Source: an uncultured Bacteroidales bacterium (GTDB taxonomy: Bacteria; Bacteroidota; Bacteroidia; Bacteroidales; VadinHA17). Taken from it: a DNA stretch of 64,000 nucleotides. This document shows positions 1 through 64,000 of this stretch, piece after piece (positions within the stretch are counted from its first letter, which is position 1; every line of letters starts with the position of its first letter). Where the stretch lies: NCBI GenBank assembly GCA_963734885.1, contig CAVTIJ010000002.1, positions 259,977-323,976 of the forward strand, given 5' to 3'. Below the pieces are notes generated by a model. It was not told the DNA's origin. It worked only from the letters and a program-made list of their open reading frames with translations, and searched no databases. A program made the translations under genes and the position numbers.

Positions 1-62
1 TTATAATTCCACTTCGTGATGGACTCATGCTGATAAGGAAAAAGGCTTAATTACAATTTTTG

Positions 63-100
63 ATACCTTTGTGCCGTTAAGCCTCTGCGCCTTTATTCCT
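63..100. repeat. partial copy of the CTTTGTG/CACAAAG-type intergenic repeat
   Basis: ACCTTTGTGCCGTTAAGCCTCTGCGCCTTTATTCC has 8-9-nt periodic units. It resembles 27012-27050. Confidence 0.3.
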
Positions 101-101
101 T

Positions 102-109
102 TAAATTTG
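102..109 (+). promoter_or_regulatory. Bacteroidota-type -7 promoter box (TAnnTTTG)
   Basis: TAAATTTG lies 35 nt upstream of the ATG at 144. No matching -33 TTTG at canonical spacing. Confidence 0.3.
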
Positions 110-143
110 GTACAGTTTTTGTGTCTAATGAATAAATAATCAT

Positions 144-803
144 ATGAAAAGAGTATTACCTGTCATCCTGATCGTAATCGGTGCGATCTCATTGAATGCC
201 CAGACAAACAAAGTTGATCAGCTCCAGGCTCTGGAACAAAATCAACCAGTAAATCAGAATATTACCCCATCCGGCCAGGATACGGTTGTTACTGCCACCC
301 TGAAATCTGCGAGCCGTTTATTTGCCGACAAGAATGACCTGACCTCTGTGATTGTTATAGTTCCTGCTGACTCAATTGTGGAAGTCCTTGACTCTGACAG
401 TACATATCTTCATGTTGTTTATCAGGATAATGAAGGTTTCATATATAAACATCAGGCAATTATTAACAACCCGATTATTAATGATAACCAGAATACCCAG
501 TTGCAAAACACAGATCAGTTGTCTCAAAATGCAAACCAGAATAACCAGCAGGCTCAGGATCAGCAACAAAGCCGATTTTCATATCTTGAAAATAAATATG
601 GCTCAAACCTGGCCGCAAAACTCAATGCGGGAAAGATCTGGAAAGGAATGACAGCAGAAATGGTCAGTGACAGCTGGGGAACTGCCGATAAGATAAACAG
701 GATCATTGACGGTAATATAATCAAGGAAGAATGGATATACAGGACTACCTGGTTATATTTTGAAAATAATACCCTCCTTGAATGGGGTCCGGTAAGAAAA
801 TAG
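144..803 (+). CDS. secreted hypothetical protein with Q/N-rich linker
   Basis: 219-aa ORF. Signal-like N-terminus MKRVLPVILIVIGAISLNAQ. Low-complexity stretch NQNTQLQNTDQLSQNANQNNQQAQDQQQ. No family recognised. Confidence 0.55.
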   Translation: MKRVLPVILIVIGAISLNAQTNKVDQLQALEQNQPVNQNITPSGQDTVVTATLKSASRLFADKNDLTSVIVIVPADSIVEVLDSDSTYLHVVYQDNEGFIYKHQAIINNPIINDNQNTQLQNTDQLSQNANQNNQQAQDQQQSRFSYLENKYGSNLAAKLNAGKIWKGMTAEMVSDSWGTADKINRIIDGNIIKEEWIYRTTWLYFENNTLLEWGPVRK

Positions 804-846
804 ATCGGACAAAAAAAGGAAGCCTTTACTTCCTTTGTGATTTTTG

Positions 847-919
<73 letters not shown>

Positions 920-930
920 AAATGCACGGG

Positions 931-938
931 CAAAAATA
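931..938 (-). promoter_or_regulatory. -7 promoter box (TAnnTTTG) for tRNA-Gly
   Basis: The reverse complement reads TATTTTTG, about 11 nt upstream of the mature tRNA 5' end. Confidence 0.35.
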
Positions 939-1003
939 AGAATTTTTTTTTATCTGCAAACAGTAAGTACAAAAAAACAAAGCAAGAGTTGTCTTTCTCT
1001 ATA

Positions 1004-1042
1004 TTCTCTGTGCTCCTCCTGCTCTCTGTGTCAGTTCTTAAT
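1004..1042. repeat. half copy of the CTCTGTG-type intergenic repeat
   Basis: TTCTCTGTGCTCCTCCTGCTCTCTGTGTCAGTTCTTAAT. The last 19 nt match 4923-4941 with one difference. Confidence 0.6.
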
Positions 1043-1131
1043 TTTAAATCTCTCGATTATCAGCAGTTCGTTATTTTATTCTATTTTTATATTAGTAACC
1101 CGATCGCTTTGTAACCTATAAAAAACTCTAT

Positions 1132-1962
1132 ATGAAAAAACATCTTTTTTTATTTTTATTTCTGCTTGCATGTTTTGCTCCTATATTCGCACAGGAAGAT
1201 GTGGAAGGCAGCAAAGATTCTCCTCTATTCACCAGGATGCCCGGCTATCATATCTACCGGTACGATGACCTTCAGTTTGATAAGTATGAATTCAGGGTAA
1301 GTGACAGTAAGACCCAGATTGTCGAAGGACATCACCTTTTAATTATGTACGACCTTAATAATAATGTTCAGGCTCCAAGCCCACTTCAGATTGGAAGAAA
1401 TTATATAAATGCCATTAAAAAGATTGGAGGACAGCTGGTTTATGAATTTCAGGACCCGGGGGAGGATGTTGTTCTCAAAGTTATAAAGAACGGAACTGAA
1501 GTTTGGGCTTATATTACTGCGAACGGAAGCGGTTCTTACTCAATCAATCTTGTAGAAAAACAGGCAATGAACCAGGATGTGGTCGCTGATGCTAACAGTC
1601 TAATGAACAGCTTAAAAGAAACAGGCAAGGTGGCATTATATGGAATTTATTTTGATACTGGTAAATCTACTCTAAAACCTGAATCTGATCCAACATTGAA
1701 GGAGATGACAAAGCTGTTAAATGCTAATCCTGATCTTAAACTATACGTCGTTGGGCATACTGATAATGTTGGAGTCTATGAAACAAATATGCGATTATCA
1801 GTTGAAAGGGCCCTGGCTGTTGTAAACGCTCTGGTATCAAAGTATTCTGTTAATGCGGCACGACTCACTGCATGTGGAGACGGACCCACTTCCCCTGTTG
1901 CAACTAATGATACTGAGGAGGGAAAAGCACTCAATCGCCGGGTTGAATTGGTTAAAAAATAG
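1132..1962 (+). CDS. OmpA-family protein (exported, C-terminal OmpA-like peptidoglycan-binding domain)
   Basis: 276 aa. Signal peptide MKKHLFLFLFLLACFAPIFAQ. C-terminal YVVGHTDNVG...NRRVELV motif. The N-terminal half is homologous to the paralog at 26014-26841. Confidence 0.85.
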   Translation: MKKHLFLFLFLLACFAPIFAQEDVEGSKDSPLFTRMPGYHIYRYDDLQFDKYEFRVSDSKTQIVEGHHLLIMYDLNNNVQAPSPLQIGRNYINAIKKIGGQLVYEFQDPGEDVVLKVIKNGTEVWAYITANGSGSYSINLVEKQAMNQDVVADANSLMNSLKETGKVALYGIYFDTGKSTLKPESDPTLKEMTKLLNANPDLKLYVVGHTDNVGVYETNMRLSVERALAVVNALVSKYSVNAARLTACGDGPTSPVATNDTEEGKALNRRVELVKK

Positions 1963-2085
1963 GTATCAATACAATATTAACTTTATTTAACCATGATTAT
2001 ATTGCATTCCGGATTATGATTAAAATTTTCATTACTTTTCGTTTCATATAACCATGCAAGCTGTCGTACCTAAATCCATTTTCAA

Positions 2086-4884
2086 ATGAAAAAAATCAAT
2101 TGCTGTTACCTTTTCTTAATCATTCTGGTATTTTCATGCACAACCGAAAAAAAAGAAGCGCCTCTATCCATTCCATGGGAAAAATATACTTTGCCTAATG
2201 GTTTGACTGTTGTCCTCAATGAAGACAAATCCGATCCGATTGCTATTCAGGCAGTTTATTACCATGTTGGCTCCAGCCGTGAGGTACCGGGGAAAACCGG
2301 ATTTGCGCATCTTTTTGAACATATGATGTTTCAGAAATCCGAGAACGTGAAGGAAGATCAGTTCTTTAAAAACATACAGGGCGCTGGCGGAACTCTGAAT
2401 GGCAGCACCAATCAGGACAGAACCAATTACTTTGAAGTAATTCCGAATAACTCTCTTGAAATGGCAATCTGGATGGAATCCGACAGAATGGGTTACCTCG
2501 AGAATACTGTTACACGTTCAGCGCTTACCAACCAGCAAAACGTAGTGCAGAATGAAAAACGTGAAAGTGTGGATAATGCTGCTTACGGATTTGAAGATTA
2601 TCTTATCCTCAAAACCCTTTACCCGGTAGGTCATCCATACAGTTGGGATGTCATTGGGGATATGACTGATCTGACAAATGCAACTGTTGAGGACGTGAAA
2701 GCTTTCCACAAAAAATATTATTCTCCTAACAATGCTACACTTGTAATTTCCGGTAATTTCAACAAAGAGCAGGTAAAAGGATGGATAGAAAAATATTATG
2801 GCGAGATCCCGCAGGGAGAAGCTGTAGAAAAAAGATCCGCAATGCCTGTTAAGTTAGCTTCAACCGTAAAACTTTATCATGAGGATAATTTTGCAAAAAC
2901 TCCTCAACTCACTTTGGTGTTTCCATCAGTTGAGCGATATTCAAAGGACTCATATGCCCTTAACTTTCTGGGGCAGCTTCTTTCCGGAACAAAAAAATCA
3001 CCCTTGTATACTGTTCTTGTTAAAGATAAAAAACTTACATCGCGTGTTATGGCACGCAATGGCTCACAGGAACTTGCAGGAAGTTTCACAATTACAATAA
3101 ACGCAAACCCCGGGGTTAATCTCACAGATGTTGAAAAAGCAATTTTTGAAGGGTTCGCAAAATTTGAAAAAGATGGTTTTACAAATGAAGACCTCACTAT
3201 TATTAAGGCAGGATATGAAAGCCGCTTTTACAATTCTTTTGCCAGCATACAAGGAAAAGCATTTCAGCTTGCAGAGTACACAATGAATACCGGTGATCCG
3301 GGCTATTATCAGAAAGATCTCGCTTCTATTCAGGCTGTAAGTATGGAAGATGTCAAAGCTGCTTATGAAAAATATATTAAAGGAAAGAATTTCGTAGAGA
3401 CAAGCTTCGTCCCGAAAGGAATGGTAAATCTTATTGCTGAAGGTTCTATTAATGCTGGTATTGTTGAAGAAGATGTAACAAAAGCTGCTGAAGTCAAAAC
3501 GGAATCAGCTGTTGAAGAACCTGTAGTAAAGACAGTCACAAAAATTGACCGTTCAGTCATGCCTGCAGTAAGTGCAGATCCAACCGTGACAATCCCGGCT
3601 ATCTGGAAGGGGTCACTTTCAAACGGAATGAAAATATGGGGTATCAGCCAGAATGAATTGCCGCTTATCCAGTACTCGATTGTCATCAGTGGAGGACATA
3701 TGCTCGATAATGTTGCTAAAGCCGGTGTTGCTAACCTGGTTGCATCAATGATGAATGAAGGAACAAAGAACAAAACTCCTGAACAGCTTGAAGAAGCAAT
3801 AGGATTACTTGGCGCTACAATCAGGGTCAATTCCGGGAATGAAGATATTTCAATCAGTGTGAGCACAATGGCAAAGAATTTTGAAAAGAGTCTGGCTCTT
3901 GTCCAGGAGATTCTGCTTGAACCAAGATGGGATACAGTGCAGTTTCCATTAGCAAAAAGCCGTATAATAAACGGTTTAAAAAGAGATGCTGCCAGTCCTG
4001 ATTATCTTGCATCAAAAACACTCAATAAACTTATGTTTGGTGATAATATTCTGTCCATAAACGCAACAGGAACAGAGGAATCGGTCAGTTCAATTACAAT
4101 TGACGACCTGAAAGAGTATTACAGCAAGTACATTTCACCATCAATCAGCCGTTTCATTATAGCCGGTGATGCAGATTCAACAAGGATCAAAGCCGCTCTT
4201 GAAAATCTTAATACGAAATGGCAGGCAAAAGAAGTGGTTATTCCTGAAATTAACGTACCAGCAGCTCCTGAGAAATCACAGATATATTTTGTCGATGTTC
4301 CTGGTGCAAAACAATCTGTCATAGCCATTGGGGCTCCATCATTATCCAGACCGGATCCTGATTATTTTGCTGCAACAGTTGCGAACTATAAGCTTGGAGG
4401 ATCATTCAATGGTATATTCAATCTGATTCTAAGAGAAGAAAAAGGATTTACCTATGGCGCAAGATCAAATTTCAGCGGAGCCAGGAATTACGGAACATTC
4501 ATCGCAACATCCAGGGTAAGGACAAACTCAACAGTTGAATCTGTTACGATCTTCAAAAACGAGATGGAGAAATATTCCAAGACCATTCCGCAGGAGTATG
4601 TCGACTTTACAAAATCATCGCTTATCAAAGGAAATGCTCTGCGGTTTGAAACTCTTGGCAATCTTCTTGGTATGCTTAATACCATGTCGGCTTATAACCT
4701 GCCTGTTAACTATATCAAACAGGAAGAAGCAATTGTTAACGGGCTTACGGTTGAAAAGGATCTTGAACTTGCTAAAAAGTATATTAATCCGGCCAGAATG
4801 TACTATGTTGTTGTGGGTGATGCCAAAACGCAGATTAAAGATCTTGAGAAGGTTGGATTAGGGAAACCGGTATTGGTGAATTAA
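2086..4884 (+). CDS. M16 (pitrilysin/insulinase) family zinc peptidase, double-length
   Basis: 932 aa. Inverted zinc motif HLFEHMMF (HxxEH). The length fits two tandem M16 halves. Lipoprotein-like signal ILVFSC. Confidence 0.85.
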   Translation: MKKINCCYLFLIILVFSCTTEKKEAPLSIPWEKYTLPNGLTVVLNEDKSDPIAIQAVYYHVGSSREVPGKTGFAHLFEHMMFQKSENVKEDQFFKNIQGAGGTLNGSTNQDRTNYFEVIPNNSLEMAIWMESDRMGYLENTVTRSALTNQQNVVQNEKRESVDNAAYGFEDYLILKTLYPVGHPYSWDVIGDMTDLTNATVEDVKAFHKKYYSPNNATLVISGNFNKEQVKGWIEKYYGEIPQGEAVEKRSAMPVKLASTVKLYHEDNFAKTPQLTLVFPSVERYSKDSYALNFLGQLLSGTKKSPLYTVLVKDKKLTSRVMARNGSQELAGSFTITINANPGVNLTDVEKAIFEGFAKFEKDGFTNEDLTIIKAGYESRFYNSFASIQGKAFQLAEYTMNTGDPGYYQKDLASIQAVSMEDVKAAYEKYIKGKNFVETSFVPKGMVNLIAEGSINAGIVEEDVTKAAEVKTESAVEEPVVKTVTKIDRSVMPAVSADPTVTIPAIWKGSLSNGMKIWGISQNELPLIQYSIVISGGHMLDNVAKAGVANLVASMMNEGTKNKTPEQLEEAIGLLGATIRVNSGNEDISISVSTMAKNFEKSLALVQEILLEPRWDTVQFPLAKSRIINGLKRDAASPDYLASKTLNKLMFGDNILSINATGTEESVSSITIDDLKEYYSKYISPSISRFIIAGDADSTRIKAALENLNTKWQAKEVVIPEINVPAAPEKSQIYFVDVPGAKQSVIAIGAPSLSRPDPDYFAATVANYKLGGSFNGIFNLILREEKGFTYGARSNFSGARNYGTFIATSRVRTNSTVESVTIFKNEMEKYSKTIPQEYVDFTKSSLIKGNALRFETLGNLLGMLNTMSAYNLPVNYIKQEEAIVNGLTVEKDLELAKKYINPARMYYVVVGDAKTQIKDLEKVGLGKPVLVN

Positions 4885-4891
4885 ATATTTT

Positions 4892-4992
4892 ACCTCTGTG
4901 CAACTCTGTGCTCCTCTGTGTTCTCTGTGTAAGTTCTTAATAACTTTTTAGTTACACAGAGGAACACAGAGAAGACACAAAGGGCCACAGAG
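4892..4992. repeat. long imperfect hairpin of CTCTGTG/CACAGAG units (intergenic repeat family)
   Basis: Arms 4893-4932 and 4952-4992 are about 90% reverse-complementary around a 19-nt loop GTTCTTAATAACTTTTTAG, followed by TTTTATTTT. Confidence 0.8.
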
Positions 4993-5043
4993 TTTTATTT
5001 TGCCTCTATCTCATTTGCTGTTTTTAATAAAGATTATTTATTC

Positions 5044-5051
5044 TAAATTTG
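5044..5051 (+). promoter_or_regulatory. -7 promoter box (TAnnTTTG) upstream of tRNA-Leu
   Basis: TAAATTTG lies 64 nt upstream of the tRNA 5' end. Confidence 0.3.
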
Positions 5052-5114
5052 CAGCACTTGAAAAAGTCCACCGACTGCATGATGCAAGACAGCAGACTGC
5101 ACGACAAAATATTT

Positions 5115-5198
5115 GCCCGGATGGTGGAATGGTAGACACGCAGGACTTAAAATCCTGTGACCATTACGGTTGTGCGGGTTCAAGTCCCGCTCCGGGTA
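5115..5198 (+). tRNA. tRNA-Leu (anticodon TAA), type II with long variable arm
   Basis: 84 nt. Acceptor GCCCGGA/TCCGGGT, anticodon stem CAGGA/TCCTG, loop CTTAAAA, T-arm GCGGG-TTCAAGT-CCCGC. Confidence 0.9.
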
Positions 5199-5311
5199 CC
5201 CAGAGGCACAAGAGGTCAAAACTGACCTCTTGTTTCATTTTATGACATTCTGAAAACCCCACTAATTCAAAGGATGAGATGTACAGTAATTTTCAGGGAG
5301 AGGGTTGCAAC
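5194..5311 (+). repeat. direct repeat copy 1 (tRNA-Leu 3' edge plus downstream 113 nt)
   Basis: About 85% identical to 8113-8229. The first 28 nt, GGGTACCCAGAGGCACAAGAGGTCAAAA, are identical in both copies. Confidence 0.9.
5208..5240 (+). terminator. intrinsic terminator after tRNA-Leu
   Basis: 11-bp stem ACAAGAGGTCA / TGACCTCTTGT with loop AAAC, followed by TTCATTTTA. Confidence 0.65.
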
Positions 5312-5356
5312 AGGCGATCCTTCCCACTGACAGTCCATATACCAAAAGGTTTTTTA

Positions 5357-7873
5357 TTACTTTCCTGTCTGAATTTCAATCTCCCCAGCCATCAGTCCGT
5401 CAGATTCCGCTTTCAGGCTTATGATTCCTGAAGAAATGAATGGTCTTATTACAACAAGGGCTCTTCCTTTCCAGGTTTTTATTACAGGTCTATTTACACT
5501 TGTCATATCACTGGGATCCGCATTCCCTGATGCAACCTGCTCCCCATCGCCTGAAACTGTAATTCTGATCTGTCGGGATGCATCACTTATCAACTTCCCG
5601 CTTTTATCAACGATCTCCACCCGTACAAAGCAAAGATCATTTCTGTCAGCATTTATATCTGAACGATCTGCAATGAGCCGTACTCTGAAAGCTTCATCTG
5701 TGGTTTTAAGAGTTTTGGATGCGATTTCCTTTCCATTCACAAAACCAGTAGCCTTCAATTCACCTGATTGGTATGGAACCACAAATAATGCAATATATTT
5801 ATCTGCATCAGTCAAATCTTTTTCACCAACTGACTTACCATTCAGTTCGAGTTTAACATGTGAAGCCTTAGTAAAAACCCTAATCTGCAGAGGTTTACCT
5901 TCGTTTCCATTCCATGTCCAGCTTTGTTGTTCATTTGGCCAGCCCCAGCCGCTCAGGTTTTCTGCAAATCCTTCCGGGATTGGAGAATGTACGGTAATTT
6001 CCAGTTTACTGTTGTCCCATAGAACATCCCGGTAAAACATCTGAGGTTTTTTCTCTCCTGTTATATCAATATCTCCACATCCTGATAAGAAATAGGGCCA
6101 GGCAGATGGCATCTTGCTTATCACGTCAAAGATATTCACCCCTGCTGGTAATTTAAGCTCTGAGGGCATTTTGAAAGTTGATTTTTTGGCTTCAGGAACA
6201 ATAGTTGCACTTCCGACTGAAGCCTCACCAATGTAATCCATAGCTGACCAGACAAAATCCCCGATAACATAGGGAAATTTTTCAGCAGGCTTCCAGGAAT
6301 CGTATGCATCTCCCGGAAATGATTCTGAAGCGTACATAATACGTGAGGGATATTTTTCGTGATCAGATTCATATTTTGTCCAGGTATAGTTATAGCCCGC
6401 AACATCAAGTAATTCAATGGCATTTATCGTGTTTTTCCATCCACCCGGAGTAAATACTTCAGAGATTGCTTCCGTAACCGCCCGTGTATTATCAAGAGCC
6501 TTTACCTTGTCAACCAGCTGTTTGCCAATCAGCACACCATCCGGGGTACTACTTTCCGGAATTTCATTGCCTATGCTCCACATGATAATTGAGGGATGAT
6601 TTCTATCACGAAGCATCATATCGGTCAGATCCTTGTTCCACCATTCACTGAAAAACCTGGAATAATCATGAGGATTTTTATAGGACTCCCACATATCGGT
6701 AAACTCATCAATAACCAGAATGCCAAGTCTGTCGCAGGCATTCAGGAATGTTTCCGACGGAGGATTGTGCGCACAGCGTATTGCGTTGTAGCCATTGGCT
6801 TTCATAAGTTCTACCCTTCTTACTTCTGCCCTGTCAATGGCTGCCGAGCCAAGGAATCCATTATCATGATGCAAACAACCTCCTCTAAGCTTTACCGGTT
6901 TCCCATTTAGCAGAAATCCTTTTTCAGCTGAAAACTCAATTGACCTGATAGCAAATGTCTGATTGTATGTGTCCTTTAATTTATTATTTACTTCTACCAG
7001 TACTTCAGCTTTATAAAGGTTCGGGTTCTCAATAGTCCACAATAAAGGTTTTTTAACTTCAATTTGTTCGTTTGTGATATTCTCAGATTTCCCTGAAAGT
7101 ACAATGCTATACTTTGAAGTGCCTGCCGGATGGCCGTTATTATCTCTGATATTTATAGTAATTGTTGCATCGACTTCTTTTTCGCTTTCATTTCTGGTTG
7201 TGACGCCGACATGAGTAAATGCTGAATTCGCATTGATTACAGGAGTAGTAACGTACACTCCCCATTCTGCTACATGTACTGGATTGGTTATTATGAGATG
7301 GACATTCCTGTATATTCCTGATCCGGAGTACCAACGTGAGTTCCTTCCGGCATTCTCAACTTTAACAGCTATAACATTAACCTTGCCTGAAGGATTCAGT
7401 AATGCAGTTATATCGAACCAAAAGGGAGTGTAACCGTTTTTATGAATACCAGCTTTCGATCCGTTAACCCACACTTCTGATTCCATGTAGACACCATCGA
7501 AATTTATAACTACAGTTTTACCTTCCTCAGTTCTGTCAAGTGTAAAACTTTTACGATACCATCCGGTTCCTCCGATTACATGCCCGGTTGAATTCCCATT
7601 ACCGGGAGATTTCTTCGAAAAGGGGCCAACCTTGCCTGCTCCGTCTTCCCCTGCTAGTGGCATTATGCTGTAATCATGAGGAAGATCTACTGTCAACCAT
7701 TTCGAATCATCAAAACCTGTTTGCTGCGCTCCTTGTATTGAATCCCTGAGAAATTTCCATCCGGAATTGAATAGACGATCACGCTCCGGTTCTTTGTTTT
7801 GACTTTTTGCTGTATATAAAAATATCAGATTCAAAGGAATCAGCAGTACTAAAAACTTAAAGGTATTACTCAT
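5357..7873 (-). CDS. glycoside hydrolase family 2 (beta-galactosidase-like), exported
   Basis: 838 aa with a signal peptide. GH2 TIM-barrel motifs NAIRCAHNPPSETFLNACDRLGILVIDEF and WSIGNE. N-terminal sugar-binding domain pattern. Confidence 0.85.
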   Translation of the reverse strand: MSNTFKFLVLLIPLNLIFLYTAKSQNKEPERDRLFNSGWKFLRDSIQGAQQTGFDDSKWLTVDLPHDYSIMPLAGEDGAGKVGPFSKKSPGNGNSTGHVIGGTGWYRKSFTLDRTEEGKTVVINFDGVYMESEVWVNGSKAGIHKNGYTPFWFDITALLNPSGKVNVIAVKVENAGRNSRWYSGSGIYRNVHLIITNPVHVAEWGVYVTTPVINANSAFTHVGVTTRNESEKEVDATITINIRDNNGHPAGTSKYSIVLSGKSENITNEQIEVKKPLLWTIENPNLYKAEVLVEVNNKLKDTYNQTFAIRSIEFSAEKGFLLNGKPVKLRGGCLHHDNGFLGSAAIDRAEVRRVELMKANGYNAIRCAHNPPSETFLNACDRLGILVIDEFTDMWESYKNPHDYSRFFSEWWNKDLTDMMLRDRNHPSIIMWSIGNEIPESSTPDGVLIGKQLVDKVKALDNTRAVTEAISEVFTPGGWKNTINAIELLDVAGYNYTWTKYESDHEKYPSRIMYASESFPGDAYDSWKPAEKFPYVIGDFVWSAMDYIGEASVGSATIVPEAKKSTFKMPSELKLPAGVNIFDVISKMPSAWPYFLSGCGDIDITGEKKPQMFYRDVLWDNSKLEITVHSPIPEGFAENLSGWGWPNEQQSWTWNGNEGKPLQIRVFTKASHVKLELNGKSVGEKDLTDADKYIALFVVPYQSGELKATGFVNGKEIASKTLKTTDEAFRVRLIADRSDINADRNDLCFVRVEIVDKSGKLISDASRQIRITVSGDGEQVASGNADPSDMTSVNRPVIKTWKGRALVVIRPFISSGIISLKAESDGLMAGEIEIQTGK

Positions 7874-7948
7874 ATTAGCTATAGTGTTATTTTCAGAGTT
7901 CCTGACATCCTATTTTATGAAGAATACAGTTCCCCGGAGTTAACCTGC

Positions 7949-8110
7949 AATTTACTTGTTTATACTCACTCTTTTGCCTTCAACAGAAAACATTCCCATG
8001 ATATCACCACTAATAGTCTCGTCTTTCTTGACGAGTTTAAGATCAACATCGCCCTGACTTCCGGTAAAAGTAACAGTAGCCTGATCTTTGTCGATAGTTG
8101 TATTTGTCAC
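7949..8110 (-). pseudogene. possible 3' gene remnant (53 codons, no credible start)
   Basis: Open frame VTNTTIDKDQATVTFTGSQGDVDLKLVKKDETISGDIMGMFSVEGKRVSINK*. The frame hits TGA a few codons upstream, inside repeat copy 2. Confidence 0.3.
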
Positions 8111-8112
8111 TG

Positions 8113-8229
8113 GGGTACCCAGAGGCACAAGAGGTCAAAATCGACCTCTTGTTTTATTTTAGGACATTCTGAAACAGTCACAAATTCAAAAGATGAGAGA
8201 CATCTTAAATTTGAAGGAGAGGGTGCAAT
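8113..8229 (+). repeat. direct repeat copy 2 (homolog of the tRNA-Leu 3' edge and downstream region)
   Basis: See 5194-5311. It retains the terminator hairpin (ACAAGAGGTC / GACCTCTTGT, 8127-8152). Confidence 0.9.
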
Positions 8230-8287
8230 TTTATTAAATTCCAAAATCTTGTTGATATGAAACTTTATATTCATATATTTAATAAAT

Positions 8288-8295
8288 TAGCTTTG
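8288..8295 (+). promoter_or_regulatory. -7 promoter box (TAnnTTTG)
   Basis: TAGCTTTG lies 33 nt upstream of the ATG at 8328. Confidence 0.3.
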
Positions 8296-8327
8296 ATCTT
8301 TCTTCTTATATACTAATATTTATCAGC

Positions 8328-8987
8328 ATGGTAATTAAATCTATATTCTTAGCATTTGCTTTGCTTTCTGTCTCAACCATTTCAAATGGTCAGCAATCCG
8401 GCACGTTTACAGATCCGAGAGACGGGATAACTTACAAAACAGTTAAGATTGGCACACAGACATGGATGGCTGAAAACCTCATCACTACCAAGTTCCGGAA
8501 TGGCGATCCTGTTCCTGAAGCAAAAAAAAATGAAGAATGGGTAGTTAAAAAAGCTGCATGGTGTTATTATAACAACGACCCAAAAAACGGAGCAAAGTAT
8601 GGAAAACTTTATAACTGGTATGCTATGACGGATCCCAGAGGTCTGGCTCCTGCAGGATGGCATATGCCGGATGCCAGGGAGTGGCAGACACTAGCCACTT
8701 TTCTGGGAGGCATTGAAGCAGCAGGCAATAAAATGAAAAGCAAAAGCGGATGGGATGAAAATGGTAACGGCACCAATGAATGTGGTTTCTCAGGTCTGCC
8801 GGGTAGCCTGCGATACGATGACGGACAATTTAACGATATTGGCCGGATGGGGTATTGGTGGTCAACTACTCCTAATGTAATGCGTACTTTATCCTTCACC
8901 CTTAATCTTAGTAATAGTTATATGGGCTGGGGACAGGGACATGCAAACGAGACATACGGTTTTTCTGTCAGGTGTATAAAGGATTAA
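8328..8987 (+). CDS. FISUMP (Fibrobacter succinogenes major paralogous) domain protein, exported
   Basis: 219 aa with a signal peptide. Pattern FTDPRDGITYKTVKIGTQTWMAENL ... YGKLYNWYA ... GWHMPD..EW ... GYWWS is typical of TIGR02145-type domains. Confidence 0.8.
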   Translation: MVIKSIFLAFALLSVSTISNGQQSGTFTDPRDGITYKTVKIGTQTWMAENLITTKFRNGDPVPEAKKNEEWVVKKAAWCYYNNDPKNGAKYGKLYNWYAMTDPRGLAPAGWHMPDAREWQTLATFLGGIEAAGNKMKSKSGWDENGNGTNECGFSGLPGSLRYDDGQFNDIGRMGYWWSTTPNVMRTLSFTLNLSNSYMGWGQGHANETYGFSVRCIKD

Positions 8988-8999
8988 TTCCTTTTTCAT

Positions 9000-11396
9000 A
9001 TGCCCTATCCATTACAAAGATTAATCTTTGCTTTTTTCATTCTAATAAATGCTTCTCAGCATGGCGTTTGTCAGGATAGTCTTCTGATGCGTCAGCTGAA
9101 GCAAAGTAGATATCTACGGACAGTGATGAAGCCAGACTCCTCAGGGATGGGATTTTCACGCTGGAAAAAGAAAGAAATAATCCATTCGACCGCCTTGCAC
9201 CTCATAACTCAGTTTAATGATTTAAAAGTCAAGGGCCCCGGTAGTCTGAAAATTGCAAAAGACATTACGGTTTCAGGAGAGGGAAGTATACTGCTCGAAT
9301 CACCCACATCTCTTGCTGTAAAAAATCCAACAAACAGGTCGTATGCAACTTCCGAGATGATAAGACCGATCGATAATGAAAATTTGGAGAGCTTTAACCG
9401 GATCAGCGTTTGGGTTAAATTAGATGCACCCGGATTTTATTCCGCATTTGTCGGGGTAACGCTTTACAACCAGGGAAAGCATATTACTCCCACGCCAGGA
9501 CGTTTTGAAGGGCAGCATTTTATTACTGTATATCCCGGTCAATGGCAACACATTATATGGGAAATACCCGACCTGTATCGCGATAAGGTTACAGGTATTT
9601 CTGTAAGTATAATGCTTGGCGGTTCCCCGGAAGGAGCAAGTGATCATTTTAAGCTTTATATTGATAAACTGAGTATTGATGAGGTTGTCCCTGAATTATC
9701 CCGTGGATTTGATCTCAGGAAGAATTCAATCTCATACTGTCACAGCGGATATATTATTGGTGCAAGGAAACAGGCATTAGTGCAGAATGTTGACGACCCC
9801 CGCTTTCAGGTACTGAATGAAAACGGGAAAGTGGCTTTTGATGGTGTGGCGAAGAAACTTGAAAACGGATTCATGCTGATGGATTTCAGCTCGCTGGATG
9901 TTTCCGGTTTCTATATCCTTAAAACCGGTGCTGGTACTTCCGGTAAGTTTCCGATAGGTGAAAATGCCTATCTGTCATTAGCCTGGAATACCCTGAATTT
10001 CTTCTATGCCGAGCGTTGCGGTTATGATCAGCCGGGGATTCACCAGGTATGCCACAAGGATGTATTTTGTGTCCATCCCGATGGAAGACGCCTCTTAGTA
10101 AACGGCGGCTGGCACGATGCGGCTGATCTTACTCAAGGTACCGGCAATACTGCACGGGGAATTATATCAATGCTCAGATTGGCTAAAACAGTCGAGGCTT
10201 CTCATCCCGATCTTAATACCAGGCTTCTCGAAGAAGCCCGCTGGGGCCTCAACTGGTTGCTCGGTACACGTTTTGGCGATGGATACCGTGACGGCGGACT
10301 CATTATTGGGATCTGGACAGATAATATTATTGGTACAAAAGATGATATGGATACAAAAGCGACAAATGATCCTTTTGACAATTTTATTTCGTCGGTTGCA
10401 GCGGCGCTCGCAGTACCATATTATAGCTCAATTGATCCGGTCTTCTCAGATTGGTGCAGGAAGGCAGCTATCGAAGATTATGACTTTGCCGTAGAAAACA
10501 TGGCTCGGGTATTAAATCAAAAAAACGAAACAGAACTCTATTCAACGGCCACTGTTGCTTCAATGCATCTCTATCAGCTCACCCATGAGCAACGATATCT
10601 CGGAAATGCAGTCAGCTTTGCAGAGATAGTTATGGATTGTCAGCAACTCGAAAGACGGAAGGAATGGAGCATACCACTTCATGGATTCTTCTACGAATCA
10701 CGGGATAAAAAATGCCCCCTGGCATTCTTTCACCGCAGCAATGAAGAAATGATGATCGAGGGTTTATACATGTTGCTCAAAAATGCACCAGCACATCCCG
10801 AAGCGTCAAAATGGATGGCTTCATGCAAAGCTTATGCCGATTATCTGCACGATATTTCCAAAACCATTGAACCGTATGAAATTTTACCTGCAGCAGTTTA
10901 TCAGCTTAACAATTCGGATTTTAGCGGCATCTACCATGAGGGAGAAAAGATCGGTCTTCCTTCGATGGAGGAGTTTAACGCCCAGGTGAAAAATGGCATT
11001 TACCTTGGCAACGATTTTTACCTGCGCCGTTTTCCTGTAGCTTATCAGTTCCGTGGTTTTCATGCGGTACTTATGGGAAAAGCAAAGGCAGCATTTGTGC
11101 TTTCCGAATTATTGAATGATAAGGAATTAAAAGAAATTGCCACCCGTCAGCTCGAATATATTGTAGGATATAATCCCTTTGCCATGAGCACGATATATGG
11201 CGAGGGATATGATTATCCGATCCTTTACAGCGGGTATCTTGGTGATGTAGTCGGGGCAGTTCCTGTAGGGATTGAGACCTTTGAAAATGAAGATAAGCCT
11301 TACTTCCCGATGCAGGTAAACGCAACATACAAAGAAGTCTGGACCCACACTACAGCTTCAGTGATGTGGCTGCTATCCTATCTGGTAGCACATTGA
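9000..11396 (+). CDS. glycoside hydrolase family 9-like protein, exported
   Basis: 798 aa. AYLSLAWNTLNFFYAERCG, GGWHDAADL (compare GH9 GGWYDAGDH), YIVGYNPFAMSTIYGEGYDYP and C-terminal YKEVW resemble GH9 signature blocks. Divergent. Confidence 0.55.
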   Translation: MPYPLQRLIFAFFILINASQHGVCQDSLLMRQLKQSRYLRTVMKPDSSGMGFSRWKKKEIIHSTALHLITQFNDLKVKGPGSLKIAKDITVSGEGSILLESPTSLAVKNPTNRSYATSEMIRPIDNENLESFNRISVWVKLDAPGFYSAFVGVTLYNQGKHITPTPGRFEGQHFITVYPGQWQHIIWEIPDLYRDKVTGISVSIMLGGSPEGASDHFKLYIDKLSIDEVVPELSRGFDLRKNSISYCHSGYIIGARKQALVQNVDDPRFQVLNENGKVAFDGVAKKLENGFMLMDFSSLDVSGFYILKTGAGTSGKFPIGENAYLSLAWNTLNFFYAERCGYDQPGIHQVCHKDVFCVHPDGRRLLVNGGWHDAADLTQGTGNTARGIISMLRLAKTVEASHPDLNTRLLEEARWGLNWLLGTRFGDGYRDGGLIIGIWTDNIIGTKDDMDTKATNDPFDNFISSVAAALAVPYYSSIDPVFSDWCRKAAIEDYDFAVENMARVLNQKNETELYSTATVASMHLYQLTHEQRYLGNAVSFAEIVMDCQQLERRKEWSIPLHGFFYESRDKKCPLAFFHRSNEEMMIEGLYMLLKNAPAHPEASKWMASCKAYADYLHDISKTIEPYEILPAAVYQLNNSDFSGIYHEGEKIGLPSMEEFNAQVKNGIYLGNDFYLRRFPVAYQFRGFHAVLMGKAKAAFVLSELLNDKELKEIATRQLEYIVGYNPFAMSTIYGEGYDYPILYSGYLGDVVGAVPVGIETFENEDKPYFPMQVNATYKEVWTHTTASVMWLLSYLVAH

Positions 11397-11420
11397 ACCT
11401 TATCCTACCGTCCTCACATT

Positions 11421-11428
11421 TATGTTTG
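11421..11428 (+). promoter_or_regulatory. -7 promoter box (TAnnTTTG)
   Basis: TATGTTTG lies 82 nt upstream of the ATG at 11510. Confidence 0.25.
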
Positions 11429-11497
11429 ATTTTAGTAATTTATTGTTTTATTTTAGTTTTTTCCAATACCGTGGCTGAATTCTTTTGTTATATCTAA

Positions 11498-12502
<1,005 letters not shown>

Positions 12503-12672
12503 GTAAAAAAGTTCTTTTTCATGGTTAATAGAATCTAATACTGTTAAAAATTTATAAAAGTGTACCTGAATTATTTACGATCAATCAAGACTTTGCATAA
12601 TAGTTTTTAAATTAGAAGCTTAAGAATTGAGAATTACGAATCACGAATCAAAAAAATTAAAGGAGCAATATT

Positions 12673-13953
12673 ATGAAACAAAGCAAGATCTATATTCCGG
12701 TGATAGTCTTATTACTATGCATATCGAATATCTATGCACAGGACTGGCCACAATATTTTGGGCCAAACAGAAATGGAGTGTCAGCTCAAAAAGGCATTTT
12801 GCGCTCCTGGCCTCAGCAGGGTCCGGAAGTAGTCTGGACGGCTAATGTAGGCATTGGCTATGGCGGACCGGTTGTAAAGGACGGTAAAGTATATTTACTC
12901 GACAGGGATGACAAGGTTGGTGATAAGCTGAGGTGTTTCGACTTTTCCAATGGAAAGGAGCTTTGGAGTTTTGGCTATGATGCTCCTGGATCAGTTATGT
13001 TTCCCGGATCCCGAAGTGTTCCAACACTCGATGGTAATCTGATTTTTACATGTGGCCCGTACGGAAACCTGTATTGTATAGACATCAATACACACAAACC
13101 AGTTTGGAATAAGAATGTCTGGACTGACTTCGGCGGCGGTGAAATTCCGAAATGGGCAATTACACAGTGTCCGATTGTTTATGGTGATTTGCTGATTCTT
13201 GCATCACAGACGCCGCAGGCAGGTGTCGTTGCATATGAAAAACTCACTGGCAAAGTAAGATGGAAAACAGCGCCTCTTGGCCCGGTCGGATATGTTAGTC
13301 CTGCCATCGTGAAAGTTGGCGGAGCCAGCCATGTTGTTATGATAACAGCTGCGGAGCGTGGTGGTTATGGCGAGAGCGGCAGTGGTGGTAAAGTTGTAGG
13401 AATTGACCCGATTTCAGGGAAAATCCTGTGGGAATATAAAAACTGGCAATGCGGAATTCCGGTCCCGGGTCCTATTGACGCCGGTGAAGGCAGAATATTG
13501 ATTACCGGAGGGTATAATGCCGGTGCTGCAATGATAAAGATTGAGAAGAAAGCTGATGGCAGCTACGGCGTTACAGAACTTTATAAAAACAAAGATTTCG
13601 GCGCACATACCCAGCAACCGGTTCTGTATAATGGCAATTTTTATGGTCAATATTCAACAAATGAAAGGAAAGACGGTCTGGTCTGCATGAGCATGGACGG
13701 CCAGATAAAATGGAAAACGGGAAGATCACCATTATTTGATAAAGGTGGTATAATCATTGCCGATGGTTTATTTCTTTGCACTGATGGCAGTAGCAAATTG
13801 TATCTTATTGAACCCAATCCAGAATCATTTAAGCCGGTTGCAACAGCAGATCTGCTCAAAGGAAATCAAAACTGGGCGCCCCTGGCTCTCCTCGATGGAA
13901 AGCTGCTGATTCGTGACCAAAATAGGTTAATGTGTGTAAAGGTTACTAAGTGA
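12673..13953 (+). CDS. PQQ-like / BamB-like beta-propeller repeat protein, exported
   Basis: 426 aa with a signal peptide. Repeated blades of type G.VY..D....L.C.D..TGK..W. Confidence 0.7.
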   Translation: MKQSKIYIPVIVLLLCISNIYAQDWPQYFGPNRNGVSAQKGILRSWPQQGPEVVWTANVGIGYGGPVVKDGKVYLLDRDDKVGDKLRCFDFSNGKELWSFGYDAPGSVMFPGSRSVPTLDGNLIFTCGPYGNLYCIDINTHKPVWNKNVWTDFGGGEIPKWAITQCPIVYGDLLILASQTPQAGVVAYEKLTGKVRWKTAPLGPVGYVSPAIVKVGGASHVVMITAAERGGYGESGSGGKVVGIDPISGKILWEYKNWQCGIPVPGPIDAGEGRILITGGYNAGAAMIKIEKKADGSYGVTELYKNKDFGAHTQQPVLYNGNFYGQYSTNERKDGLVCMSMDGQIKWKTGRSPLFDKGGIIIADGLFLCTDGSSKLYLIEPNPESFKPVATADLLKGNQNWAPLALLDGKLLIRDQNRLMCVKVTK

Positions 13954-13991
13954 TTCTTCAATTAATTCTGAAAAGAATGATTATTAAATAC

Positions 13992-14024
13992 CGAAAGCCT
14001 CTTAACTGAGGCTTTCGCTTTTTA
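13992..14024. terminator. bidirectional hairpin terminator between convergent genes
   Basis: Perfect 10-bp stem CGAAAGCCTC / GAGGCTTTCG with loop TTAACT, followed by CTTTTTAAAA. Confidence 0.7.
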
Positions 14025-14080
14025 AAATGAATCCGGCCTATTGCCTAATATACAATTTGCTATCACCCATCCGGTGTTTT

Positions 14081-15271
14081 TCAGTGATCATTATCATGAT
14101 GATTTTGATCTTTATGATCTTCATCTTTTTTAAATACAACTTTAAGAATCTCGCCAGTCGGAGGTCCAAAACCAGTATTGGAGATATATAATGCACCATC
14201 AGGTCCAAAGGTCATTGCAGTTGGAAAAAATAATTTATCAACAATTACATCTCTCGTATTATCGTTGTTTACACGAACAACTCTCCCTGTATTTGGTATA
14301 GGTCCGCCACCAGCAGAAGTCTCAAGAACATACAACCGGTTATGCTTATCAAATGCAACTCCTAATACACCTGTAAACCCTGTGGCAAATATTTCAACCG
14401 AGCCACCCGGCGTTACTTTATAAATATTTGAGCTCCCTGCAACAAGGGGAAAAGTTCTTAGATTCCCAACAAAGAAATTACCATCATGAAAAGTAATTGC
14501 AGTAGGAACAATGTGTCCATAATATGAAGAAAAATCAATGACTCTGCTCACGTTCCCACTTTTAGTAATCTTAATCATCTCACCATGATTAGGTTCAATT
14601 ACATAAAATGTTCCTTTGACATTTATCAGACTATAGGGATCCCCATCAGGCTCAAAATCATCTATTTCCGGTGCTGCAACAGGATGACTTGCATAATAAG
14701 TGCTTAAGTCGGCCAAGACAGACCATTTACCACTTTTCCGGTTAATTTTTATAACTGAAGTTGGTACGTTGTTGGCATGAGAACATCCTGCAACCAATGT
14801 TGCATATAAATCGTCTTCAGCAAATTCAACATCTGAAACCCCTGATGTAAAGCCAAGGGCATTAATATCCGATGGTAAATTATCTGCTACTGTTGAAACG
14901 ACTCCCTTTGAATTGATCTTAATAATCTTCGAAGTATTTCCACCTTTATATGGTCCAATCGGAGGAATGACCTGGGTGCATTTACCAATAGTTGAATCTT
15001 TCCCTCCAAATCCTGCCAATGCAACATAAAGATTGCCATCTGGTCCAAATTCTAATCCTCGCGGGAAAGCAATATTTGGAGCAAAAACAGAAACCGTTGC
15101 ATTGCTACCAACATTTAATGACCGGCTGTCCGGTAGTACAGGCTTTTTATTCTGGAGAGACAGGTTCTCCTGAACAAGTTGGTTAGTTAGTTCATTGTTT
15201 TTACTACATGATATTACAAGAGTCGAACAAAGCAATAATATCATTCCAGTGTTAATTTTATTCCTTTTCAT
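14081..15271 (-). CDS. beta-propeller lipoprotein (NHL / SMP-30 / ScyD-ScyE-like) with His-rich C-terminal tail
   Basis: 396 aa. Lipobox LVISC. Repeated GPDG.LYV blades (FGPDGNLYVA, FGPDGALYIS). Tail HKDQNHHDNDH. Confidence 0.6.
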   Translation of the reverse strand: MKRNKINTGMILLLCSTLVISCSKNNELTNQLVQENLSLQNKKPVLPDSRSLNVGSNATVSVFAPNIAFPRGLEFGPDGNLYVALAGFGGKDSTIGKCTQVIPPIGPYKGGNTSKIIKINSKGVVSTVADNLPSDINALGFTSGVSDVEFAEDDLYATLVAGCSHANNVPTSVIKINRKSGKWSVLADLSTYYASHPVAAPEIDDFEPDGDPYSLINVKGTFYVIEPNHGEMIKITKSGNVSRVIDFSSYYGHIVPTAITFHDGNFFVGNLRTFPLVAGSSNIYKVTPGGSVEIFATGFTGVLGVAFDKHNRLYVLETSAGGGPIPNTGRVVRVNNDNTRDVIVDKLFFPTAMTFGPDGALYISNTGFGPPTGEILKVVFKKDEDHKDQNHHDNDH

Positions 15272-15597
15272 AGGCTATAATTTTAAATTTATTTATGTAT
15301 ATACTTAGATATCTATCTATAAATTAACACAGTCTAATTGAATAGGTTCAGGACAATGATTTTTATTAATATTCTACTATCAATAAGAATCTTGCATTAA
15401 CCTTTAAAAAAGAGTACTTGGGGAAAGCCATCGGCAAGTCTTTTTGATTAATTTGTCCTGTTAATTCAAATCATTTACATTAAACTCTCATATGGATGAA
15501 AGTTTCTGAAAACTCAGGTGCCGTAGCTCTGGGGGGATCGCCGGAGTTTGCGTAATATACTATTATTCAATCGGGTAATATTTTATTTTGAATGCGA

Positions 15598-18003
15598 CTA
15601 TTCTTCCGCATTATCTCCATTTGGTTCATCCCTTTCATCCTCCCTGTTATTTGCTTCTTTATTAAGCCGGAAGGTGAATGTCAGCAGAAATTGTCTGGAA
15701 TGGAACCGGTTTTCACTTCTTGAATATAACCCTTCGCTGTCCACAATGGAACTTCTTTTACGGCTGTTTAATAAATCACGGACATTAAAGGCCAGGGTGC
15801 CTTTACCATTAAATATTTCACGGGTTACTCCAAAATCTATATAAAAGACAGATAAATCTTTGCCTTGTGGTGTAATCCGGGGTGCACGGTAATTAAAAGT
15901 TGTTTGAAAATCATTGCCAAAAAGATTAATTGCTAATGCTGAACGATTTGTCCAGGAGTAGGTCTCGCTCGTGAAATCTTTTTTATCGTAAGTCCCTTTA
16001 GTAATTGCCTTGTAAAAATTGAAATTCGAACTAAATCTCAAACTCCTGTCAATTTCATACGTGAGATTAAGTTCTAATCCGTATGCATTCTGAGTAGAAA
16101 GATTAATAGGAACAACGTGTGTAATGCCTACTGAATCCACTGAAGAAAAACGCTGAATCACTCCTGTCCTGTGACGATAGTAGACTGTCGAAAGAAAATT
16201 AAATTTTTCATAATCCATAAAATATCCGGTTTCATATGAATCGGTGTACTCCGGGTTTAAATCAGGATTTCCCTGCTCAAGAATGCGTGAATCCCCAAAT
16301 CCGTTATAAGGCATCAGATTGCGGAAATTGGGACGATTAAGCCGACGGCTATAACTGATCTGGAAGGTATGGTTATCATTCACTTTGTAGGACAAAGATG
16401 CACTTGGGAACATGTCAAGATAGGAACGGTGATTTTTCTCATTGGTTTTTGTAAGTTCCGTAGTAATATCTGAAAATTCTCCCCTTATACCTGCCTGTAA
16501 AGAGATACTTTTAAATTCATAGCTTGACATTAAATATGCTGCATATATTTTTTCATTATATACCAGGTTATTCACATAAGCAGGGAACGACACCCAGTTT
16601 AAAGATTTATCCTGCTGCTCGAAGTAATAATTACTGTTTACGATACGTATATTACTTTTTAGACCTGTTTCCAGCTTGATTTTATTTAAAAACGGATGGA
16701 CGTAATCAGCCTGAAGTAAATAATTATACTCATTCTCAGTATTTCCTGAACGTTGATTCAGATCATTTATTCCATTTGCATTGTATTGTTTAATATCAGA
16801 ATTATTGGGCTCAGTTGTCTGCATCCATTTAAAGTCCACAACAAGTTCCTGGTTCTTTCTTTCAAACTTTTTTCTATAGCTTAATGCCGCTTCTAAATTA
16901 TTCTCTTTTGACTTTTCGGATTCATCACGTCTTGTTGATTGAATAAAACTGTTATCACCTGCATAATCGGTATATTCAATTTTATTGGAATTCCGTTCCT
17001 GCGAATTTTCATATAAAAACGAAGCAGTGATGGAGTTTTTTTCTGAAAAATAATAATCCGAGCCAAACATAAAGTTGTTTGACAATCCACTTCGCAAATC
17101 GGTGTTTTTTTCATTGAAAATGAATGAAGTATCAGCGCCGGAATAATTTTGATAGGTACTCCCCTTCCCGGGATTAGTCCGGTAAGAGACTCCATAATTA
17201 GAGAATAAATTCAGTTTATCTTTTCTGTAATTGATACTATATGATCCTCCATAATATGTTGGATAACCGGCATTAGCTGTAAAAATACCGTTCAATCCTT
17301 TGTTTTTGTTTTTCTTTAATATCAGATTAATTATGCCGACTTCTCCAGCAGCATCATACCGTGCTGATGGATTGGTAATTATTTCAACTTTTTCTATTAT
17401 ATCACCCTGAAGCTGCCGGAGGGCATCTGTACTTCTCAAACCTACCAGCCCGGAAGGTTTCCCATCTATCAGAATTCTCACATTCTCACTCCCTCGCAGA
17501 GTAACAGTTCCGTCCATCTCAACTGCTACCGAAGGCACATTATTCAAGATATCTGCAGCACTTCCGCCTAAACTGGTAATATCTGAACCGACATTAAATA
17601 CTTTTTTATCCAGATCGAGCTGCAACTGACTTCTTTGTCCTGTTATAACCACCTCATTCAGTAACTGGGAGTTATCTTCCAGCACGATCTTATTCAAAAT
17701 TATTCCTTTATCTATGAATTTGAGATCCGGTATTGTTTTTGTCTGATAGGATAGAAAAGAAATTTTCAGAAAATAATTACCAGGGACTGCACTGATTTCA
17801 AACTTACCATCCGAATCTGTTGTTGATCCCTTTATGAGTAACGAATCGGAACTATTGAATAGTACTACGTTTGCATACGGCACCGGTGCATTCTTACTGT
17901 CTGATACAATTCCTTCTACCTTAAATTCACGAGTAGTTGATTTCTGAGCAACTGTCAGCCCGGTATAAATAATCAACAAACTTATAATCATGTACTTTTT
18001 CAT
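15598..18003 (-). CDS. TonB-dependent receptor / outer-membrane beta-barrel protein with CarboxypepD_reg-like N-domain
   Basis: 801 aa with a signal peptide. VEGIVSDSKNAPVPYANVVL (carboxypeptidase regulatory-like), plug TLRGSENVRILIDGKP, long beta-barrel. No SusD-like neighbour. Confidence 0.85.
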   Translation of the reverse strand: MKKYMIISLLIIYTGLTVAQKSTTREFKVEGIVSDSKNAPVPYANVVLFNSSDSLLIKGSTTDSDGKFEISAVPGNYFLKISFLSYQTKTIPDLKFIDKGIILNKIVLEDNSQLLNEVVITGQRSQLQLDLDKKVFNVGSDITSLGGSAADILNNVPSVAVEMDGTVTLRGSENVRILIDGKPSGLVGLRSTDALRQLQGDIIEKVEIITNPSARYDAAGEVGIINLILKKNKNKGLNGIFTANAGYPTYYGGSYSINYRKDKLNLFSNYGVSYRTNPGKGSTYQNYSGADTSFIFNEKNTDLRSGLSNNFMFGSDYYFSEKNSITASFLYENSQERNSNKIEYTDYAGDNSFIQSTRRDESEKSKENNLEAALSYRKKFERKNQELVVDFKWMQTTEPNNSDIKQYNANGINDLNQRSGNTENEYNYLLQADYVHPFLNKIKLETGLKSNIRIVNSNYYFEQQDKSLNWVSFPAYVNNLVYNEKIYAAYLMSSYEFKSISLQAGIRGEFSDITTELTKTNEKNHRSYLDMFPSASLSYKVNDNHTFQISYSRRLNRPNFRNLMPYNGFGDSRILEQGNPDLNPEYTDSYETGYFMDYEKFNFLSTVYYRHRTGVIQRFSSVDSVGITHVVPINLSTQNAYGLELNLTYEIDRSLRFSSNFNFYKAITKGTYDKKDFTSETYSWTNRSALAINLFGNDFQTTFNYRAPRITPQGKDLSVFYIDFGVTREIFNGKGTLAFNVRDLLNSRKRSSIVDSEGLYSRSENRFHSRQFLLTFTFRLNKEANNREDERDEPNGDNAEE

Positions 18004-18181
18004 AGCTTAAATATTATTGAGGACTAATTCCAGTAATACTCTCAAAGCTATTTAAAGCATAATTATGGTTTGGGAAAAACCGGATGAGCCTGCTATTTTA
18101 AGCACTGAACTATCGAAAAGTGTAATTGAATTAACGCTTACTTTTCTTAACACCGGTCTGGTGTTTTTTTTAAATTAAAAA

Positions 18182-18217
18182 AGCCATTTGGTAAAGAATA
18201 CCAAATGGCTTTTTTTG
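18182..18217. terminator. bidirectional intrinsic terminator
   Basis: 12-bp stem AGCCATTTGGTA / TACCAAATGGCT with loop AAGAA, flanked by an A-run and a T7 run. Confidence 0.7.
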
Positions 18218-18257
18218 AAGGGATGTTGTATGCAACCTTCTGGCGAAACTGCCCTGA

Positions 18258-18296
18258 GATATTAAAAATAATAAGGACGTTGCACCAACGTCCTTA
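18258..18296 (-). terminator. intrinsic terminator of the 18319-19365 gene
   Basis: 11-bp stem TAAGGACGTTG / CAACGTCCTTA with loop CAC. On the minus strand it is followed by TTATTTTTAA. Confidence 0.7.
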
Positions 18297-18318
18297 CTAT
18301 AATAATACGTTTTAGAGA

Positions 18319-19365
18319 TTATTTTACATAATCTGCTTTAATAAGAAAATCAGCGCTTTCCTTAAGTCCATCCAATGAAGTTTTAAGTTCTTCAGCTACC
18401 GCTTTTGGATCTTTCGGACCTCCGAAACCAGCCTGTGCCGCTGGTTTTCCATCTTTATCCTTTGGTTGATTTTTTGACATCTCAGCCATTACATCTTTCA
18501 TACTGCCCCCCTTTGCCTGAATGCTTTTCATTGCTTCCATCATAGCCATCGATTGTTCCCTTTGTTCCGGAGTCATTTTACCTTCCATCTCAACGAACCA
18601 ATCCTTATAACCATTTTTATAGAATTGAGTGAAAATGGCCTTATAATCAATTTTGCCACTTGCTCCGACAACATACTCGTCTTTGATATGTAACGCCTGG
18701 AAGCGATTTGGATATTTCTTCAGATAAGCAACCGGATCCTGACCACCAATGGTAATCCAATATACATCTAATTCAAAGAAAACTTTTTTCGGATCGGTAT
18801 TCGCAATAAGAAAATCTTCAAATGTCTGATTCGTATTTGCCAATGTCGCAAACTCCAGATTGTGATTATGATAACCAAATTTAATTCCTCTTTTGTTGGC
18901 TTCGTCACCAATTTTGTTCATCAGGTCGCATTCTGCCTTCAGACCTTCGACAGTTCCAGCCCACATATTCATTGGGAAAACAACATATTTGCAGCCCATT
19001 ATTTTATGGTCATCAAATAACTTACCCCAGGCAGCAATAGATCCTGCCTCATCTTTTACATCAAATTTAGCGCGGGCATGGCTTGATATAATTTCCATAC
19101 CATATTTCTTTACAAGGTCAGCAAACTCAGCAGGTTTGTAACCAGCTACCAATCCTGTTTTATCATTGTAATTGGCAAGTTCCAAAGTTACATAACCATC
19201 ATCAGCAAGAGCTTTTAATGAGCCGGTAACATCTGTTTCAAAGCCTTTTACGGAATAAACCTGCACGCCAATGTGCTTTTTTGGAGCGGGAGCTCCCGAA
19301 AGACACATGGATGTCATAAACAGCACTGCAAGCACTGCTACATTAACACGAAAAATGTTTTTCAT
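18319..19365 (-). CDS. sugar phosphate isomerase/epimerase (xylose isomerase-like TIM barrel), exported, with Met-rich C-terminal extension
   Basis: The ORF extends to 19386 (TTG). ATG at 19365 gives MKNIFRVNVAVLAVLFMTSMCLSGAPAP. The core has YHNHNLEF and a TIM-barrel pattern. The about 80-aa tail includes MAMMEAMKSIQAKGGSMKDVMAEM. Confidence 0.7.
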   Translation of the reverse strand: MKNIFRVNVAVLAVLFMTSMCLSGAPAPKKHIGVQVYSVKGFETDVTGSLKALADDGYVTLELANYNDKTGLVAGYKPAEFADLVKKYGMEIISSHARAKFDVKDEAGSIAAWGKLFDDHKIMGCKYVVFPMNMWAGTVEGLKAECDLMNKIGDEANKRGIKFGYHNHNLEFATLANTNQTFEDFLIANTDPKKVFFELDVYWITIGGQDPVAYLKKYPNRFQALHIKDEYVVGASGKIDYKAIFTQFYKNGYKDWFVEMEGKMTPEQREQSMAMMEAMKSIQAKGGSMKDVMAEMSKNQPKDKDGKPAAQAGFGGPKDPKAVAEELKTSLDGLKESADFLIKADYVK

Positions 19366-19526
19366 AATCATAATAATTTTAACCAATTAACTAAATATGT
19401 TTTATAAATATTCACAAACAACAACAGCACCTAAGCTAACAACTTTTTAAAGGATTGGAAAATAAAATCGATAAATCAGAACTATTCAGCGACGGAAACC
19501 CTGATTTTTTATGGATAACGGGTTAT

Positions 19527-20171
19527 TCAATATCCTATTGTGAAACGTTCACAGTGGTGAGCAGGCTTTTCGAGTTCATCAATCATCGCCACAGCATAAT
19601 CCTGTATAGAAATCCTGCTTTCTCCTTTTTCATTCAGAATCAGATCATCTTTGCCCAAACGGAATTTTGTTGTTCTTTGTCCGGGTTCAATGGTACCGGC
19701 AGGACAGAAAAAGGCCCAGTCGATATTTCTTTCTGCCATCAGATCAACAAGATAAACATTTGCCAGAGCCTGAACAGCAGGAAGAAATGCTTCCGGAAAT
19801 GTTTCCATCAATCTTTTTCCCGGTGAAATAAAAAGTGATCCGGCACCTCCTACTACCAGTAATCGTTTTATTCCCGACTTCCTGACTCCTTCAATAATAA
19901 CTCTGTAAACTTCAGTAGTTTCCCTGGCAATATCAGGATTTTTCCAACCGGGGTTATAGGCGCTAATAACGGCATCAGCACCTTTACATGCTTCTATTAC
20001 ATTATCAAGAATAGAAACATCGCTCTTTTTAACTATCAGGTTCTTGTGCACGCTGGTTATTTTTTCAGGGTGACGAACAACAGCCTTAACTTCGTGTCCG
20101 CGATCAAGCGACTCATTTAAGATGGCAGATCCGATAAAACCGCTTGCACCGATTAATACGATTTTTTTCAT
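19527..20171 (-). CDS. NAD(P)H-binding protein (atypical SDR / NmrA-like)
   Basis: 214 aa. N-terminal Rossmann motif MKKIVLIGASGFIGSAIL. Confidence 0.8.
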   Translation of the reverse strand: MKKIVLIGASGFIGSAILNESLDRGHEVKAVVRHPEKITSVHKNLIVKKSDVSILDNVIEACKGADAVISAYNPGWKNPDIARETTEVYRVIIEGVRKSGIKRLLVVGGAGSLFISPGKRLMETFPEAFLPAVQALANVYLVDLMAERNIDWAFFCPAGTIEPGQRTTKFRLGKDDLILNEKGESRISIQDYAVAMIDELEKPAHHCERFTIGY

Positions 20172-20215
20172 TTCTCAGGTTGTAATTTTTCTAAAACATC
20201 ATTTAAACATTTAAT

Positions 20216-21034
20216 TCAGTTCTTTACACTGTCAAAATAATTCTTCATAAAAAGAAACTGATATTTTACAGCGTTGGTCCAGTATGGCCAGGTATGAGCT
20301 CCGGGACGGGTTATAAAATCGTGCGGAATGTTGCGGTACATCAGTTGCTGATGAAGGTTTTCATTGACTTTAAAAAAGAAGTCGTCTGTGCCACAATCAA
20401 TTATGATCTCCAATGAACCAGGAGTAAGGAGATTAAGCATATTTATTACAGTATTCTTCTCCCATCGATCAGGATGTTCCGCATATGTTCCAAGTTGTTT
20501 GGCCATTTCCCAATTGTTCGGGAATGGACGTATATCAACTCCTCCGCTCATACTTCCGGCGACTCCGAATATATCCTGATGCTTAAAAGCCAGATACAAA
20601 GCGCCATGACCACCCATGCTCAAACCAGTTATTCCCCGACCCTTCCTGTCCTTTATGGTTTTATATTTTGCATCAATTGCTTTAACCAGTTCATCGGATA
20701 CAAATGTTTCATACTGTGATTTCGGATCGACAGGACTATTCCAGTACCAGCTTGCATAACCGCCATTAGGACAAACGATGATCAGATTATACAGATCAGC
20801 CGCTTTCTCAAAACCTTTGGCTTTCGTGATCCAGTCGAGGTGATTTCCACTGTATCCATGCAACAAATAAACTACAGGCAGTTCCTTGGCAGCTGCATAA
20901 TTATCGGGAGTTATTATAACAGCTTTAATATTTTTCTGCATTGACTGACTGTACACCTGAATAGTATCGACAACTGCAGCCTGTGCTGACGCAAAAGCGA
21001 AAATAATCCCCAAAAAAACAAGATGACGTTTCAT
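20216..21034 (-). CDS. esterase family protein (alpha/beta hydrolase, esterase D / CE1-like), exported
   Basis: 272 aa with a signal peptide. Nucleophile elbow GLSMGGHGAL. VVYLLHGYSGNH. Confidence 0.8.
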   Translation of the reverse strand: MKRHLVFLGIIFAFASAQAAVVDTIQVYSQSMQKNIKAVIITPDNYAAAKELPVVYLLHGYSGNHLDWITKAKGFEKAADLYNLIIVCPNGGYASWYWNSPVDPKSQYETFVSDELVKAIDAKYKTIKDRKGRGITGLSMGGHGALYLAFKHQDIFGVAGSMSGGVDIRPFPNNWEMAKQLGTYAEHPDRWEKNTVINMLNLLTPGSLEIIIDCGTDDFFFKVNENLHQQLMYRNIPHDFITRPGAHTWPYWTNAVKYQFLFMKNYFDSVKN

Positions 21035-21055
21035 TTCCTTTTATAATAATTGATC

Positions 21056-22540
21056 TTAATTTTTTTGTTCTTTCAAAAATGACTGATACCAGAAATAGCT
21101 CTGTTTAGGATAGCGTTCCTGGGTCTTGAAATCTACATAGGTAATACCGAACCTTCGTGAGTAGCCCATTATCCATTCAAGATTATCAAACATGCACCAG
21201 ACACAGTATCCTTTGATTTTTACACCTTTCTGAATTGCTTCATTGACTGCTTTTATATGTTTTTGCAGATAAGCAGTGCGCAAGGCATCATTCACTTTTC
21301 CGTTTTCCAGTTTTTCATCCGACGGTCCATAACCTGCACCATTTTCGGTAATGATTATCTCAGGATTATTATATTGTTCTTTCAGACTTACGAGACCTTC
21401 TACAAATGCAGCCGGATTTACGAATCCGTTGAACATTTCAGGTTTATCGGGATTCTTGCCGTTAACAAGGCCAAAAAAACCTGCGCCGGGTTTCTCGTGG
21501 TACATATTAACACCGTAATAGTTTATTCCAAGAAAATCTGTTTTAGCTGATTTAATAAGCTCCATATCACCAGGCAGAATATCACCGAATTGTGACGCTT
21601 TTAAACGCTCCAGAAGATCGGGAGGATATGATCCTTTGAAAACCGGATCCATAAATAAATTGTTCCAGACTTTTCTGACAATATTCAATGATGCTTTCCC
21701 CGATTCAGAAGCTGTTGAATCAAGATCGCAAAGCATGAAATTGTAAGTAATTCCAATCTTCCCTCCCAACTTTTTCCTGTGATATAAATTGACTGTCTGT
21801 GCATGAGCCAGCATTAAATGATGTATATGCGCAAAATGCTCCGATATATATTTTTCAGAAGCAGGTATTGAAGGCATCTGCCTTTTATCAATTGCATCGA
21901 AAAGAGTTTGCAGGTAAAACATTTCAATGGAAGGCTCATTAAAAGTCAGGAAGATCTTAACACGATCACCAAATCTGTCAAAGCAGAGGTTTGCATAATC
22001 TGTAAACCATTTTACACTTTCCCTGTTCATCCATCCCCCTTTATTGGCAAGTGCTAAAGGCAGGTCAAAATGATAAAGAGTTACCAGCGGTTTAATACCA
22101 TTTTTTATCAATGTATTTATTACGAAATTGTAATAATCAATACCCGGTTCATTTACTTTGCCGGTTCCTTCAGGCAAAATACGTGACCATGAAATGGATA
22201 TCCGATAAGTATTAATCCCTAATTCTTTCATTAGCCTGGCATCTTTCAGGAATTGACTCCTGTCATACTCATTGATAGAAATATCACCGTTGACATCCTC
22301 CCCGGTAGCCATTTTGGCTAGGTTGTAAGGTGGGTTCAGATATTTGTCCCAGTAATTGGGGCCCCTTCCGTCAGATTTGGTGCCACCTTCAACCTGATAA
22401 GCTGCTGATGCTGCACCCCAAAGAAAACCCTTGGGAAACCTGAGGCTTTCACTATCTTTATTTTGAGCCTTCACCGGCTGAAATAAACAACCCAAGAGTA
22501 TTAATACAATTGATGACGGTACCAATAATTTCCTTTTCAT
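21056..22540 (-). CDS. glycoside hydrolase family 1 beta-glucosidase, exported
   Basis: 494 aa with a signal peptide. GH1 catalytic motifs TFNEP (acid/base) and ITENG (nucleophile). Confidence 0.9.
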   Translation of the reverse strand: MKRKLLVPSSIVLILLGCLFQPVKAQNKDSESLRFPKGFLWGAASAAYQVEGGTKSDGRGPNYWDKYLNPPYNLAKMATGEDVNGDISINEYDRSQFLKDARLMKELGINTYRISISWSRILPEGTGKVNEPGIDYYNFVINTLIKNGIKPLVTLYHFDLPLALANKGGWMNRESVKWFTDYANLCFDRFGDRVKIFLTFNEPSIEMFYLQTLFDAIDKRQMPSIPASEKYISEHFAHIHHLMLAHAQTVNLYHRKKLGGKIGITYNFMLCDLDSTASESGKASLNIVRKVWNNLFMDPVFKGSYPPDLLERLKASQFGDILPGDMELIKSAKTDFLGINYYGVNMYHEKPGAGFFGLVNGKNPDKPEMFNGFVNPAAFVEGLVSLKEQYNNPEIIITENGAGYGPSDEKLENGKVNDALRTAYLQKHIKAVNEAIQKGVKIKGYCVWCMFDNLEWIMGYSRRFGITYVDFKTQERYPKQSYFWYQSFLKEQKN

Positions 22541-22551
22541 ATTATCAAATT

Positions 22552-22559
22552 TATTTTTG
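22552..22559 (+). promoter_or_regulatory. -7 promoter box (TAnnTTTG)
   Basis: TATTTTTG lies 84 nt upstream of the ATG at 22643. Confidence 0.25.
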
Positions 22560-22642
22560 AAGGTTAACCCAAAATATTCAAACTGTTAAGTTCGTGAAAT
22601 TACAGTTATATTTATCTTCTGATATCATAAAACCTTTATTCC

Positions 22643-23521
22643 ATGAAAAAAATATTCTTTTTTAATCTCCTTCTATCACTCTTGCTATCTTACACTCTGG
22701 TGGCACAGCAGCAAAACAATGACAAGATAATCCATACTCAGGAGGTATATAAAAAGGTTGATACTTTTAAGCTTAAGGTCGACATCTTTTGTACAAACCG
22801 TACACTTGAAAAAGAGAATAATACTGCAATTGTATTCTTTCACGGAGGAGGATGGGCATATGGCACTCCGGGTGAATTTTTTACAACTTGTGAACGATAT
22901 GCAGAAATGGGAATTGTCACTTTTTCGGCAGACTATCGCTTGTCGATTGAAAATGGAGTAACCCCGAGTAAAACCATTAGTCCGATTGAAAGTATAATGG
23001 ATGCAAAATCTGCAATGCGGTGGTTACGTGAAAACGCCGCAAAGTTCCATATCGACAAAAACAAAATTGTTGCTGCCGGTCAGTCTGCCGGAGGCCATCT
23101 GGCTCTTTGTACAGCAATGATTGATGAGTATAATGAAAAATCTGATGACTTAAGTATTAGCTGCCAACCAAACGCAGTTTTGTTATTTTCGGCGTGTGTG
23201 AATGCGGTTGAAGGCTGGTGCGATCGATTGCTTGGTGATAGAAGAACTAAAATATGGAGCATCTCTCCTGCTCATAATATTAAAAAAGGAATGCCTCCTA
23301 TGATTGAATTTCATGGCATTGACGATGAACAGGTCCCAAAATGGACAGTTCAATTTTTCCAGAGTGAAATGCAGAAAGAGGGCAATTATTTTGAACAGCA
23401 TATGTATGATGGAAGAAAACACTACTTAGGAGGCGACAATCCAAAGTATTCACACTACTATGATGATGAAATACTCAAAATTACGGATGATTTTCTTCGA
23501 AAATATAAGTTATTGAATTGA
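22643..23521 (+). CDS. alpha/beta hydrolase (HGGG-type esterase/lipase), exported
   Basis: 292 aa with a signal peptide. Oxyanion motif FFHGGGW and nucleophile GQSAGG. Confidence 0.8.
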   Translation: MKKIFFFNLLLSLLLSYTLVAQQQNNDKIIHTQEVYKKVDTFKLKVDIFCTNRTLEKENNTAIVFFHGGGWAYGTPGEFFTTCERYAEMGIVTFSADYRLSIENGVTPSKTISPIESIMDAKSAMRWLRENAAKFHIDKNKIVAAGQSAGGHLALCTAMIDEYNEKSDDLSISCQPNAVLLFSACVNAVEGWCDRLLGDRRTKIWSISPAHNIKKGMPPMIEFHGIDDEQVPKWTVQFFQSEMQKEGNYFEQHMYDGRKHYLGGDNPKYSHYYDDEILKITDDFLRKYKLLN

Positions 23522-23629
23522 TCAATAAATAATGATATTTGAACTAAAACAGGTACCGGGTTGTTCTTATGCCAACTGAACGTATATGAATTTCAAATCA
23601 AACGCATTATTTATTTTAAATCAATCAAA

Positions 23630-24154
23630 ATGAAAAAATCAATTTTCCCGGCTCTGACATTTATTGTCCTATTAGCTTCAGCATTTACCTTATTGCAGTC
23701 ACTCGATTGGAAAATCGGGGATAACTATTCAGTAAAATTCGATGGTGGCGATCCATCCGGAGTATTCACTGGTCTTAAAGGCACAATACAATTTGATGCG
23801 AACAATCTTACTGCATCAAAATTCGATTGCACAGTGGATGTTGGATCAATAAATACAGGCAATGGCATGAAAAATACTCATGCAAAAAGTGATAAATGGC
23901 TCGATGCTACCAAATATCCGTTGATTCGTTTTGCATCAAAAACCATTAAGAAAACTCCTGCCGGCTATGAAGCAACAGGAACTCTTGATTTTCATGGAGT
24001 TCAAAAAGAAATTACTTTACCATTTACATTTACTGATAACGTATTTGCAGGAACATTCGAGGTTAATCGTATGGATTATGGCATTAATACTGCTGAACCA
24101 AACCATGGCGCTCAGGTTTTGAAAGTCTCCCTGAATGTGCCGGTAACAAAATAG
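23630..24154 (+). CDS. YceI-family (polyisoprenoid-binding) protein, exported
   Basis: The ORF is called from 23561. ATG at 23630 gives the signal peptide MKKSIFPALTFIVLLASA. YceI pattern VDVGSINTGNGMKNTHAKSDKWLDATKYPLIRF ... GTLDFHGVQKEITL. Confidence 0.8.
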   Translation: MKKSIFPALTFIVLLASAFTLLQSLDWKIGDNYSVKFDGGDPSGVFTGLKGTIQFDANNLTASKFDCTVDVGSINTGNGMKNTHAKSDKWLDATKYPLIRFASKTIKKTPAGYEATGTLDFHGVQKEITLPFTFTDNVFAGTFEVNRMDYGINTAEPNHGAQVLKVSLNVPVTK

Positions 24155-24159
24155 AAGAA

Positions 24160-24558
24160 ATGTTTAAGACTCATTTTTATCATGGATTAATATCCGGAAT
24201 AATGGCTGCCCTTGCAGCCATTATTTATAGCAGGATACACTACTTTGCCACTGAAGCTGATTTTTCAGGGATTGTAAATTTTGGGACTATGATAAGTCTG
24301 AACCTGATTGCGTGTTTAATAATCAGCATCGGGTATTATTTCTTCGTCCGTAATTCCAAAAAGAAAAGAGACTTAACTTTCCACATATTGATATCAATAT
24401 TATCGTTTGTGGCTGTTACTATCCCAATATCAATTTCACTTCCATTATCGGTTAAGAATCCGGAACTTTTTCCAGGATTGGCAGTTCCTATGATTTTCTT
24501 TCCTGTTATTGCATGGTTCACCTTCAAACCTCTCTTTTTCACACAACATGAATTTTAA
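24160..24558 (+). CDS. small integral membrane protein (4 predicted TM helices)
   Basis: 132 aa with four hydrophobic segments. It starts 5 nt after the yceI-like stop. No family recognised. Confidence 0.6.
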   Translation: MFKTHFYHGLISGIMAALAAIIYSRIHYFATEADFSGIVNFGTMISLNLIACLIISIGYYFFVRNSKKKRDLTFHILISILSFVAVTIPISISLPLSVKNPELFPGLAVPMIFFPVIAWFTFKPLFFTQHEF

Positions 24559-24625
24559 ACATATCCGTCACATCCTTGTTTTAATAGACTATTTGGTTAG
24601 TAACAGACTATTAATTCCATGAAAA

Positions 24626-25336
24626 ATGAATATAATTAGAACATACAAAATAACTTTCCTTTTGATCTTACTTCAAATAACAGGAATTTACTTATTACTT
24701 TCTAGTGCGAGTGGTGAAACCATAAATAATAAAAAACAGATGGAAAATAAAAGCAATATAAGTTCGTCAACGTCAGAGACAATTCAGACAGGTAATTACA
24801 CATCAATCGATACACTTACTCTTGGTGGTGGATGTTTTTGGTGTGTGGAAGCTGTTTATGAAGAGCTTGACGGAGTGAAAAAAGTAGAATCAGGATTTTC
24901 AGGTGGCACGATCAAAAATCCATCCTACAGGGAGGTTTGTACAGGGACAACAGGTCATGCAGAAGTTGCACAAATCACTTTCGACAACTCTAAAACCTCA
25001 ATTGATGAAATACTGAAAGTCTTTTTTACAGTTCATGACCCAACATCATTAAACCGGCAGGGCGATGATGTCGGAACACAATACAGGTCGGTAATATTTT
25101 ACAGAAATGAGAATCAGCGTAAGATTGCCAAAAGCATAATTGATGATTTAAACAATAATCACGTATATGCAAAACCAATTGTTACTCAATTGGTTCCATT
25201 CACTGCATTCTATAAAGCAGAAGATTATCATCAGGATTACTATAAGCAGCACAAATCAGAACCGTATTGCAGACTGGTTATTCAGCCTAAATTGGAAAAG
25301 TTTGAAAAAACTTTCAAAGACAGGTTAAAAAAATAG
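24626..25336 (+). CDS. msrA: peptide-methionine (S)-S-oxide reductase MsrA with N-terminal signal/anchor
   Basis: 236 aa. Catalytic GGGCFWC motif. N-terminal hydrophobic segment ITFLLILLQITGIYLLLSSASG. Confidence 0.9.
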   Translation: MNIIRTYKITFLLILLQITGIYLLLSSASGETINNKKQMENKSNISSSTSETIQTGNYTSIDTLTLGGGCFWCVEAVYEELDGVKKVESGFSGGTIKNPSYREVCTGTTGHAEVAQITFDNSKTSIDEILKVFFTVHDPTSLNRQGDDVGTQYRSVIFYRNENQRKIAKSIIDDLNNNHVYAKPIVTQLVPFTAFYKAEDYHQDYYKQHKSEPYCRLVIQPKLEKFEKTFKDRLKK

Positions 25337-25415
25337 ATACGGGAAGCAAGCTGGTATCTGCCGCACCCTGAACTTGCCAAAAGGGTGTGTCATTAATGGA
25401 TTAAAATGAATTATT

Positions 25416-25973
25416 ATGAAAACACTAAAGCCAGTTTTTTTCAGAATATTAATTGCTTTATCAATGGCTATGACCATAATCATAAGTGCTGAAGGACAAA
25501 ACAGAAATACGAATCAATCGGCTTCAAACATGAAAACTATAAGTAAACCAGAAAATCCATACTATTCTCATACCGATACGACCAGATTGAATCTATCTGA
25601 TGCAGAATGGAAAAAGATACTCCCTGAAGATGTCTATGAAGTGACCAGGCATGCGGCTACTGAAAGGCCATTTACGGGAAAGTACTGGAATGCCTTTGTA
25701 ATAGGCACCTATTATTGTGCCGCATGCGGGAATGAACTTTTTCGGTCGGATGCCAAATTTGCAAGCACCTGTGGCTGGCCCAGCTTTTTTGAACAGGAAA
25801 ATAAGAAGAGTACTGTTTTCAGAGAGGATACATCACTCGGAATGGTCAGGACTGAGGTTCTTTGTGGCAGGTGTGGCGGACATTTAGGACATATCTTTGA
25901 TGATGGCCCACCGCCAACAGGCAAAAGATATTGCATGAATTCTATAGCAATGGATTTTGTTCCAGATAAATAA
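25416..25973 (+). CDS. msrB: peptide-methionine (R)-S-oxide reductase MsrB with signal peptide
   Basis: 185 aa. Two CxxC pairs (CAACG, CGRCG) and catalytic RYCMNS. Signal peptide MKTLKPVFFRILIALSMAMTIIISAEG. Confidence 0.9.
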   Translation: MKTLKPVFFRILIALSMAMTIIISAEGQNRNTNQSASNMKTISKPENPYYSHTDTTRLNLSDAEWKKILPEDVYEVTRHAATERPFTGKYWNAFVIGTYYCAACGNELFRSDAKFASTCGWPSFFEQENKKSTVFREDTSLGMVRTEVLCGRCGGHLGHIFDDGPPPTGKRYCMNSIAMDFVPDK

Positions 25974-26013
25974 TATAGAGTTAGTTACAGCCGCAGCTGC
26001 GTAGAGCAGGGAG

Positions 26014-26841
26014 CTATTGTTTTACCAGCTCCACCCTTCTGTTTTTGGCCTTACCTTCTTCAGTATCATTCGAAGCTACCGGTACCAGTGAAGCAACACC
26101 ATAAGATTTGAGACGCGTTGCTGTGATACCATATTTGGTTACAAGAGCATTCACTACAGCATCCGACCGGTCTTTCGAAAGCTTCATATTCGATTCAATA
26201 GTGCCAACATTATCAGTATGTCCGACAACATAGAGATTAAGAGACTTATTGTTTGTGAGAAGTCTGGATATCTGGATAAGAGCTGAGTCAGATTCTGGCT
26301 TTATTTCAGCCTTTCCACTGTCGAAGAAAATACCATAAAGTGCAACATGTCCGGTACTGTTAATATCATTACCCATCGCCTCGGCATTTGCTGTAATCTC
26401 CTGCTTCATGATCTCTCTTTCAATAATATTCAACCGATACATGTTATTATATGATCTGACCTCAATCCAGGTTTCCTTTCCATCTTTTTGAACAACAATT
26501 GTGGACGTCTTATTAAAATTATCATCAAAGACAACTTTACCGCCAATTTTTTTGAGAGCATCCTGAATGTTTCTGCGTATTTTTAACTCACCGGGTTCGG
26601 ATGAGCCAGTTTTCAAATTGAATTGATAATAATATTTATGACCCTCAATAACAACAGGTTTCTTGTCTGATCCATTAAATCTGTAACTATCGAAATCCAT
26701 ATTTTTACATTCTAAAATAAAGAAGTCAGGCATTCTTGAAATCAAAGGATGGTCTTTGCAGTTCTTTGCATCCTGCTGTTGAGCTGTTGAAAAACTTGTA
26801 AATAAGAAGAACAAACTGATAATAGTGATTAAATTTTTCAT
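26014..26841 (-). CDS. OmpA-family protein, paralog of 1132-1962
   Basis: The ORF extends to 26898. ATG at 26841 gives the signal peptide MKNLITIISLFFLFTSFSTAQ. C-terminal YVVGHTDNVG...NRRVELVKQ. Confidence 0.85.
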   Translation of the reverse strand: MKNLITIISLFFLFTSFSTAQQQDAKNCKDHPLISRMPDFFILECKNMDFDSYRFNGSDKKPVVIEGHKYYYQFNLKTGSSEPGELKIRRNIQDALKKIGGKVVFDDNFNKTSTIVVQKDGKETWIEVRSYNNMYRLNIIEREIMKQEITANAEAMGNDINSTGHVALYGIFFDSGKAEIKPESDSALIQISRLLTNNKSLNLYVVGHTDNVGTIESNMKLSKDRSDAVVNALVTKYGITATRLKSYGVASLVPVASNDTEEGKAKNRRVELVKQ

Positions 26842-27011
26842 ATTGATTTCATTTAAATGATTCAAAGAATCGGTCAGGTAAACTTTGCGTAATATCAAAT
26901 CTACAAAATTTTTCCTGAGATTTATCTATTATGGCATTGAATTTCTCCAGAACAACTGCGGGCGCAGCTCGTCGCTTAGGGTTATAGCACCATAGTTTGG
27001 TCGTACTATAT

Positions 27012-27050
27012 TTTCTTTGTGCCCTTTATGTCTTCTTTGTGTCAGTTTAC
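27012..27050. repeat. half copy of the CTTTGTG-type intergenic repeat
   Basis: The core GCCCTTTATGTCTTCTTTGTGT matches the reverse complement of 4965-4986 at 20 of 22 positions. Confidence 0.6.
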
Positions 27051-27101
27051 TGCTAAAGTTGAACAATCTTTTCTAATTTTAACTTTTAAAATTTAACAGG
27101 C

Positions 27102-28232
27102 TTGATTAACGAAAATCAGAAATCAATTGTGAAAAAATTTATCCCTTTTGAAGTTATTGAAAAATTCATGGTGAATGTTATGGTGAAGGCAGGCATTCCC
27201 GAAAAAGACGCGAAAATAATTGGAGATGTCCTGATTCAGGCCGATAAACTGGGGTTCGACTCCCATGGAGTTAACCGGCTGAAGACCATATATCTCGACA
27301 GGATTAGGGCAGGGATATTAAATCCTGTTACGAATTTTAAAATAGTAAAAGAGGGCCCGACAACTGCTGTGATCGATGGTCAGAATGGAATGGGACATGT
27401 TATATCACACAATGCCATGAAGATGGCAATTGACAAAGCAAAAAAGTTTGGAATGGGTATGGTAACTGTCCGAAATTCAAGCCACTATGGTTTCGCCGGG
27501 TATTATCCTTTGATGGCTGTAAAGGAGAATATGATTGGCATTACCGGGACCAATGCGCGACCTTCCGTTGCTCCGACTTTTGGAGTAGAAAACATACTAG
27601 GCACCAATCCTATGACATTCGGAATTCCCAGCGATGAGGCATTCCCGTTTTTACTCGACTGCGCAACATCAATTACGCAACGCGGGAAAGTGGAGCTTTA
27701 TGCCCGCGAGGGAAAAGAACTTCATAAAGGATGGGTAATTGATGAGAATGGTGAAAGCAAAACAGATTCAAGCCAGGTGCTTGAAGATATTATTGCCGGC
27801 AAGGCTGCTCTTACGCCGCTTGGTGGTTTAGGAGAAGAAACCGGAGGATATAAAGGTTATGGTTATGCCACAGTAGTGGAAATTCTTTCGGCAGCACTTC
27901 AGCAGGGATCATTCATGAAAATGCTGAATGGAGTCCGGGATGGGAAAAAAATACCTTATTCGGTGGGTCACTTTTTCATAGTAATTGACATAAGCGCTTT
28001 CACCGAACCTGACGATTTTAAGAAGACCACCGGAAATATTTTGCGTGAGCTCAGAGCTTCAAAGAAAATGCCGGGTCAAATTCGAATTTATACGGCTGGC
28101 GAGAAAGAACATGAAACCTGGATAGCAAGAAAAGACAAAGGGGTGCCATTTAACAAAGAATTACTGGAAGAATTCAGAGGGTTATGTGTACAATATAATT
28201 TGAAGGAATATCTGTCATATTTTGAAGGTTAA
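27102..28232 (+). CDS. Ldh_2 family oxidoreductase (malate/L-lactate/ureidoglycolate dehydrogenase type 2)
   Basis: 376 aa. Motifs DSHGVNRL and GGYKGYGYA. No in-frame ATG covers the conserved N-terminus, so the start is TTG at 27102 or GTG at 27129. Confidence 0.8.
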   Translation: MINENQKSIVKKFIPFEVIEKFMVNVMVKAGIPEKDAKIIGDVLIQADKLGFDSHGVNRLKTIYLDRIRAGILNPVTNFKIVKEGPTTAVIDGQNGMGHVISHNAMKMAIDKAKKFGMGMVTVRNSSHYGFAGYYPLMAVKENMIGITGTNARPSVAPTFGVENILGTNPMTFGIPSDEAFPFLLDCATSITQRGKVELYAREGKELHKGWVIDENGESKTDSSQVLEDIIAGKAALTPLGGLGEETGGYKGYGYATVVEILSAALQQGSFMKMLNGVRDGKKIPYSVGHFFIVIDISAFTEPDDFKKTTGNILRELRASKKMPGQIRIYTAGEKEHETWIARKDKGVPFNKELLEEFRGLCVQYNLKEYLSYFEG

Positions 28233-28258
28233 ACCGTAACATTTAACATCAAATCATT

Positions 28259-29317
28259 ATGTCAAAGCTGTTTTCAAAAATAACGATAAGAAATATAACA
28301 CTGAAAAACAGGATAGTAATGTCACCCATGTGCCAGTATTCATCTGTTGACGGGTTCAGCAATGACTGGCATCTGGTTCATCTTGGAACAAGGGCGGCAG
28401 GTGGCACAGGACTTATTTTTACCGAGGCAACTGCTGTTTCACCGGAAGGAAGAATTAGTCCGGGTGATCTCGGTTTATGGAAAGATGAGCATATAGGCGG
28501 AATAAGCAGGATTGTTGAATTTATACACCGGCATGATGCATTTGCCGGAATACAACTTGCTCATGCAGGAAGAAAAGCTTCATGTGCGATACCACAAAAT
28601 GGAGGAAAACAACTCGATAAAATGAATGGTGGTTGGGATATCGTGGGTCCGGGCAATATACCTTTTTACTCTGGCGATAGATCACCTATGGCTTTGGATA
28701 GAGAAGGTATACGCAAAGTCGTATCAGATTTCAGGGCTGCTGCAGTCCGTTCAAGACTTGCCGGCTTCGATATAATTGAAATACATGGGGCCCACGGATA
28801 TTTATTGCATGAATTTTTGTCTCCTCTCAGCAATCAGAGAACAGATGAGTATGGAGGCTCTTTCGAAAACCGTATCCATATTCTGACAGAGGTCATCGAT
28901 GCTGTCAGATCGGAGTGGCCGGCTGAAAACCCTCTTTTTGTCCGCATCTCTGCAACTGACTGGACTGAAGGTGGCTGGACTATTGAAGATAGTGTAAAAC
29001 TCGGAAATGTACTGAAGACCAAAGATGTTGATCTGGTGGATTGCTCCTCAGGCGGGAATGTCAATAATGCAAAAATTCCTTTCAGTCCTGGTTATCAGGT
29101 TTCATTCGCTGAAAAAGTCAGGGGATCAGGGATTATGACAGGAGCTGTTGGTCTGATAACTACTGCCCGTCAAGCAGAAGATATACTTCAGACCGGGAAA
29201 GCTGATCTCGTGTTTTTTGCTCGAGAGTTACTGAGGAACCCATATTTCCCATTGGTTGCCGCCCGTGAAATGGCTGAAGATATTCAGTGGCCCAAGCAAT
29301 ACCTCAGGGCGAAATAA
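28259..29317 (+). CDS. NADH:flavin oxidoreductase (Old Yellow Enzyme, YqjM/NamA-like)
   Basis: 352 aa. MSPMCQYS, HAGRK, IEIHGAHGYLLHEFLSP, FARELLRNPYF. Confidence 0.9.
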   Translation: MSKLFSKITIRNITLKNRIVMSPMCQYSSVDGFSNDWHLVHLGTRAAGGTGLIFTEATAVSPEGRISPGDLGLWKDEHIGGISRIVEFIHRHDAFAGIQLAHAGRKASCAIPQNGGKQLDKMNGGWDIVGPGNIPFYSGDRSPMALDREGIRKVVSDFRAAAVRSRLAGFDIIEIHGAHGYLLHEFLSPLSNQRTDEYGGSFENRIHILTEVIDAVRSEWPAENPLFVRISATDWTEGGWTIEDSVKLGNVLKTKDVDLVDCSSGGNVNNAKIPFSPGYQVSFAEKVRGSGIMTGAVGLITTARQAEDILQTGKADLVFFARELLRNPYFPLVAAREMAEDIQWPKQYLRAK

Positions 29318-29328
29318 AAAATAATCCA

Positions 29329-29372
29329 TTAACCACAAAGGAACACGAAGGAAAATACAAAGTAACACAAAT
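29329..29372. repeat. half copy of the CACAAAGG-type intergenic repeat
   Basis: TTAACCACAAAGGAACACGAAGGAAAATACAAAGTAACACAAAT shares its first 30 or so nt with 32281-32335. Confidence 0.6.
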
Positions 29373-29398
29373 GGAAAAATATCACCTAAACTAAAAAT

Positions 29399-30163
29399 AT
29401 GAAAAGATGTATTTTTTTATCCGTATTGTTAATACTGATATTCACAGGTAGTTCTGCACTTATTGGACAGAACAAATCAACAGAACCTACGAACGAACAG
29501 AAGGAAGCCTGGAAGAAAGCACAGGAAGATCAACTTCACAACGATTGGGCTAATCTCGGAAGGTTCCGGGCTGATAATAAATCAGTTGCTATGCCTGCAA
29601 AAGGAGAAAAACGGGTTGTCTTTATGGGTAACTCAATAACCGAAGGATGGATCAGGTTAGATCCGGAATTTTTTAAAGGGAAACCTTATATTAATCGAGG
29701 TATTAGTGGCCAGACAACACCACAGATGCTGATAAGGTTTAAACCTGATGTAATAAACCTTAAACCGTCAGTAGTAGTAATCCTTGCCGGAATCAATGAT
29801 ATTGCGGGCAATACCGGCCCGAGCACTCTTGAAATGATTGAGGATAATCTCTCTTCGATGGCCGAAATTGCACAGGCTAATGGTGTTGCAGTTGTTCTTT
29901 CCTCAGTTCTTCCTGCTTACGATTTCCCATGGAGGCCGGGAATGGAACCTGCCGAGAAAGTTGTGCAGTTGAATGCCTGGATTAAAAAATACGCAATGAC
30001 GCATAAATGCATCTATCTCGATTATTTCACTTCGATGTCTGATACTAAGCATGCTCTGAAAAAAGAGTATACTGAGGATGGAGTACATCCTAACCTTGCA
30101 GGGTATAAAATTATGGATCCATTGGCTGAGGAAGCAATTCAAAAGGCAATAGAGCTGAAATAA
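29399..30163 (+). CDS. SGNH/GDSL-type hydrolase, exported
   Basis: 254 aa with a signal peptide. Block I FMGNSITEGW, block III GINDI, block V DGVHPN. Confidence 0.85.
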   Translation: MKRCIFLSVLLILIFTGSSALIGQNKSTEPTNEQKEAWKKAQEDQLHNDWANLGRFRADNKSVAMPAKGEKRVVFMGNSITEGWIRLDPEFFKGKPYINRGISGQTTPQMLIRFKPDVINLKPSVVVILAGINDIAGNTGPSTLEMIEDNLSSMAEIAQANGVAVVLSSVLPAYDFPWRPGMEPAEKVVQLNAWIKKYAMTHKCIYLDYFTSMSDTKHALKKEYTEDGVHPNLAGYKIMDPLAEEAIQKAIELK

Positions 30164-30167
30164 ATGG

Positions 30168-30206
30168 ATATATAAGTTACTTATATATATAAGCATCTTA
30201 TATATA
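30168..30206. repeat. two overlapping AT-rich palindromes (TATATAAG / CTTATATA)
   Basis: ATATATAAGT-T-ACTTATATAT (30168-30188) and TATATATAAG-CAT-CTTATATATA (30184-30206), each with perfect 10-bp arms. Confidence 0.85.
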
Positions 30207-30255
30207 CAATATCTTATATATTATTAATATATTATATACTAATTCTTTAATGATC

Positions 30256-30303
30256 AATACTTCTTTAATATAATACTTCTTTAATATAATACTTTTTGAA
30301 TAT
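30256..30303 (+). repeat. 16-bp tandem repeat, 3 copies
   Basis: AATACTTCTTTAATAT occurs twice perfectly, then AATACTTTTTGAATAT. CTTATATA also recurs at 30180, 30197 and 30213 (16-17-bp period). Confidence 0.85.
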
Positions 30304-30379
30304 CCAATTTTTAAAGCTTCTGACGCCAACGTCTTACTCTATCTTTCTGTCAACATTTTACCCGGTCTTTTAAAAAAAT

Positions 30380-32266
30380 ATGTCAATCAGAAAAAATAAA
30401 GCCCCACTCTTAAATCATTTGCTGATAATCGGCATTATTATAGCATCTATGTTCAATTGCCTTTCATGCAACGGTAATATGTCTCCTCTAAATGCACCGG
30501 CAACAACAAATCAATCAACCGGAATAGATAATAGTGATGACTCCCCTTCGCATGTCACCCTATTGTCCTTGCCAAAAAACCCGGCACCGGGCAATGCATT
30601 CCGGATACTGGCAGTAGGCAGCAAAAAAATACTGAAATCAAAGATCACCATCTCAGGTCCTTCCGGAAATATAGAATCAACTAAAAGCATCACGGGCCAA
30701 GAATCCCCATATTGGCTTATCGATGATTTCAACGGATTATCATCCGGGAAATACAAGGCCACTTTGATATCAGATAAAAAAGAGATCGGCAATCTTGATT
30801 TTATGATTTCATCTGATGAAGAATATATTCAGAAAGGGGCTGTGTGGAAAACTTTCCGGGGATGGGACAGCAGCATGGAAGATGTCTATTCTTCATGGAT
30901 CAATGCGTTATTTAAGGGTTGTAGCGAACAGGCTTCCTGGCCGGCACTGCATGAAGTGACTCGGAATAAAAGTCAGAATTTTCTATACAATTATCTCTCG
31001 CTTGGAGAAGACGACCCCGCAGGGAAAAATGTTCTCATTATGCAACCCGATTGCGCTGATAACCCTTTTTATCTCAGGGCCTATTTTGCCTGGAAACTGG
31101 GCCTGCCGTTCGGATATCATATTTGCGACAGGGGAACCCTCGAACGATGCCCCAGAACCGGCCAATGGATCACGAATGAGTCATTAAGTCCGAAAACCGA
31201 TCCTGTACAGGCTGTGAATTCCTTTCTCAGGATGGTAATGAATGGCGTCCAATCCGGAACAGCACGAACAGCGCTGGATGATGAAAGTTCAGATTATTAC
31301 CCGGTCAGTCTTAAACCGGAAGCTCTGCGTCCGGGTATAGTTTTTGCAGACCCATATGGACATACGCTGATCCTTGTTGGACATGTGCCTCAAACCGAAG
31401 GTCACCCGGGATTATTGCTATCAGTGGATGCCCAGCCCGATGGTACCGTAGGCATAAAACGTTTCTGGAAAGGAAATTTTTTATTTAATACCTCTGGAGT
31501 GATTGGAGAACCCGGGTTTAAAGCATTTCGCCCCATTTCTGTCAAAAAAGGCGTTTTATCTCTCTTCAAAAATAATGAGCTGACTGAGACAGCAGGATTC
31601 GTGCCATTTTCCATTCAGCAGAAAAAAATGAAACCGGATGAGTTCTATCGCATTATGGAAAAAGTAATAAACCCGAAACCTCTTGATCCTGATGCTGCTC
31701 TTCTTGATCTCATTCAAGCTCTCCATGAGCAACTTCTTGTCAGGATAACTTCAGTTGCAAATGGTGAGGCATATTTCAAATCACACCCGGGTTCAGTGAT
31801 TCCAATGCCATCAAACGCTGCAGGAATTTTTCTGGCAGGAGGCCAGTGGGAAGACTTCTCTACACCAAACCGCGATCTCAGGCTGTTAATCGCTATGGAT
31901 GCCGTGCTCGATTTTCCAGATGTTGTCGCCCGTACTCCGGAAGATTTTAATATCTCAGGACATTCATCCCCTGAACAGCTAAAGGCAAAGCTTCAATCAA
32001 TACTCGATAAAAAGGTTTCAGAACTTTCAATCAGTTACACACGTTCAGATGGATCTGAACAGAAACTTACTGTCGATGAGATCCTTAAAAGACGGGATGC
32101 CTTTGAGATGGCCTATAATCCAAACGATGGTATAGAAATCCGGTGGGGAGCGCCTGAGAATAGCGGCGAAAGATCAACCTGCCGTCGCCATGCTCCACCT
32201 ACCCAACTTGAAAAGATGAAATCGGTACGGAGCTGGTTTAATAAGAGGTTGCATCCGCCGACATGA
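30380..32266 (+). CDS. hypothetical lipoprotein, possible transglutaminase-like (papain-fold) core
   Basis: 628 aa. Signal/lipobox IIIASMFNCLSC. Motif PDCADNPFYLRAYFAWKLGLPFGY, later ADPYGHTLILVG and LLSVDAQPDG, suggests a Cys/His/Asp arrangement. Family not recognised. Confidence 0.35.
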   Translation: MSIRKNKAPLLNHLLIIGIIIASMFNCLSCNGNMSPLNAPATTNQSTGIDNSDDSPSHVTLLSLPKNPAPGNAFRILAVGSKKILKSKITISGPSGNIESTKSITGQESPYWLIDDFNGLSSGKYKATLISDKKEIGNLDFMISSDEEYIQKGAVWKTFRGWDSSMEDVYSSWINALFKGCSEQASWPALHEVTRNKSQNFLYNYLSLGEDDPAGKNVLIMQPDCADNPFYLRAYFAWKLGLPFGYHICDRGTLERCPRTGQWITNESLSPKTDPVQAVNSFLRMVMNGVQSGTARTALDDESSDYYPVSLKPEALRPGIVFADPYGHTLILVGHVPQTEGHPGLLLSVDAQPDGTVGIKRFWKGNFLFNTSGVIGEPGFKAFRPISVKKGVLSLFKNNELTETAGFVPFSIQQKKMKPDEFYRIMEKVINPKPLDPDAALLDLIQALHEQLLVRITSVANGEAYFKSHPGSVIPMPSNAAGIFLAGGQWEDFSTPNRDLRLLIAMDAVLDFPDVVARTPEDFNISGHSSPEQLKAKLQSILDKKVSELSISYTRSDGSEQKLTVDEILKRRDAFEMAYNPNDGIEIRWGAPENSGERSTCRRHAPPTQLEKMKSVRSWFNKRLHPPT

Positions 32267-32280
32267 CCTTTAAAGATTAT

Positions 32281-32378
32281 TTTACCACAAAGGAACACAA
32301 AGGACACACAAAGGAACACAAAGGAAAAATACAAGCTTAGGTCATAATCCTTCGTGACCCTTTTGTGTGTCCTTAGCG
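32281..32378. repeat. full-length CACAAAGG-type intergenic repeat (hairpin-forming)
   Basis: Four tandem units ACCACAAAGG AACACAAAGG ACACACAAAGG AACACAAAGG, then the partly complementary arm CCTTTTGTGTGTCCTT. It fills a convergent intergenic gap. Confidence 0.8.
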
Positions 32379-32394
32379 TACAGGAAGAAAGGGG

Positions 32395-33792
32395 TTACCC
32401 GTCTTTTGAATATCTTTTTTTCATCCAAAAATAAACAGGTATTCCTGAAAAAATAAGTATCAATCCTATTGCTGCCTCGCGTGGCCTGGTTATAATGGTA
32501 TTAAAGAATAATCCGATACAAAACAATATGAATATCGCAGGAACATAAGGATACCCCCACACTTTATATGGCCGGTGAGCATCGGGCATTCTTCGTCGTA
32601 AAATAAATACTCCCAGGGAGTTTGCTCCATAAAAAATAAATACCGAAAAAATAATCATGTCTGTCAGCTGATCAAACGTACCTGAAAGAACCAGCACGGA
32701 AGCCCATATCCCCTGCCATAATAACGAGTTTGACGGAACATTTGCGTTGTTGATCTTTGCGATCCCCTTGAAGAAAAGCTTATCACGAGCCATTGCATAA
32801 TATGGCCGTGCTCCGGTCAGTATGCTGGCATTGGTACACCCCAGGGTTGTTATAAGGATCAACAGCGAAATAAACATCACCCCTCCTCTGCCCCAGAATG
32901 ACCTGACCGCTTCAACAGCTGCAATCTGATTGCCAGATGCATTAATTTGCGAAAGCTGCGGAATTGATAAGAGGGTCAGGTATGTTATATTTACAATCAG
33001 ATAAATAAAAATCACAATAAACACACCGGCAACAATTCCTTTTGGGATGTTCTTTTTGGCATCTTTGATCTCCCCTCCGATAAATCCCACGGAGGCCCAA
33101 CCCTGGTAAGCCCAGAAAGCAGCCAGCATCGCCGTATAAAATGCAGATATTGTTACAGTTCCGCCCGTAAGTTCTTTCAAATTTATAAAATTTGCCGGTC
33201 TGGCAGCAGCGTTGTTCAGACCAAAAATCACAATAGTAAACAGGCCAATGAATACCATAAAGAGAATTGCCCTGCTTACACCTGCTCCGCTTTTCAGTCC
33301 GGAAATATTCAAACCGGTTAATATCAGTATAAGTAATATTGCCGTCAGCTTAACTCCAAAATCCTGAAACGGAAAGAATACTCCTGCAACAGAAAAATGC
33401 TGAAGGGAGCTGAAAACTGAAGGGATTGTAATTATACTGTTTAGCGATTGGGCAAAAACATAAGCCAGTGAGGAGATAGTCGCAGTCTGAATAACTGTAA
33501 AGATCGACCATCCATACATAAAAGCAAAAAAACGATTGTAGATTTTTTTGAAATAAATATAATCGCCTCCGGTATCAGCCAGTAATCCGGCTACTTCTGC
33601 ATTGCTCAATGCTCCGAAAAGTGTAATAATTCCACCAACGATCCAGGCGACAAGTATCCATACCGATGAATGCAGTTCAGCAGCCATCGGAGCGATTTTC
33701 TTATATACTCCTGATCCGATAATATTTGCCACAACAAAAATAACCACATACCACAAACCCAGGGTCCTGACCAGATTCTTTTGATTATTCAT
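32395..33792 (-). CDS. APC-family amino acid permease
   Basis: 465 aa with about 12 hydrophobic segments. N-terminal pattern IIGSGVYK is typical of amino acid/polyamine/organocation transporters. Confidence 0.8.
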   Translation of the reverse strand: MNNQKNLVRTLGLWYVVIFVVANIIGSGVYKKIAPMAAELHSSVWILVAWIVGGIITLFGALSNAEVAGLLADTGGDYIYFKKIYNRFFAFMYGWSIFTVIQTATISSLAYVFAQSLNSIITIPSVFSSLQHFSVAGVFFPFQDFGVKLTAILLILILTGLNISGLKSGAGVSRAILFMVFIGLFTIVIFGLNNAAARPANFINLKELTGGTVTISAFYTAMLAAFWAYQGWASVGFIGGEIKDAKKNIPKGIVAGVFIVIFIYLIVNITYLTLLSIPQLSQINASGNQIAAVEAVRSFWGRGGVMFISLLILITTLGCTNASILTGARPYYAMARDKLFFKGIAKINNANVPSNSLLWQGIWASVLVLSGTFDQLTDMIIFSVFIFYGANSLGVFILRRRMPDAHRPYKVWGYPYVPAIFILFCIGLFFNTIITRPREAAIGLILIFSGIPVYFWMKKRYSKDG

Positions 33793-33887
33793 TGCAGACT
33801 TTTAAAAACTGATGAACACAATATTATAATTTAATCAACAATCATGCAAATAGCTTTTAAAGCTAAATTGTTCAGAGTAGAGCAGTA

Positions 33888-34631
33888 TCAACTTTGAATC
33901 GTGAAAGGAAGCTTCCTGTTTTTAATCAGAAGACCCATATTCCGATGAAATTCCTTTATAAATTTTTTATGGAAATATGGATAAAATAATTTATCGCGGA
34001 TATTCGAATTACTTTTAAAATAACTTCGATGCACAATTCTTGTCTTTCCCGATCCATTCTCGAAGAACTGTATGCTCTGCTTGCCAAGAGATTTATTATC
34101 ATCTATATAGCTAAATTCCATCACCCTTTGAACAGGGTCAATATCAATGATTTCAAAAGCAACCTCTACATTGAACAGGCCTTTAATCAGTTTTAAATTA
34201 AGAAAATACACATCACCGGTATCAATTTCGTGGAAGGATGAATTAATAATGTTTATTACTGAATTGGTGCACTTTGATAACAATAAGCCAAATCTCACAG
34301 ATTTCCCATTCCACATTTTAAGAGCGTTGGCATGTCTGTAGAAGTCCCATGAATCGTTAAGGCCATAGTTCAAGAGAAATGTCTTTTCTATAATATTGAA
34401 ATCCGATTTATCTATCCCTTTTTTCCAGCTTGCATGAATCAGAGAAAAGTTATCCATCTTGTCAATTGATCTGGATACTATGTAATTACGGATTTTTCTT
34501 TGCGGAATCTCAGCAACATTAATTCTATTAACACCCTGAGGAACAGCTGGCTGAACGGAGTAGCCAAAAACTGCAATAAGGATAATCAATTTTATGTTAA
34601 ACCGGCATTTATGCATAATCCTGGAAATCAT
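33888..34631 (-). CDS. hypothetical protein (AT-rich gene, signal-like N-terminus)
   Basis: 247-aa ORF, noticeably more AT-rich than its neighbours. No motif recognised. Confidence 0.45.
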   Translation of the reverse strand: MISRIMHKCRFNIKLIILIAVFGYSVQPAVPQGVNRINVAEIPQRKIRNYIVSRSIDKMDNFSLIHASWKKGIDKSDFNIIEKTFLLNYGLNDSWDFYRHANALKMWNGKSVRFGLLLSKCTNSVINIINSSFHEIDTGDVYFLNLKLIKGLFNVEVAFEIIDIDPVQRVMEFSYIDDNKSLGKQSIQFFENGSGKTRIVHRSYFKSNSNIRDKLFYPYFHKKFIKEFHRNMGLLIKNRKLPFTIQS

Positions 34632-34887
34632 ACCTTTTTTAACTACCGGAAGTTACTATTTGCGGTGAGATAACCAGAGCAATTTTAAAAGTATTTTAAG
34701 AATATAAAGGCATGGCACCAGACATTAAAACAAAAATTCAAGCATTCAAATGACATCTGAAAAGGAAGTCCCTTGCATTCTGGTTAATACAAGGGACTTG
34801 GGTGGCGGGATTTTCATGAAGATTTACAAATACACAACAAAACATTCATTCCTTTTGTTTTATGCATGCAATCAAATGGAAACATGA

Positions 34888-35292
34888 ATGAATGATTTTT
34901 TATGTCCGGAATGCAACGAATATCTCCGAGTAGGCGAGAACGTTATATTTAAAGTAAAGAACAACAGGAAACAGTCTTGTTTGATGTTGTTAAGTCCTCA
35001 AATAGGTAACTATTCGAGTCTGGTACATCCTTCATTTGAAATCATGACAGGTGAGTTGCTGGAATTTTATTGTCCATTGTGCAACGCTTCACTTGTATCT
35101 GATATTGATAAAAATCTCGTTCATGTAATTCTTCAGGATGCCAAAGGTCAGTTTCACAATGTCTATTTTTCACGTATTGTCGGTGAACACAGCACATTTG
35201 AAACGAATGGAGATTCGTTACACATTGAAGGTGAGGATGCCGGAAGATATACATATTTCAAAATAGGTGAGAAATTCAGGAAGTATTTTTGA
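34888..35292 (+). CDS. hypothetical zinc-ribbon protein
   Basis: 134 aa. Two CxxC pairs (CPECNEY at residues 6-9, CPLCNAS at residues 62-65). Confidence 0.5.
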   Translation: MNDFLCPECNEYLRVGENVIFKVKNNRKQSCLMLLSPQIGNYSSLVHPSFEIMTGELLEFYCPLCNASLVSDIDKNLVHVILQDAKGQFHNVYFSRIVGEHSTFETNGDSLHIEGEDAGRYTYFKIGEKFRKYF

Positions 35293-35351
35293 TAATGAAA
35301 TATTAAGAGGTAATTTTGCGGATTACAAATTACTTACTTAAATATTCAATT

Positions 35352-35846
35352 ATGAAAAAGCAAACAATTTTTACATCTATTTTACTTCTGCTCTTGGTTT
35401 CTGTATTTAACGCTTCTGCACAAAAAGCAGATATAACCGGGGAATGGAAAATAAACAGGGAGAAGAGTGTTATTACAGATAACCAGTTATTGCTTTCTAA
35501 AATAACATTTCAATTTAAATCTGATAGTTTGTTTACAACACGTGTATACGAGAGTGGTGATGGTCAGGAATATCCTTTTGACGAAAAAATATCATTAGAT
35601 GGTAAGGAAAACAAATTAGTAGTTTATGACATGCCAAGAACATCAACAGCTTCACATTCTGATGCTGATGGTTCATATATGATAGCATCCACAACAACAT
35701 TCAATGGAAATAACGGAATGGAGGATATGGTTGCCAAGGAAACATGGAAATTAGATACCGAAGGAAAATTACTGACTCTTGAATTCACAAACAAGATGTC
35801 AGGCAACGAAACAACCGGCACATATTTTTACGAGAAGGCAAAATAA
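35352..35846 (+). CDS. hypothetical exported protein
   Basis: The ORF is called from TTG at 35316. ATG at 35352 gives the signal peptide MKKQTIFTSILLLLLVSVFNASAQ. The sequence is beta-rich. No family recognised. Confidence 0.5.
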   Translation: MKKQTIFTSILLLLLVSVFNASAQKADITGEWKINREKSVITDNQLLLSKITFQFKSDSLFTTRVYESGDGQEYPFDEKISLDGKENKLVVYDMPRTSTASHSDADGSYMIASTTTFNGNNGMEDMVAKETWKLDTEGKLLTLEFTNKMSGNETTGTYFYEKAK

Positions 35847-35869
35847 TCGAAAGATCAATTTTTGCTTCG

Positions 35870-35940
35870 GAAACCAGTCGGTTAAGTCAGAACCTTCGTC
35901 AGATAACGATGGACAAACTATGCCGACTGGTTTTCTTTTT
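35870..35940. terminator. long-loop inverted repeat / putative terminator between convergent genes
   Basis: GAAACCAGTCGG (35870-35881) pairs with CCGACTGGTTTTC (35923-35935), followed by TTTTT. The 41-nt loop is atypically long. Confidence 0.35.
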
Positions 35941-35950
35941 AAGCTCCTTG

Positions 35951-38734
35951 TTAGTTTATTTTCAGATTTTGAATTTTGACGTTCCAACCCGATATTCTGA
36001 TACTCGTGCCTTTTGTATCTAACTTCGCTTTAGGGCAAGTGACCGTAATTACAGACGTTTCAGACGGTGCCAGCGATATGTAATTTGCTGTCCAGTAGCT
36101 TGGTAGAACCTCCTCATTTCCGTTCAGAAGTTGTGGCCTTATAAAAAATGCCAGCTTATCAGTTTTATTCTTGATCTGAATAGTCCAGCTAGTTTCATAT
36201 TTGTTGTTAATTGTAGATAGTATTTTGGTATCCACACTGGTTGACTGCATATCATTTAAAGATTTGTAATCCCCTTTGGACAACCAATATGCATTATGAG
36301 ATACAACTTTACCCGCACTGTTTTTGAGATTCAAAACCACGAAATTCACACCGCTTGCAGTTGATAATACAGAAGCTAATGAATTGGTCTCTTTTACATC
36401 AGTTTCAGCGAGATCTAATTTCTTTTCTTCATGGAATAACAACTTGGAATCTATTCCAAAAATATCGGCAGTTGCAGTCAATCCTTCAGATTTTTTATAT
36501 GTCCGGTTAATAGCTGATACCTTAAGGTCAATCGGATTTAATTGTATATGAACTGGTTCACAGGCATTTTGCATGGTATAATAACCTGCATTTGGCATCA
36601 AAAACCAATCGTAAACCTGCCATATAACACTCGGGAATGCCGCGTTAATCTTCCATAACATTACGCCACCAATATCATTCAGTCTGGAACCTGCTGCTTC
36701 AAAAATACCCTGATAACCTATAGTGTTCATTAATTGCATCTTATTGCAGAAATCCTCCATATTCGCAGGCTCGCCGTATCTATTTACCATCTCTTTGTAA
36801 TAAAGATCGTACCTGCCGCCTCCTGTAGCAGCATCGTGATATCCCCACGTATTATTAAGAGGAAATGGCAGGTTTTTGTCCCAGACAAGATCAGGGATTA
36901 TTTTCGACATGATATTATAAGGTGGCTGTGAAGGAATACCTGTTTCATCTTTGAACACCCAATCACCTCCTGCATTAGCCTTGGTAAAGTATACTTTTGG
37001 ATCCTGCCACTGGTACGGACCGCCGCTATAAACGCCAGAAGGCAGATTATCAGGCCATGCCCCATTCCAACCTGCGGGAAGCTTAGCAAAACCCGAAGAA
37101 CTTGGGATAAATGGTCTGGTTCCATCAAGTGTAATGATATTCTCTCTCATAAAATCATAAAGCTCCCTGCGAGCATGTCCTTCATTTCCGCCTGTCCAGA
37201 CCAGAAGACTGGGGTGATTTCTGATCCGGAGGATTGTGCTTAAAACATTTTTATTGAAAACACTGGCTTCAAGCGGCCAGTCAGGGGAACCTTTAAATTC
37301 ACCCTGGGTATCGCCTGTAATCCAGAAATCTGACCACACCAATAACCCATACCGGTCGGCTGCCTCAAAAAACTCATCACAAGGTGTTACTCCTCCACCC
37401 CATATCCTGACAAGATTCATATTTGAATTCCTGCACAGATGCAGTTCATAATCGTATCTTAAAGAATCGCGGTTCAGCATCATATCAGGAACCCAGGCTC
37501 CTCCTGTCAAATGAACACGTCTTCCGTTTACATAAAAATCGCGCCTGTACGATCCCTTAACATCTAAGGCTTTTGTGCTTACAGTGCGGATGCCAAAAAC
37601 AAAAGATGTATCATCTGATACTCCTTCATTGCCAGCATACTGGATTCTTATCCTGTAAAGGTTTGGTTTGCCATACCCATTTGGCCACCATATCATGGGA
37701 TTGCTGATATTCAATTCTTTAGTGTTATCACCATTCAGTTCAACAAGAACTGATTCGTTTTTGGTAACGGGCACATCTTTTGAGAACTGAATGATATTCC
37801 CCTTGAAATTTTCAGGTAAAATGGATACGGTTAACTTACCTTTTTCTTCGTTCTTCAAACGATTCTTTAATTTCAAACTTAAGGAGATTGAAGCGGATGT
37901 CGTGTCAGGGAGTCTTGGCAATGCTGTAACTAATTTCGGATCAGTGATAGTTACACCTCCGGAGGTTCGCAAATAAACCGGGAGCCAGATGCCCATATTA
38001 CGGTCTCTGACAGGAGGTATCCAATCCCAGCCGACAGAGCAAAGCATCGTAACATTCTTTCCAATATCGCCTGTGGGACCTCCGTTTTCAAAAAAATCGC
38101 CAAGCGCTTTCAGTTGTTCCGTTGCAGGTGACCCAGGAAAATCAAGAGGATAGATTTTTACGGCCACTACATTTTCTCCGCCTGGGATAACCTGTTTACT
38201 GATATCAAGACTATATTCTGCAAACATACCTGCCATCTGGGTGGAGTCGGTTATCTGATTGCCGTTTACCCATACTGCTGCACGATAATTGATTCCCTTG
38301 AATATCAGTTGAAAGCACCTTCCTTTATCATTTTCAGGTACACTAAAAGTCGCTCTGTACCAGTAAGGTTTCTTCCATGGATTTGGATCATTGGGAAGGA
38401 AACTATATTGTTCAAGATTATATTTCTTGTTAAATTCATCAGAAGCATCAGGAATCAGCATGTTATTTAATCCTGAGTAAGGATCAGCATAAATTTTGTT
38501 TGCTACAAGTCCCGTCAGAACTGTGGATGGAACATCTACCGGAAACCAATATACTTTTGATTTATAAGCTGAGGTTGAAATCTCAGCTCCCGGAGAACTG
38601 ATTAATGAGGATGATTGCAATTCAAATTTTGTGAGCTTTTTCTGTTTTACTGTGCCTGGCTGAGAATTTACGGGTAAAGAAAAAGCGAGTAAACACAATA
38701 ATAAAAGCAGAATGTACTGATCATGTCTTTTCAT
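35951..38734 (-). CDS. glycoside hydrolase family 2 (beta-mannosidase / exo-beta-D-glucosaminidase-like), exported
   Basis: 927 aa with a signal peptide. NMNLVRIWGGGVTPCDEFFEAADRYGLLVWSDF and VWTGGNEG are typical of the GH2 mannosidase/CsxA clade. Confidence 0.8.
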   Translation of the reverse strand: MKRHDQYILLLLLCLLAFSLPVNSQPGTVKQKKLTKFELQSSSLISSPGAEISTSAYKSKVYWFPVDVPSTVLTGLVANKIYADPYSGLNNMLIPDASDEFNKKYNLEQYSFLPNDPNPWKKPYWYRATFSVPENDKGRCFQLIFKGINYRAAVWVNGNQITDSTQMAGMFAEYSLDISKQVIPGGENVVAVKIYPLDFPGSPATEQLKALGDFFENGGPTGDIGKNVTMLCSVGWDWIPPVRDRNMGIWLPVYLRTSGGVTITDPKLVTALPRLPDTTSASISLSLKLKNRLKNEEKGKLTVSILPENFKGNIIQFSKDVPVTKNESVLVELNGDNTKELNISNPMIWWPNGYGKPNLYRIRIQYAGNEGVSDDTSFVFGIRTVSTKALDVKGSYRRDFYVNGRRVHLTGGAWVPDMMLNRDSLRYDYELHLCRNSNMNLVRIWGGGVTPCDEFFEAADRYGLLVWSDFWITGDTQGEFKGSPDWPLEASVFNKNVLSTILRIRNHPSLLVWTGGNEGHARRELYDFMRENIITLDGTRPFIPSSSGFAKLPAGWNGAWPDNLPSGVYSGGPYQWQDPKVYFTKANAGGDWVFKDETGIPSQPPYNIMSKIIPDLVWDKNLPFPLNNTWGYHDAATGGGRYDLYYKEMVNRYGEPANMEDFCNKMQLMNTIGYQGIFEAAGSRLNDIGGVMLWKINAAFPSVIWQVYDWFLMPNAGYYTMQNACEPVHIQLNPIDLKVSAINRTYKKSEGLTATADIFGIDSKLLFHEEKKLDLAETDVKETNSLASVLSTASGVNFVVLNLKNSAGKVVSHNAYWLSKGDYKSLNDMQSTSVDTKILSTINNKYETSWTIQIKNKTDKLAFFIRPQLLNGNEEVLPSYWTANYISLAPSETSVITVTCPKAKLDTKGTSIRISGWNVKIQNLKIN

Positions 38735-38795
38735 GAGCGGAATATTAAAAATTAGTTAATGCAGTTTAAAACTATTACTAAACAAGTAAATAAAG

Positions 38796-40112
38796 TTATT
38801 GGCGCTTTCTGTCAATTATTTTTTCTGCGTTTTCCGGTTTTGATGGTTCAATCAGCCCGGGCAAGGCATTTGAAACAATATTCAAAAGAGGTTTCCCCGT
38901 AAATACTTCAACAGTCCAGTCTTTTCTAATGTCCCTGTTTTCAGCATAAACTGTAAATATTACCGGATTACCATAGTTATTCGCTGTTTTGTTGCTGATC
39001 TGCAGCTTGCCTGCGACTTTAGCGAAAGCACCCGGGGAAAGTTGAAATACTGATTTCAAAGAACTCAGATCAGTACCTGCAGGCATTTCCACGCTTATCC
39101 TGTAGTTTACTGTGTCAATATAACTCAGTTTCTGACCGGGGATATTGAATTTTTCAATCTTAGCATTCTCAGATGCTTTATGCCAGTGAATAGGGTGAAG
39201 AAGAATAATGATTCTGTCACCCGGTTTAAGCTGACTCAGATCGAGCATTCCTATATTCCATCGCACTCCTTCAGTTATTACGGCGTCGGAATAAGCTTTG
39301 TTGTTATTCAGAAAATATGCTTCATATTCAAGACCAAAATCACTTAGATGAGCTTTCTTTATTTTTATCATATTCCCATCCTTTGGTACTGTTATATTAT
39401 TTTCGCGCCCGACAAGTATTGGATAACTGCACTCCTGGAAAAAGTAGAAGTTCATATAGTGATATGTTTTGCAGTAACCCGATCCGTGAGCGGCGGTCCC
39501 CACAATAGTTAAGCCGTTTGAGCGGAGCCAGTTTAATTCATTATGAAGGAAAACAACAGGATCAATATTGTATATAACCTGTAATGTGACCAGATCATTA
39601 TGCCAACCGATTTCAAAATGTTTTTCATTTTGCATCTTTTTCAGTATTGGAATGATCCTGTCGGAATGGACGGCCATATTATTCTGATCTGCAAGGTAGT
39701 ATGGAGCGGAATGCAAAATAAAATAAGTGGAACGGAAACCAAGATTTGACTCAATTTTAGAAAATTCATAAGCTACGTTGAGATCAACATCAACATCATG
39801 CCTCAAACCGATAACTATCTTTTTGCTATTTATAGTCTGCCGGAATTCGTTAAGAGGAAGAACAACATATTTGCTTGTATCAGATATCTTCTTTAGGAAC
39901 GAAGCATATTTTTGCCAAGTAAAATTTGTATCAGGAGCTACCGTATAAACCTGTTTCTCTTTAGCGGTATCCTGTTTAAGTGAAAAAATCTTCGGTAATA
40001 ATGTCAAACCGGCAGGACGATATTCCTGACCCGAAAGGATTGATCCTGTAAAGATATGAATGACAACAAAATATAGTATAATGTATAATTTTCTATTTAA
40101 TCCGTGAAGCAT
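38796..40112 (-). CDS. hypothetical protein, possible divergent polysaccharide deacetylase (CE4-like) fold
   Basis: 438 aa. GLRHDVDVDL resembles the RxDVD motif of ArnD-like deacetylases, and several HxxH-like sites are present. Weak call. Confidence 0.35.
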   Translation of the reverse strand: MLHGLNRKLYIILYFVVIHIFTGSILSGQEYRPAGLTLLPKIFSLKQDTAKEKQVYTVAPDTNFTWQKYASFLKKISDTSKYVVLPLNEFRQTINSKKIVIGLRHDVDVDLNVAYEFSKIESNLGFRSTYFILHSAPYYLADQNNMAVHSDRIIPILKKMQNEKHFEIGWHNDLVTLQVIYNIDPVVFLHNELNWLRSNGLTIVGTAAHGSGYCKTYHYMNFYFFQECSYPILVGRENNITVPKDGNMIKIKKAHLSDFGLEYEAYFLNNNKAYSDAVITEGVRWNIGMLDLSQLKPGDRIIILLHPIHWHKASENAKIEKFNIPGQKLSYIDTVNYRISVEMPAGTDLSSLKSVFQLSPGAFAKVAGKLQISNKTANNYGNPVIFTVYAENRDIRKDWTVEVFTGKPLLNIVSNALPGLIEPSKPENAEKIIDRKRQ

Positions 40113-40165
40113 AGATAAGTTTTATTATTCGCAATTAATGTGAATTTTGTTTACGCAATCGACAC

Positions 40166-42775
40166 TCATTTAAGCACCTTCTTAATATTATACAGTTTGT
40201 TCAGCGCTTCAACCGGAGTGAGATTATCAATATCAATTTCAAGAATTTCATCACGGATTTGTTTCAAAACCGGATCATCGAGCTGGAAAATACTTAACTG
40301 CATTCCTTCCCTGTGATCAGCCAGACCGGCAATTGGCTTTGACAATTCTTTTTTATCGTGACTCTGTTCAAGTTCTTTTAGTATTTCATCAGCGCGGGTT
40401 ACAACACTTCTGGGCATGCCCGCCATCCTGGCAACATGAATTCCGAAACTATGCTCGCTACCGCCTCTTTTCAACTTCCGCAAAAATATTACTTTATTAT
40501 TAAGTTCCTTTATTGATACGTTATAGTTTTTAACTCTTGAAAATGAATTCTCCATCTCATTAAGCTCATGGTAATGAGTGGCAAATAAAGTCTTGGCTTT
40601 AAATTTATTCTCATGCAGATATTCAACCATTGCCCACGCTATTGAAATTCCGTCATAAGTGCTTGTTCCTCTTCCTATTTCATCGAGCAATACAAGACTC
40701 CTGTCCGATAAATTATTCAAAATACTTGCTGTTTCGTTCATTTCAACCATAAAGGTCGATTCGCCGAGACTTATGTTATCCGATGCGCCAACCCTTGTAA
40801 ATATCTTGTCGATGACACCTATTTTTGCTGATTTAGCAGGAACAAAACAGCCGGTCTGAGCCATCAGCACAATCAGGGCTGTTTGTCGTAAAAGCGCAGA
40901 CTTCCCCGACATGTTGGGTCCGGTAAGTATGATAATCTGCTGATCTTCATCATCGAGAATTATATCATTCGGAACATATGACTCGCCAACCGGTAATTGC
41001 TTTTCAATAACAGGATGCCTCCCTTCTGTAACATTGAGTATTCTTGATTCATTAAGCTCGGGTCGTATATAATCATTTTCAGAAGAGATCACAGCAAATG
41101 ACCGGATACAATCAAGTTTTGCAACAAGGGTTGAGTTTAACTGAATTGGCGGAATGTACTCCAGGATGGCTAGCACCAGGTCGGAAAAAAGTTTGGCCTC
41201 GAGTGAAATGATCTTTTCTTCCGCACCCAGAATCTTACTTTCATACTCCTTCAGTTCCTCTGTTATATAACGTTCAGCGCTCACCAGAGTTTGCTTTCTT
41301 ATCCATTCAGCCGGCACCTTATCCTTATGTGTGTTCCTTACCTCAATGTAGTATCCGAATACATTATTAAAGCTTACTTTGAGGGAGGTTATCCCCGTTC
41401 GTTCACTCTCACGCATCTGTAATTCAGCAAGATAGTCCTTTCCATTATAAAGTATCCGGCGGAGTTCATCAAGTTCATCTGATATTCCCGATGCAATCGC
41501 ATTTCCTTTATTAAGTTGAACAGGCGGGTCGTTGTTCAGCTCTTTTTCTATACGTTCAGCTATAAGTTTGCATGGGTTTAGTTGTTCGGCAATTTTGGTA
41601 AGCGGAATACATTCACTTTTATTGCAAATCTCCTTCAGCGGTTCTATTGCCTGCAAAGCCCTTTTGAGCTGAACAACCTCCCTCGGATTAATCCTGTTTA
41701 CCGCAACCTTTGAGATCAGTCTTTCAAGGTCGCCGATCATCCTTATTAAACCTGCAATCTCTTCTCTTACAGCGCCCTTTTCGACAAAATACTGGACAAC
41801 ATCAAGTCTTTCATTTACCGGCTGAATATCCTTAAGAGGTAGCGAAATCCATCTTTTCAATAATCTCCCTCCCATCGGCGAGATTGTGCGGTCCATCACA
41901 TCAATGAGTGTTTTGGCCCCTTCATAAGGTGAGTGAAACAGTTCAAGGTTTTTAATAGTGAACTTATCGAGCCACACATATCTGTTCTCTTCTATTCTTG
42001 TAAGATTGGTAATATGTCCAAGCTGATCGTGCTGGGTTATATCGAGATAATACAAAATTGCTCCTGCGGCGATGATACCAAAATTCAGATTCTGTACTCC
42101 AAACCCTTTTAAAGAACTGGTTTCAAATTGTTTAAGCAACCTGTCATTTGCTGCTTCAGGGGTAAAGATCCAGTCATCAAGCTTAAAAGTGTAGAATTTA
42201 GGACCAAAATATTCAAGGAACTGTTCCTTCTTTGCTTTTTCATACAAAACTTCTTTTGGCTGAAAATTATTTAGCATCTGATCCACATACTCTATAGTAC
42301 CTTCCGAGGTAAGGAACTCTCCTGTGGATATATCTAAAAATGCCACTCCCGCAATTTTCTTATCAATGTGAACTGATGCAAGAAAGTTGTTTTCCTTGTG
42401 GTTCAATACATTCTCATTGAGTGATACACCCGGTGTCACCAGTTCTATTATACCCCTTTTTACAATTTTTTTTGTAAGCTTCGGATCTTCAAGCTGTTCA
42501 CAGATTGCAACTCTCTGGCCAGCCCTTACGAGACGCGGCAGATAAGTGTCGAGAGCATGATAAGGAAATCCGGCAAGTTCAATGAAGGTTTTTGAACCAT
42601 TGGCCCGACGGGTTAATGTAATCCCAAGAATTTCAGAAGTTTTGATTGCATCTTCACCAAATGTCTCATAAAAATCACCAACTCTGAAAAGCAGGATCGC
42701 ATCAGGATGTTTAGTCTTGATGTTATCATACTGCTTCATCAGCGGTGTTTCTGCATACTTCGGAAAATCAGACAT
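40166..42775 (-). CDS. mutS: DNA mismatch repair protein MutS
   Basis: 869 aa. N-terminal TPLMKQY...FYETFGEDA, Walker [31 protein letters not shown]. Confidence 0.97.
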
Positions 42776-42817
42776 CCCAGGTCGTCGGATTAATATGGTT
42801 TTTGAAGGACGATTTTA

Positions 42818-43067
42818 TTAATCACAAAGATAATTTTTTCTCTCGCAAAGAAGAAATGACCTAAAGTAATTATGCTTGTCATTTTTCCCCATTTACCCCC
42901 TTCCATTTTCCCCAAGGAGGAAAGGTTGCGTCCACTCCTTCCCCCTTGGGGGAAAGGTTGGGAAGGGGTAAAGGAACTATGGAGAACATACTGTAACTTT
43001 GTGTCTTAGTGGTAGCAAGAAAGAATTGAGCTCGCGGTTGCAATCCTTGTCGCAAGAAAGAATTCAC
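42818..43067. repeat. composite structured intergenic element (CACAAAG/GCAAGAAAG arms plus GC-rich hairpin)
   Basis: TTAATCACAAAG at 42818. Three GCAA(A)GAA(A)GAA copies (42845, 43014, 43052). Hairpin 42892-42972 has outer stem TTTACCCC(C)TTCC / GGAAGGGGTAAA and inner stem CCCCAAGG / CCTTGGGG. GGAAAGGTTG occurs twice. Confidence 0.7.
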
Positions 43068-43170
43068 TTATATAGCAAATCTCATAGAATCATTCAGTAC
43101 GTTTATTTAACTTGCTGAAGAAGAAATTAAGGAAATATGAAGAAGAGTTTTAATTCTTGGAGCTGGTCTT

Positions 43171-44475
43171 GTGGTTAAACCAATGGTTGAGTACCTGCTT
43201 AAAAACAATATAACTCTGATGATCGCCTCACCAATGAAGGATCGGGCCGACGAAATGATCAACGGGAATCCGCTTGGCTTTTCAGTCGACTGGTCAATGG
43301 ATGACCCGCGGATGCTTGATCAGCTTATCAAAGAATATGATATCACGGTCAGCCTTTTGCCATATAAATATCATTCCGCAGTTGCCAGGATTTGCCTGAT
43401 TCATGGAAAACCGCTCGTTACAACATCATATATACAACAGGAGATGATGGAGCTGAACCATGCAGCTGAAAAAGCAGGTTTGCTTTTCCTTAATGAGGTT
43501 GGTCTCGATCCGGGAATAGATCACATGACAGCCATGAGAATAATCGACCATATCCATGGTAAAGGTGGCAAAGTGGAGGAGTTCTATTCACTATGCGGGG
43601 CGCTTCCTGCACCCGAAGCCGCAGACAATCCCTTGAAATATAAGTTCAGCTGGAGTCCGAAAGGCGTTATACTTGCCAGCAGGAACAGTGCACTATATTT
43701 TAAAAAAGGGGAAAAAGTGCATATTGATACATCTGATATCTTCAAAGATACATTCATCTATAATTTTCCGGGAACAGGAGATCTGGAGGTTTATCCAAAC
43801 AGAGATTCCGTGAGCTATATCGACATCTATGGTATCCCGGAAACCATGACGATGTACCGTGGTACATTCAGGTATAAAGGCTGGTGTGAAACTCTCGATG
43901 TGATGAAAAGTCTTGGCATGCTCGATGATTCTGTAAAGAATTACCAGAATATGAGTTATGCAGAGTTTTTAGCAGATAGAGCAGGATTAGGGGATAAAGA
44001 TCTTAAACCCAATCTGGCTAAATTACTGGGCAGATCAGATAAAACAGCAACAGTAATCCAATCTCTTGATTTTCTGGGGTTTTTCAGCGATGAAAAGCTT
44101 CAGTATCATGAGACATCACCTTTTGAAATAACATCCGACAGAATGATAAAAAAGATGTTTCTGTCTGCCAATGAACGCGACATGGTTGTTTTGCAACATA
44201 TAGTTCTGGCATCTTATCCTGACGGCAACAGGGAAGTCATAAAATCATCCATGCTTGATTACGGATCTCCGGCTACGAATACATCGATTGCGCGAACTGT
44301 TGCTTTGCCTGCAGCAATATGTGTAAGGATGATTCTTGAAAACAGAATAAAAGCAAAGGGTGTCCGCAGACCTGTAATTCCTGAAATATACAATCCCGTC
44401 CTGGATGAATTAAAAACCCTGGGAATCGAAATGAAGGAAGAATACGGATTATCTGAAAGTGAAATGATAAAATAG
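43171..44475 (+). CDS. saccharopine dehydrogenase family protein (5' end out of frame with its ATG)
   Basis: 434 aa from GTG. The same frame continues upstream as RRVLILGAGLVV (Rossmann GxGxxG) to the TGA at 43138. The ATG at 43137 is in a different frame. See finding. Confidence 0.85.
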   Translation: MVKPMVEYLLKNNITLMIASPMKDRADEMINGNPLGFSVDWSMDDPRMLDQLIKEYDITVSLLPYKYHSAVARICLIHGKPLVTTSYIQQEMMELNHAAEKAGLLFLNEVGLDPGIDHMTAMRIIDHIHGKGGKVEEFYSLCGALPAPEAADNPLKYKFSWSPKGVILASRNSALYFKKGEKVHIDTSDIFKDTFIYNFPGTGDLEVYPNRDSVSYIDIYGIPETMTMYRGTFRYKGWCETLDVMKSLGMLDDSVKNYQNMSYAEFLADRAGLGDKDLKPNLAKLLGRSDKTATVIQSLDFLGFFSDEKLQYHETSPFEITSDRMIKKMFLSANERDMVVLQHIVLASYPDGNREVIKSSMLDYGSPATNTSIARTVALPAAICVRMILENRIKAKGVRRPVIPEIYNPVLDELKTLGIEMKEEYGLSESEMIK

Positions 44476-44481
44476 ATTTTT

Positions 44482-44564
44482 TTAACCACAAAGCACACTA
44501 AGCTAGGGGATAAACCATCTGTGTGAATTTTGTGTAAACCCCTTTGTAACCTTTGTGGTTAAAG
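44482..44564. repeat. full-length CACAAAG-type intergenic repeat with perfect 12-bp terminal inverted repeats
   Basis: TTAACCACAAAG (44483-44494) and CTTTGTGGTTAA (44551-44562). Internal TTTGTG units. It fills a 99-bp convergent gap. Confidence 0.8.
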
Positions 44565-44574
44565 GATTTCATTG

Positions 44575-45288
44575 TCAGAATTTTAGGTAGAAATCTTTCG
44601 TCAGGTTGATATAATCCTCTGTAAACTGATGCCTGCCATGTTCGATAGTAAGAAATTTTTCTGAAGGTGCTCTTTTGATTTTACTGAAAGAAAGTATTAA
44701 CCGTCTTATCTCACTTTCCGGCAAAGGTTTTATTTTCAACACATTATAGCAATATAATCCATATTTACTGGCATCTGCAATAAAAACATTCCCCTCAACA
44801 TAGGGCATTATTAACTCCAGCCTTCCATTCTCGTTCATTAATCTGATGACACCTTCCAGAATTTCGTCGGAGCTCAATGAATCATTATGCCGGGCTGCCG
44901 ATTTTCGGGGATCAGGACTTTTCAGTGAATTATAAAAATAAGGAGGATTTGTCACTATCAGATCAAACCTTTCGACGGGAGGATCGAAATTCCGCAGGTC
45001 TGTATTCGCTACTTTTATCCTGTTGCGCCAATCAGTTCGATTTACATTCTCGCAACACTGAATGTATGAATCGTTATCAGGTTCGATAGCAGTAATAGTC
45101 GCACTGCACCGCTGGGCCAGCATAAGAGATATCAGACCTGACCCGGCGCCAATATCAAGAATATTTGAAGCTCCGGTCAGATCAGCGCTGGCGCCAAGCA
45201 ATACTCCATCTGTTCCGACTTTAAAAGCCGATTTATCCTGGAAAATTGTAAACTGTTTAAAACTGAAATAACTATTGGCCATTATCAA
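44575..45288 (-). CDS. SAM-dependent N6-adenine methyltransferase, tRNA1(Val) m6A37 (YfiC/TrmN6)-like
   Basis: 237 aa. SAM motif ILDIGAGSGLISLMLAQR and catalytic VTNPPYF. Confidence 0.7.
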   Translation of the reverse strand: MIMANSYFSFKQFTIFQDKSAFKVGTDGVLLGASADLTGASNILDIGAGSGLISLMLAQRCSATITAIEPDNDSYIQCCENVNRTDWRNRIKVANTDLRNFDPPVERFDLIVTNPPYFYNSLKSPDPRKSAARHNDSLSSDEILEGVIRLMNENGRLELIMPYVEGNVFIADASKYGLYCYNVLKIKPLPESEIRRLILSFSKIKRAPSEKFLTIEHGRHQFTEDYINLTKDFYLKF

Positions 45289-45329
45289 TCCTGGAAACCT
45301 GTTAACTTTGTTGTGGCCAAATTACAGAT

Positions 45330-46100
45330 ATGAAGTTAAAAAAGGAAGAGCTGAAAGAGTTTTTAGATGAAAAGGTCGAAAAGTACAACCAACCTGCATT
45401 CATAGAATCGGATCCTATAAGTATTCCACATATTTACACCCGTAAAGAAGATATTGAAATTGCCGGCTTCCTTGCAGCCACCATAGCATGGGGAAATCGT
45501 AAGATGATACTCAGGAATGCCAACCGGATGATGGAGCTGCTTGATGACTCACCTTATGAATTCATAATGAATTTCGGGGAAGATGATATAGGAAGAATGG
45601 AGGGATTTGTCCACAGGACTTTTAATTCGACCGATATGACATTCTTCCTGAAAGCCCTTCAAAACATATACAGGCATAAAGGAGGACTTGAAACCATCTT
45701 CAGGTTACATATGACAGCAAATTCACTTCAGCCGGCCATACATGAACTTCATAAAGTATTCTTTGAGCTGCCTCATCAGAAAAGGACCGAGCGTCATGTA
45801 TCGGATACACGGAAGGGATCAGCAGCAAAAAAAATGAATATGTATCTGAGATGGATGATCAGGAAAGATAATAAGGGAGTCGATTTCGGAATCTGGGATT
45901 CAATTCCGCCATCGATATTATCATGCCCGCTGGATGTACATTCAGGCGATGTAGCCAGAAAACTCGGCCTGTTGAAGCGAAATCAGAATGACTCAAAGGC
46001 GGTCGAAGAGTTGGATATAGTTCTAAGAAGTTTTGATAAGAATGATCCTGTTAAGTACGACTTTGCCCTGTTCGGGCTGGGGGTTTTTGAAAACTTTTAA
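45330..46100 (+). CDS. conserved hypothetical protein (TIGR02757 / DUF2400-like)
   Basis: 256 aa. DPISIPH ... FLAATIAWGNRKMI ... CPLDVHS resembles that family from memory. Not verified. Confidence 0.5.
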   Translation: MKLKKEELKEFLDEKVEKYNQPAFIESDPISIPHIYTRKEDIEIAGFLAATIAWGNRKMILRNANRMMELLDDSPYEFIMNFGEDDIGRMEGFVHRTFNSTDMTFFLKALQNIYRHKGGLETIFRLHMTANSLQPAIHELHKVFFELPHQKRTERHVSDTRKGSAAKKMNMYLRWMIRKDNKGVDFGIWDSIPPSILSCPLDVHSGDVARKLGLLKRNQNDSKAVEELDIVLRSFDKNDPVKYDFALFGLGVFENF

Positions 46101-46287
46101 TAATATCTGTATTATTTCTGTATTATTCCTGACTTGTTTTTATTAAACAAATTAAGCTTTAGCATGTTAATATGATGAATAATGTTCATCTGGTATAGTA
46201 TTGCAGTAATTACATTATTACCTGCTGTGTGGAAAGGAGATGAAGGAACCGGAATTTTCAGCGCATTGATAATAAAATCATCATATT

Positions 46288-47157
46288 ATGAAAACAATTA
46301 TTGTTCCGCTCGATCTTTCAGATGAGTCATTAAATGGTCTGAATCTGGCAATAATGCTTGCTGCTAAAACCAGAGCTGATATTCTTTTGGTCCATGTTAT
46401 CAGCAAATATTCCGGCGAATATCACGCACAAATTGAAAAGGAGAATCAACATGTACAAGCAAAACTTGAAGAAATAATCAAAAAGTATAAAAACAAAGTC
46501 ACTTCAAAATTTACTATAAGCTATAAAATTAAAACTGGCAATATTTTCAGGGAAATAGCAGATCTCTCAGATAACTATGAAGATGCATTGACTGTGCTTT
46601 CAACACATGGTACATCAGGCTTTGAAGAATTGTTTATTGGTGGCAATGCCTACAAAATTACTTCACATTCGAGAAATCCGGTGATAACTGTCCGAAGCAG
46701 CAAGATACCTTCAGGTATTAATAATATAGTATTACCACTTGATATTACTTTTCAGACCAGAGAAAAGGTTCCATATACCGCTGCACTGGCGAAAGCTTTC
46801 GGTTCAAAAATTCATCTCATCACAATCAGTCTATCAAATTTAAGGAGTGTTGAAAAAAAGCTTCATCAATATGGAGAACAGGTAGCAGCGTATCTCGAAT
46901 TAAATAAAATCCCATGTACACTCTCATATCTTCATGGCAGTAACCTGACTGATTTAACACTGGATTATTCGAAAACAATCAATGCTGATTTGATTTCAAT
47001 AATGACAGAGCAGGAGAAGAGTGCTTCAAATTTGTTGTTAGGCAACTTTGCTCACCAGATGATTAACAAAGCTCTTATTCCTGTTTTATCCTTTCCAAAT
47101 TATCATCTGCGTGTAACAGCTGAGGATATCTGGACTCTGGGAGCATTTAATCCCTGA
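46288..47157 (+). CDS. universal stress protein, tandem Usp domains
   Basis: 289 aa. MKTIIVPLDLSDES ... LVHV ... LSTHGTSGFEELFIGGNAYKI, and a second half with IVLPLD. Confidence 0.8.
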   Translation: MKTIIVPLDLSDESLNGLNLAIMLAAKTRADILLVHVISKYSGEYHAQIEKENQHVQAKLEEIIKKYKNKVTSKFTISYKIKTGNIFREIADLSDNYEDALTVLSTHGTSGFEELFIGGNAYKITSHSRNPVITVRSSKIPSGINNIVLPLDITFQTREKVPYTAALAKAFGSKIHLITISLSNLRSVEKKLHQYGEQVAAYLELNKIPCTLSYLHGSNLTDLTLDYSKTINADLISIMTEQEKSASNLLLGNFAHQMINKALIPVLSFPNYHLRVTAEDIWTLGAFNP

Positions 47158-47293
47158 TTTCCATCTTTGAGAATTAATATGATAATGAATTACAAATAAA
47201 CACTAAGTTATAAAGTTATGAGCCCAAAATACGATTTCAAAGAAAGTCCTTATTGCATTAGATTATGACCCGACTGCGCAGAAAGTAGCAGAG

Positions 47294-47707
47294 GTGGGAT
47301 ATTCAATGGCAAAATCAATGAATGCTGAAGTAGCGCTGCTTCATGTAATAACAGATCCTGTATTTTATTCCTCTGCTGCATATTCACCGATAATGGGTTT
47401 TAACGGTTATATGGACATGTCTCCAGTGCTTTTAGATAGTGTTGAAGGACTGAAGAATGCATCACTTCAATATCTTGATAAATCAAAAGAACACCTCGGT
47501 GATAGTTCTATACAAACCTTTGTTAAAGAAGGTGATTTTGCAGAATCCATACTGGAGACGGCAAAAGAGTTGAATGCGGATATTATTGTCGTAGGATCAC
47601 ATAGCCGGAAATGGCTGGAAAATATTGTAATGGGGAGTGTTACGGAAAAAGTACTACACCATACAACAATCCCGCTTTTAATTATTCCGACTAAAAAGGA
47701 GGATTAG
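47294..47707 (+). CDS. universal stress protein (5' end out of frame with its ATG)
   Basis: 137 aa from GTG. The frame continues upstream as ISKKVLIALDYDPTAQKVAE to the TGA at 47219. The ATG at 47218 is in a different frame. C-terminal VVGSHSRKWLENIVMGSVTEKVLHH. Confidence 0.8.
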   Translation: MGYSMAKSMNAEVALLHVITDPVFYSSAAYSPIMGFNGYMDMSPVLLDSVEGLKNASLQYLDKSKEHLGDSSIQTFVKEGDFAESILETAKELNADIIVVGSHSRKWLENIVMGSVTEKVLHHTTIPLLIIPTKKED

Positions 47708-47710
47708 CTC

Positions 47711-48370
47711 TTAAGACTCATTTACGATCAGACCGTCTTTAATCTCAAGTATCCGGTCCGACATAGCTGCGAGCTGGCGGTCGTGTGTAACAATAATTAT
47801 TGTCTGTCCGAATGTATCCCTGAGTTTGAAAAAAAGTTTGTGAAGCTCATTTTTATTCTCGGTATCAAGATTCCCTGATGGCTCATCGGCAAGTATAACG
47901 GAAGGATTATTTACAAGAGCCCTGGCGACTGCTACTCTTTGCTGTTCACCTCCACTTAATTCTGACGGTTTGTGTTCGAGTCTGTCTTCAAGATTAAGGA
48001 ACCCAAGTAATTCGGACGCTCTTTTTTCAGCTTCACTTTTACTTTTTCCGGCAATATATGCTGGTATACAGACATTTTCAAGTGCCGTGAATTCAGGAAG
48101 AAGCTGGTGAAACTGAAAGACAAATCCTATATGGCTGTTCCTGAACGCTGCAAGAGCCTTGCCTTTAAGCCGGCTAATATCAGAATCGTTATAGTAAACA
48201 CTTCCTCCGTCGGGACGATCAAGCGTTCCTATAATCTGCAGAAGAGTTGTTTTACCAGCTCCGCTGGCACCTACAATTGTGACCACCTCCTTATCGGGTA
48301 TCCGGATATCGATTCCCTTAAGTACCTTAAGGTTGCCGTAGGCTTTAGTGATTCCGGTTGTAGTGATCAT
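47711..48370 (-). CDS. ABC transporter ATP-binding protein (LolD/MacB-ATPase type)
   Basis: 219 aa. Walker [10 protein letters not shown], signature LSGGEQQR, Walker [12 protein letters not shown]. Confidence 0.9.
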
Positions 48371-48425
48371 AATTTAAGGCAGGAAGCAGGGATGTAGAAT
48401 CCTACGTCCCTGCATTTTTTCGTTA

Positions 48426-48920
48426 CTAATCTTTCACCTCTTTATAATATTCATTCGATACATCGGGTGTAACTTCTTTAACCGGTTCTGATGCAGCCTC
48501 TTTAACAGCATCTGGTGTTGCTTCTGTAACCGTAGCTTTAAATTCATCAGGATTCTTTTGAATATTATCCTTAATTTCATTCAGATCATTATGTATACCA
48601 GTCTGCATATCATTCATGCTCTGACGAACATCCGATGTAACATCATTCATATCATTTTTAATCGATGAGGAAACATCATTCATATCATTCTTAAGTTTTT
48701 CCGAATAAGTAGTAACATCCTTTCTTATCGTATCTGATACATCGGTCAGATCTTTACGGAAATCACTTGTGCTTGTTTCAATCTCCTGCCTTATCTCATC
48801 AGTTGCTTTCTTGAAATCGCGCATCCCCTTGCCGATTGTTTTAGCAATATCGGGTAACTTTTCAGCGCCAAAAAGAAGAAGTGCAACTATGATAATAACA
48901 AATATTTCCGGTCCGCTCAT
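48426..48920 (-). CDS. tatA: TatA/TatE-family twin-arginine translocase subunit with long repetitive C-terminal extension
   Basis: ATG at 48920 gives MSGPEIFVIIIVALLLFGAEKLPDIAKTIGKGMRDFKKA (TatA TM plus amphipathic helix). About 110 further aa carry NDMNDV(S/T)S repeats. Confidence 0.75.
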   Translation of the reverse strand: MSGPEIFVIIIVALLLFGAEKLPDIAKTIGKGMRDFKKATDEIRQEIETSTSDFRKDLTDVSDTIRKDVTTYSEKLKNDMNDVSSSIKNDMNDVTSDVRQSMNDMQTGIHNDLNEIKDNIQKNPDEFKATVTEATPDAVKEAASEPVKEVTPDVSNEYYKEVKD

Positions 48921-49090
48921 AACAATTTTATAATAAATGTTTTCTCCCAAATGAATTGGCAAAGTTAGAAAAGTTTAATGATATTCATAAACAATGAAAT
49001 CGCAATAATAGTTAAAGTGAAAGCTTCCCTCACACTCGACTAATTACTTTTTAACACTCTATCGAATAAGGGAGTACAATATACGCATTT

Positions 49091-49247
49091 GGAGATCCTT
49101 CGCTCCGCTCAGGATGACTTTGGCATTTTATATAAATATGGAAGGGAGTAGAAGGCGATTTGCCGAGCAAATCGCCTTCTACTCCCCTCCCTGTCTCTTA
49201 AATACCAATGTCATTCCAAATGTAGCGCAGCGAAATGAGGAATCTCC
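49091..49247. repeat. nested inverted-repeat element (MITE-like or structured RNA)
   Basis: Outer arms GGAGATCCTTCGCTCCGCTCAGGATGAC (49091-49118) and GTCATTCCAAATGTAGCGCAGCGAAATGAGGAATCTCC (49210-49247). Inner perfect 19-bp hairpin 49144-49162 / 49168-49186. Confidence 0.8.
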
Positions 49248-49296
49248 ACTAGTTTTTGTACACCATTGAGTGCAAAACAGAATGAATTCCCTGAAC

Positions 49297-49334
49297 TCTT
49301 AAAACAAGAAAGGGTGCCCTTTCCGGCACCCTTT
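49297..49334 (-). terminator. intrinsic terminator of secDF
   Basis: 10-bp stem AAAGGGTGCC / GGCACCCTTT with a 6-nt loop. On the minus strand it is followed by CTTGTTTTAA. Confidence 0.7.
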
Positions 49335-49353
49335 GTTATAATGATGTATCTGA

Positions 49354-52300
49354 TTAAACAGATGCTTTAATTTTTGCTTTAGGTTCTTCTGCTGCCTCAC
49401 CTACTTTAGGAGTAGTGTCGTACATCAGAGCTGTGGCAACGAAAACTGAGGAGTAAACACCAGTTCCGATACCAACAAGCAGGGCAAACATGAATCCACG
49501 GATCACAGCGCCACCAAAGATGAACATCGCCACTATTGTAAGGATAACTGTAAGCGTAGTGTTTATGGTACGGCTTAGCGTTGAGTTTATAGCCATATTA
49601 AGAACCTCTTTCATAGGCCGTTTCCTATACATTGGTATATACTCACGTAACCGGTCGAATACAATAACCGTATCGTTCACTGAGAACCCGATAACTGTAA
49701 GAATGGCCGCTATAAATGCCTGGTCAATTTCCATTGAGAATGGCATTATTCCCCAGAATATTGAGTACACTCCAATAACGAGAAGAGTATCGTGGAATAG
49801 TGACATAACTGCGCCAAATCCATATTGCCAGTTCTTGAACCTCATGAAAATATAGAAGAATATAAGCACAAGGGCAATACCTACTGCATAGAAAGCATTT
49901 ATGTTAATATCAGCTGCAACAACAGGGCCAACTGTTTCAGAACTGACCCTGTATTTGTCAGTAAGGAAGACATCTTCTGTTACGCCGGCAGGAAGAAAAC
50001 TCTTTAATCCCTCATATAATTTGGTATCTACCTCATCGTCAACACCGGTTTCATTTATTTTATATTTTGTCGTTATCTTAACCTGGTCAATGTTTCCGAA
50101 GGTAACAACCTGAGGCAGTTCTCCGAATGCAACATTAAGTTTAGCTGCAATATCCTCTGTTTTAACAGGATGATCAAATCTGATGACAAATGTTCTTCCT
50201 CCGGTAAAATCGATACCCGGATTTAGTCCCCTGACAAAAAGTGAAACAACTCCTGCAAGCAGAATACCACCGGAAATAAAATAGAAGTATTTTCTCATTC
50301 CGATAAAGTCGATCTGCGTGTTTTTGAAGAGGTTGGCGGTTATCTTTATTGAGAATGTAAGATGTCTGTCTCTTTTCAGCAGGCTTTCATAAATTATTCT
50401 GGTAATGAATATAGCTGTAAACATTGAAGTCAGGATACCAATCACAAGAGTTGTAGCAAATCCCTTTATTGGTCCTGTTCCAAAGACGTAGAGTACGATA
50501 CCCGTAAGGATTGTGGTTACGTTTGAGTCAATAATAGCAGAATAAGCATGCCTGTAACCATCTGCTATTGCCAGCTTCATCCCTTTTCCTGCTCTTAGTT
50601 CCTCCCTTATTCGTTCATAGATAAGTACGTTTGCATCCACGGCCATACCCATTGTGAGCACTATACCCGCAATTCCAGGCAAAGTCAGTACGGCATTAAG
50701 TGAAGCTAATACACCGAATAACAGGAATACGTTGGTTATAAGGGCAATGTTAGCAATTGTCCCGGCGCTTTTACTGTAATAGAAAATCATAAAGGCCAGT
50801 ACGAGGGCGAATGCTATAATAAATGATACAAATCCTGACTGAATTGCTTCTTTACCAAGAGATGGACCAACAATTGTATCAGATATAATATTTATACGTG
50901 CAGGTAATTTACCCGATTTCAAAATATTTGCCAGGTCATCAGCTTCTTCAATAGTGAAATCGCCTGTTATCTCGGTACTTCCTCCCGTTATCTCATTCTG
51001 AACTCTCGGATAAGAGCGAACGTAACCATCTAGTACTACAGCGATACATCTGCCAATATTTTCACGGGTCATCCTTGCCCAGATTTTTGAGCCCTCAGAG
51101 TTCATGGACATATCAACTTTCACGTCACCTGTCACCCCTGTTGATGTTCTGGCAGATGTAATGACATCTCCCCCAAGAGGTGGCCGACCGTCGCGTGTAG
51201 TAATTTTTATTGCGTGAAGTTCGTACATCGACTTGGTGGGATCCTCCTTATAAGGATTCTGGCTCCATAAGAGTTTAAGATCTCTGGGAAACAGAGCTTT
51301 TATCCTCGTCATTTTCAGATATGAATCAACTTTTGCAGTGTCCTTCCAACTTGCCAGCCCTACCATAGAAGAAGGCAAGGGTTGTCCCTGTTGAGTTACT
51401 CGTGGAATTAGTATTCCGAATAATGGATTCTGCTGGGTAAATCCTTCCCTGGTGCTTGCAGTTGCCTCAACTTTTGTTGTATCCTTATTTATAAGATCAA
51501 GCAATGACTGATCTTTTTTAGTGGTATCAGCTGAATTTTTCTTGTTTGCTTCAAGTGTTTTGCTGGCACTAGTCTCAGTGTTAACCTGAATTTCTTTCAG
51601 AAGATTATTTGCCTGAGAAAGATATGGCAATATCTCACTATTTTCATAGGTTTCCCAGAATTCAAGGTTTGCAGTTCCCTGAAGAAGTTCGCGGACCCTT
51701 TTAGGATTATTCTGACCAGGCAGGTTGATTAATATCCTTCCTTTGGTAGCAAGCATAGTGATCTCAGGCTGAACAACTCCAAATCTGTCAATCCTTGTAC
51801 GCAAAATATTAAATGCGTTTGTTATGGCTGAAGAAACTTCCGTGTCGAGGACCTTTAAAACCTGATCATTAGTTGAATTGAAATTTATTTTGTCCTTTAA
51901 TTCCACTGTTCCGAATATGGCAGCAAGTCTGGCATTTGGATCAGTTTCCTGAAAAGCTCTTCCAAAAAGAGTAAGATAATCTGACTGACTGGATGTCTGA
52001 AGCTGCCGTGCACGGGCCAGAGCTGTATTAAAAGTTTTGTCAGGATTATAATTAGAAAGAGCTCTTAAAACGTCTTCAACTGATACTTCAAGGATTACGT
52101 TCATACCTCCTTTGAGGTCGAGTCCAAGATTTAATTCTTTCCTCTGGCACTCTTTAAAAGTGTAACCCAGAAAGCTCCATTTTTCCTTTGGCAAAGTGGA
52201 GATAGAATCAATATATGCTGTTTCTTTTTCAAGGCTGCCTTTAGCGTACGCCTTAGCCTCCTTTTTTACCTTATAAGTTGCGCCTGTAAATGAAAGCTGG

Positions 52301-52359
52301 TATATTGATACCAATGCTAGTGCAATTGACAGAAAGATAATAGCTGCTTTATTCTGCAT
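49354..52359 (-). CDS. secDF: protein translocase subunit SecDF (fused)
   Basis: 1001 aa. Large periplasmic domain, then two blocks of 6 TM segments. LGLDLKGG and GIDFTGG motifs. Confidence 0.95.
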   Translation of the reverse strand: MQNKAAIIFLSIALALVSIYQLSFTGATYKVKKEAKAYAKGSLEKETAYIDSISTLPKEKWSFLGYTFKECQRKELNLGLDLKGGMNVILEVSVEDVLRALSNYNPDKTFNTALARARQLQTSSQSDYLTLFGRAFQETDPNARLAAIFGTVELKDKINFNSTNDQVLKVLDTEVSSAITNAFNILRTRIDRFGVVQPEITMLATKGRILINLPGQNNPKRVRELLQGTANLEFWETYENSEILPYLSQANNLLKEIQVNTETSASKTLEANKKNSADTTKKDQSLLDLINKDTTKVEATASTREGFTQQNPLFGILIPRVTQQGQPLPSSMVGLASWKDTAKVDSYLKMTRIKALFPRDLKLLWSQNPYKEDPTKSMYELHAIKITTRDGRPPLGGDVITSARTSTGVTGDVKVDMSMNSEGSKIWARMTRENIGRCIAVVLDGYVRSYPRVQNEITGGSTEITGDFTIEEADDLANILKSGKLPARINIISDTIVGPSLGKEAIQSGFVSFIIAFALVLAFMIFYYSKSAGTIANIALITNVFLLFGVLASLNAVLTLPGIAGIVLTMGMAVDANVLIYERIREELRAGKGMKLAIADGYRHAYSAIIDSNVTTILTGIVLYVFGTGPIKGFATTLVIGILTSMFTAIFITRIIYESLLKRDRHLTFSIKITANLFKNTQIDFIGMRKYFYFISGGILLAGVVSLFVRGLNPGIDFTGGRTFVIRFDHPVKTEDIAAKLNVAFGELPQVVTFGNIDQVKITTKYKINETGVDDEVDTKLYEGLKSFLPAGVTEDVFLTDKYRVSSETVGPVVAADININAFYAVGIALVLIFFYIFMRFKNWQYGFGAVMSLFHDTLLVIGVYSIFWGIMPFSMEIDQAFIAAILTVIGFSVNDTVIVFDRLREYIPMYRKRPMKEVLNMAINSTLSRTINTTLTVILTIVAMFIFGGAVIRGFMFALLVGIGTGVYSSVFVATALMYDTTPKVGEAAEEPKAKIKASV

Positions 52360-52416
52360 TTGTCTTTTCTTTTGGGATTATTACGAGTTTTTCTTTATTC
52401 TTCTACGATTGAGGCG

Positions 52417-52449
52417 CAAAGATATTAAAATTTTACAAAAACATTCAAA
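52417..52449 (-). promoter_or_regulatory. candidate Bacteroidota sigma-A promoter for secDF (TTTG-N21-TAnnTTTG)
   Basis: The minus strand reads TTTG (52449-52446), a 21-nt spacer, then TATCTTTG (52424-52417), 58 nt upstream of the secDF ATG. Confidence 0.4.
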
Positions 52450-52487
52450 TTAATAGGATATCAATTAAAAGTCTTTCAGTCTAACGT

Positions 52488-52633
52488 GAAAACCCCTCAG
52501 TCACTGCGCGACATCTCCTCAAAAGGGGCGAAAATACCCGTTTTTTTAGTAGAATTATTTCCCTCCAGAAATTTCGCCCTCCGACGAAGGGAGTGCCCGA
52601 AGAGCCTGCCCCGCACAGCAAGGCCAAGTGGGT
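52488..52633. repeat. GC-rich structured intergenic element
   Basis: CCCCTCAGTCACTGCGCGACATCTCCTCAAAAGGGG plus T7, then TTCCCTCCAGAAATTTCGCCCTCCGACGAAGGGAGTGCCCGAAGAGCC. It shares GAAGGGAGT and AAAT(T)TCGCC with 49141-49190. Confidence 0.5.
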
Positions 52634-54118
52634 CTATTTTACCAGCTTATCGTAGTCGGTATCCAGCGGCTTCCTGTTTATAAAGTCAAAAAGCGTTAGA
52701 CTGCGGATATTATAAAAGTAGTTCCAGTAATCCTGCAAAGACTGTATATAAGCTCTCTTGTTCTGGTCCTTCCTGCTGTCGGCATCATTCAGATCAAGTA
52801 CTGCGATCTTGCCGATCAGGAAACGCTGTTTTGTGACTTCATATCTTTTCATTGCAACTGTATCTGATTTGGCTGCAATTGCCACCTGGCTCTTCTGTAA
52901 ATTAAACTGTTCAACATCGAGAAAAAGATTTTGCTGAAAGTCTGTAATAGCCTGTTTAGCAGTAACCTGTGTAAGCTCAAGGCTCGATTTTGCCATTTGA
53001 TATTTTCCTTTGCTCAGCCCCCAGTCGAGTATAGGCAGTATGAAACCAACCTGCACCATCTGGGAATTGCTCAGGTTTTGATATGCGGCCCTAAGGACAG
53101 TTGACTGCTGTGATAATCCAAGCGATGCATTAAGACTGGCATTCAATCCTTTTGAAGCTTTGGCCTGTGCTTCATTACTCTGAGCATTAAGAACATTGAT
53201 CTGCTGCTGGATAAGATCCGGATTATTTTGAAGAGCCAAATCAAGAACCTCTTTAATATCAACCTGCAAATCAGGTATCTCATTGGGGATAATCAGTTCA
53301 AGCCTCACATTTTCATTATACCCAAGAAATGACCGGAGCCTGATCTCCCTGTCGCGCAAATTCATGTCTGCCTGTTTTCTGGATGTTTCGGCATTAAGCC
53401 ATGACAATTGCATTTGCAGAAGTTCATCTTCAGCAATTGTCCCGAGCTGATATCTTCCTTTAGCTATTCTGTATAAAGTATCGGCATTGGAATAATTCAT
53501 TTCGGATATCTGCTTATTTATCTGGGCCAGGGCAAGAGAAAAGAAGTTCTGGACGGCACTTGAATGAACCCCTTCAATATTTGCGAGATATGTTTTCTTC
53601 GCAGCATCATATTTAACCGGTTCAATCTTCGCCTGCCATTTAAGAGTATTATATTTTCTTATGGGCTGAGTGATATTGATACTTACAGGATCAGTGATAT
53701 AGTTTATTGGTGAATTCTTTTCGATATCCCTGAACAGGGTCAGATCAGATGAAAGAGCAATAATAGTTCCGGTCGGGCCTATATTCTGAGCAAGTGATAA
53801 GGTCCCGAGATTGCTTATCGTGTTTGTGCGTTGATAGGAATATGTGTTGGTGGCATAATCATAAACCTTTTCAAGACCATTGCTGAAAGCTGGTGTGGTT
53901 CCTGAAAGAGTAAGCGAAGGCAGGTATTGAGCCTGGTATGACCGGAATTGCCAGTAACTTGCACGGAAACGATGTTTTGCCATCAGGGCATTCGGCGATT
54001 GTTCTTCGGCAAGTTTTATCACTTCATCGAATGTAAGCTTTTTAATATCCTGAGCATCAATCTTCAAAGTTGAAAACACAAAAGATGCTATAATGAACAA
54101 TGCAAATAATTTCTTCAT
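52634..54118 (-). CDS. TolC-family outer membrane efflux protein
   Basis: ATG at 54118 gives the signal peptide MKKLFALFIIASFVFSTLKIDAQ. Two tandem coiled/beta repeats typical of the OEP family. Confidence 0.85.
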   Translation of the reverse strand: MKKLFALFIIASFVFSTLKIDAQDIKKLTFDEVIKLAEEQSPNALMAKHRFRASYWQFRSYQAQYLPSLTLSGTTPAFSNGLEKVYDYATNTYSYQRTNTISNLGTLSLAQNIGPTGTIIALSSDLTLFRDIEKNSPINYITDPVSINITQPIRKYNTLKWQAKIEPVKYDAAKKTYLANIEGVHSSAVQNFFSLALAQINKQISEMNYSNADTLYRIAKGRYQLGTIAEDELLQMQLSWLNAETSRKQADMNLRDREIRLRSFLGYNENVRLELIIPNEIPDLQVDIKEVLDLALQNNPDLIQQQINVLNAQSNEAQAKASKGLNASLNASLGLSQQSTVLRAAYQNLSNSQMVQVGFILPILDWGLSKGKYQMAKSSLELTQVTAKQAITDFQQNLFLDVEQFNLQKSQVAIAAKSDTVAMKRYEVTKQRFLIGKIAVLDLNDADSRKDQNKRAYIQSLQDYWNYFYNIRSLTLFDFINRKPLDTDYDKLVK

Positions 54119-54182
54119 TTCAATTTTATAAAAATTTATACCAAATTCCCTTCCACGTGAAGGAAGTTGCAGGCATGCGAAC

Positions 54183-55559
54183 CTATTCATATCTCAATGA
54201 TTCAATAGGATCTTTTTCAGATGCCCTTTTTGCGGGTGAGTAACCAAAGATCACTCCAACAGCCGCTGAAACGCCAAATGCAATAAATACCGAAAAGAAC
54301 GAAACAATAGTCATAATACCCGCCACCTGTTCTATCAGCTTAGCCATAATAACCCCCAGAAAAACGCCTATAAAACCGCCGGAAACACTTATCAGCACGG
54401 CTTCAGACAGAAACTGGACTACAATATCCATTTTCTTAGCCCCAATTGCCATTCTTGTTCCGATTTCTTTTATCCTTTCCATAACAGAGGCAAACATTAT
54501 GTTCATAATGCCTATCCCTCCGACAATCAGCGAAATGCTCGCAATTGCACCAAGAACAACATTAAAAATGTCCTTTGTCCTTTGCTGTTGTTTGAGCAGT
54601 AATTCCGGAACTGTTATCTCAAAATCCTTTACTCCAGTGTGCCTTCTGGCAAGCATACGGCTTAATATTTCTGTGGTTGGCTGAAGTTGTTCAGTCTCAG
54701 TGACCTGGACAACGATCCTGTCAAGCTGATTATAATTGGTCTCCGCATCACTTGATGCATCAGAGCTGCTGACTACAACACGCGACATACCCGGTCCTCC
54801 CCCAAAAAACTGCATTGATGATGCTTCAGAAACAAGTTTCGTATTCAGAAGAGCTCTGTTCTGGTATCGCAGAAGCATTGTCTGGATTGGAATATAGATA
54901 TTGTCGTTGTAAACGTTAACTCCTTTTTCTTCAAATCCTGTCAGACTCACATTGGTTTTCTGCAGTACCCCTATGACCTTCAGCCAGATACCATTGAATT
55001 TAATATACTGGTTCAGCGGATCGATCTTGCTGAAAAATTTTGCTCTGATATTTGCACCGATAATACATACCTGGATACCATTATCTTCCTGAAATGAATT
55101 AAAGAATGCACCGCCTACCAGTGGCAAATTATACAAATGGAAATAATCATTTGAAACTCCTACCAGTTTGGCAGTGTACTTAACTCCGTTAAGCATAGCG
55201 GTTGAGTTAAAAGAAATTTCAGGACTGATTCTTTTGACAGAAGGAAGGACATTCTTTATGGCATCGACATCAAGGAGATTTAAGCCTCTTGAGAATTTCT
55301 TCTGCTGTTTTTCTCCTTCAGTCGTTGAAGAAGTTTTGTCAGGAATGACCGGATTGATAATGATATTATTGACCCCAACCATTTTCATCTGCTCCATTAT
55401 CTCCTGCTTCGCTCCTTTTCCAATAGCGAGCATTGCAATAACTGCTGCCACACCAAAGATTATCCCAAGGGCTGTCAACATTGATTTTAGTTTGTTCGAG
55501 ACGATCGATTCTACTGCAATTTCAATGTCGTGGGCATACCGAAGTATAAATTTGAACAT
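54183..55559 (-). CDS. ABC transporter permease (MacB-type periplasmic domain plus FtsX), no fused ATPase
   Basis: 458 aa. N-terminal TM, large periplasmic domain, C-terminal FtsX-like 3-TM block ending EKDPIESLRYE. Confidence 0.85.
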   Translation of the reverse strand: MFKFILRYAHDIEIAVESIVSNKLKSMLTALGIIFGVAAVIAMLAIGKGAKQEIMEQMKMVGVNNIIINPVIPDKTSSTTEGEKQQKKFSRGLNLLDVDAIKNVLPSVKRISPEISFNSTAMLNGVKYTAKLVGVSNDYFHLYNLPLVGGAFFNSFQEDNGIQVCIIGANIRAKFFSKIDPLNQYIKFNGIWLKVIGVLQKTNVSLTGFEEKGVNVYNDNIYIPIQTMLLRYQNRALLNTKLVSEASSMQFFGGGPGMSRVVVSSSDASSDAETNYNQLDRIVVQVTETEQLQPTTEILSRMLARRHTGVKDFEITVPELLLKQQQRTKDIFNVVLGAIASISLIVGGIGIMNIMFASVMERIKEIGTRMAIGAKKMDIVVQFLSEAVLISVSGGFIGVFLGVIMAKLIEQVAGIMTIVSFFSVFIAFGVSAAVGVIFGYSPAKRASEKDPIESLRYE

Positions 55560-55579
55560 TTTAATTCCTGTTAAATTAA

Positions 55580-57160
55580 TTAATTCTGAATAGTTCTCTG
55601 AGAAGGTCCCTGTCCGTTCTGACCCTGTTCAGACTGTCTGTTCGTTCTCCGGCGCGTTGTAGTATCAGCAGCCCCTCCCTGAGTGTTATTCCGCATCTTC
55701 TGGAATCTTCTCATTGCAGCAGTGTCAGGATTACCTCCATTTCCTGATCTCATGCTCTGGAACCTTTGCATCATTTCAGGACTAACGTTCATTCCCGCGC
55801 GTCCCATGCTGCCTCCCATTTCCCCACCTGTCATTTTAGCTTTTTCTGCTTCCTGGCGTGCCTTAAGCTCCTCAGCTTTTTTAACAGCTTCACGTTCACG
55901 TATGACAGATATCAATTCCTGACCAACGAGCTTGAATTTTTCAGGTTTTTCAGGTGTATTCAGGTAAAGCGGAACACCTGGCACCAACCCTTTTTCAATA
56001 ACGACATTGTTTTCATTTGATTCTCCAAGCACAACAACCTGACGGGTTCCGTTTTTAAGATATACAAATGGTATGCTGTCGGGTCCGGCCTGAACACTTT
56101 CAAGCGGGATAAAAGTTACATCGTTAATTGTTTTAGTGATGATCTTATTACCTGTTGTCATTGAAGGCCTCAGGATCGGATCTGATCCATCCACTTCAAT
56201 CAGGACTTCGAACACTTTTGCATCAGCATTCGGAAGCTGTTCACCGATATTTGCCACACTTGTTACCGTACCTGTGTAGGATTTTTCAGGAAATGCATCA
56301 ACAACGATTTCAACGTGCTGTCCTGGTTTTACTTTGCTGACGTCAATTTCGTTGACGTAAGTTTTTGATATCATCGACGACATATCAGGCAAGGTGGCCA
56401 CAACATTATCCCATGGACTAATTGAAGAGCCCACTTTCCTCTTGGCTCCCATCCTGTCGCGCTTGTAAATTATCATTCCCGATGATGGAGCATTAATAAT
56501 AAATTTCGACAATACAGTTTGCAGATCACTTACCCTCACTTTTTGTTCCGAAAGATTTGTTTTGGCAGTACGCATATCTGATTTAGCCTGCTCAACCCTG
56601 AGTGAATAGCCTCTTATATTCTGATCGAGAGAACGGTTAGCTTTATCAAGAGCTATTTCTGCTTCACGGATCGTCGTTGGAGGCTCATACTTAGATTGTT
56701 GAAGTGTTATGGCAGCTTCTTCAACAGAAAATCGCATATTTTTGATATTATCTCTTAAATTGCTCAATGTGACGGCGGTATCAAGAATCTTCATCTCGAG
56801 GTTTGTTTCATAGGTCGTAAGCCTCTCGAGTTCATCTTTAAGACTATTGTCGAATGCAGTCCTGTCGAGAGTTGCTACGTAGTCTCCGTTTTTAACCTCA
56901 GTACCTTCCGGTACTATATCGGTTATTTTAATATCCATGGCTCTGATGTTCCTGCTCTGCGTGAATTCAGGACCGATAATATCAGTAGATTTTTTTGACT
57001 GAAGCTCACCTGTTGTTGTAACAACGATATCGAACTGCCCTTTCTCAGATTCAGCGTAGAGATTTGCAATATCCTTTTTTGAGGTCAGTTTCGTGATTAC
57101 AATCAAAACGATGATTGCGACAACAACTATGATGCCTGCGATAATAACGGTTCTTTTCAT
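55580..57160 (-). CDS. efflux periplasmic adaptor (HlyD/MacA family) with low-complexity C-terminal tail
   Basis: 526 aa. N-terminal anchor, lipoyl / coiled-coil hairpin / beta-barrel pattern. The tail carries MQRFQSMR and MRRFQKMR. Confidence 0.85.
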   Translation of the reverse strand: MKRTVIIAGIIVVVAIIVLIVITKLTSKKDIANLYAESEKGQFDIVVTTTGELQSKKSTDIIGPEFTQSRNIRAMDIKITDIVPEGTEVKNGDYVATLDRTAFDNSLKDELERLTTYETNLEMKILDTAVTLSNLRDNIKNMRFSVEEAAITLQQSKYEPPTTIREAEIALDKANRSLDQNIRGYSLRVEQAKSDMRTAKTNLSEQKVRVSDLQTVLSKFIINAPSSGMIIYKRDRMGAKRKVGSSISPWDNVVATLPDMSSMISKTYVNEIDVSKVKPGQHVEIVVDAFPEKSYTGTVTSVANIGEQLPNADAKVFEVLIEVDGSDPILRPSMTTGNKIITKTINDVTFIPLESVQAGPDSIPFVYLKNGTRQVVVLGESNENNVVIEKGLVPGVPLYLNTPEKPEKFKLVGQELISVIREREAVKKAEELKARQEAEKAKMTGGEMGGSMGRAGMNVSPEMMQRFQSMRSGNGGNPDTAAMRRFQKMRNNTQGGAADTTTRRRTNRQSEQGQNGQGPSQRTIQN

Positions 57161-57356
57161 ATAATTAATATTAACTAAGTGATGAAACTCTCATGTTTAG
57201 GAATTTTACACAAAAGTTGTGAGACTCAAAACGGGTCAGGTTCATCAGGCTTTTTATTTTTGAAGGTTCAAGTATCAGCAATAAAGACAAAAGTATTAAA
57301 AAGGGTTCTCCCTTTACAGTCGTTAACAATTTTTAACAAGAATACTTTACGGGTAC

Positions 57357-57393
57357 TCTTTTTGCCGTTGGTTTAGACCAACGGCAAAAGAGG
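57357..57393 (-). terminator. hairpin terminator of glmM
   Basis: 13-bp stem TTTTGCCGTTGGT / ACCAACGGCAAAA (extendable with one bulge), loop TTAG, immediately after the stop. Confidence 0.6.
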
Positions 57394-57394
57394 A

Positions 57395-58777
57395 TCAGGT
57401 CCTTTTAACAATCTCAATAACAGTATTTGCCAGTTCTTCAGCTTCTGTTATTGTTCTGCCTTCTGCATAAATACGCATGATTGGCTCGGTATTGGATTTC
57501 CGTATCTGGACCCAACCGTTTTTATCTTCAATCCATAAGCCATCACGGTCATCAGTAAGATGTCCATGAAAATAACTTTTTACTCTGTCTGTTATCTTGC
57601 TGAATTCTTTCCCCGGATCCAGGGCAAGCTTTTTCTTTGCTATAACATATTGAGGATAAGTCTTTCGCAAAGCGGAACATTTTAGTCCTGATTTAGCAAT
57701 ATGAGAAAGGAAAAGAGCGATTCCGACAAGAGCGTCGCGACCATAGTGCAATTCTGGATAGATTACCCCGCCATTACCCTCGCCGCCAATAACCGCATTC
57801 CTTTTTTTCATTTCCTCTATTACATTTACCTCTCCAACAGATGCAGAGAAGCGCTGGAAGCCATATCCTGAGGTTATATCTTTCAGGGCTTTTGTAGATG
57901 AGAGATTTGATACTGTATTTCCGGGAGTGGCCTTTAACACATAATCAGAGACTGAAACAAGAGTATATTCCTCACCGAACATCGATCCGTCTTCACACAC
58001 AATAGCTAATCGGTCGACATCCGGATCGACAACAAATCCAATATCAGCTTTTGATTTTACAACAAATGCAGAAATATCTTTAAGATTTTCAGGTATAGGT
58101 TCCGGATTATGTGCGAAATTACCATCAGGTGTGGTATTCAGCTCAAATATTTTATTCACACCCAGCGCTCTCAGCAATGCAGGAAGTATGATTCCGCCGA
58201 CTGAATTTACACAATCTATCGCGACTGTAAAATCTGCTCTTTTTATAGCTTTAATGTCAACCAGTTTTAAAGCCAGGATCTGGTCCATATGTTTCTTCCC
58301 CCAAGATTCATCAATGGTCACAGTGCCGGTGCTGTCATTCGCTATAAAGTTAAAATCTTCTTTATCAGCTATTTCAAGAACTTCTATTCCGTCAGGACCG
58401 GAAAGGAACTCACCCTTTTCATTCAGAAGCTTCAGTGCGTTCCATTCTGCCGGATTATGGCTTGCGGTTATAATAATTCCTCCGTCAGCCTTGTTGCCTG
58501 TAACTGCAATTTCCACAGTCGGTGTTGTTGCCAGCCCCAGATCGACCACATTTATTCCAAGACTTCTTAATGTGGTGACTACCATACTATTCACCATACT
58601 TCCTGATTTGCGGGCATCGCGACCTACAATCACAAGTAACCCGTTCTTTTTATGTCTTTTTTGCAGCCATGTCCCAAAAGAGGCTGCAAACTTAACAATG
58701 TCAAGAGGAGAAAGACTTTCACCAGGCTTTCCACCTATCGTTCCACGAATACCTGATATAGATTTTATTAAGGCCAT
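57395..58777 (-). CDS. glmM: phosphoglucosamine mutase
   Basis: 460 aa. Phosphoserine loop TASHNPAEWNALK, metal loop DPDVDR, GGEGNGG sugar-binding loop. Confidence 0.85.
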   Translation of the reverse strand: MALIKSISGIRGTIGGKPGESLSPLDIVKFAASFGTWLQKRHKKNGLLVIVGRDARKSGSMVNSMVVTTLRSLGINVVDLGLATTPTVEIAVTGNKADGGIIITASHNPAEWNALKLLNEKGEFLSGPDGIEVLEIADKEDFNFIANDSTGTVTIDESWGKKHMDQILALKLVDIKAIKRADFTVAIDCVNSVGGIILPALLRALGVNKIFELNTTPDGNFAHNPEPIPENLKDISAFVVKSKADIGFVVDPDVDRLAIVCEDGSMFGEEYTLVSVSDYVLKATPGNTVSNLSSTKALKDITSGYGFQRFSASVGEVNVIEEMKKRNAVIGGEGNGGVIYPELHYGRDALVGIALFLSHIAKSGLKCSALRKTYPQYVIAKKKLALDPGKEFSKITDRVKSYFHGHLTDDRDGLWIEDKNGWVQIRKSNTEPIMRIYAEGRTITEAEELANTVIEIVKRT

Positions 58778-58872
58778 TTTTCAAAGGATTTCAATCAATG
58801 CAAAGGTGCAAAAAAATCGTCAGATTAATATCAGCAAATAATTGTACCTTTGCACCCTGATAAATTATTGAT

Positions 58873-59721
58873 ATGGAGAACCAAAACGCTGCAGGAAGAA
58901 CAAGAAAATACATGAAACCTGAAGCAAATGATCCAAAGAAACGTAAACCTTCAGGCAAACCGGAAAGAAAAGGTAATTCTGACCCAACGACAGGTGAAAG
59001 CAGGTCAACACTGATCAGGCTTAACAGGTTCATCGCGAACAGTGGTGTCTGTTCACGCAGGGATGCTGATGAGCATATTAAGAACGGTCTGATTACTGTC
59101 AATGGGAATGTTGTGACCGATATGGGAACGAAAGTGAGCTATGATGATGATGTAAGGTTTAAAAATAAAAAACTTTCAGCAGAGAAAAAGGTATATATTT
59201 TAATGAATAAGCCCAAAGACTATGTTACCACCGTCGAGGATCCTCATGCTGAGCATACTGTTCTGGAGCTTATAGGCAATGATTGTCCTGAAAGAGTCTA
59301 TCCGGTGGGACGTCTTGATAAAGCAACCACGGGAGTGCTTCTTCTCACTAATGATGGAGATCTTGCAGGGAAACTTACTCATCCGAAATATAAAAGAAGA
59401 AAAATATATCATGTCTTTCTCGATAATCCTGTTACAAAGAATGATCTGTTTAAACTGACTGAAGGCATTGAACTTGACGGGATGACAATTATCGCTGATG
59501 CAGTTTCGTACGCTGATCCCGATGACAAGAGTCAGATAGGAATTGAGCTACATTCAGGTCAGAACAGGGTCATACGCCGGATGTTTGAAACGCTGGGTTA
59601 TAAAGTTAAGAAACTCGATCGCGTATATTTTGCCGGACTCACAAAAAAGAATGTGCAACGCGGAAAATGGCGCTACCTTAATGATAAGGAAATAAGCATG
59701 CTCAAGCGCGGAATCTTTTAA
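58873..59721 (+). CDS. rRNA pseudouridine synthase (RsuA/RluB family) with S4 domain and basic N-terminal extension
   Basis: 282 aa. S4 domain IRLNRFIANSGVCSRRDADEHIKNG. Catalytic GRLDKATTGVLLLTNDG. Confidence 0.85.
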   Translation: MENQNAAGRTRKYMKPEANDPKKRKPSGKPERKGNSDPTTGESRSTLIRLNRFIANSGVCSRRDADEHIKNGLITVNGNVVTDMGTKVSYDDDVRFKNKKLSAEKKVYILMNKPKDYVTTVEDPHAEHTVLELIGNDCPERVYPVGRLDKATTGVLLLTNDGDLAGKLTHPKYKRRKIYHVFLDNPVTKNDLFKLTEGIELDGMTIIADAVSYADPDDKSQIGIELHSGQNRVIRRMFETLGYKVKKLDRVYFAGLTKKNVQRGKWRYLNDKEISMLKRGIF

Positions 59722-59730
59722 TCTTTCAAA

Positions 59731-60609
59731 ATGAATCACAGAGCTGGTTTTGTTAATATATTGGGAAATCCTAATGTCGGGAAATCGACTATTATGAATG
59801 CTCTTGTGGGTGAAAAACTTTCAATCATTACCGCAAAAGCACAAACCACCCGGCACAGGATAATGGGGATTGTGAATGGAGAGGATTTTCAGATAGTATA
59901 TTCCGATACTCCCGGCATATTAAGGCCTCAGTACAAGCTCCAGGAGACAATGATGAACTCTGTAAATTCCGCCCTGTCGGATGCAGATATGATCCTCTAT
60001 GTTACTGATGTCGGTGAACGCTCAGCAAACGAAGGAGAATACATTGACAAGATCAAAGAATCGGGTATTCCTGTAATCATTGCTTTGAATAAGGTGGATC
60101 TTACAACACAGGAAGATCTGGAAAAAATTGTTGAACCCTGGCATGTTGCATTTCCTGATTCGCCAATTATTCCTGTTTCAGGATTGAAAAAATTCAATCT
60201 CGATTCTCTTCTGAATGCAATTCTGGCCAAACTGCCGGAGAGTCCTCCGTTTTTCCCTAAAGATCAGCTGACAGACAAATACGAACGTTTTTTTGCTTCG
60301 GAAATAATTCGCGAAAAGATTCTTATAAATTACAAGAAAGAGATCCCCTATTCCGTTGAAGTTGAAATTGAAGAATTTAAGGACGAAAAGACCATTATTA
60401 AAATCAGAGCTTTGATCCATGTGGTCCGCGACAGCCAGAAAGGAATAATTATAGGTCATAAAGGATCAATGCTAAAAAGGGTTGGCACGGAAGCAAGACA
60501 TGATATGGAAGATTTTTTCAGGAAGAAAGTCTTCCTGGAGTTATACGTCAAAGTATCAAAAGACTGGAGAGATAAACCACAGGTACTTAAACGTTTTGGT
60601 TATCAATAG
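59731..60609 (+). CDS. era: GTPase Era
   Basis: 292 aa. G1 GNPNVGKST, G3 DTPG, G4 NKVD, C-terminal KH domain (IIGHKGSMLKRVG). Confidence 0.95.
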   Translation: MNHRAGFVNILGNPNVGKSTIMNALVGEKLSIITAKAQTTRHRIMGIVNGEDFQIVYSDTPGILRPQYKLQETMMNSVNSALSDADMILYVTDVGERSANEGEYIDKIKESGIPVIIALNKVDLTTQEDLEKIVEPWHVAFPDSPIIPVSGLKKFNLDSLLNAILAKLPESPPFFPKDQLTDKYERFFASEIIREKILINYKKEIPYSVEVEIEEFKDEKTIIKIRALIHVVRDSQKGIIIGHKGSMLKRVGTEARHDMEDFFRKKVFLELYVKVSKDWRDKPQVLKRFGYQ

Positions 60610-60630
60610 AATAATAATATTAAATACCGT

Positions 60631-61935
60631 ATGAGCAGGATAGTTGCTATAGTAGGAAGACCAAATGTTGGGAAATCGACACTTTTCAACAGGCTTACCG
60701 ATTCGAGGGAAGCTATTGTTGATGAAGTAAGCGGAGTAACCCGCGATCGCAACTATGGAGTGTCGCATTGGAATGGCATGGATTTTTCGGTTATCGATAC
60801 CGGAGGATATGTTCAGAACTCGGATGATATTTTTGAAGAAGAAATAAATAAACAGGTACTTCTGGCGATCGAAGAATCGGATCTGATCCTCTTTATGGTT
60901 GATGTAACTTCGGGGATTCATGAACTGGATACGTCAGTCGCTTCACTGCTACGCCGGGTTGACAAGAAGGTCCTGGTAGTGGTAAACAAGGTTGATAATG
61001 GTGAAAGGCTGCTTGATGCAGCTGAATTCTATAATCTTGGTCTCGGTGATTATTTCCCGCTAAGCTCGATGAATGGCAGCGGAACAGGAGAACTTCTGGA
61101 TGAAGTTGTAAAATGCCTGCCTGAAGAAGAACCGGGGCTCATGCCGGAATTGCCAAGAATTGCCATTGTAGGCCGGCCAAACGTAGGTAAATCGTCGCTG
61201 GTAAATTCATTACTGGGCGAAGAAAGGAATATTGTAACACCTTTGGCCGGAACAACCCGCGATTCAATTTACACCAGATATAATAAATTTCAGCATGATT
61301 TTCTTCTGGTCGACACAGCAGGACTGCGCAAAAAAGGGAAAGTAAGCGAAGATATCGAGTTTTATTCAGTAATGCGGGCTGTTAAAACAATTGAGAACTC
61401 AGATATATGTCTTCTTTTAATTGATGCGACCAGAGGGATTGAATCGCAGGATCTCAATATTATGTCTCTTATTCAAAAGAACAACAAGGGCATGATAGTA
61501 CTTGTCAATAAGTGGGATTTGATCCAAAAAGAGAATAATACAACAATCATTTTCGAAAATGACATCAGGGAAAAAACAGCACCCTTCACTGATTACCCTA
61601 TACTTTTTATCTCAGCAATAAATAAACAGCGCATTCACAAAGTTCTTGAACTTGTTGAAAAGGTAAATGAGAACCGGAACAGAAAGATCAGCACATCTGA
61701 ATTAAATGAAGTGATGCTGCAGGTTATAAAGAATAATCCGCCTCCGGCATTAAAGGGGAAATATGTTAAAATCAAATATGTTACCCAGCTTCCTATATAT
61801 ACACCGGCTTTTGCATTCTTCTGCAATCTTCCTCAATATGTGAAAGATCCATATAAGAGGTACCTTGAAAACAGGATGAGAGAGAAATTTGAGTTCACGG
61901 GCGTGCCAATAAGGATATTTTTCCGAAAAAAATGA
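60631..61935 (+). CDS. der: ribosome biogenesis GTPase Der (EngA)
   Basis: 434 aa. Two GTPase domains, each with GRPNVGKS / DTGG or DTAG / NKVD or NKWD, plus a KH-like C-terminus. Confidence 0.95.
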
Positions 61936-61984
61936 TCAAATTTGGGGTAGATTTTGTTTGTAATGTATATTTAATTTAAGAGTA

Positions 61985-62500
61985 ATGAAGAAAATTAAAT
62001 ATCTGCTCCTTATTTTTATTGTCATCTCCCTTGTTTATGCCTGTAAGAAAATCCAGCAATTGTCGGGTGTTCCTCATATTGATTTTACAAATTTTTCAAT
62101 TTTTGACACTACCGATATTCTTGGCAACCATTCCAAGGGTGGAAGATTAAGATTCCATTTCGAAGATGGTGACGGGGATGTAGGATTAAATAATCCCACT
62201 CCGGGACAACCTGATTCTACAAATCTGTTCCTGACGCTTTATAGGATTAAAAACGGAGTCAGGGTTGCAGCTCCTCCAACGGATCCAATACTTCCCTCTG
62301 CTTACAGGATTCCCTATATGGAAAGATTAGGCAGAGACAAAATACTCAAAGGGACTATTTCAGTAACATTTCTATATTTATTTTATTCCCCCGGGGATAC
62401 AATATCCTATGATTTTTATATCGAAGACAGAGCCTTCAATCAAAGCAATGTGGTTTCAACTACGGATATTGTTTTATCGAAGAATAACACTTACAAATAG
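61985..62500 (+). CDS. hypothetical lipoprotein
   Basis: 171 aa. Lipobox ISLVYAC. No family recognised. Confidence 0.5.
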   Translation: MKKIKYLLLIFIVISLVYACKKIQQLSGVPHIDFTNFSIFDTTDILGNHSKGGRLRFHFEDGDGDVGLNNPTPGQPDSTNLFLTLYRIKNGVRVAAPPTDPILPSAYRIPYMERLGRDKILKGTISVTFLYLFYSPGDTISYDFYIEDRAFNQSNVVSTTDIVLSKNNTYK

Positions 62501-62504
62501 AGTT

Positions 62505-64000
62505 TCAGACCCTCACACCCATTAGCAAAACGTCATCTACCTGATCATATTCACCTTTCCAGTCGAAGTAGAATTTTGTCATAGCTTCCTTCTGGTCCTC
62601 CATTGGAAGTTTTGATATCTGCTCAATCAATCGTTTAAGCCGTGCAATTTTCAGTTTCTTGCCATCAGCTCCACCGAACTGGTCGGGCAGACCATCGGAG
62701 AACAAATAGATAGTATCTCCTTCCTTAAGATAATATTCCTGATCGTCAAAGTACTTTTCCACGACTGACTCACCCCCAACTGAAGACCGGTTACCTTTAA
62801 TATAGAATGGTTCACCATCAAGAACAAGAATTACGGGACGCATTGCAGACGCAAATCTGATATGACGTGTTGAGATACTGAATTCGCAAATGACCATATC
62901 CATGCCATCGTTTGAAACTCCTAATTCCACATTCTGATTGAGTGTGGAAAATATCTGCTTATCAAGCAGGCTTAATATTTCAGATGGTTTTGAAATACCT
63001 TTTCTTGTAACTATATCCTGCAAAAGCGTTGATCCGATCATCGACATAAATGCGCCGGGTACTCCATGCCCGGTTGAGTCAGCACATACAAGGATAAATT
63101 TATCTTCTTCAAGTTTATCAAACCAATAAAAATCACCGCTTACGATATCGCGTGGATGAAACAGAATAAATGCATCCTTAAATGTATCCTTCAGTTTGTT
63201 AATATCAGGCAGGATAGATGATTGAATCCGTTTGGCATAATTTATACTGTCAGTAATTTCAATGTTCTGAAGCTCAATTTCTCCTTTCTGCTTCATCACA
63301 ACACTCGTCCTTGCATCGAGTTCTTTTTCAAGATATTCCTGAATTTTCTTCTGCGATTTATCTCTTTCCCTGATTATCAGCAGAATAACACCGGTAAGCG
63401 CAGCAATACAGCAAAGAATGAACCACCATGTTCTGTAATAAGGTTTCTTTATTAAAATGGAAAATGTGACTGGGACACCCTGCGATAAGCCATCCTGATT
63501 TATCGAAATCATGCTAAACTTATACTTACCGTCACTGAGGCTGTAGAGAGCTTCCCGCGAAGTGGTCATCTTACTCCAGTCAAGATCAAAATTTTCGAGA
63601 AAAGAGCTGTAATATACTTTGTCGGGCGAACTGAAATCAATGCCTGAATAGTAGATTTTAATTTTGTATTTCATATAAGGGAGCACAAATGCAGGCTGGT
63701 AAGGATATGCCACATCGTTTATCTCAATTGTATTAATATTATTGAACGGAGCTATTTCATTCTTCCGTTCTTTCATCCTGTCATAAATTATTAAACCTTC
63801 TGTTGTTCCGATAAAGATCTTTTTGTCATCAGATTCAAACATTCCGCCAGTATTACAAACACCGATCTTGGCAAAATCATTTCCCAGTATTCTTACAGTA
63901 CCAGTATTGGTATCATACTTCGAAAATCCCTTATTATGTCCTACCCAGATATTATTATCAGCGTCAGCAAGAATACTGTAACAATAATTTGACATCAGAT
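62505..64000 (-). CDS. sensor PP2C/SpoIIE-family phosphatase with periplasmic propeller / Y_Y_Y region (5' end outside window)
   Basis: The frame is open to the window edge. Y_Y_Y-like YKIKIYYSGIDF..YYSSFLENFD..W, a TM segment WWFILCCIAALTGVILLII, a coiled coil, then PP2C motifs SGDFYWF and CADSTGHGVPGA. Confidence 0.8.
   Translation of the reverse strand, partial: LMSNYCYSILADADNNIWVGHNKGFSKYDTNTGTVRILGNDFAKIGVCNTGGMFESDDKKIFIGTTEGLIIYDRMKERKNEIAPFNNINTIEINDVAYPYQPAFVLPYMKYKIKIYYSGIDFSSPDKVYYSSFLENFDLDWSKMTTSREALYSLSDGKYKFSMISINQDGLSQGVPVTFSILIKKPYYRTWWFILCCIAALTGVILLIIRERDKSQKKIQEYLEKELDARTSVVMKQKGEIELQNIEITDSINYAKRIQSSILPDINKLKDTFKDAFILFHPRDIVSGDFYWFDKLEEDKFILVCADSTGHGVPGAFMSMIGSTLLQDIVTRKGISKPSEILSLLDKQIFSTLNQNVELGVSNDGMDMVICEFSISTRHIRFASAMRPVILVLDGEPFYIKGNRSSVGGESVVEKYFDDQEYYLKEGDTIYLFSDGLPDQFGGADGKKLKIARLKRLIEQISKLPMEDQKEAMTKFYFDWKGEYDQVDDVLLMGVRV

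Follow-up and report, generated by a model that had tools for sequence, protein, structure and literature searches.

REP, BIME and REPIN elements are short, non-coding, extragenic sequences that occur in many copies, favor gene 3′ ends, lack target duplications and are found as singlets or as inverted doublets, either head-to-head or tail-to-tail. Their amplification is lineage-specific, they are mobilized by RAYT Y1 transposases, and termination, mRNA stabilization and insulation have been proposed as their roles. The REP unit itself is an imperfect palindrome of 20–40 nt, with a 5′ GT[AG]G (or CGTC) tag at the foot of its stem.

MITEs, about 100 nt long, also have inverted arms and no coding capacity, and occupy sites that vary among relatives. 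For intergenic heptamer arrays that lie near start codons and are spread patchily across phyla, the nearest literature parallel is provided by the TAACTGA repeats of Beggiatoaceae, Cyanobacteria and Bacteroidetes (MacGregor 2015, PMC4679880). Together with the cyanobacterial STRR repeats, these are heptamer arrays in spacers, often a few to tens of nt from start codons, with a patchy spread across phyla, no evident transfer mechanism and no functional pattern among the neighboring genes (PMC4679880). Their heptamers follow one another without gaps (period of 7) and are almost always direct repeats, with neither a terminal head nor inverted doublets.

We analyzed a 64-kb window (the whole 64,000-nt stretch presented above), in which an initial annotation had noticed a dispersed intergenic repeat recalling REP/BIME or MITE-like elements. 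With moderate confidence, we interpret this repeat as a REP-like, lineage-amplified extragenic family, whose copy at 4893 would act as an intrinsic terminator/insulator. The building block is an oriented array, made of a head (TTAAC, TTTAC or TTAC) and two to four heptamers of the type CAC[A/G/T][A/G]AG with 2–4 free nt between them. Such arrays exist singly or as inverted doublets, and 4893–4992 is a doublet with its heads facing inward.

Results and Discussion

The hairpin at 4893–4992 and its setting

Between the gene for an M16 (pitrilysin-type) peptidase (2086–4884) and that for tRNA-Leu(taa) (5114–5202) lies a hairpin of about 100 nt, in which four CTCTGTG units stand opposite four CACARAG units and a T-run follows (Table 1). 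Its presence, already proposed in the initial annotation, was confirmed by an inverted-repeat finder and by RNA folding. The former returned perfect arms at 4923–4932 and 4952–4961 (100% complementary, 19 nt apart), nested in longer imperfect arms. Upon folding of 4886–5000, the plus strand was paired over 4894–4992 (–46.9 kcal/mol, z = –6.58, 0 of 200 shuffles equal), while the minus strand gave –54.4 kcal/mol (z = –9.13, no shuffle equal). Downstream of the hairpin, TTTG at 5014–5017 and TAAATTTG at 5044–5051 are presumably promoter-like boxes for tRNA-Leu.

Table 1. Repeat family members in the window and parts of the 4893–4992 hairpin
Feature	Position	Strand	Description
Doubtful member	63..100	+	One strict CTTTGTG unit (also reads TACCTTTG), then degenerate units
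Half copy	1006..1042	+	CTCTGTG, degenerate unit, CTCTGTG, then TCAGTTCTTAAT; no hairpin
Hairpin, left arm	4893..4932	+	CTCTGTG ×4 at 4894, 4904, 4914, 4923; spacing 9–10 nt
Left arm, inner end	4893..4932	+	Inward-facing head GTGTAAGTT
Loop/core GTTCTTAATAACTTTTTAG	4933..4951	+	Portion AGTTCTTAAT found again at 1033–1042
Hairpin, right arm	4952..4992	+	Head TTA, then CACAGAG 4955, CACAGAG 4965, CACAAAG 4976, CACAGAG 4986
T-run TTTTATTTT	4993..5001	+	Adjoins stem; kept in L001, L002, L031
Single array	27013..27047	+	CTTTGTG / CTTTATG / CTTTGTG, head TCAGTT
Single array	29329..29376	+	Head TTAAC, CACAAAG, CACGAAG, TACAAAG, CACAAAT; begins 12 nt past stop codon
Hairpin without T-run	32281..32374	+	Head TTTAC, four CACAAAGG units 32286–32323, partial reverse arm 32349–32374
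Two-unit array	42997..43016	–	Reads GCTAC, then CACTAAG A CACAAAG
Outward-facing-head pair	44482..44562	+	TTAAC, CACAAAG..CACTAAG ... CTTTGTA..CTTTGTG, GTTAA; convergent genes flank

The surroundings of the tRNA gene are repetitive in other ways. Between the promoter-like boxes and the tRNA, 5064–5105 is taken up by about 4 imperfect tandem copies of an 8-nt, GACTGCAA-like unit, which have a counterpart in another assembly, L002, at 12987–13021; an array of GACTGCAG/GACTGCAA resembling them is found at 4398–4428 of L031, another Bacteroidales assembly. Directly 3′ of tRNA-Leu is a terminator-like hairpin (5208–5233) that is nearly identical to one at 8127–8152; both read ACAAGAGGTCAAAA[CT/TC]GACCTCTTGT and are followed by T-rich sequence, and the tRNA-Leu of L002 is trailed by the same hairpin (~13120–13150). 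These hairpins are a second small dispersed family. In a third assembly (L001, 13040–13230), the intact tRNA-Leu is preceded by two partial copies of its 5′ end (GCCCGGATGGTGGAATTCCCG...), both interrupted by an inserted hairpin.

Copies within the window

The motif CACARAG occurs 27 times in the window, on both strands, and 23 of these occurrences fall in the intergenic 9.7% (binomial p = 6e-20, a figure that overstates independence because the matches are clustered). When an array was defined as at least two CAC[AGT][AG]AG units at 8–12 nt spacing, with block shuffles as the control, we counted 6 arrays, as compared to 0.05 in the shuffles. All 6 are intergenic: they comprise both arms of the hairpin and the arrays at 29334, 32286, 42997 and 44487. 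Degenerate arrays at 1006 and 27015 are two further members.

According to the ORF map, the sites listed in the initial annotation are indeed all strictly intergenic. Most of that list holds, but it was padded, as 63–100 is weak and 42818–43067 is mostly unrelated sequence, namely a C/G-run palindrome plus two isolated units, with 42997–43016 as its sole two-unit array. The three strings said to be shared between copies are all present, except that the partner of 27021–27042 is the reverse complement of 4964–4985, one position off from the interval first given. The copies had also been described as having hairpin potential, and this applies to the doublets alone. Compared with shuffles, 32281–32374, with convergent genes on either side, folds with z of –5.0 / –7.6 and 44482–44562 is marginal (z about –2). 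The single arms of 1006–1042, 27013–27047 and 29329–29376 fold at chance, with z of 0.22 (1000–1050), –0.23 (27005–27060) and 0.23 (29320–29398), respectively.

When the window was searched with a covariance model of the hairpin plus its relatives, a check that the initial annotation had suggested, the hairpin itself scored 151.7 bits and the runner-up 17 bits, so that no further full copy was found. The other copies are therefore related to the hairpin only via the units and short strings, and their divergence offers no support for copy-and-paste in the recent past of this genome.

The Bacteroidetes –7 promoter box has the consensus TAnnTTTG, and the family could in principle consist mostly of such TAnnTTTG/TTTG boxes plus chance low-complexity matches. 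Three sites, all upstream of genes, are what we take to be fits to this box: 63 (TACCTTTG), 42823 when reverse-complemented (TATCTTTG) and 42997 (TAACTTTG, where the box would serve the gene at 43171). However, the CTCTGTG units contain no TTTG, arrays are located after stop codons and between convergent genes, their number far exceeds that in the shuffles, and the same arrays occur in phyla with ordinary sigma-70 promoters (see below). As an account of the family, this is highly improbable; it is largely refuted for the arrays and survives for isolated single units alone.

Two of the single arrays lie beside genes of the OmpA family. The half copy at 1006–1042, kept in L001 at 9602–9650, is located between tRNA-Gly (–) and an OmpA-family gene (+; 1132–1962) that is missing in L001 and L002, and the array at 27013–27047 borders a segment, with the OmpA-family gene 26014–26898, that is missing from the syntenic relative L203. 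These two arrays therefore border gene-content differences.

Other intergenic elements are interspersed with the family. The one at 42880–42960 is made of C-run/G-run palindromes, e.g., ACCCCCCAACCCCCCATTTGGGGGGCT ... AGTCCCCCATTTGGGGGATTTAGGGGG, and recurs downstream of a 628-aa gene in ten relatives (L136, L138, L144, L153, L155, L158, L161, L169, L170 and L193), where it occupies the junction that in the window bears a heptamer array. The spacer at 30164–30379 (216 nt, AT-rich), which contains repeats of the CTTATATATA type and AATACTTCTTTAATAT units in tandem, measures only 51 nt in L203.

Conservation of the 4893 copy

The hairpin, its loop and the T-run are found at the orthologous peptidase/tRNA-Leu spacer in both L001 and L002. 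Between the window and the more distant L002, none of the 56 unit positions differ and only 2 of 25 differ in the loop region (the columns between the fourth and fifth units, which include 4933–4951), as compared to 12 of 23 in the inter-unit spacers. Judging by this alignment, the units and the loop are evidently under purifying selection and the spacers are under none. RNAalifold retained 33 pairs, nearly all of them invariant, so there is little covariation evidence for or against the structure.

The peptidase gene is itself unusually similar across these genomes. At the protein level it is 93% identical to that of L001 and 90% to that of L002 (four-fold sites 59% and 45% identical, respectively), whereas neighboring and other syntenic genes, at 52–89% amino acid identity, are well below it. 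For instance, BLASTP gives 52% identity for a flanking protein of 219 aa (57% in a MAFFT alignment), saccharopine dehydrogenase is 77% identical, and four-fold sites elsewhere are ~36% identical, that is, saturated. We could thus discard the idea that L001 is a close congener, given neighboring proteins at 52–77% and the M16 gene alone at 93%. The similarity of the M16 gene suggests either strong constraint or an exchange of the segment, and part of the hairpin conservation could stem from a recent exchange of this kind. The contrast between units and spacers makes it unlikely that exchange is the whole explanation.

Like intrinsic (Rho-independent) terminators, the 4893 copy has a stem immediately followed by a U-run, lies 3′ of a long gene and is kept in orthologues. 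Unlike the usual terminators, it has a stem of ~40 bp with internal loops, a loop of 15–19 nt whose sequence is conserved, and repeated heptamers. The RNA would form an interrupted stem of ~40 bp, followed by UUUUAUUUU, and this would be a factor-independent terminator ending the M16 peptidase transcript upstream of a separately promoted tRNA-Leu. This reading fits because a strong stem and a U-run occur in the sense orientation after a long gene, because promoter-like boxes for the tRNA lie downstream and because the copy is conserved across saturated divergence. Most likely, then, to judge from these features, the 4893 copy stops transcription ahead of tRNA-Leu. The terminator features are found at 4893–5001 only, and not at 32281–32374 or 44482–44562; as the initial annotation had remarked, no other copy in the window has a 3′ T-run.

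Dispersal and turnover among relatives

A copy ~80% identical over 110 nt, loop and T-run included (118.7 bits), is present in L031, with a YtfJ-like gene on one side, an unrelated ORF on the other and no tRNA nearby. Another copy, which is degenerate, follows after 500 nt. The window and the L001/L002 loci have 0.9 arrays per 10 kb vs 0.04 per 10 kb in family-level relatives, where arrays are thus ~20-fold rarer. The latter set (555 kb, dereplicated, and picked via a protein rather than via the repeat) contains 2 arrays, against 0.8 in shuffles. That the copies form a dispersed family beyond low complexity, as originally proposed, is thus borne out by the excess of arrays over shuffles, by the at least 20-fold enrichment over family-level relatives and by the full-length copy in a different gene context of another genome.

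Comparison of syntenic junctions points to turnover. The array at 29329 sits in an 81-nt spacer, while the corresponding spacer of L203 is 28 nt long and array-free (the MutS proteins are 95% identical). The two convergent genes that flank the 32281 array across a 128-nt spacer overlap in L203, with zero spacer, and in other relatives this junction has nothing, 8-nt-period arrays or C6/G6 palindromes. The L001/L205 genome has a CTCTGTG element of its own in the spacer between MutS and saccharopine dehydrogenase, and in L205 the orthologous spacer of 44482–44562 contains a different hairpin. The family is therefore gained and lost as REP/BIME elements are. Elements are thus gained, lost or replaced at fixed gene junctions, with the tRNA-Leu copy retained.

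Alternatively, rather than being copies of one another, arrays might arise independently in spacers, by replication slippage from a short seed as simple-sequence repeats do, and be retained wherever a hairpin or filler does no harm or is of use. The units are short, their copy number and spacers are variable, and the empty L203 spacer has ATTCACAAAAAA at the place of the window's TTAACCACAAAGG...; moreover, other relatives fill the same junction with other tandem arrays of 7–8 nt period, and long simple-sequence repeats of 5–11 nt are described as sporadic among bacteria (Mrazek 2007, as summarized in PMC4679880). Slippage leaves unexplained, however, the non-unit strings that copies have in common (the core AGTTCTTAAT and GCCCTTTRTGTCTTCTYTGTGT), the copy found in another context in L031 and, as detailed below, a head conserved across phyla and the placement of that head toward genes. 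We consider an origin of this kind unlikely.

Arrays with the same plan in other phyla

When one genome per species was scanned for three CACARAG units 2–5 nt apart, we obtained at least 120 matches, where chance would give, by our own estimate for the whole collection at uniform base composition, a few tens. The matches listed include Planctomycetota, Acidobacteriota, Chloroflexota, several proteobacterial classes and Nostoc, as well as Cloacimonadota, WOR-3, Ignavibacteria, Kiritimatiellae and Bacteroidota. Based on crude ORF calls, 124 of the 144 arrays among these matches are intergenic, and many form inverted pairs. The spacers, among the matches listed, are codirectional in 65 cases, convergent in 25 and divergent in 11. 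The array period given by TRF is 10–11 in the window and 9 in most other phyla, which rules out a contiguous heptamer simple-sequence repeat.

Before the first unit there is a conserved head that the initial annotation had not noted, T-T-[ACT]-[AG]-C, with C at –1 in 99 and a purine at –2 in 129 of the 146 cases among the matches listed, where the opposite array end has no such conservation. The same head precedes sister arrays found at the same loci, whose units are CACGGAT, CGCAGAG, CGCGAAG, CACCAAG or CACAGAT. Inspected by eye, the purine-rich strand of the sequences printed for the listed matches is nearly T-free. In single arrays of the listed set, the head is closer than the tail to a gene end in 37 of 44 cases (p = 3e-6), the median distances being 37.5 nt for the head vs 172 nt for the tail. 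Many of these "singles" are in fact long-range pairs around a whole spacer, in the order stop codon, head, array, 100–300 nt, array, head, start codon.

T-rich sequence follows the 3′ arm in 26 of the 79 pairs with outward-facing heads (A-rich in 2 of 79) and in 2 of the 22 with inward-facing heads, again among the matches listed. Termination cannot be the role of the whole family, because no other copy in the window has a T-run and, of the cross-phylum pairs listed, only about a third of those with outward-facing heads and 2 of 22 of those with inward-facing heads have one. The hairpin model scored doublets with inward-facing heads in Pyrinomonadaceae at 54–60 bits, and these doublets and the window hairpin have a common outer spacer, CTCTGTG-CAAC-CTCTGTG.

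In IMG/VR, arrays are common and their orientation is uniform within contigs (79 of 90 vs 62 expected). Three of these contigs (L254, L249 and L274) bear very dense arrays, e.g., 16 in 9.6 kb for L254, all in a single orientation. In the dense contigs, CACGGAT-type arrays alternate with CACAGAG-type ones, each with a separate head, and in L274 an array plus GAGAGAAAATCTTTTAAA makes up a larger repeating unit. In locus L095 (1400–1690), the arms of a pair with outward-facing heads enclose a small Cys-rich (zinc-ribbon-like) ORF.

Going by the aligned arrays, the architecture with its terminal head is evidently not confined to Bacteroidota. More tentatively, and with a confidence that leans toward doubt, we propose an unnamed extragenic class that may be pan-bacterial: a TT-N-R-C head plus C-R-C-N-R-A-G heptamers at 9–11 nt, with the head against gene starts or stops and with inverted arrays bracketing spacers. 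The repeats of the window would then be a single local case of this class.

A pure structure would permit compensatory changes, and yet the heptamers are invariant and common to several phyla, which hints at sequence-specific recognition. Taken with the conserved loop and with a head that recurs across phyla, this invariance suggests that some candidate factor recognizes the arrays. The arrays could even be primarily clustered binding sites, on DNA or RNA, for a putative nucleoid, termination/antitermination or translation factor, the hairpin being secondary. Such a role would agree with heptamers that stay invariant while spacers drift, with the recurrence of the heptamer class and head across many phyla, and with locus L094, whose arms carry different, non-pairing units behind heads that are a perfect inverted repeat of 10 nt. 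It would also agree with the lack of strand bias relative to transcription in single arrays (16 vs 14 among the matches listed), and an analogous proposal was made for the TAACTGA repeats (PMC4679880). On the other hand, no candidate protein was identified, spacers often co-vary where arms pair, giving near-perfect stems (e.g., in Pyrinomonadaceae), and the period differs between the window and most phyla, so there is no constant helical phasing. Nor is the head a DnaA box: TT-N-R-C-CACA can be aligned with clustered TTATNCACA 9-mers, but T at box position 4 occurs in only 14 of 146 heads among the matches listed, and the sister arrays also lack the final A. Binding sites as the primary nature of the arrays therefore seem to us quite improbable. 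Readings of the head as parS or as –35/–10 elements were rejected as well, since the position counts fit neither.

Comparison with described families

In behavior, the REP/BIME/REPIN group is the closest, and "REP-like" is fair as an analogy and not as membership. The array family is likewise short, non-coding, extragenic, multi-copy and lineage-amplified, favors gene 3′ ends, shows no target duplication, and comes as singlets and inverted doublets in both arrangements. To this extent the REP/BIME parallel drawn initially stands, gain and loss included. What does not carry over is the unit: instead of a palindrome, single arrays are made of non-palindromic spaced heptamers behind a TTARC head that runs into CAC, and instead of the GT[AG]G tag we found T-T-[ACT]-[AG]-C followed by CAC (n = 146, matches listed). 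The heptamers do not appear in the published REP table of Y1/RAYT subclasses, which covers the "atypical" Bacteroidetes subclass 2.6 and class 3, from Planctomycetes and Acidobacteria (PMC6006769). No RAYT (Y1) gene was seen among the ORFs of the window, 25 listed families included, or 116 neighbor ORFs; the former are housekeeping genes and both sets are ordinary genes.

The family resembles MITEs in length, inverted arms, lack of coding capacity and variable sites, and differs from them in having no target-site duplication and no matching autonomous insertion sequence, in its internally repetitive arms and in the frequency of single arms. At 4893–4992 there is no target-site duplication, and the flanks of doublets prolong the inverted repeat and are not direct repeats of each other. 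The statement that flanking target duplications and a transposase are absent was therefore accurate, and membership among the MITEs has to be rejected, as we found neither a target duplication nor a related transposase. A link to a gene family (GxxExxY/four-helix-bundle proteins or transposases) was also rejected: the 116 head-side ORFs contain 199 Pfam families, none in more than 3 of them.

Most family members, unlike intrinsic terminators, have no U-run. With the STRR/TAACTGA repeats the family shares heptamer arrays in spacers close to start codons, the patchy cross-phylum spread with no evident transfer mechanism and neighbor genes without functional pattern (PMC4679880); it differs in its period of 9–11, in its free spacers and in inverted arrays that often pair.

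At the gathering threshold, an Rfam search returned two tRNAs alone in the window and nothing in 18 array-bearing loci, in agreement with the earlier opinion that this is not a named family. An E-value search of 4850–5120 gave only sub-threshold matches to generic hairpins (miRNA precursors). A PCR primer for B. fragilis, in which AACTCTGTGTTCTCTGTGGTG occurs, was the sole match of full-text searches with six exact two-unit strings, and BLAST of the consensus doublet vs plasmids and phages gave no match, probably owing to the low-complexity filter. The array class is apparently undescribed, absence from Rfam and from the searchable literature being no proof of this.

Conclusions

As a REP-like extragenic family, the arrays are non-coding and confined to spacers, prefer the places where a gene ends, come and go between relatives and would reach new sites by copying. 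Their spread may occur by copy-and-paste through a putative trans-acting factor. At the density of the window, with 6 arrays in 64 kb, a genome of ~5 Mb would have several hundred copies. For the window itself, the outcome is a well-supported candidate annotation of the M16 peptidase/tRNA-Leu spacer as a terminator/insulator.

If the class does span Bacteroidota, Acidobacteriota, Planctomycetota, Chloroflexota, Proteobacteria and Cyanobacteria, this would imply one common trans-acting factor, horizontally spread, which could be a protein that binds the arrays or an enzyme that mobilizes them. A factor that recognizes or installs the arrays is what the conservation of the head and its regular placement toward the gene point to, and finding it could expose a new mechanism of mobilization or of gene-boundary definition. 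Were the arrays one coherent class, they would represent an abundant unannotated spacer feature of many environmental bacteria, bearing on operon boundaries, terminator prediction, assembly and the reading of intergenic conservation.

Follow-up and report, generated by a model that had tools for sequence, protein, structure and literature searches.

A tRNA-Leu locus of an uncultured Bacteroidales bacterium as a probable attachment site of elements moved by a large serine recombinase

In classic tRNA islands of tyrosine integrases, the exact repeat of the tRNA 3' end is typically longer than 15 nt. The 3' end of a tRNA-Leu gene is also the integration target of the NBU1-type mobilizable elements of Bacteroides. 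The SCC and SCCmec elements of staphylococci use the CcrAB large serine recombinases (LSRs), typically encoded by two genes, and target the 3' end of rlmH/orfX. Their repeats are integration-site sequences of about 15–18 bp, their cargo is adaptive, and recombinase-less pseudo-SCC remnants persist. An LSR usually measures about 450–700 aa, with a resolvase-type catalytic domain at the N-terminus and a large C-terminal part made up of a recombinase domain, a zinc ribbon and a coiled coil; it recombines its attP with attB by a crossover with a 2-bp stagger. Among the tycheposons and other tRNA-linked islands of Prochlorococcus, 910 of 937 elements carry tyrosine recombinases and a minority carry an LSR (Hackl et al., bioRxiv 10.1101/2020.12.28.424599). 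These islands contain several elements, true partial tRNAs as separators, degenerate remnants and fragmented integrases (bioRxiv 10.1101/2020.12.28.424599). In LSR attachment sites, an attP half-site is about 25 bp long and has its distal 9-bp motif at 16–24, the attB motif lies about 5 bp nearer the centre, and identity between attP and attB is confined to the crossover region (PMC3783163).

The locus described here lies in a window of 64,000 nucleotides, which is the whole stretch of DNA analysed. Judged from its sequence, the island at this locus appears close to tycheposons and to SCCmec composite islands. As in tycheposons, cargo elements stand at a tRNA end, serial integration would push older elements inward to the island, and the cargo is metabolic and ecologically relevant. 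Unlike in tycheposons, the driver would be an LSR, the repeated part of the tRNA amounts to no more than 6 bp, elements are separated by a diverged pseudo-tRNA arm with attP-type geometry, and the element end comes from the 3' end of the recombinase gene itself; the host belongs to the Bacteroidota and the cargo consists of glycoside hydrolases, efflux pumps and regulators. With SCCmec the locus shares putative insertion by an LSR into a single site, the 3' end of a conserved housekeeping gene, tandem build-up and recombinase-less remnants, but the target is a tRNA, the repeated module is 118 nt long and recombinase-derived, and the phylum is different. The phylum and the tRNA-Leu 3' target are those of NBU1-type elements; in contrast to these, the repeats are LSR-derived and contain 5–6 nt of the tRNA. 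Phage serine integrases such as those of A118/LI, Bxb1 and phiC31 resemble the system in the Resolvase and Recombinase domains of the LSR, in half-sites of about 25 bp, in the 5-bp inward shift of attB and in the lack of extended identity between attP and attB (PMC3783163). However, the tRNA 3' target, the metabolic cargo, the absence of phage genes from the elements and the decay in place into arrays set the locus apart from them.

We consider it probable, at about 70%, that the 3' end of tRNA-Leu(UAA) serves as attB for integrative elements of one family, which an LSR moves, and that the window carries two tandem remnants of such elements without recombinases. Each element would run from GGGTAC through an end module of about 118 nt (the unit), an LSR gene on the opposite strand and the cargo to a 22-nt P arm and a second GGGTAC. 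The end module descends from the last ~40 codons of an LSR gene, and its hairpin would replace the tRNA terminator upon integration. The LSR would catalyse strand exchange inside GGGTAC, incoming elements would enter at the tRNA and shift older ones outward, and the recombinase genes would subsequently be lost by deletion. An LSR would not be expected to act on attP and attL as a pair, which counts against serial entry at an occupied site. In the window, 5194–8112 would be one element that lost its LSR gene and left the GH2 gene as stranded cargo. A later deletion in this element probably took away the N-terminal codons of a gene for a 127-aa protein, together with an AraC gene and all but the last bases of the P arm, and copy 2 of the repeat (8113 onward) would be the end module of an earlier resident element. 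The features concerned are as follows.

5115–5198, plus strand: tRNA-Leu(UAA) (Rfam RF00005, 61 bits), proposed left (B) arm of the attachment site.
5194–5199, plus strand: first copy of the core GGGTAC, the sole sequence common to tRNA-type and P-arm-type left flanks.
5194–5311, plus strand: repeat copy 1, which would be the P'-side end module of the element next to the tRNA (122.8 bits by nhmmer with the family profile).
5357–7873, minus strand: GH2 glycoside hydrolase gene (838 aa, six GH2-related Pfam domains), putative surviving cargo of element 1.
7952–8112, minus strand: remnant of the gene for a 127-aa signal-peptide protein; only the C-terminal 54 codons are left, and the full-length gene is present in L215.
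8102–8118, plus strand: deletion junction, at which the gene sequence ...TTTGTCAC is fused to TGGGGTAC, that is, the last P-arm bases plus the core.
8113–8310 (repeat proper 8113–8229), plus strand: repeat copy 2 with its decayed continuation, putative end module of the older element (nhmmer 91.1 bits).
8328–8987, plus strand: FISUMP-domain gene (Pfam).
9000–11396, plus strand: GH9 gene (Pfam).

The direct repeat of about 118 bp reported by the initial annotation is real (5194–5311 and 8113–8229). A repeat search matched 5194–5305 with 8113–8224 at 83% identity and a spacing of 2919, and a MAFFT alignment stretches the match to about 5311 and 8229. The first 28 nt of the two copies are identical, as had been noted, and this 28-mer (GGGTACCCAGAGGCACAAGAGGTCAAAA) occurs exactly twice in the 64 kb, at 5194 and 8113; its expectation in shuffled sequences is 0 even when 3 mismatches are permitted. 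Both copies begin with GGGTA, the last five bases of tRNA-Leu including the discriminator, in the Rfam model at 5115–5198 (ARAGORN places the gene at 5114–5202 with anticodon taa). A terminator scan and folding confirm the hairpin that had been described in both copies with different loops (5208–5233 and 8127–8152), with an energy of about -17 kcal/mol, a z-score of about -5 and a T run after it. The hairpin of copy 1 is predicted to be the present terminator of tRNA-Leu. Outside the hairpin, the fold of the unit is unremarkable (z of -1.8 and -2.8), and an Rfam search of the unit found no family match. The GH2 gene, as identified by Pfam, and a short minus-strand frame are indeed the sole content between the copies.

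The unit belongs to a family that numbers at least 168 copies, spread over 133 loci of uncultured Bacteroidales, although the metagenome loci were retrieved by a pattern inside the hairpin, so that copy counts and hairpin conservation are biased. Every copy begins at GGGTAC, and the opening ~50 nt are very conserved. The repeat is not a local duplication. Instead of the duplicated tRNA-downstream region that had been proposed, the repeat is an element-borne module from the 3' end of LSR genes, present in more than 130 loci. On its left, the unit is preceded by a full tRNA-Leu (n = 41), directly by a P arm (n = 58), a conserved 22-nt pseudo-tRNA end (GGGTTGCAAC-type, GGTTGCAACTTTTGTCCGTTCG), or by a P arm with a small hairpin inserted in it (n = 9). 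Left of GGGTAC there is thus a tRNA or a P arm, and to its right the sequence types part ways; we infer that crossover takes place inside GGGTAC. About 25 loci have at least two units, spaced 1–10 kb apart in direct orientation, with mixed orientation in one locus. The two copies in the window, which had been ascribed to a single insertion, read instead as left ends, homologous to each other, of two elements that arrived in succession. The unit pattern gave 0 matches in viral contigs.

Most of 80 related species keep the synteny of p144, an M16 peptidase gene and tRNA-Leu, and the region 3' of the tRNA is hypervariable among them. When the species set was anchored on the M16 gene alone, 18 P-arm-core sites were found in 11 of the 80 species, all of them downstream of tRNA-Leu and on the same strand as it. 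Relatives do not all share the arrangement of the window: in the closest species (L001, M16 93% identical in amino acids), the tRNA-Leu site carries a different element, and the right-hand junction of L215 differs. Several genomes show bounded, tRNA-linked segments that differ among relatives. L155 holds a complete element of 8.1 kb consisting of tRNA, unit, LSR, five cargo genes, P arm and GGGTAC, after which come a different terminator and then ECF sigma/FecR genes; its tRNA and unit are 97% identical to the tRNA and copy 1 of the window. L016 and L023 agree to ~95% as far as 'P arm-GGGTACCCAGAGG' and then switch to unrelated cargo. In L215, the GH2 cargo extends from the unit to a P arm. 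At least four kinds of sequence stand to the right of P arm plus GGGTAC, which fits a right partner that is simply the sequence already present. As a point against the LSR scheme, P arm plus GGGTAC often precedes non-unit sequence even where the tRNA-proximal junction is also non-unit (e.g. L079). For junctions of this type, either the P arm is common to other element families, or an LSR works in trans, or some further mechanism plays a part.

The unit is linked to LSR genes by both sequence and position. Read on its reverse strand, the unit represents the final ~40 codons of an LSR gene: tblastn of an LSR C-terminus matched copy 1 at 5280–5179 (62% over 34 aa), and in L147 and L124 the LSR reading frames continue through the unit (...KKKQEVDFDLLCRLVP), with C-termini that align with those of LSRs having no unit overlap. 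The minus strand of copy 2 retains a relic of ~66 C-terminal LSR codons with a stop (35–36% over 66 aa, 8310–8113). An LSR gene is the second commonest neighbour of the unit (16 loci), always on the right and on the opposite strand. Against the LSR scheme, nothing recognisable as an LSR lies downstream of 105 of 148 units. Several relatives have intact LSR genes beside the unit. That of P0022 (514 aa, 15 contigs) is found in the order M16, tRNA-Leu, unit and LSR, with the stop codon 2 nt past the unit. That of P0016 follows P arm, GGGTAC and unit without a tRNA, which is an attP-like order; contigs of the L209 type could be tandem junctions instead of free attP. The LSRs, 507–514 aa in length, contain PF00239 (Resolvase; E 1e-26 to 5e-27 in L078 and L201, motif YKRVSTDEQ present) and PF07508 (Recombinase), and a PDB sequence search relates the N-terminal domain to TP901-1 integrase and the gamma-delta/Tn3 resolvases. 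A zinc ribbon and a coiled coil were found neither by Pfam nor by the PDB sequence search; a Cys-rich stretch, CPEH...C...YYLCC...C, can be read from the sequence at the place expected for the zinc ribbon. The LSR elements examined showed no replication genes, a further difference from tycheposons. In the 64-kb window itself, tblastn detects no LSR homologue apart from the C-terminal relics of ~40 and ~66 codons. Because there is no LSR gene, the window contains remnants rather than an autonomous element. It counts against the reading that, with no intact P arm either, the window's own history, including the order of events, is a reconstruction from relatives.

The geometry of the two arms is consistent with LSR attachment sites. 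The conserved part of the P arm reaches out to 24 nt from the GT of GGGTAC and no further. With an assumed site centre, GGTTGCAAC lies at 16–24 in the P arm versus GGTTCAAGT at 11–19 in the tRNA arm. This 5-bp offset, as far as the sequences can tell, matches the rule for attP versus attB of LSRs, with only GGGTAC in common between the arms. A dyad symmetry, CCGTTCGG-GGTA-CCGAACGG, can also be read. Against this, the right half-sites show only weak symmetry with the left ones and match poorly.

The cargo of the tRNA-proximal remnant is found in L215 at the equivalent tRNA-Leu site. Window positions 5790–8110 are 90.7% identical in nucleotides to L215 and L216, both of which hold the GH2 gene and the 127-aa gene; L215 alone reaches the tRNA and shows the order tRNA, unit and GH2. 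The M16 gene and flanks of L215 are only ~73% identical to those of the window, and cargo at ~91% beside flanks at ~73% indicates horizontal transfer. In L215, the GH2 gene is followed by an intact 127-aa gene, an AraC gene and a P arm with GGGTAC. A three-way comparison places the junction precisely: L215 reads GTATTTGTCAC|CAGGTAAAG, the P-core consensus TTTTGTCCGT|TGGGGTACC and the window GTATTTGTCAC|TGGGGTACC. The deletion in the window, as reconstructed from relatives, would have truncated the neighbouring gene on its 5' side and eliminated the P arm. The short frame is cut at the edge of copy 2, as had been recognised, but alignment with L215 and translation attribute this to a later deletion and not to truncation by an insertion; the initial codons of the listed frame (7952–8128) are supplied by copy 2. 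A Pfam search with the remnant of the 127-aa protein found no family.

It is conceivable, but doubtful, that the tRNA-Leu locus is a cassette platform run by a serine recombinase, in which segments ending in P arm and GGGTAC are excised and reinserted in trans by an LSR encoded elsewhere. If so, recombinase-less segments such as the GH2 piece would still be mobile and shuffled between species. The platform would then be an analogue of integrons in function, with another enzyme and anchored at a tRNA, and the 3' end of the LSR gene would be reused as tRNA terminator and right half-site. In integrons proper, promoterless cassettes of a single gene, each with a folded attC site at its end, stand beside attI and the gene for an integron integrase of the tyrosine type. 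An integron-like cassette array is rejected here, the resemblance lying in array form only: the segments between separators comprise from 1 to 8 genes, in either orientation, the recombinase linked to them is a serine recombinase, and the separators are not attC-like imperfect palindromes, no pairing of the two ends of the unit being found by eye or in the fold.

Import of the 2.9-kb segment from a relative by homologous recombination, anchored by tRNA-Leu plus unit on one side and by the second unit on the other and with no site-specific event in the lineage, is unlikely. The tRNA and unit are 90–97% identical across genomes whose M16 proteins are 70–79% identical, and could thus serve as a homology patch; the window has no LSR recombinase. 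Furthermore, the GH2 gene is a mosaic with a breakpoint near 5790, its N-terminal 690 aa being 92% identical to L215 and its C-terminal ~150 aa 47–61%, so that homologous exchange has acted at this gene. However, such import leaves the origin of the units and P arms, the LSR-3'-end nature of the unit and the exact GGGTAC junctions unaccounted for, as well as the like cargo bounded by a P arm in L215, and it can only be a secondary route on top of a site-specific system.

A classic NBU1-like island, with the repeats as attL and attR from tRNA 3' duplication and the tyrosine integrase gene lost, is very improbable for the window, although elements of this kind are found in relatives. In L013 and at 11 other sites, an exact copy of 12–20 nt of the tRNA 3' end stands before the unit, behind a conserved element end, and a 444-aa Phage_integrase gene adjoins such tRNA-copy sites; at least 10 species have a RepL/primase 'type B' sequence after the tRNA. 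This type-B element, with tyrosine integrase, RepL/primase and exact tRNA 3' duplication, fits the NBU1 type, but its sequence is absent from the window and no integrase was found between the copies. Copy 2 has only GGGTA(C) of the tRNA instead of 12–20 nt, the left flank of the unit family is a P arm and not a tRNA fragment, and the unit is LSR-derived and LSR-linked. The earlier proposal of integration at the tRNA-Leu 3' end, marked by the repeats, therefore holds in its site but not in its classic tRNA-duplication form, since only GGGTAC is shared; its alternative of a decayed end of a larger island was essentially right.

An equally improbable explanation is a functional intergenic module, a terminator with a promoter or small RNA, duplicated because it is useful and spread unrelated to recombination. 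The strong hairpin and T run in both copies and the conserved opening of the unit agree with it, as does a P-arm sequence that presumably resembles the Bacteroidetes -7 promoter box. Against this, there is neither an Rfam family nor a remarkable fold beyond the hairpin, the sequence is the coding 3' end of LSR genes, and strict orientation and position 3' of one tRNA are unexpected for a general regulatory module; a terminator role of the hairpin is compatible with the LSR explanation and part of it. A mis-join of the second repeat in assembly is highly improbable, with no point in its support, because the copies at 83% identity are too divergent to collapse, the adjacency of the GH2 and 127-aa genes is reproduced in the independent assemblies L215 (long-read) and L216 (short-read) and that of tRNA, unit and GH2 in L215, and the architecture recurs in more than 100 independent contigs.

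Movement of elements by an LSR would explain a hypervariable spot beside a conserved tRNA in the uncultured Bacteroidales of wetland, peat and sediment, which are a widespread group, and would provide a candidate vehicle for interspecies movement of glycoside hydrolases and other accessory genes. It also yields a short attachment-site pair and a candidate cognate LSR from Bacteroidota that are open to testing; to our knowledge, site-specific integration tools for this phylum are few. A duplicated tRNA end without an integrase can be the scar of serine-recombinase elements. With a tRNA repeat of just 6 bp, such scars would escape island finders tuned to tyrosine integrases and long tRNA repeats.

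Beyond copy 2, neither a P arm nor a further unit that would mark the right end of the older element was found in the 64-kb window. The FISUMP and GH9 genes are either cargo of that element or chromosomal. Away from any tRNA or unit, a gene 90% identical to the GH9 gene is present elsewhere (L218).

A direct repeat at tRNA-Leu, reported in the initial annotation, was recovered by repeat search (5194-5305 against 8113-8224, 83% identity), and the alignment extends to about 5311 and 8229. Because tRNA-Leu ends at 5198 and the similarity starts at GGGTA, with none before it in the alignment, the repeat opens with the last five tRNA bases, as had been claimed. The first 28 nt, described as identical, occur exactly twice in the 64-kb window, against a chance expectation of 0 even with three mismatches, and both copies retain a hairpin with a T run and differing loops (about -17 kcal/mol, z about -5 in both). 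The copies enclose a complete GH2 gene and a short open frame on the minus strand. The observation itself is confirmed; the interpretation attached to it is supported in part, for a decayed island rather than for insertion by homologous recombination. From comparison with related loci, the feature appears to be two remnants, both without a recombinase gene, of a serine-recombinase island family specific to tRNA-Leu.

Features of the window at the repeat
5115-5198: tRNA-Leu (Rfam), anticodon UAA (ARAGORN)
5194-5199: first GGGTAC, the proposed core, at the tRNA-Leu end
5194-5311: copy 1 of the repeat
8113-8229: copy 2 of the repeat

Eighty species-level loci were fetched with the M16 peptidase gene upstream of the tRNA as anchor. 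The order of p144 (a further upstream gene), M16 and tRNA-Leu is kept across this set, and the DNA 3' of the tRNA differs almost everywhere.

Sequences found 3' of tRNA-Leu
Type A: the repeat seen in the window
Type B: the beginning of an element that carries genes for RepL, primase and ParA
Type C: a hairpin of the GAGTGAGAG kind
Further types: other terminators

Type A occurs in about a dozen genomes, sometimes twice. It lies at the tRNA or a few kb further downstream, and its orientation is always that of the tRNA. A metagenome scan with a hairpin-derived pattern that fixes both stem arms selected a further 120 loci in samples of wetland, peat and sediment; the same pattern gave 0 matches in viral contigs, and a viral origin was rejected on that ground. 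A profile search found 168 members of the repeat family, here called units, in 133 loci. Their left flanks include a conserved 22-nt pseudo-tRNA end left of GGGTAC, the P arm, which is proposed to be an attP-side arm.

Left flanks of units
Complete tRNA-Leu: 41
P arm, 22 nt, GGTTGCAACTTTTGTCCGTTCG: 58, and nine more with a small GC-rich hairpin inserted in the P arm
Exact copy of 12-20 nt from the tRNA 3' end, preceded by a conserved element end: 12
Remainder: other flanks, 5'-truncated units or contig edges

At about 25 loci, at least two units lie in direct orientation 1-10 kb apart. The cargo between them includes GH2, GH3, GH42, fucosidase, esterase, RND efflux pump, oxidoreductase, regulator and toxin genes, and no recombinase is encoded among the cargo between paired units.

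When nearby ORFs were clustered, the most frequent neighbour of the unit after the M16 peptidase was a protein of about 507 residues, whose gene always lies on the unit's right and on the other strand. It carries Resolvase and Recombinase domains and is therefore a large serine recombinase (LSR). At loci L147 and L124 the LSR ORF reads through the unit (...SSKKKQEVDFDLLCRLVP) and extends into the P arm and a tRNA fragment, respectively. Because these read-through C-termini align full-length with those of LSRs that do not overlap a unit (L185 and L078; roughly 55-60% identity over the last 60-66 residues, estimated by eye), the unit is LSR coding sequence. Minus-strand translation of copy 1 (5280-5179) and of copy 2 with its continuation (8310-8113) likewise yields recognisable, decayed LSR C-termini. 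A census of the 148 units with an intact start describes a decay series, from a near full-length LSR to none.

LSR sequence to the right of the unit
Near full-length gene: 5/148
Partial gene: 7/148
Short fragment: 31/148
No detectable LSR: 105/148

At E <= 1e-20, 1,767 of the 8,000 candidates scored belong to the LSR family, whose relatives reach Cytophagia genera at about 49% identity. One intact LSR of 514 residues, P0022, occurs on 15 contigs. Eight of its occurrences were examined, and all have the same order: M16, tRNA-Leu, unit, and an LSR stop codon 2 nt past the unit. Another intact LSR, P0016, is preceded by P arm, GGGTAC and unit with no tRNA nearby, the order that would be expected for an excised element (attP) or a tandem junction. 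A fully bounded element of 8.1 kb is present at L155, where it begins with tRNA-Leu and a unit (97% identical to window copy 1), continues through an LSR gene with one interruption and genes for a SnoaL-like protein, cyclopropane-fatty-acid synthase, short-chain dehydrogenase, Fe-S protein and DUF4142, and ends in P arm and GGGTAC. To its right lie a different terminator and then ECF-sigma and FecR genes.

Several minor points concern the unit and the LSR gene. A GTTGCAAC palindrome with three occurrences was considered as an attC-like or MITE signal and rejected, as it consists of codons (VAT / GC-I) of LSR relics; no end-to-end pairing of the unit, sought for the same reading, was seen. A reading in which the P arm serves as a -7 promoter box of the Bacteroidetes type, for transcription of a short RNA, was also dropped, since the unit is LSR coding sequence and has no Rfam match. 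In P0022- and P0016-type elements alike, the start of the intact LSR gene is overlapped by an ORF of 65 aa that matches no Pfam family (L201 5458-5655; L209 9850-10047), a candidate directionality factor or regulator. Just past the stop codon of the 507-aa LSR subtype (L078 6560-6625, L185, L155), between unit relics and this codon and about 300 nt from the genuine tRNA-Leu, there is a stretch like a reversed tRNA T-arm (GGAATCGAACCCAGAACC), possibly what remains of another attachment site.

The two kinds of junction are compared below.

Junction sequences
tRNA-Leu end: GCGGGTTCAAGTCCCGCTCCGGGTAC
P arm-GGGTAC-unit site: GGTTGCAACTTTTGTCCGTTCGGGGTACCCAGAGGCACAAGAGGTCAAAATCG

P arm and GGGTAC occur together 116 times in the fetched DNA. 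A unit comes next in 59 cases, and the other sites continue into type C, type B and other terminators, the variety also seen 3' of the real tRNA. P arms also precede non-unit sequence where no unit is at the tRNA (e.g. L079). In the unbiased, M16-anchored species set, 18/18 P-arm sites lie downstream of tRNA-Leu on its strand. Loci L016 and L023 share about 95% identity from upstream of M16 to 'P arm-GGGTACCCAGAGG', with unrelated genes beyond. Because the tRNA end and the P arm have only GGGTAC in common and the types diverge to its right, we infer that the exchange would lie in or at GGGTAC. Numbered from the GT of GGGTAC, P-arm conservation ends at position 24; the motif GGTTGCAAC occupies P-arm positions 16-24, and the related GGTTCAAGT occupies tRNA-arm positions 11-19. 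In serine integrase sites, a 9-bp motif lies at positions 16-24 of the attP half-site and is shifted 5 bp towards the centre in attB (Rutherford et al., PMC3783163). There is dyad symmetry around the core (CCGTTCGG-GGTA-CCGAACGG), and the right half-sites are only weakly symmetric with the left ones. With the site centre assumed, an LSR site would be consistent with the motif shift, with the dyad symmetry and with partners that are identical over so short a stretch.

These observations are best accounted for by a putative three-step process. The LSR would recombine the P-arm-GGGTAC-unit site of an element with the tRNA-Leu end; the unit would then stand directly after the tRNA and provide its terminator; and later arrivals would enter at the tRNA, recombinase genes being stripped by deletions. 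Entry of a new element at an occupied site, formally attL, sits within this proposal as a candidate step. Copies 1 and 2 would be the left ends of two such elements, and their identity would be 83% because they diverged as the elements did. The first 28 nt have stayed identical plausibly because they supply a half-site for the recombinase together with the left stem arm of the terminator. Plain homologous recombination anchored in the conserved tRNA and unit is a less likely contributor to the window, and it cannot explain the system as a whole.

For the GH2 cargo, a 91%-identical protein is encoded on two independent contigs, L215 and L216. In L215, tRNA-Leu and a unit are followed by what is left of an LSR gene (its last 23 codons), then by GH2, by a gene for a 127-aa signal-peptide protein and by an AraC-family gene, and the series closes with P arm, GGGTAC and type C hairpin. 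At the corresponding left end in the window the 118-nt unit stands alone, without LSR codons beyond it. Window positions 5790-8110 are 90.7% identical to L215 and the M16 genes only about 73%; the cargo has therefore moved between distant genomes, landing at the same site. Homology to L215 stops at 8110, the edge of copy 2, which bears out the earlier description of a frame truncated there, and this frame corresponds to the last 54 codons of the L215-type 127-aa gene. The junction reads GTATTTGTCAC|TGGGGTACC in the window and GTATTTGTCAC|CAGGTAAAG in L215, the P-arm consensus being TTTTGTCCGT|TGGGGTACC. The simplest reading of these junctions is a deletion of roughly 1.3 kb, sized from the L215 interval, through TTTGTC, whose resemblance is probably deletion microhomology. 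Such a deletion would have cost the element most of its P arm, the AraC gene and the missing part of the 127-aa gene, and would have joined the gene remnant directly to the next unit's core. A 'degenerate P arm' left of copy 2 was rejected, as the sequence is 90% identical to the L215 127-aa gene.

The GH2 protein of the window is a mosaic: residues 20-687 are 92% identical to L215, and the last ~150 residues, the Glyco_hydro2_C5 domain, only 47-61% (window 5357-5790 against L215 9585-10014, reverse complement). A second exchange has therefore replaced the GH2 end, leaving a recombination breakpoint within the coding sequence. GH2 homologues of lower identity (76-78%, L217-L219) were rejected as intact GH2 elements, as they lie in unrelated contexts without tRNA, unit or P arm. 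The protein of the window GH9 gene (9000-11396) has a 90%-identical counterpart at L218 13813-16206. That contig lacks tRNA, unit and P arm, and a GH2 gene (77% identical) lies on it a few kb from the GH9 gene, in a different arrangement. L215 has an extra M16 paralogue; two tandem M16 paralogues precede tRNA-Leu there and at L012, L040, L041, L065, L077, L111, L153 and L186, and the window has one.

The older element would start at copy 2. No LSR gene, further P arm or further unit was found in the 64-kb window, and the right end of the older element, sought as a P arm or unit right of copy 2 within the window, was not found. The PQQ-repeat gene region has partial synteny with L149 and L194, without locating this end. 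L149, a metagenome contig with a truncated unit, matches window 12732-33795 in its positions 1166-6798, where homologues of the PQQ-repeat gene and of the genes at 19.5-20.2 kb and 30.6-33.8 kb are packed close; compared with this contig, the window is longer by about 5.6 kb and 10.4 kb at two places. Variable DNA may thus reach well beyond copy 2 on its right.

Other sequences accompany the junctions. Small GC-rich palindromic insertions (such as CCTGCCCGCCAGCCGGCGGG or GGTGCTGACCGCAAGCGTCAGTA) lie between P arm and GGGTAC (L028 14650-14700 and 21560-21610; L081, L139, L146, L154, L163, L166; L123/L141) or just after the tRNA (L040, L041, L044, L067), and look like REP-like miniature elements favouring the P-arm/tRNA junction. 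A small PF05635 ('23S rRNA-intervening-sequence protein') gene is found at 11 loci (L016 13254-13604, L023 13281-13586, L079 11971-12312 and 14947-15300, and others), where it precedes units and P arms by about 50 nt on their left and shares their strand. It is also found directly after type C hairpins, and one element subfamily may have it as its standard end gene. Between M16 and tRNA-Leu, window 4890-4995 is a long imperfect inverted repeat of CTCTGTG-like units that attracts spurious sub-threshold microRNA matches in Rfam. It resembles the type C hairpins found after tRNA-Leu or P arms in many relatives, and together they look like a genome-wide class of simple-repeat terminator hairpins.

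The closest parallels are staphylococcal SCCmec composite islands and the Prochlorococcus tRNA-linked islands built by tycheposons. SCCmec islands are driven by LSRs, grow by tandem accretion and include remnants that lack a recombinase, but are located at a protein gene. Tycheposons are mostly tyrosine-recombinase elements, with true partial tRNAs left between them (bioRxiv 10.1101/2020.12.28.424599). In the incompletely covered literature on serine recombinases with tRNA-Leu or Bacteroidetes integration, no description of the LSR/unit family was found, a weak sign of novelty. A tyrosine-integrase family with exact tRNA-end duplication uses the same tRNA-Leu in relatives. It resembles Bacteroides NBU1. 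This second family, unrelated to the LSR/unit family, is present at tRNA-Leu in at least 10 species (L001 13070-22796; L013 11150-20725; also L004-L006, L009, L014, L015, L020 and L030). It begins with AGAAAGCCTCGATTTATCGGGGCTTT and carries RepL-like, primase (Toprim/CHC2) and ParA-like genes, with AbiEii and an RND efflux pump as well in L013. At its far end, ...AATGAAGTCAAATGCAGTAAAATAGA runs into 12-20 nt that repeat the tRNA 3' end exactly, and in six loci a tyrosine integrase of 444 aa is encoded next to this end.
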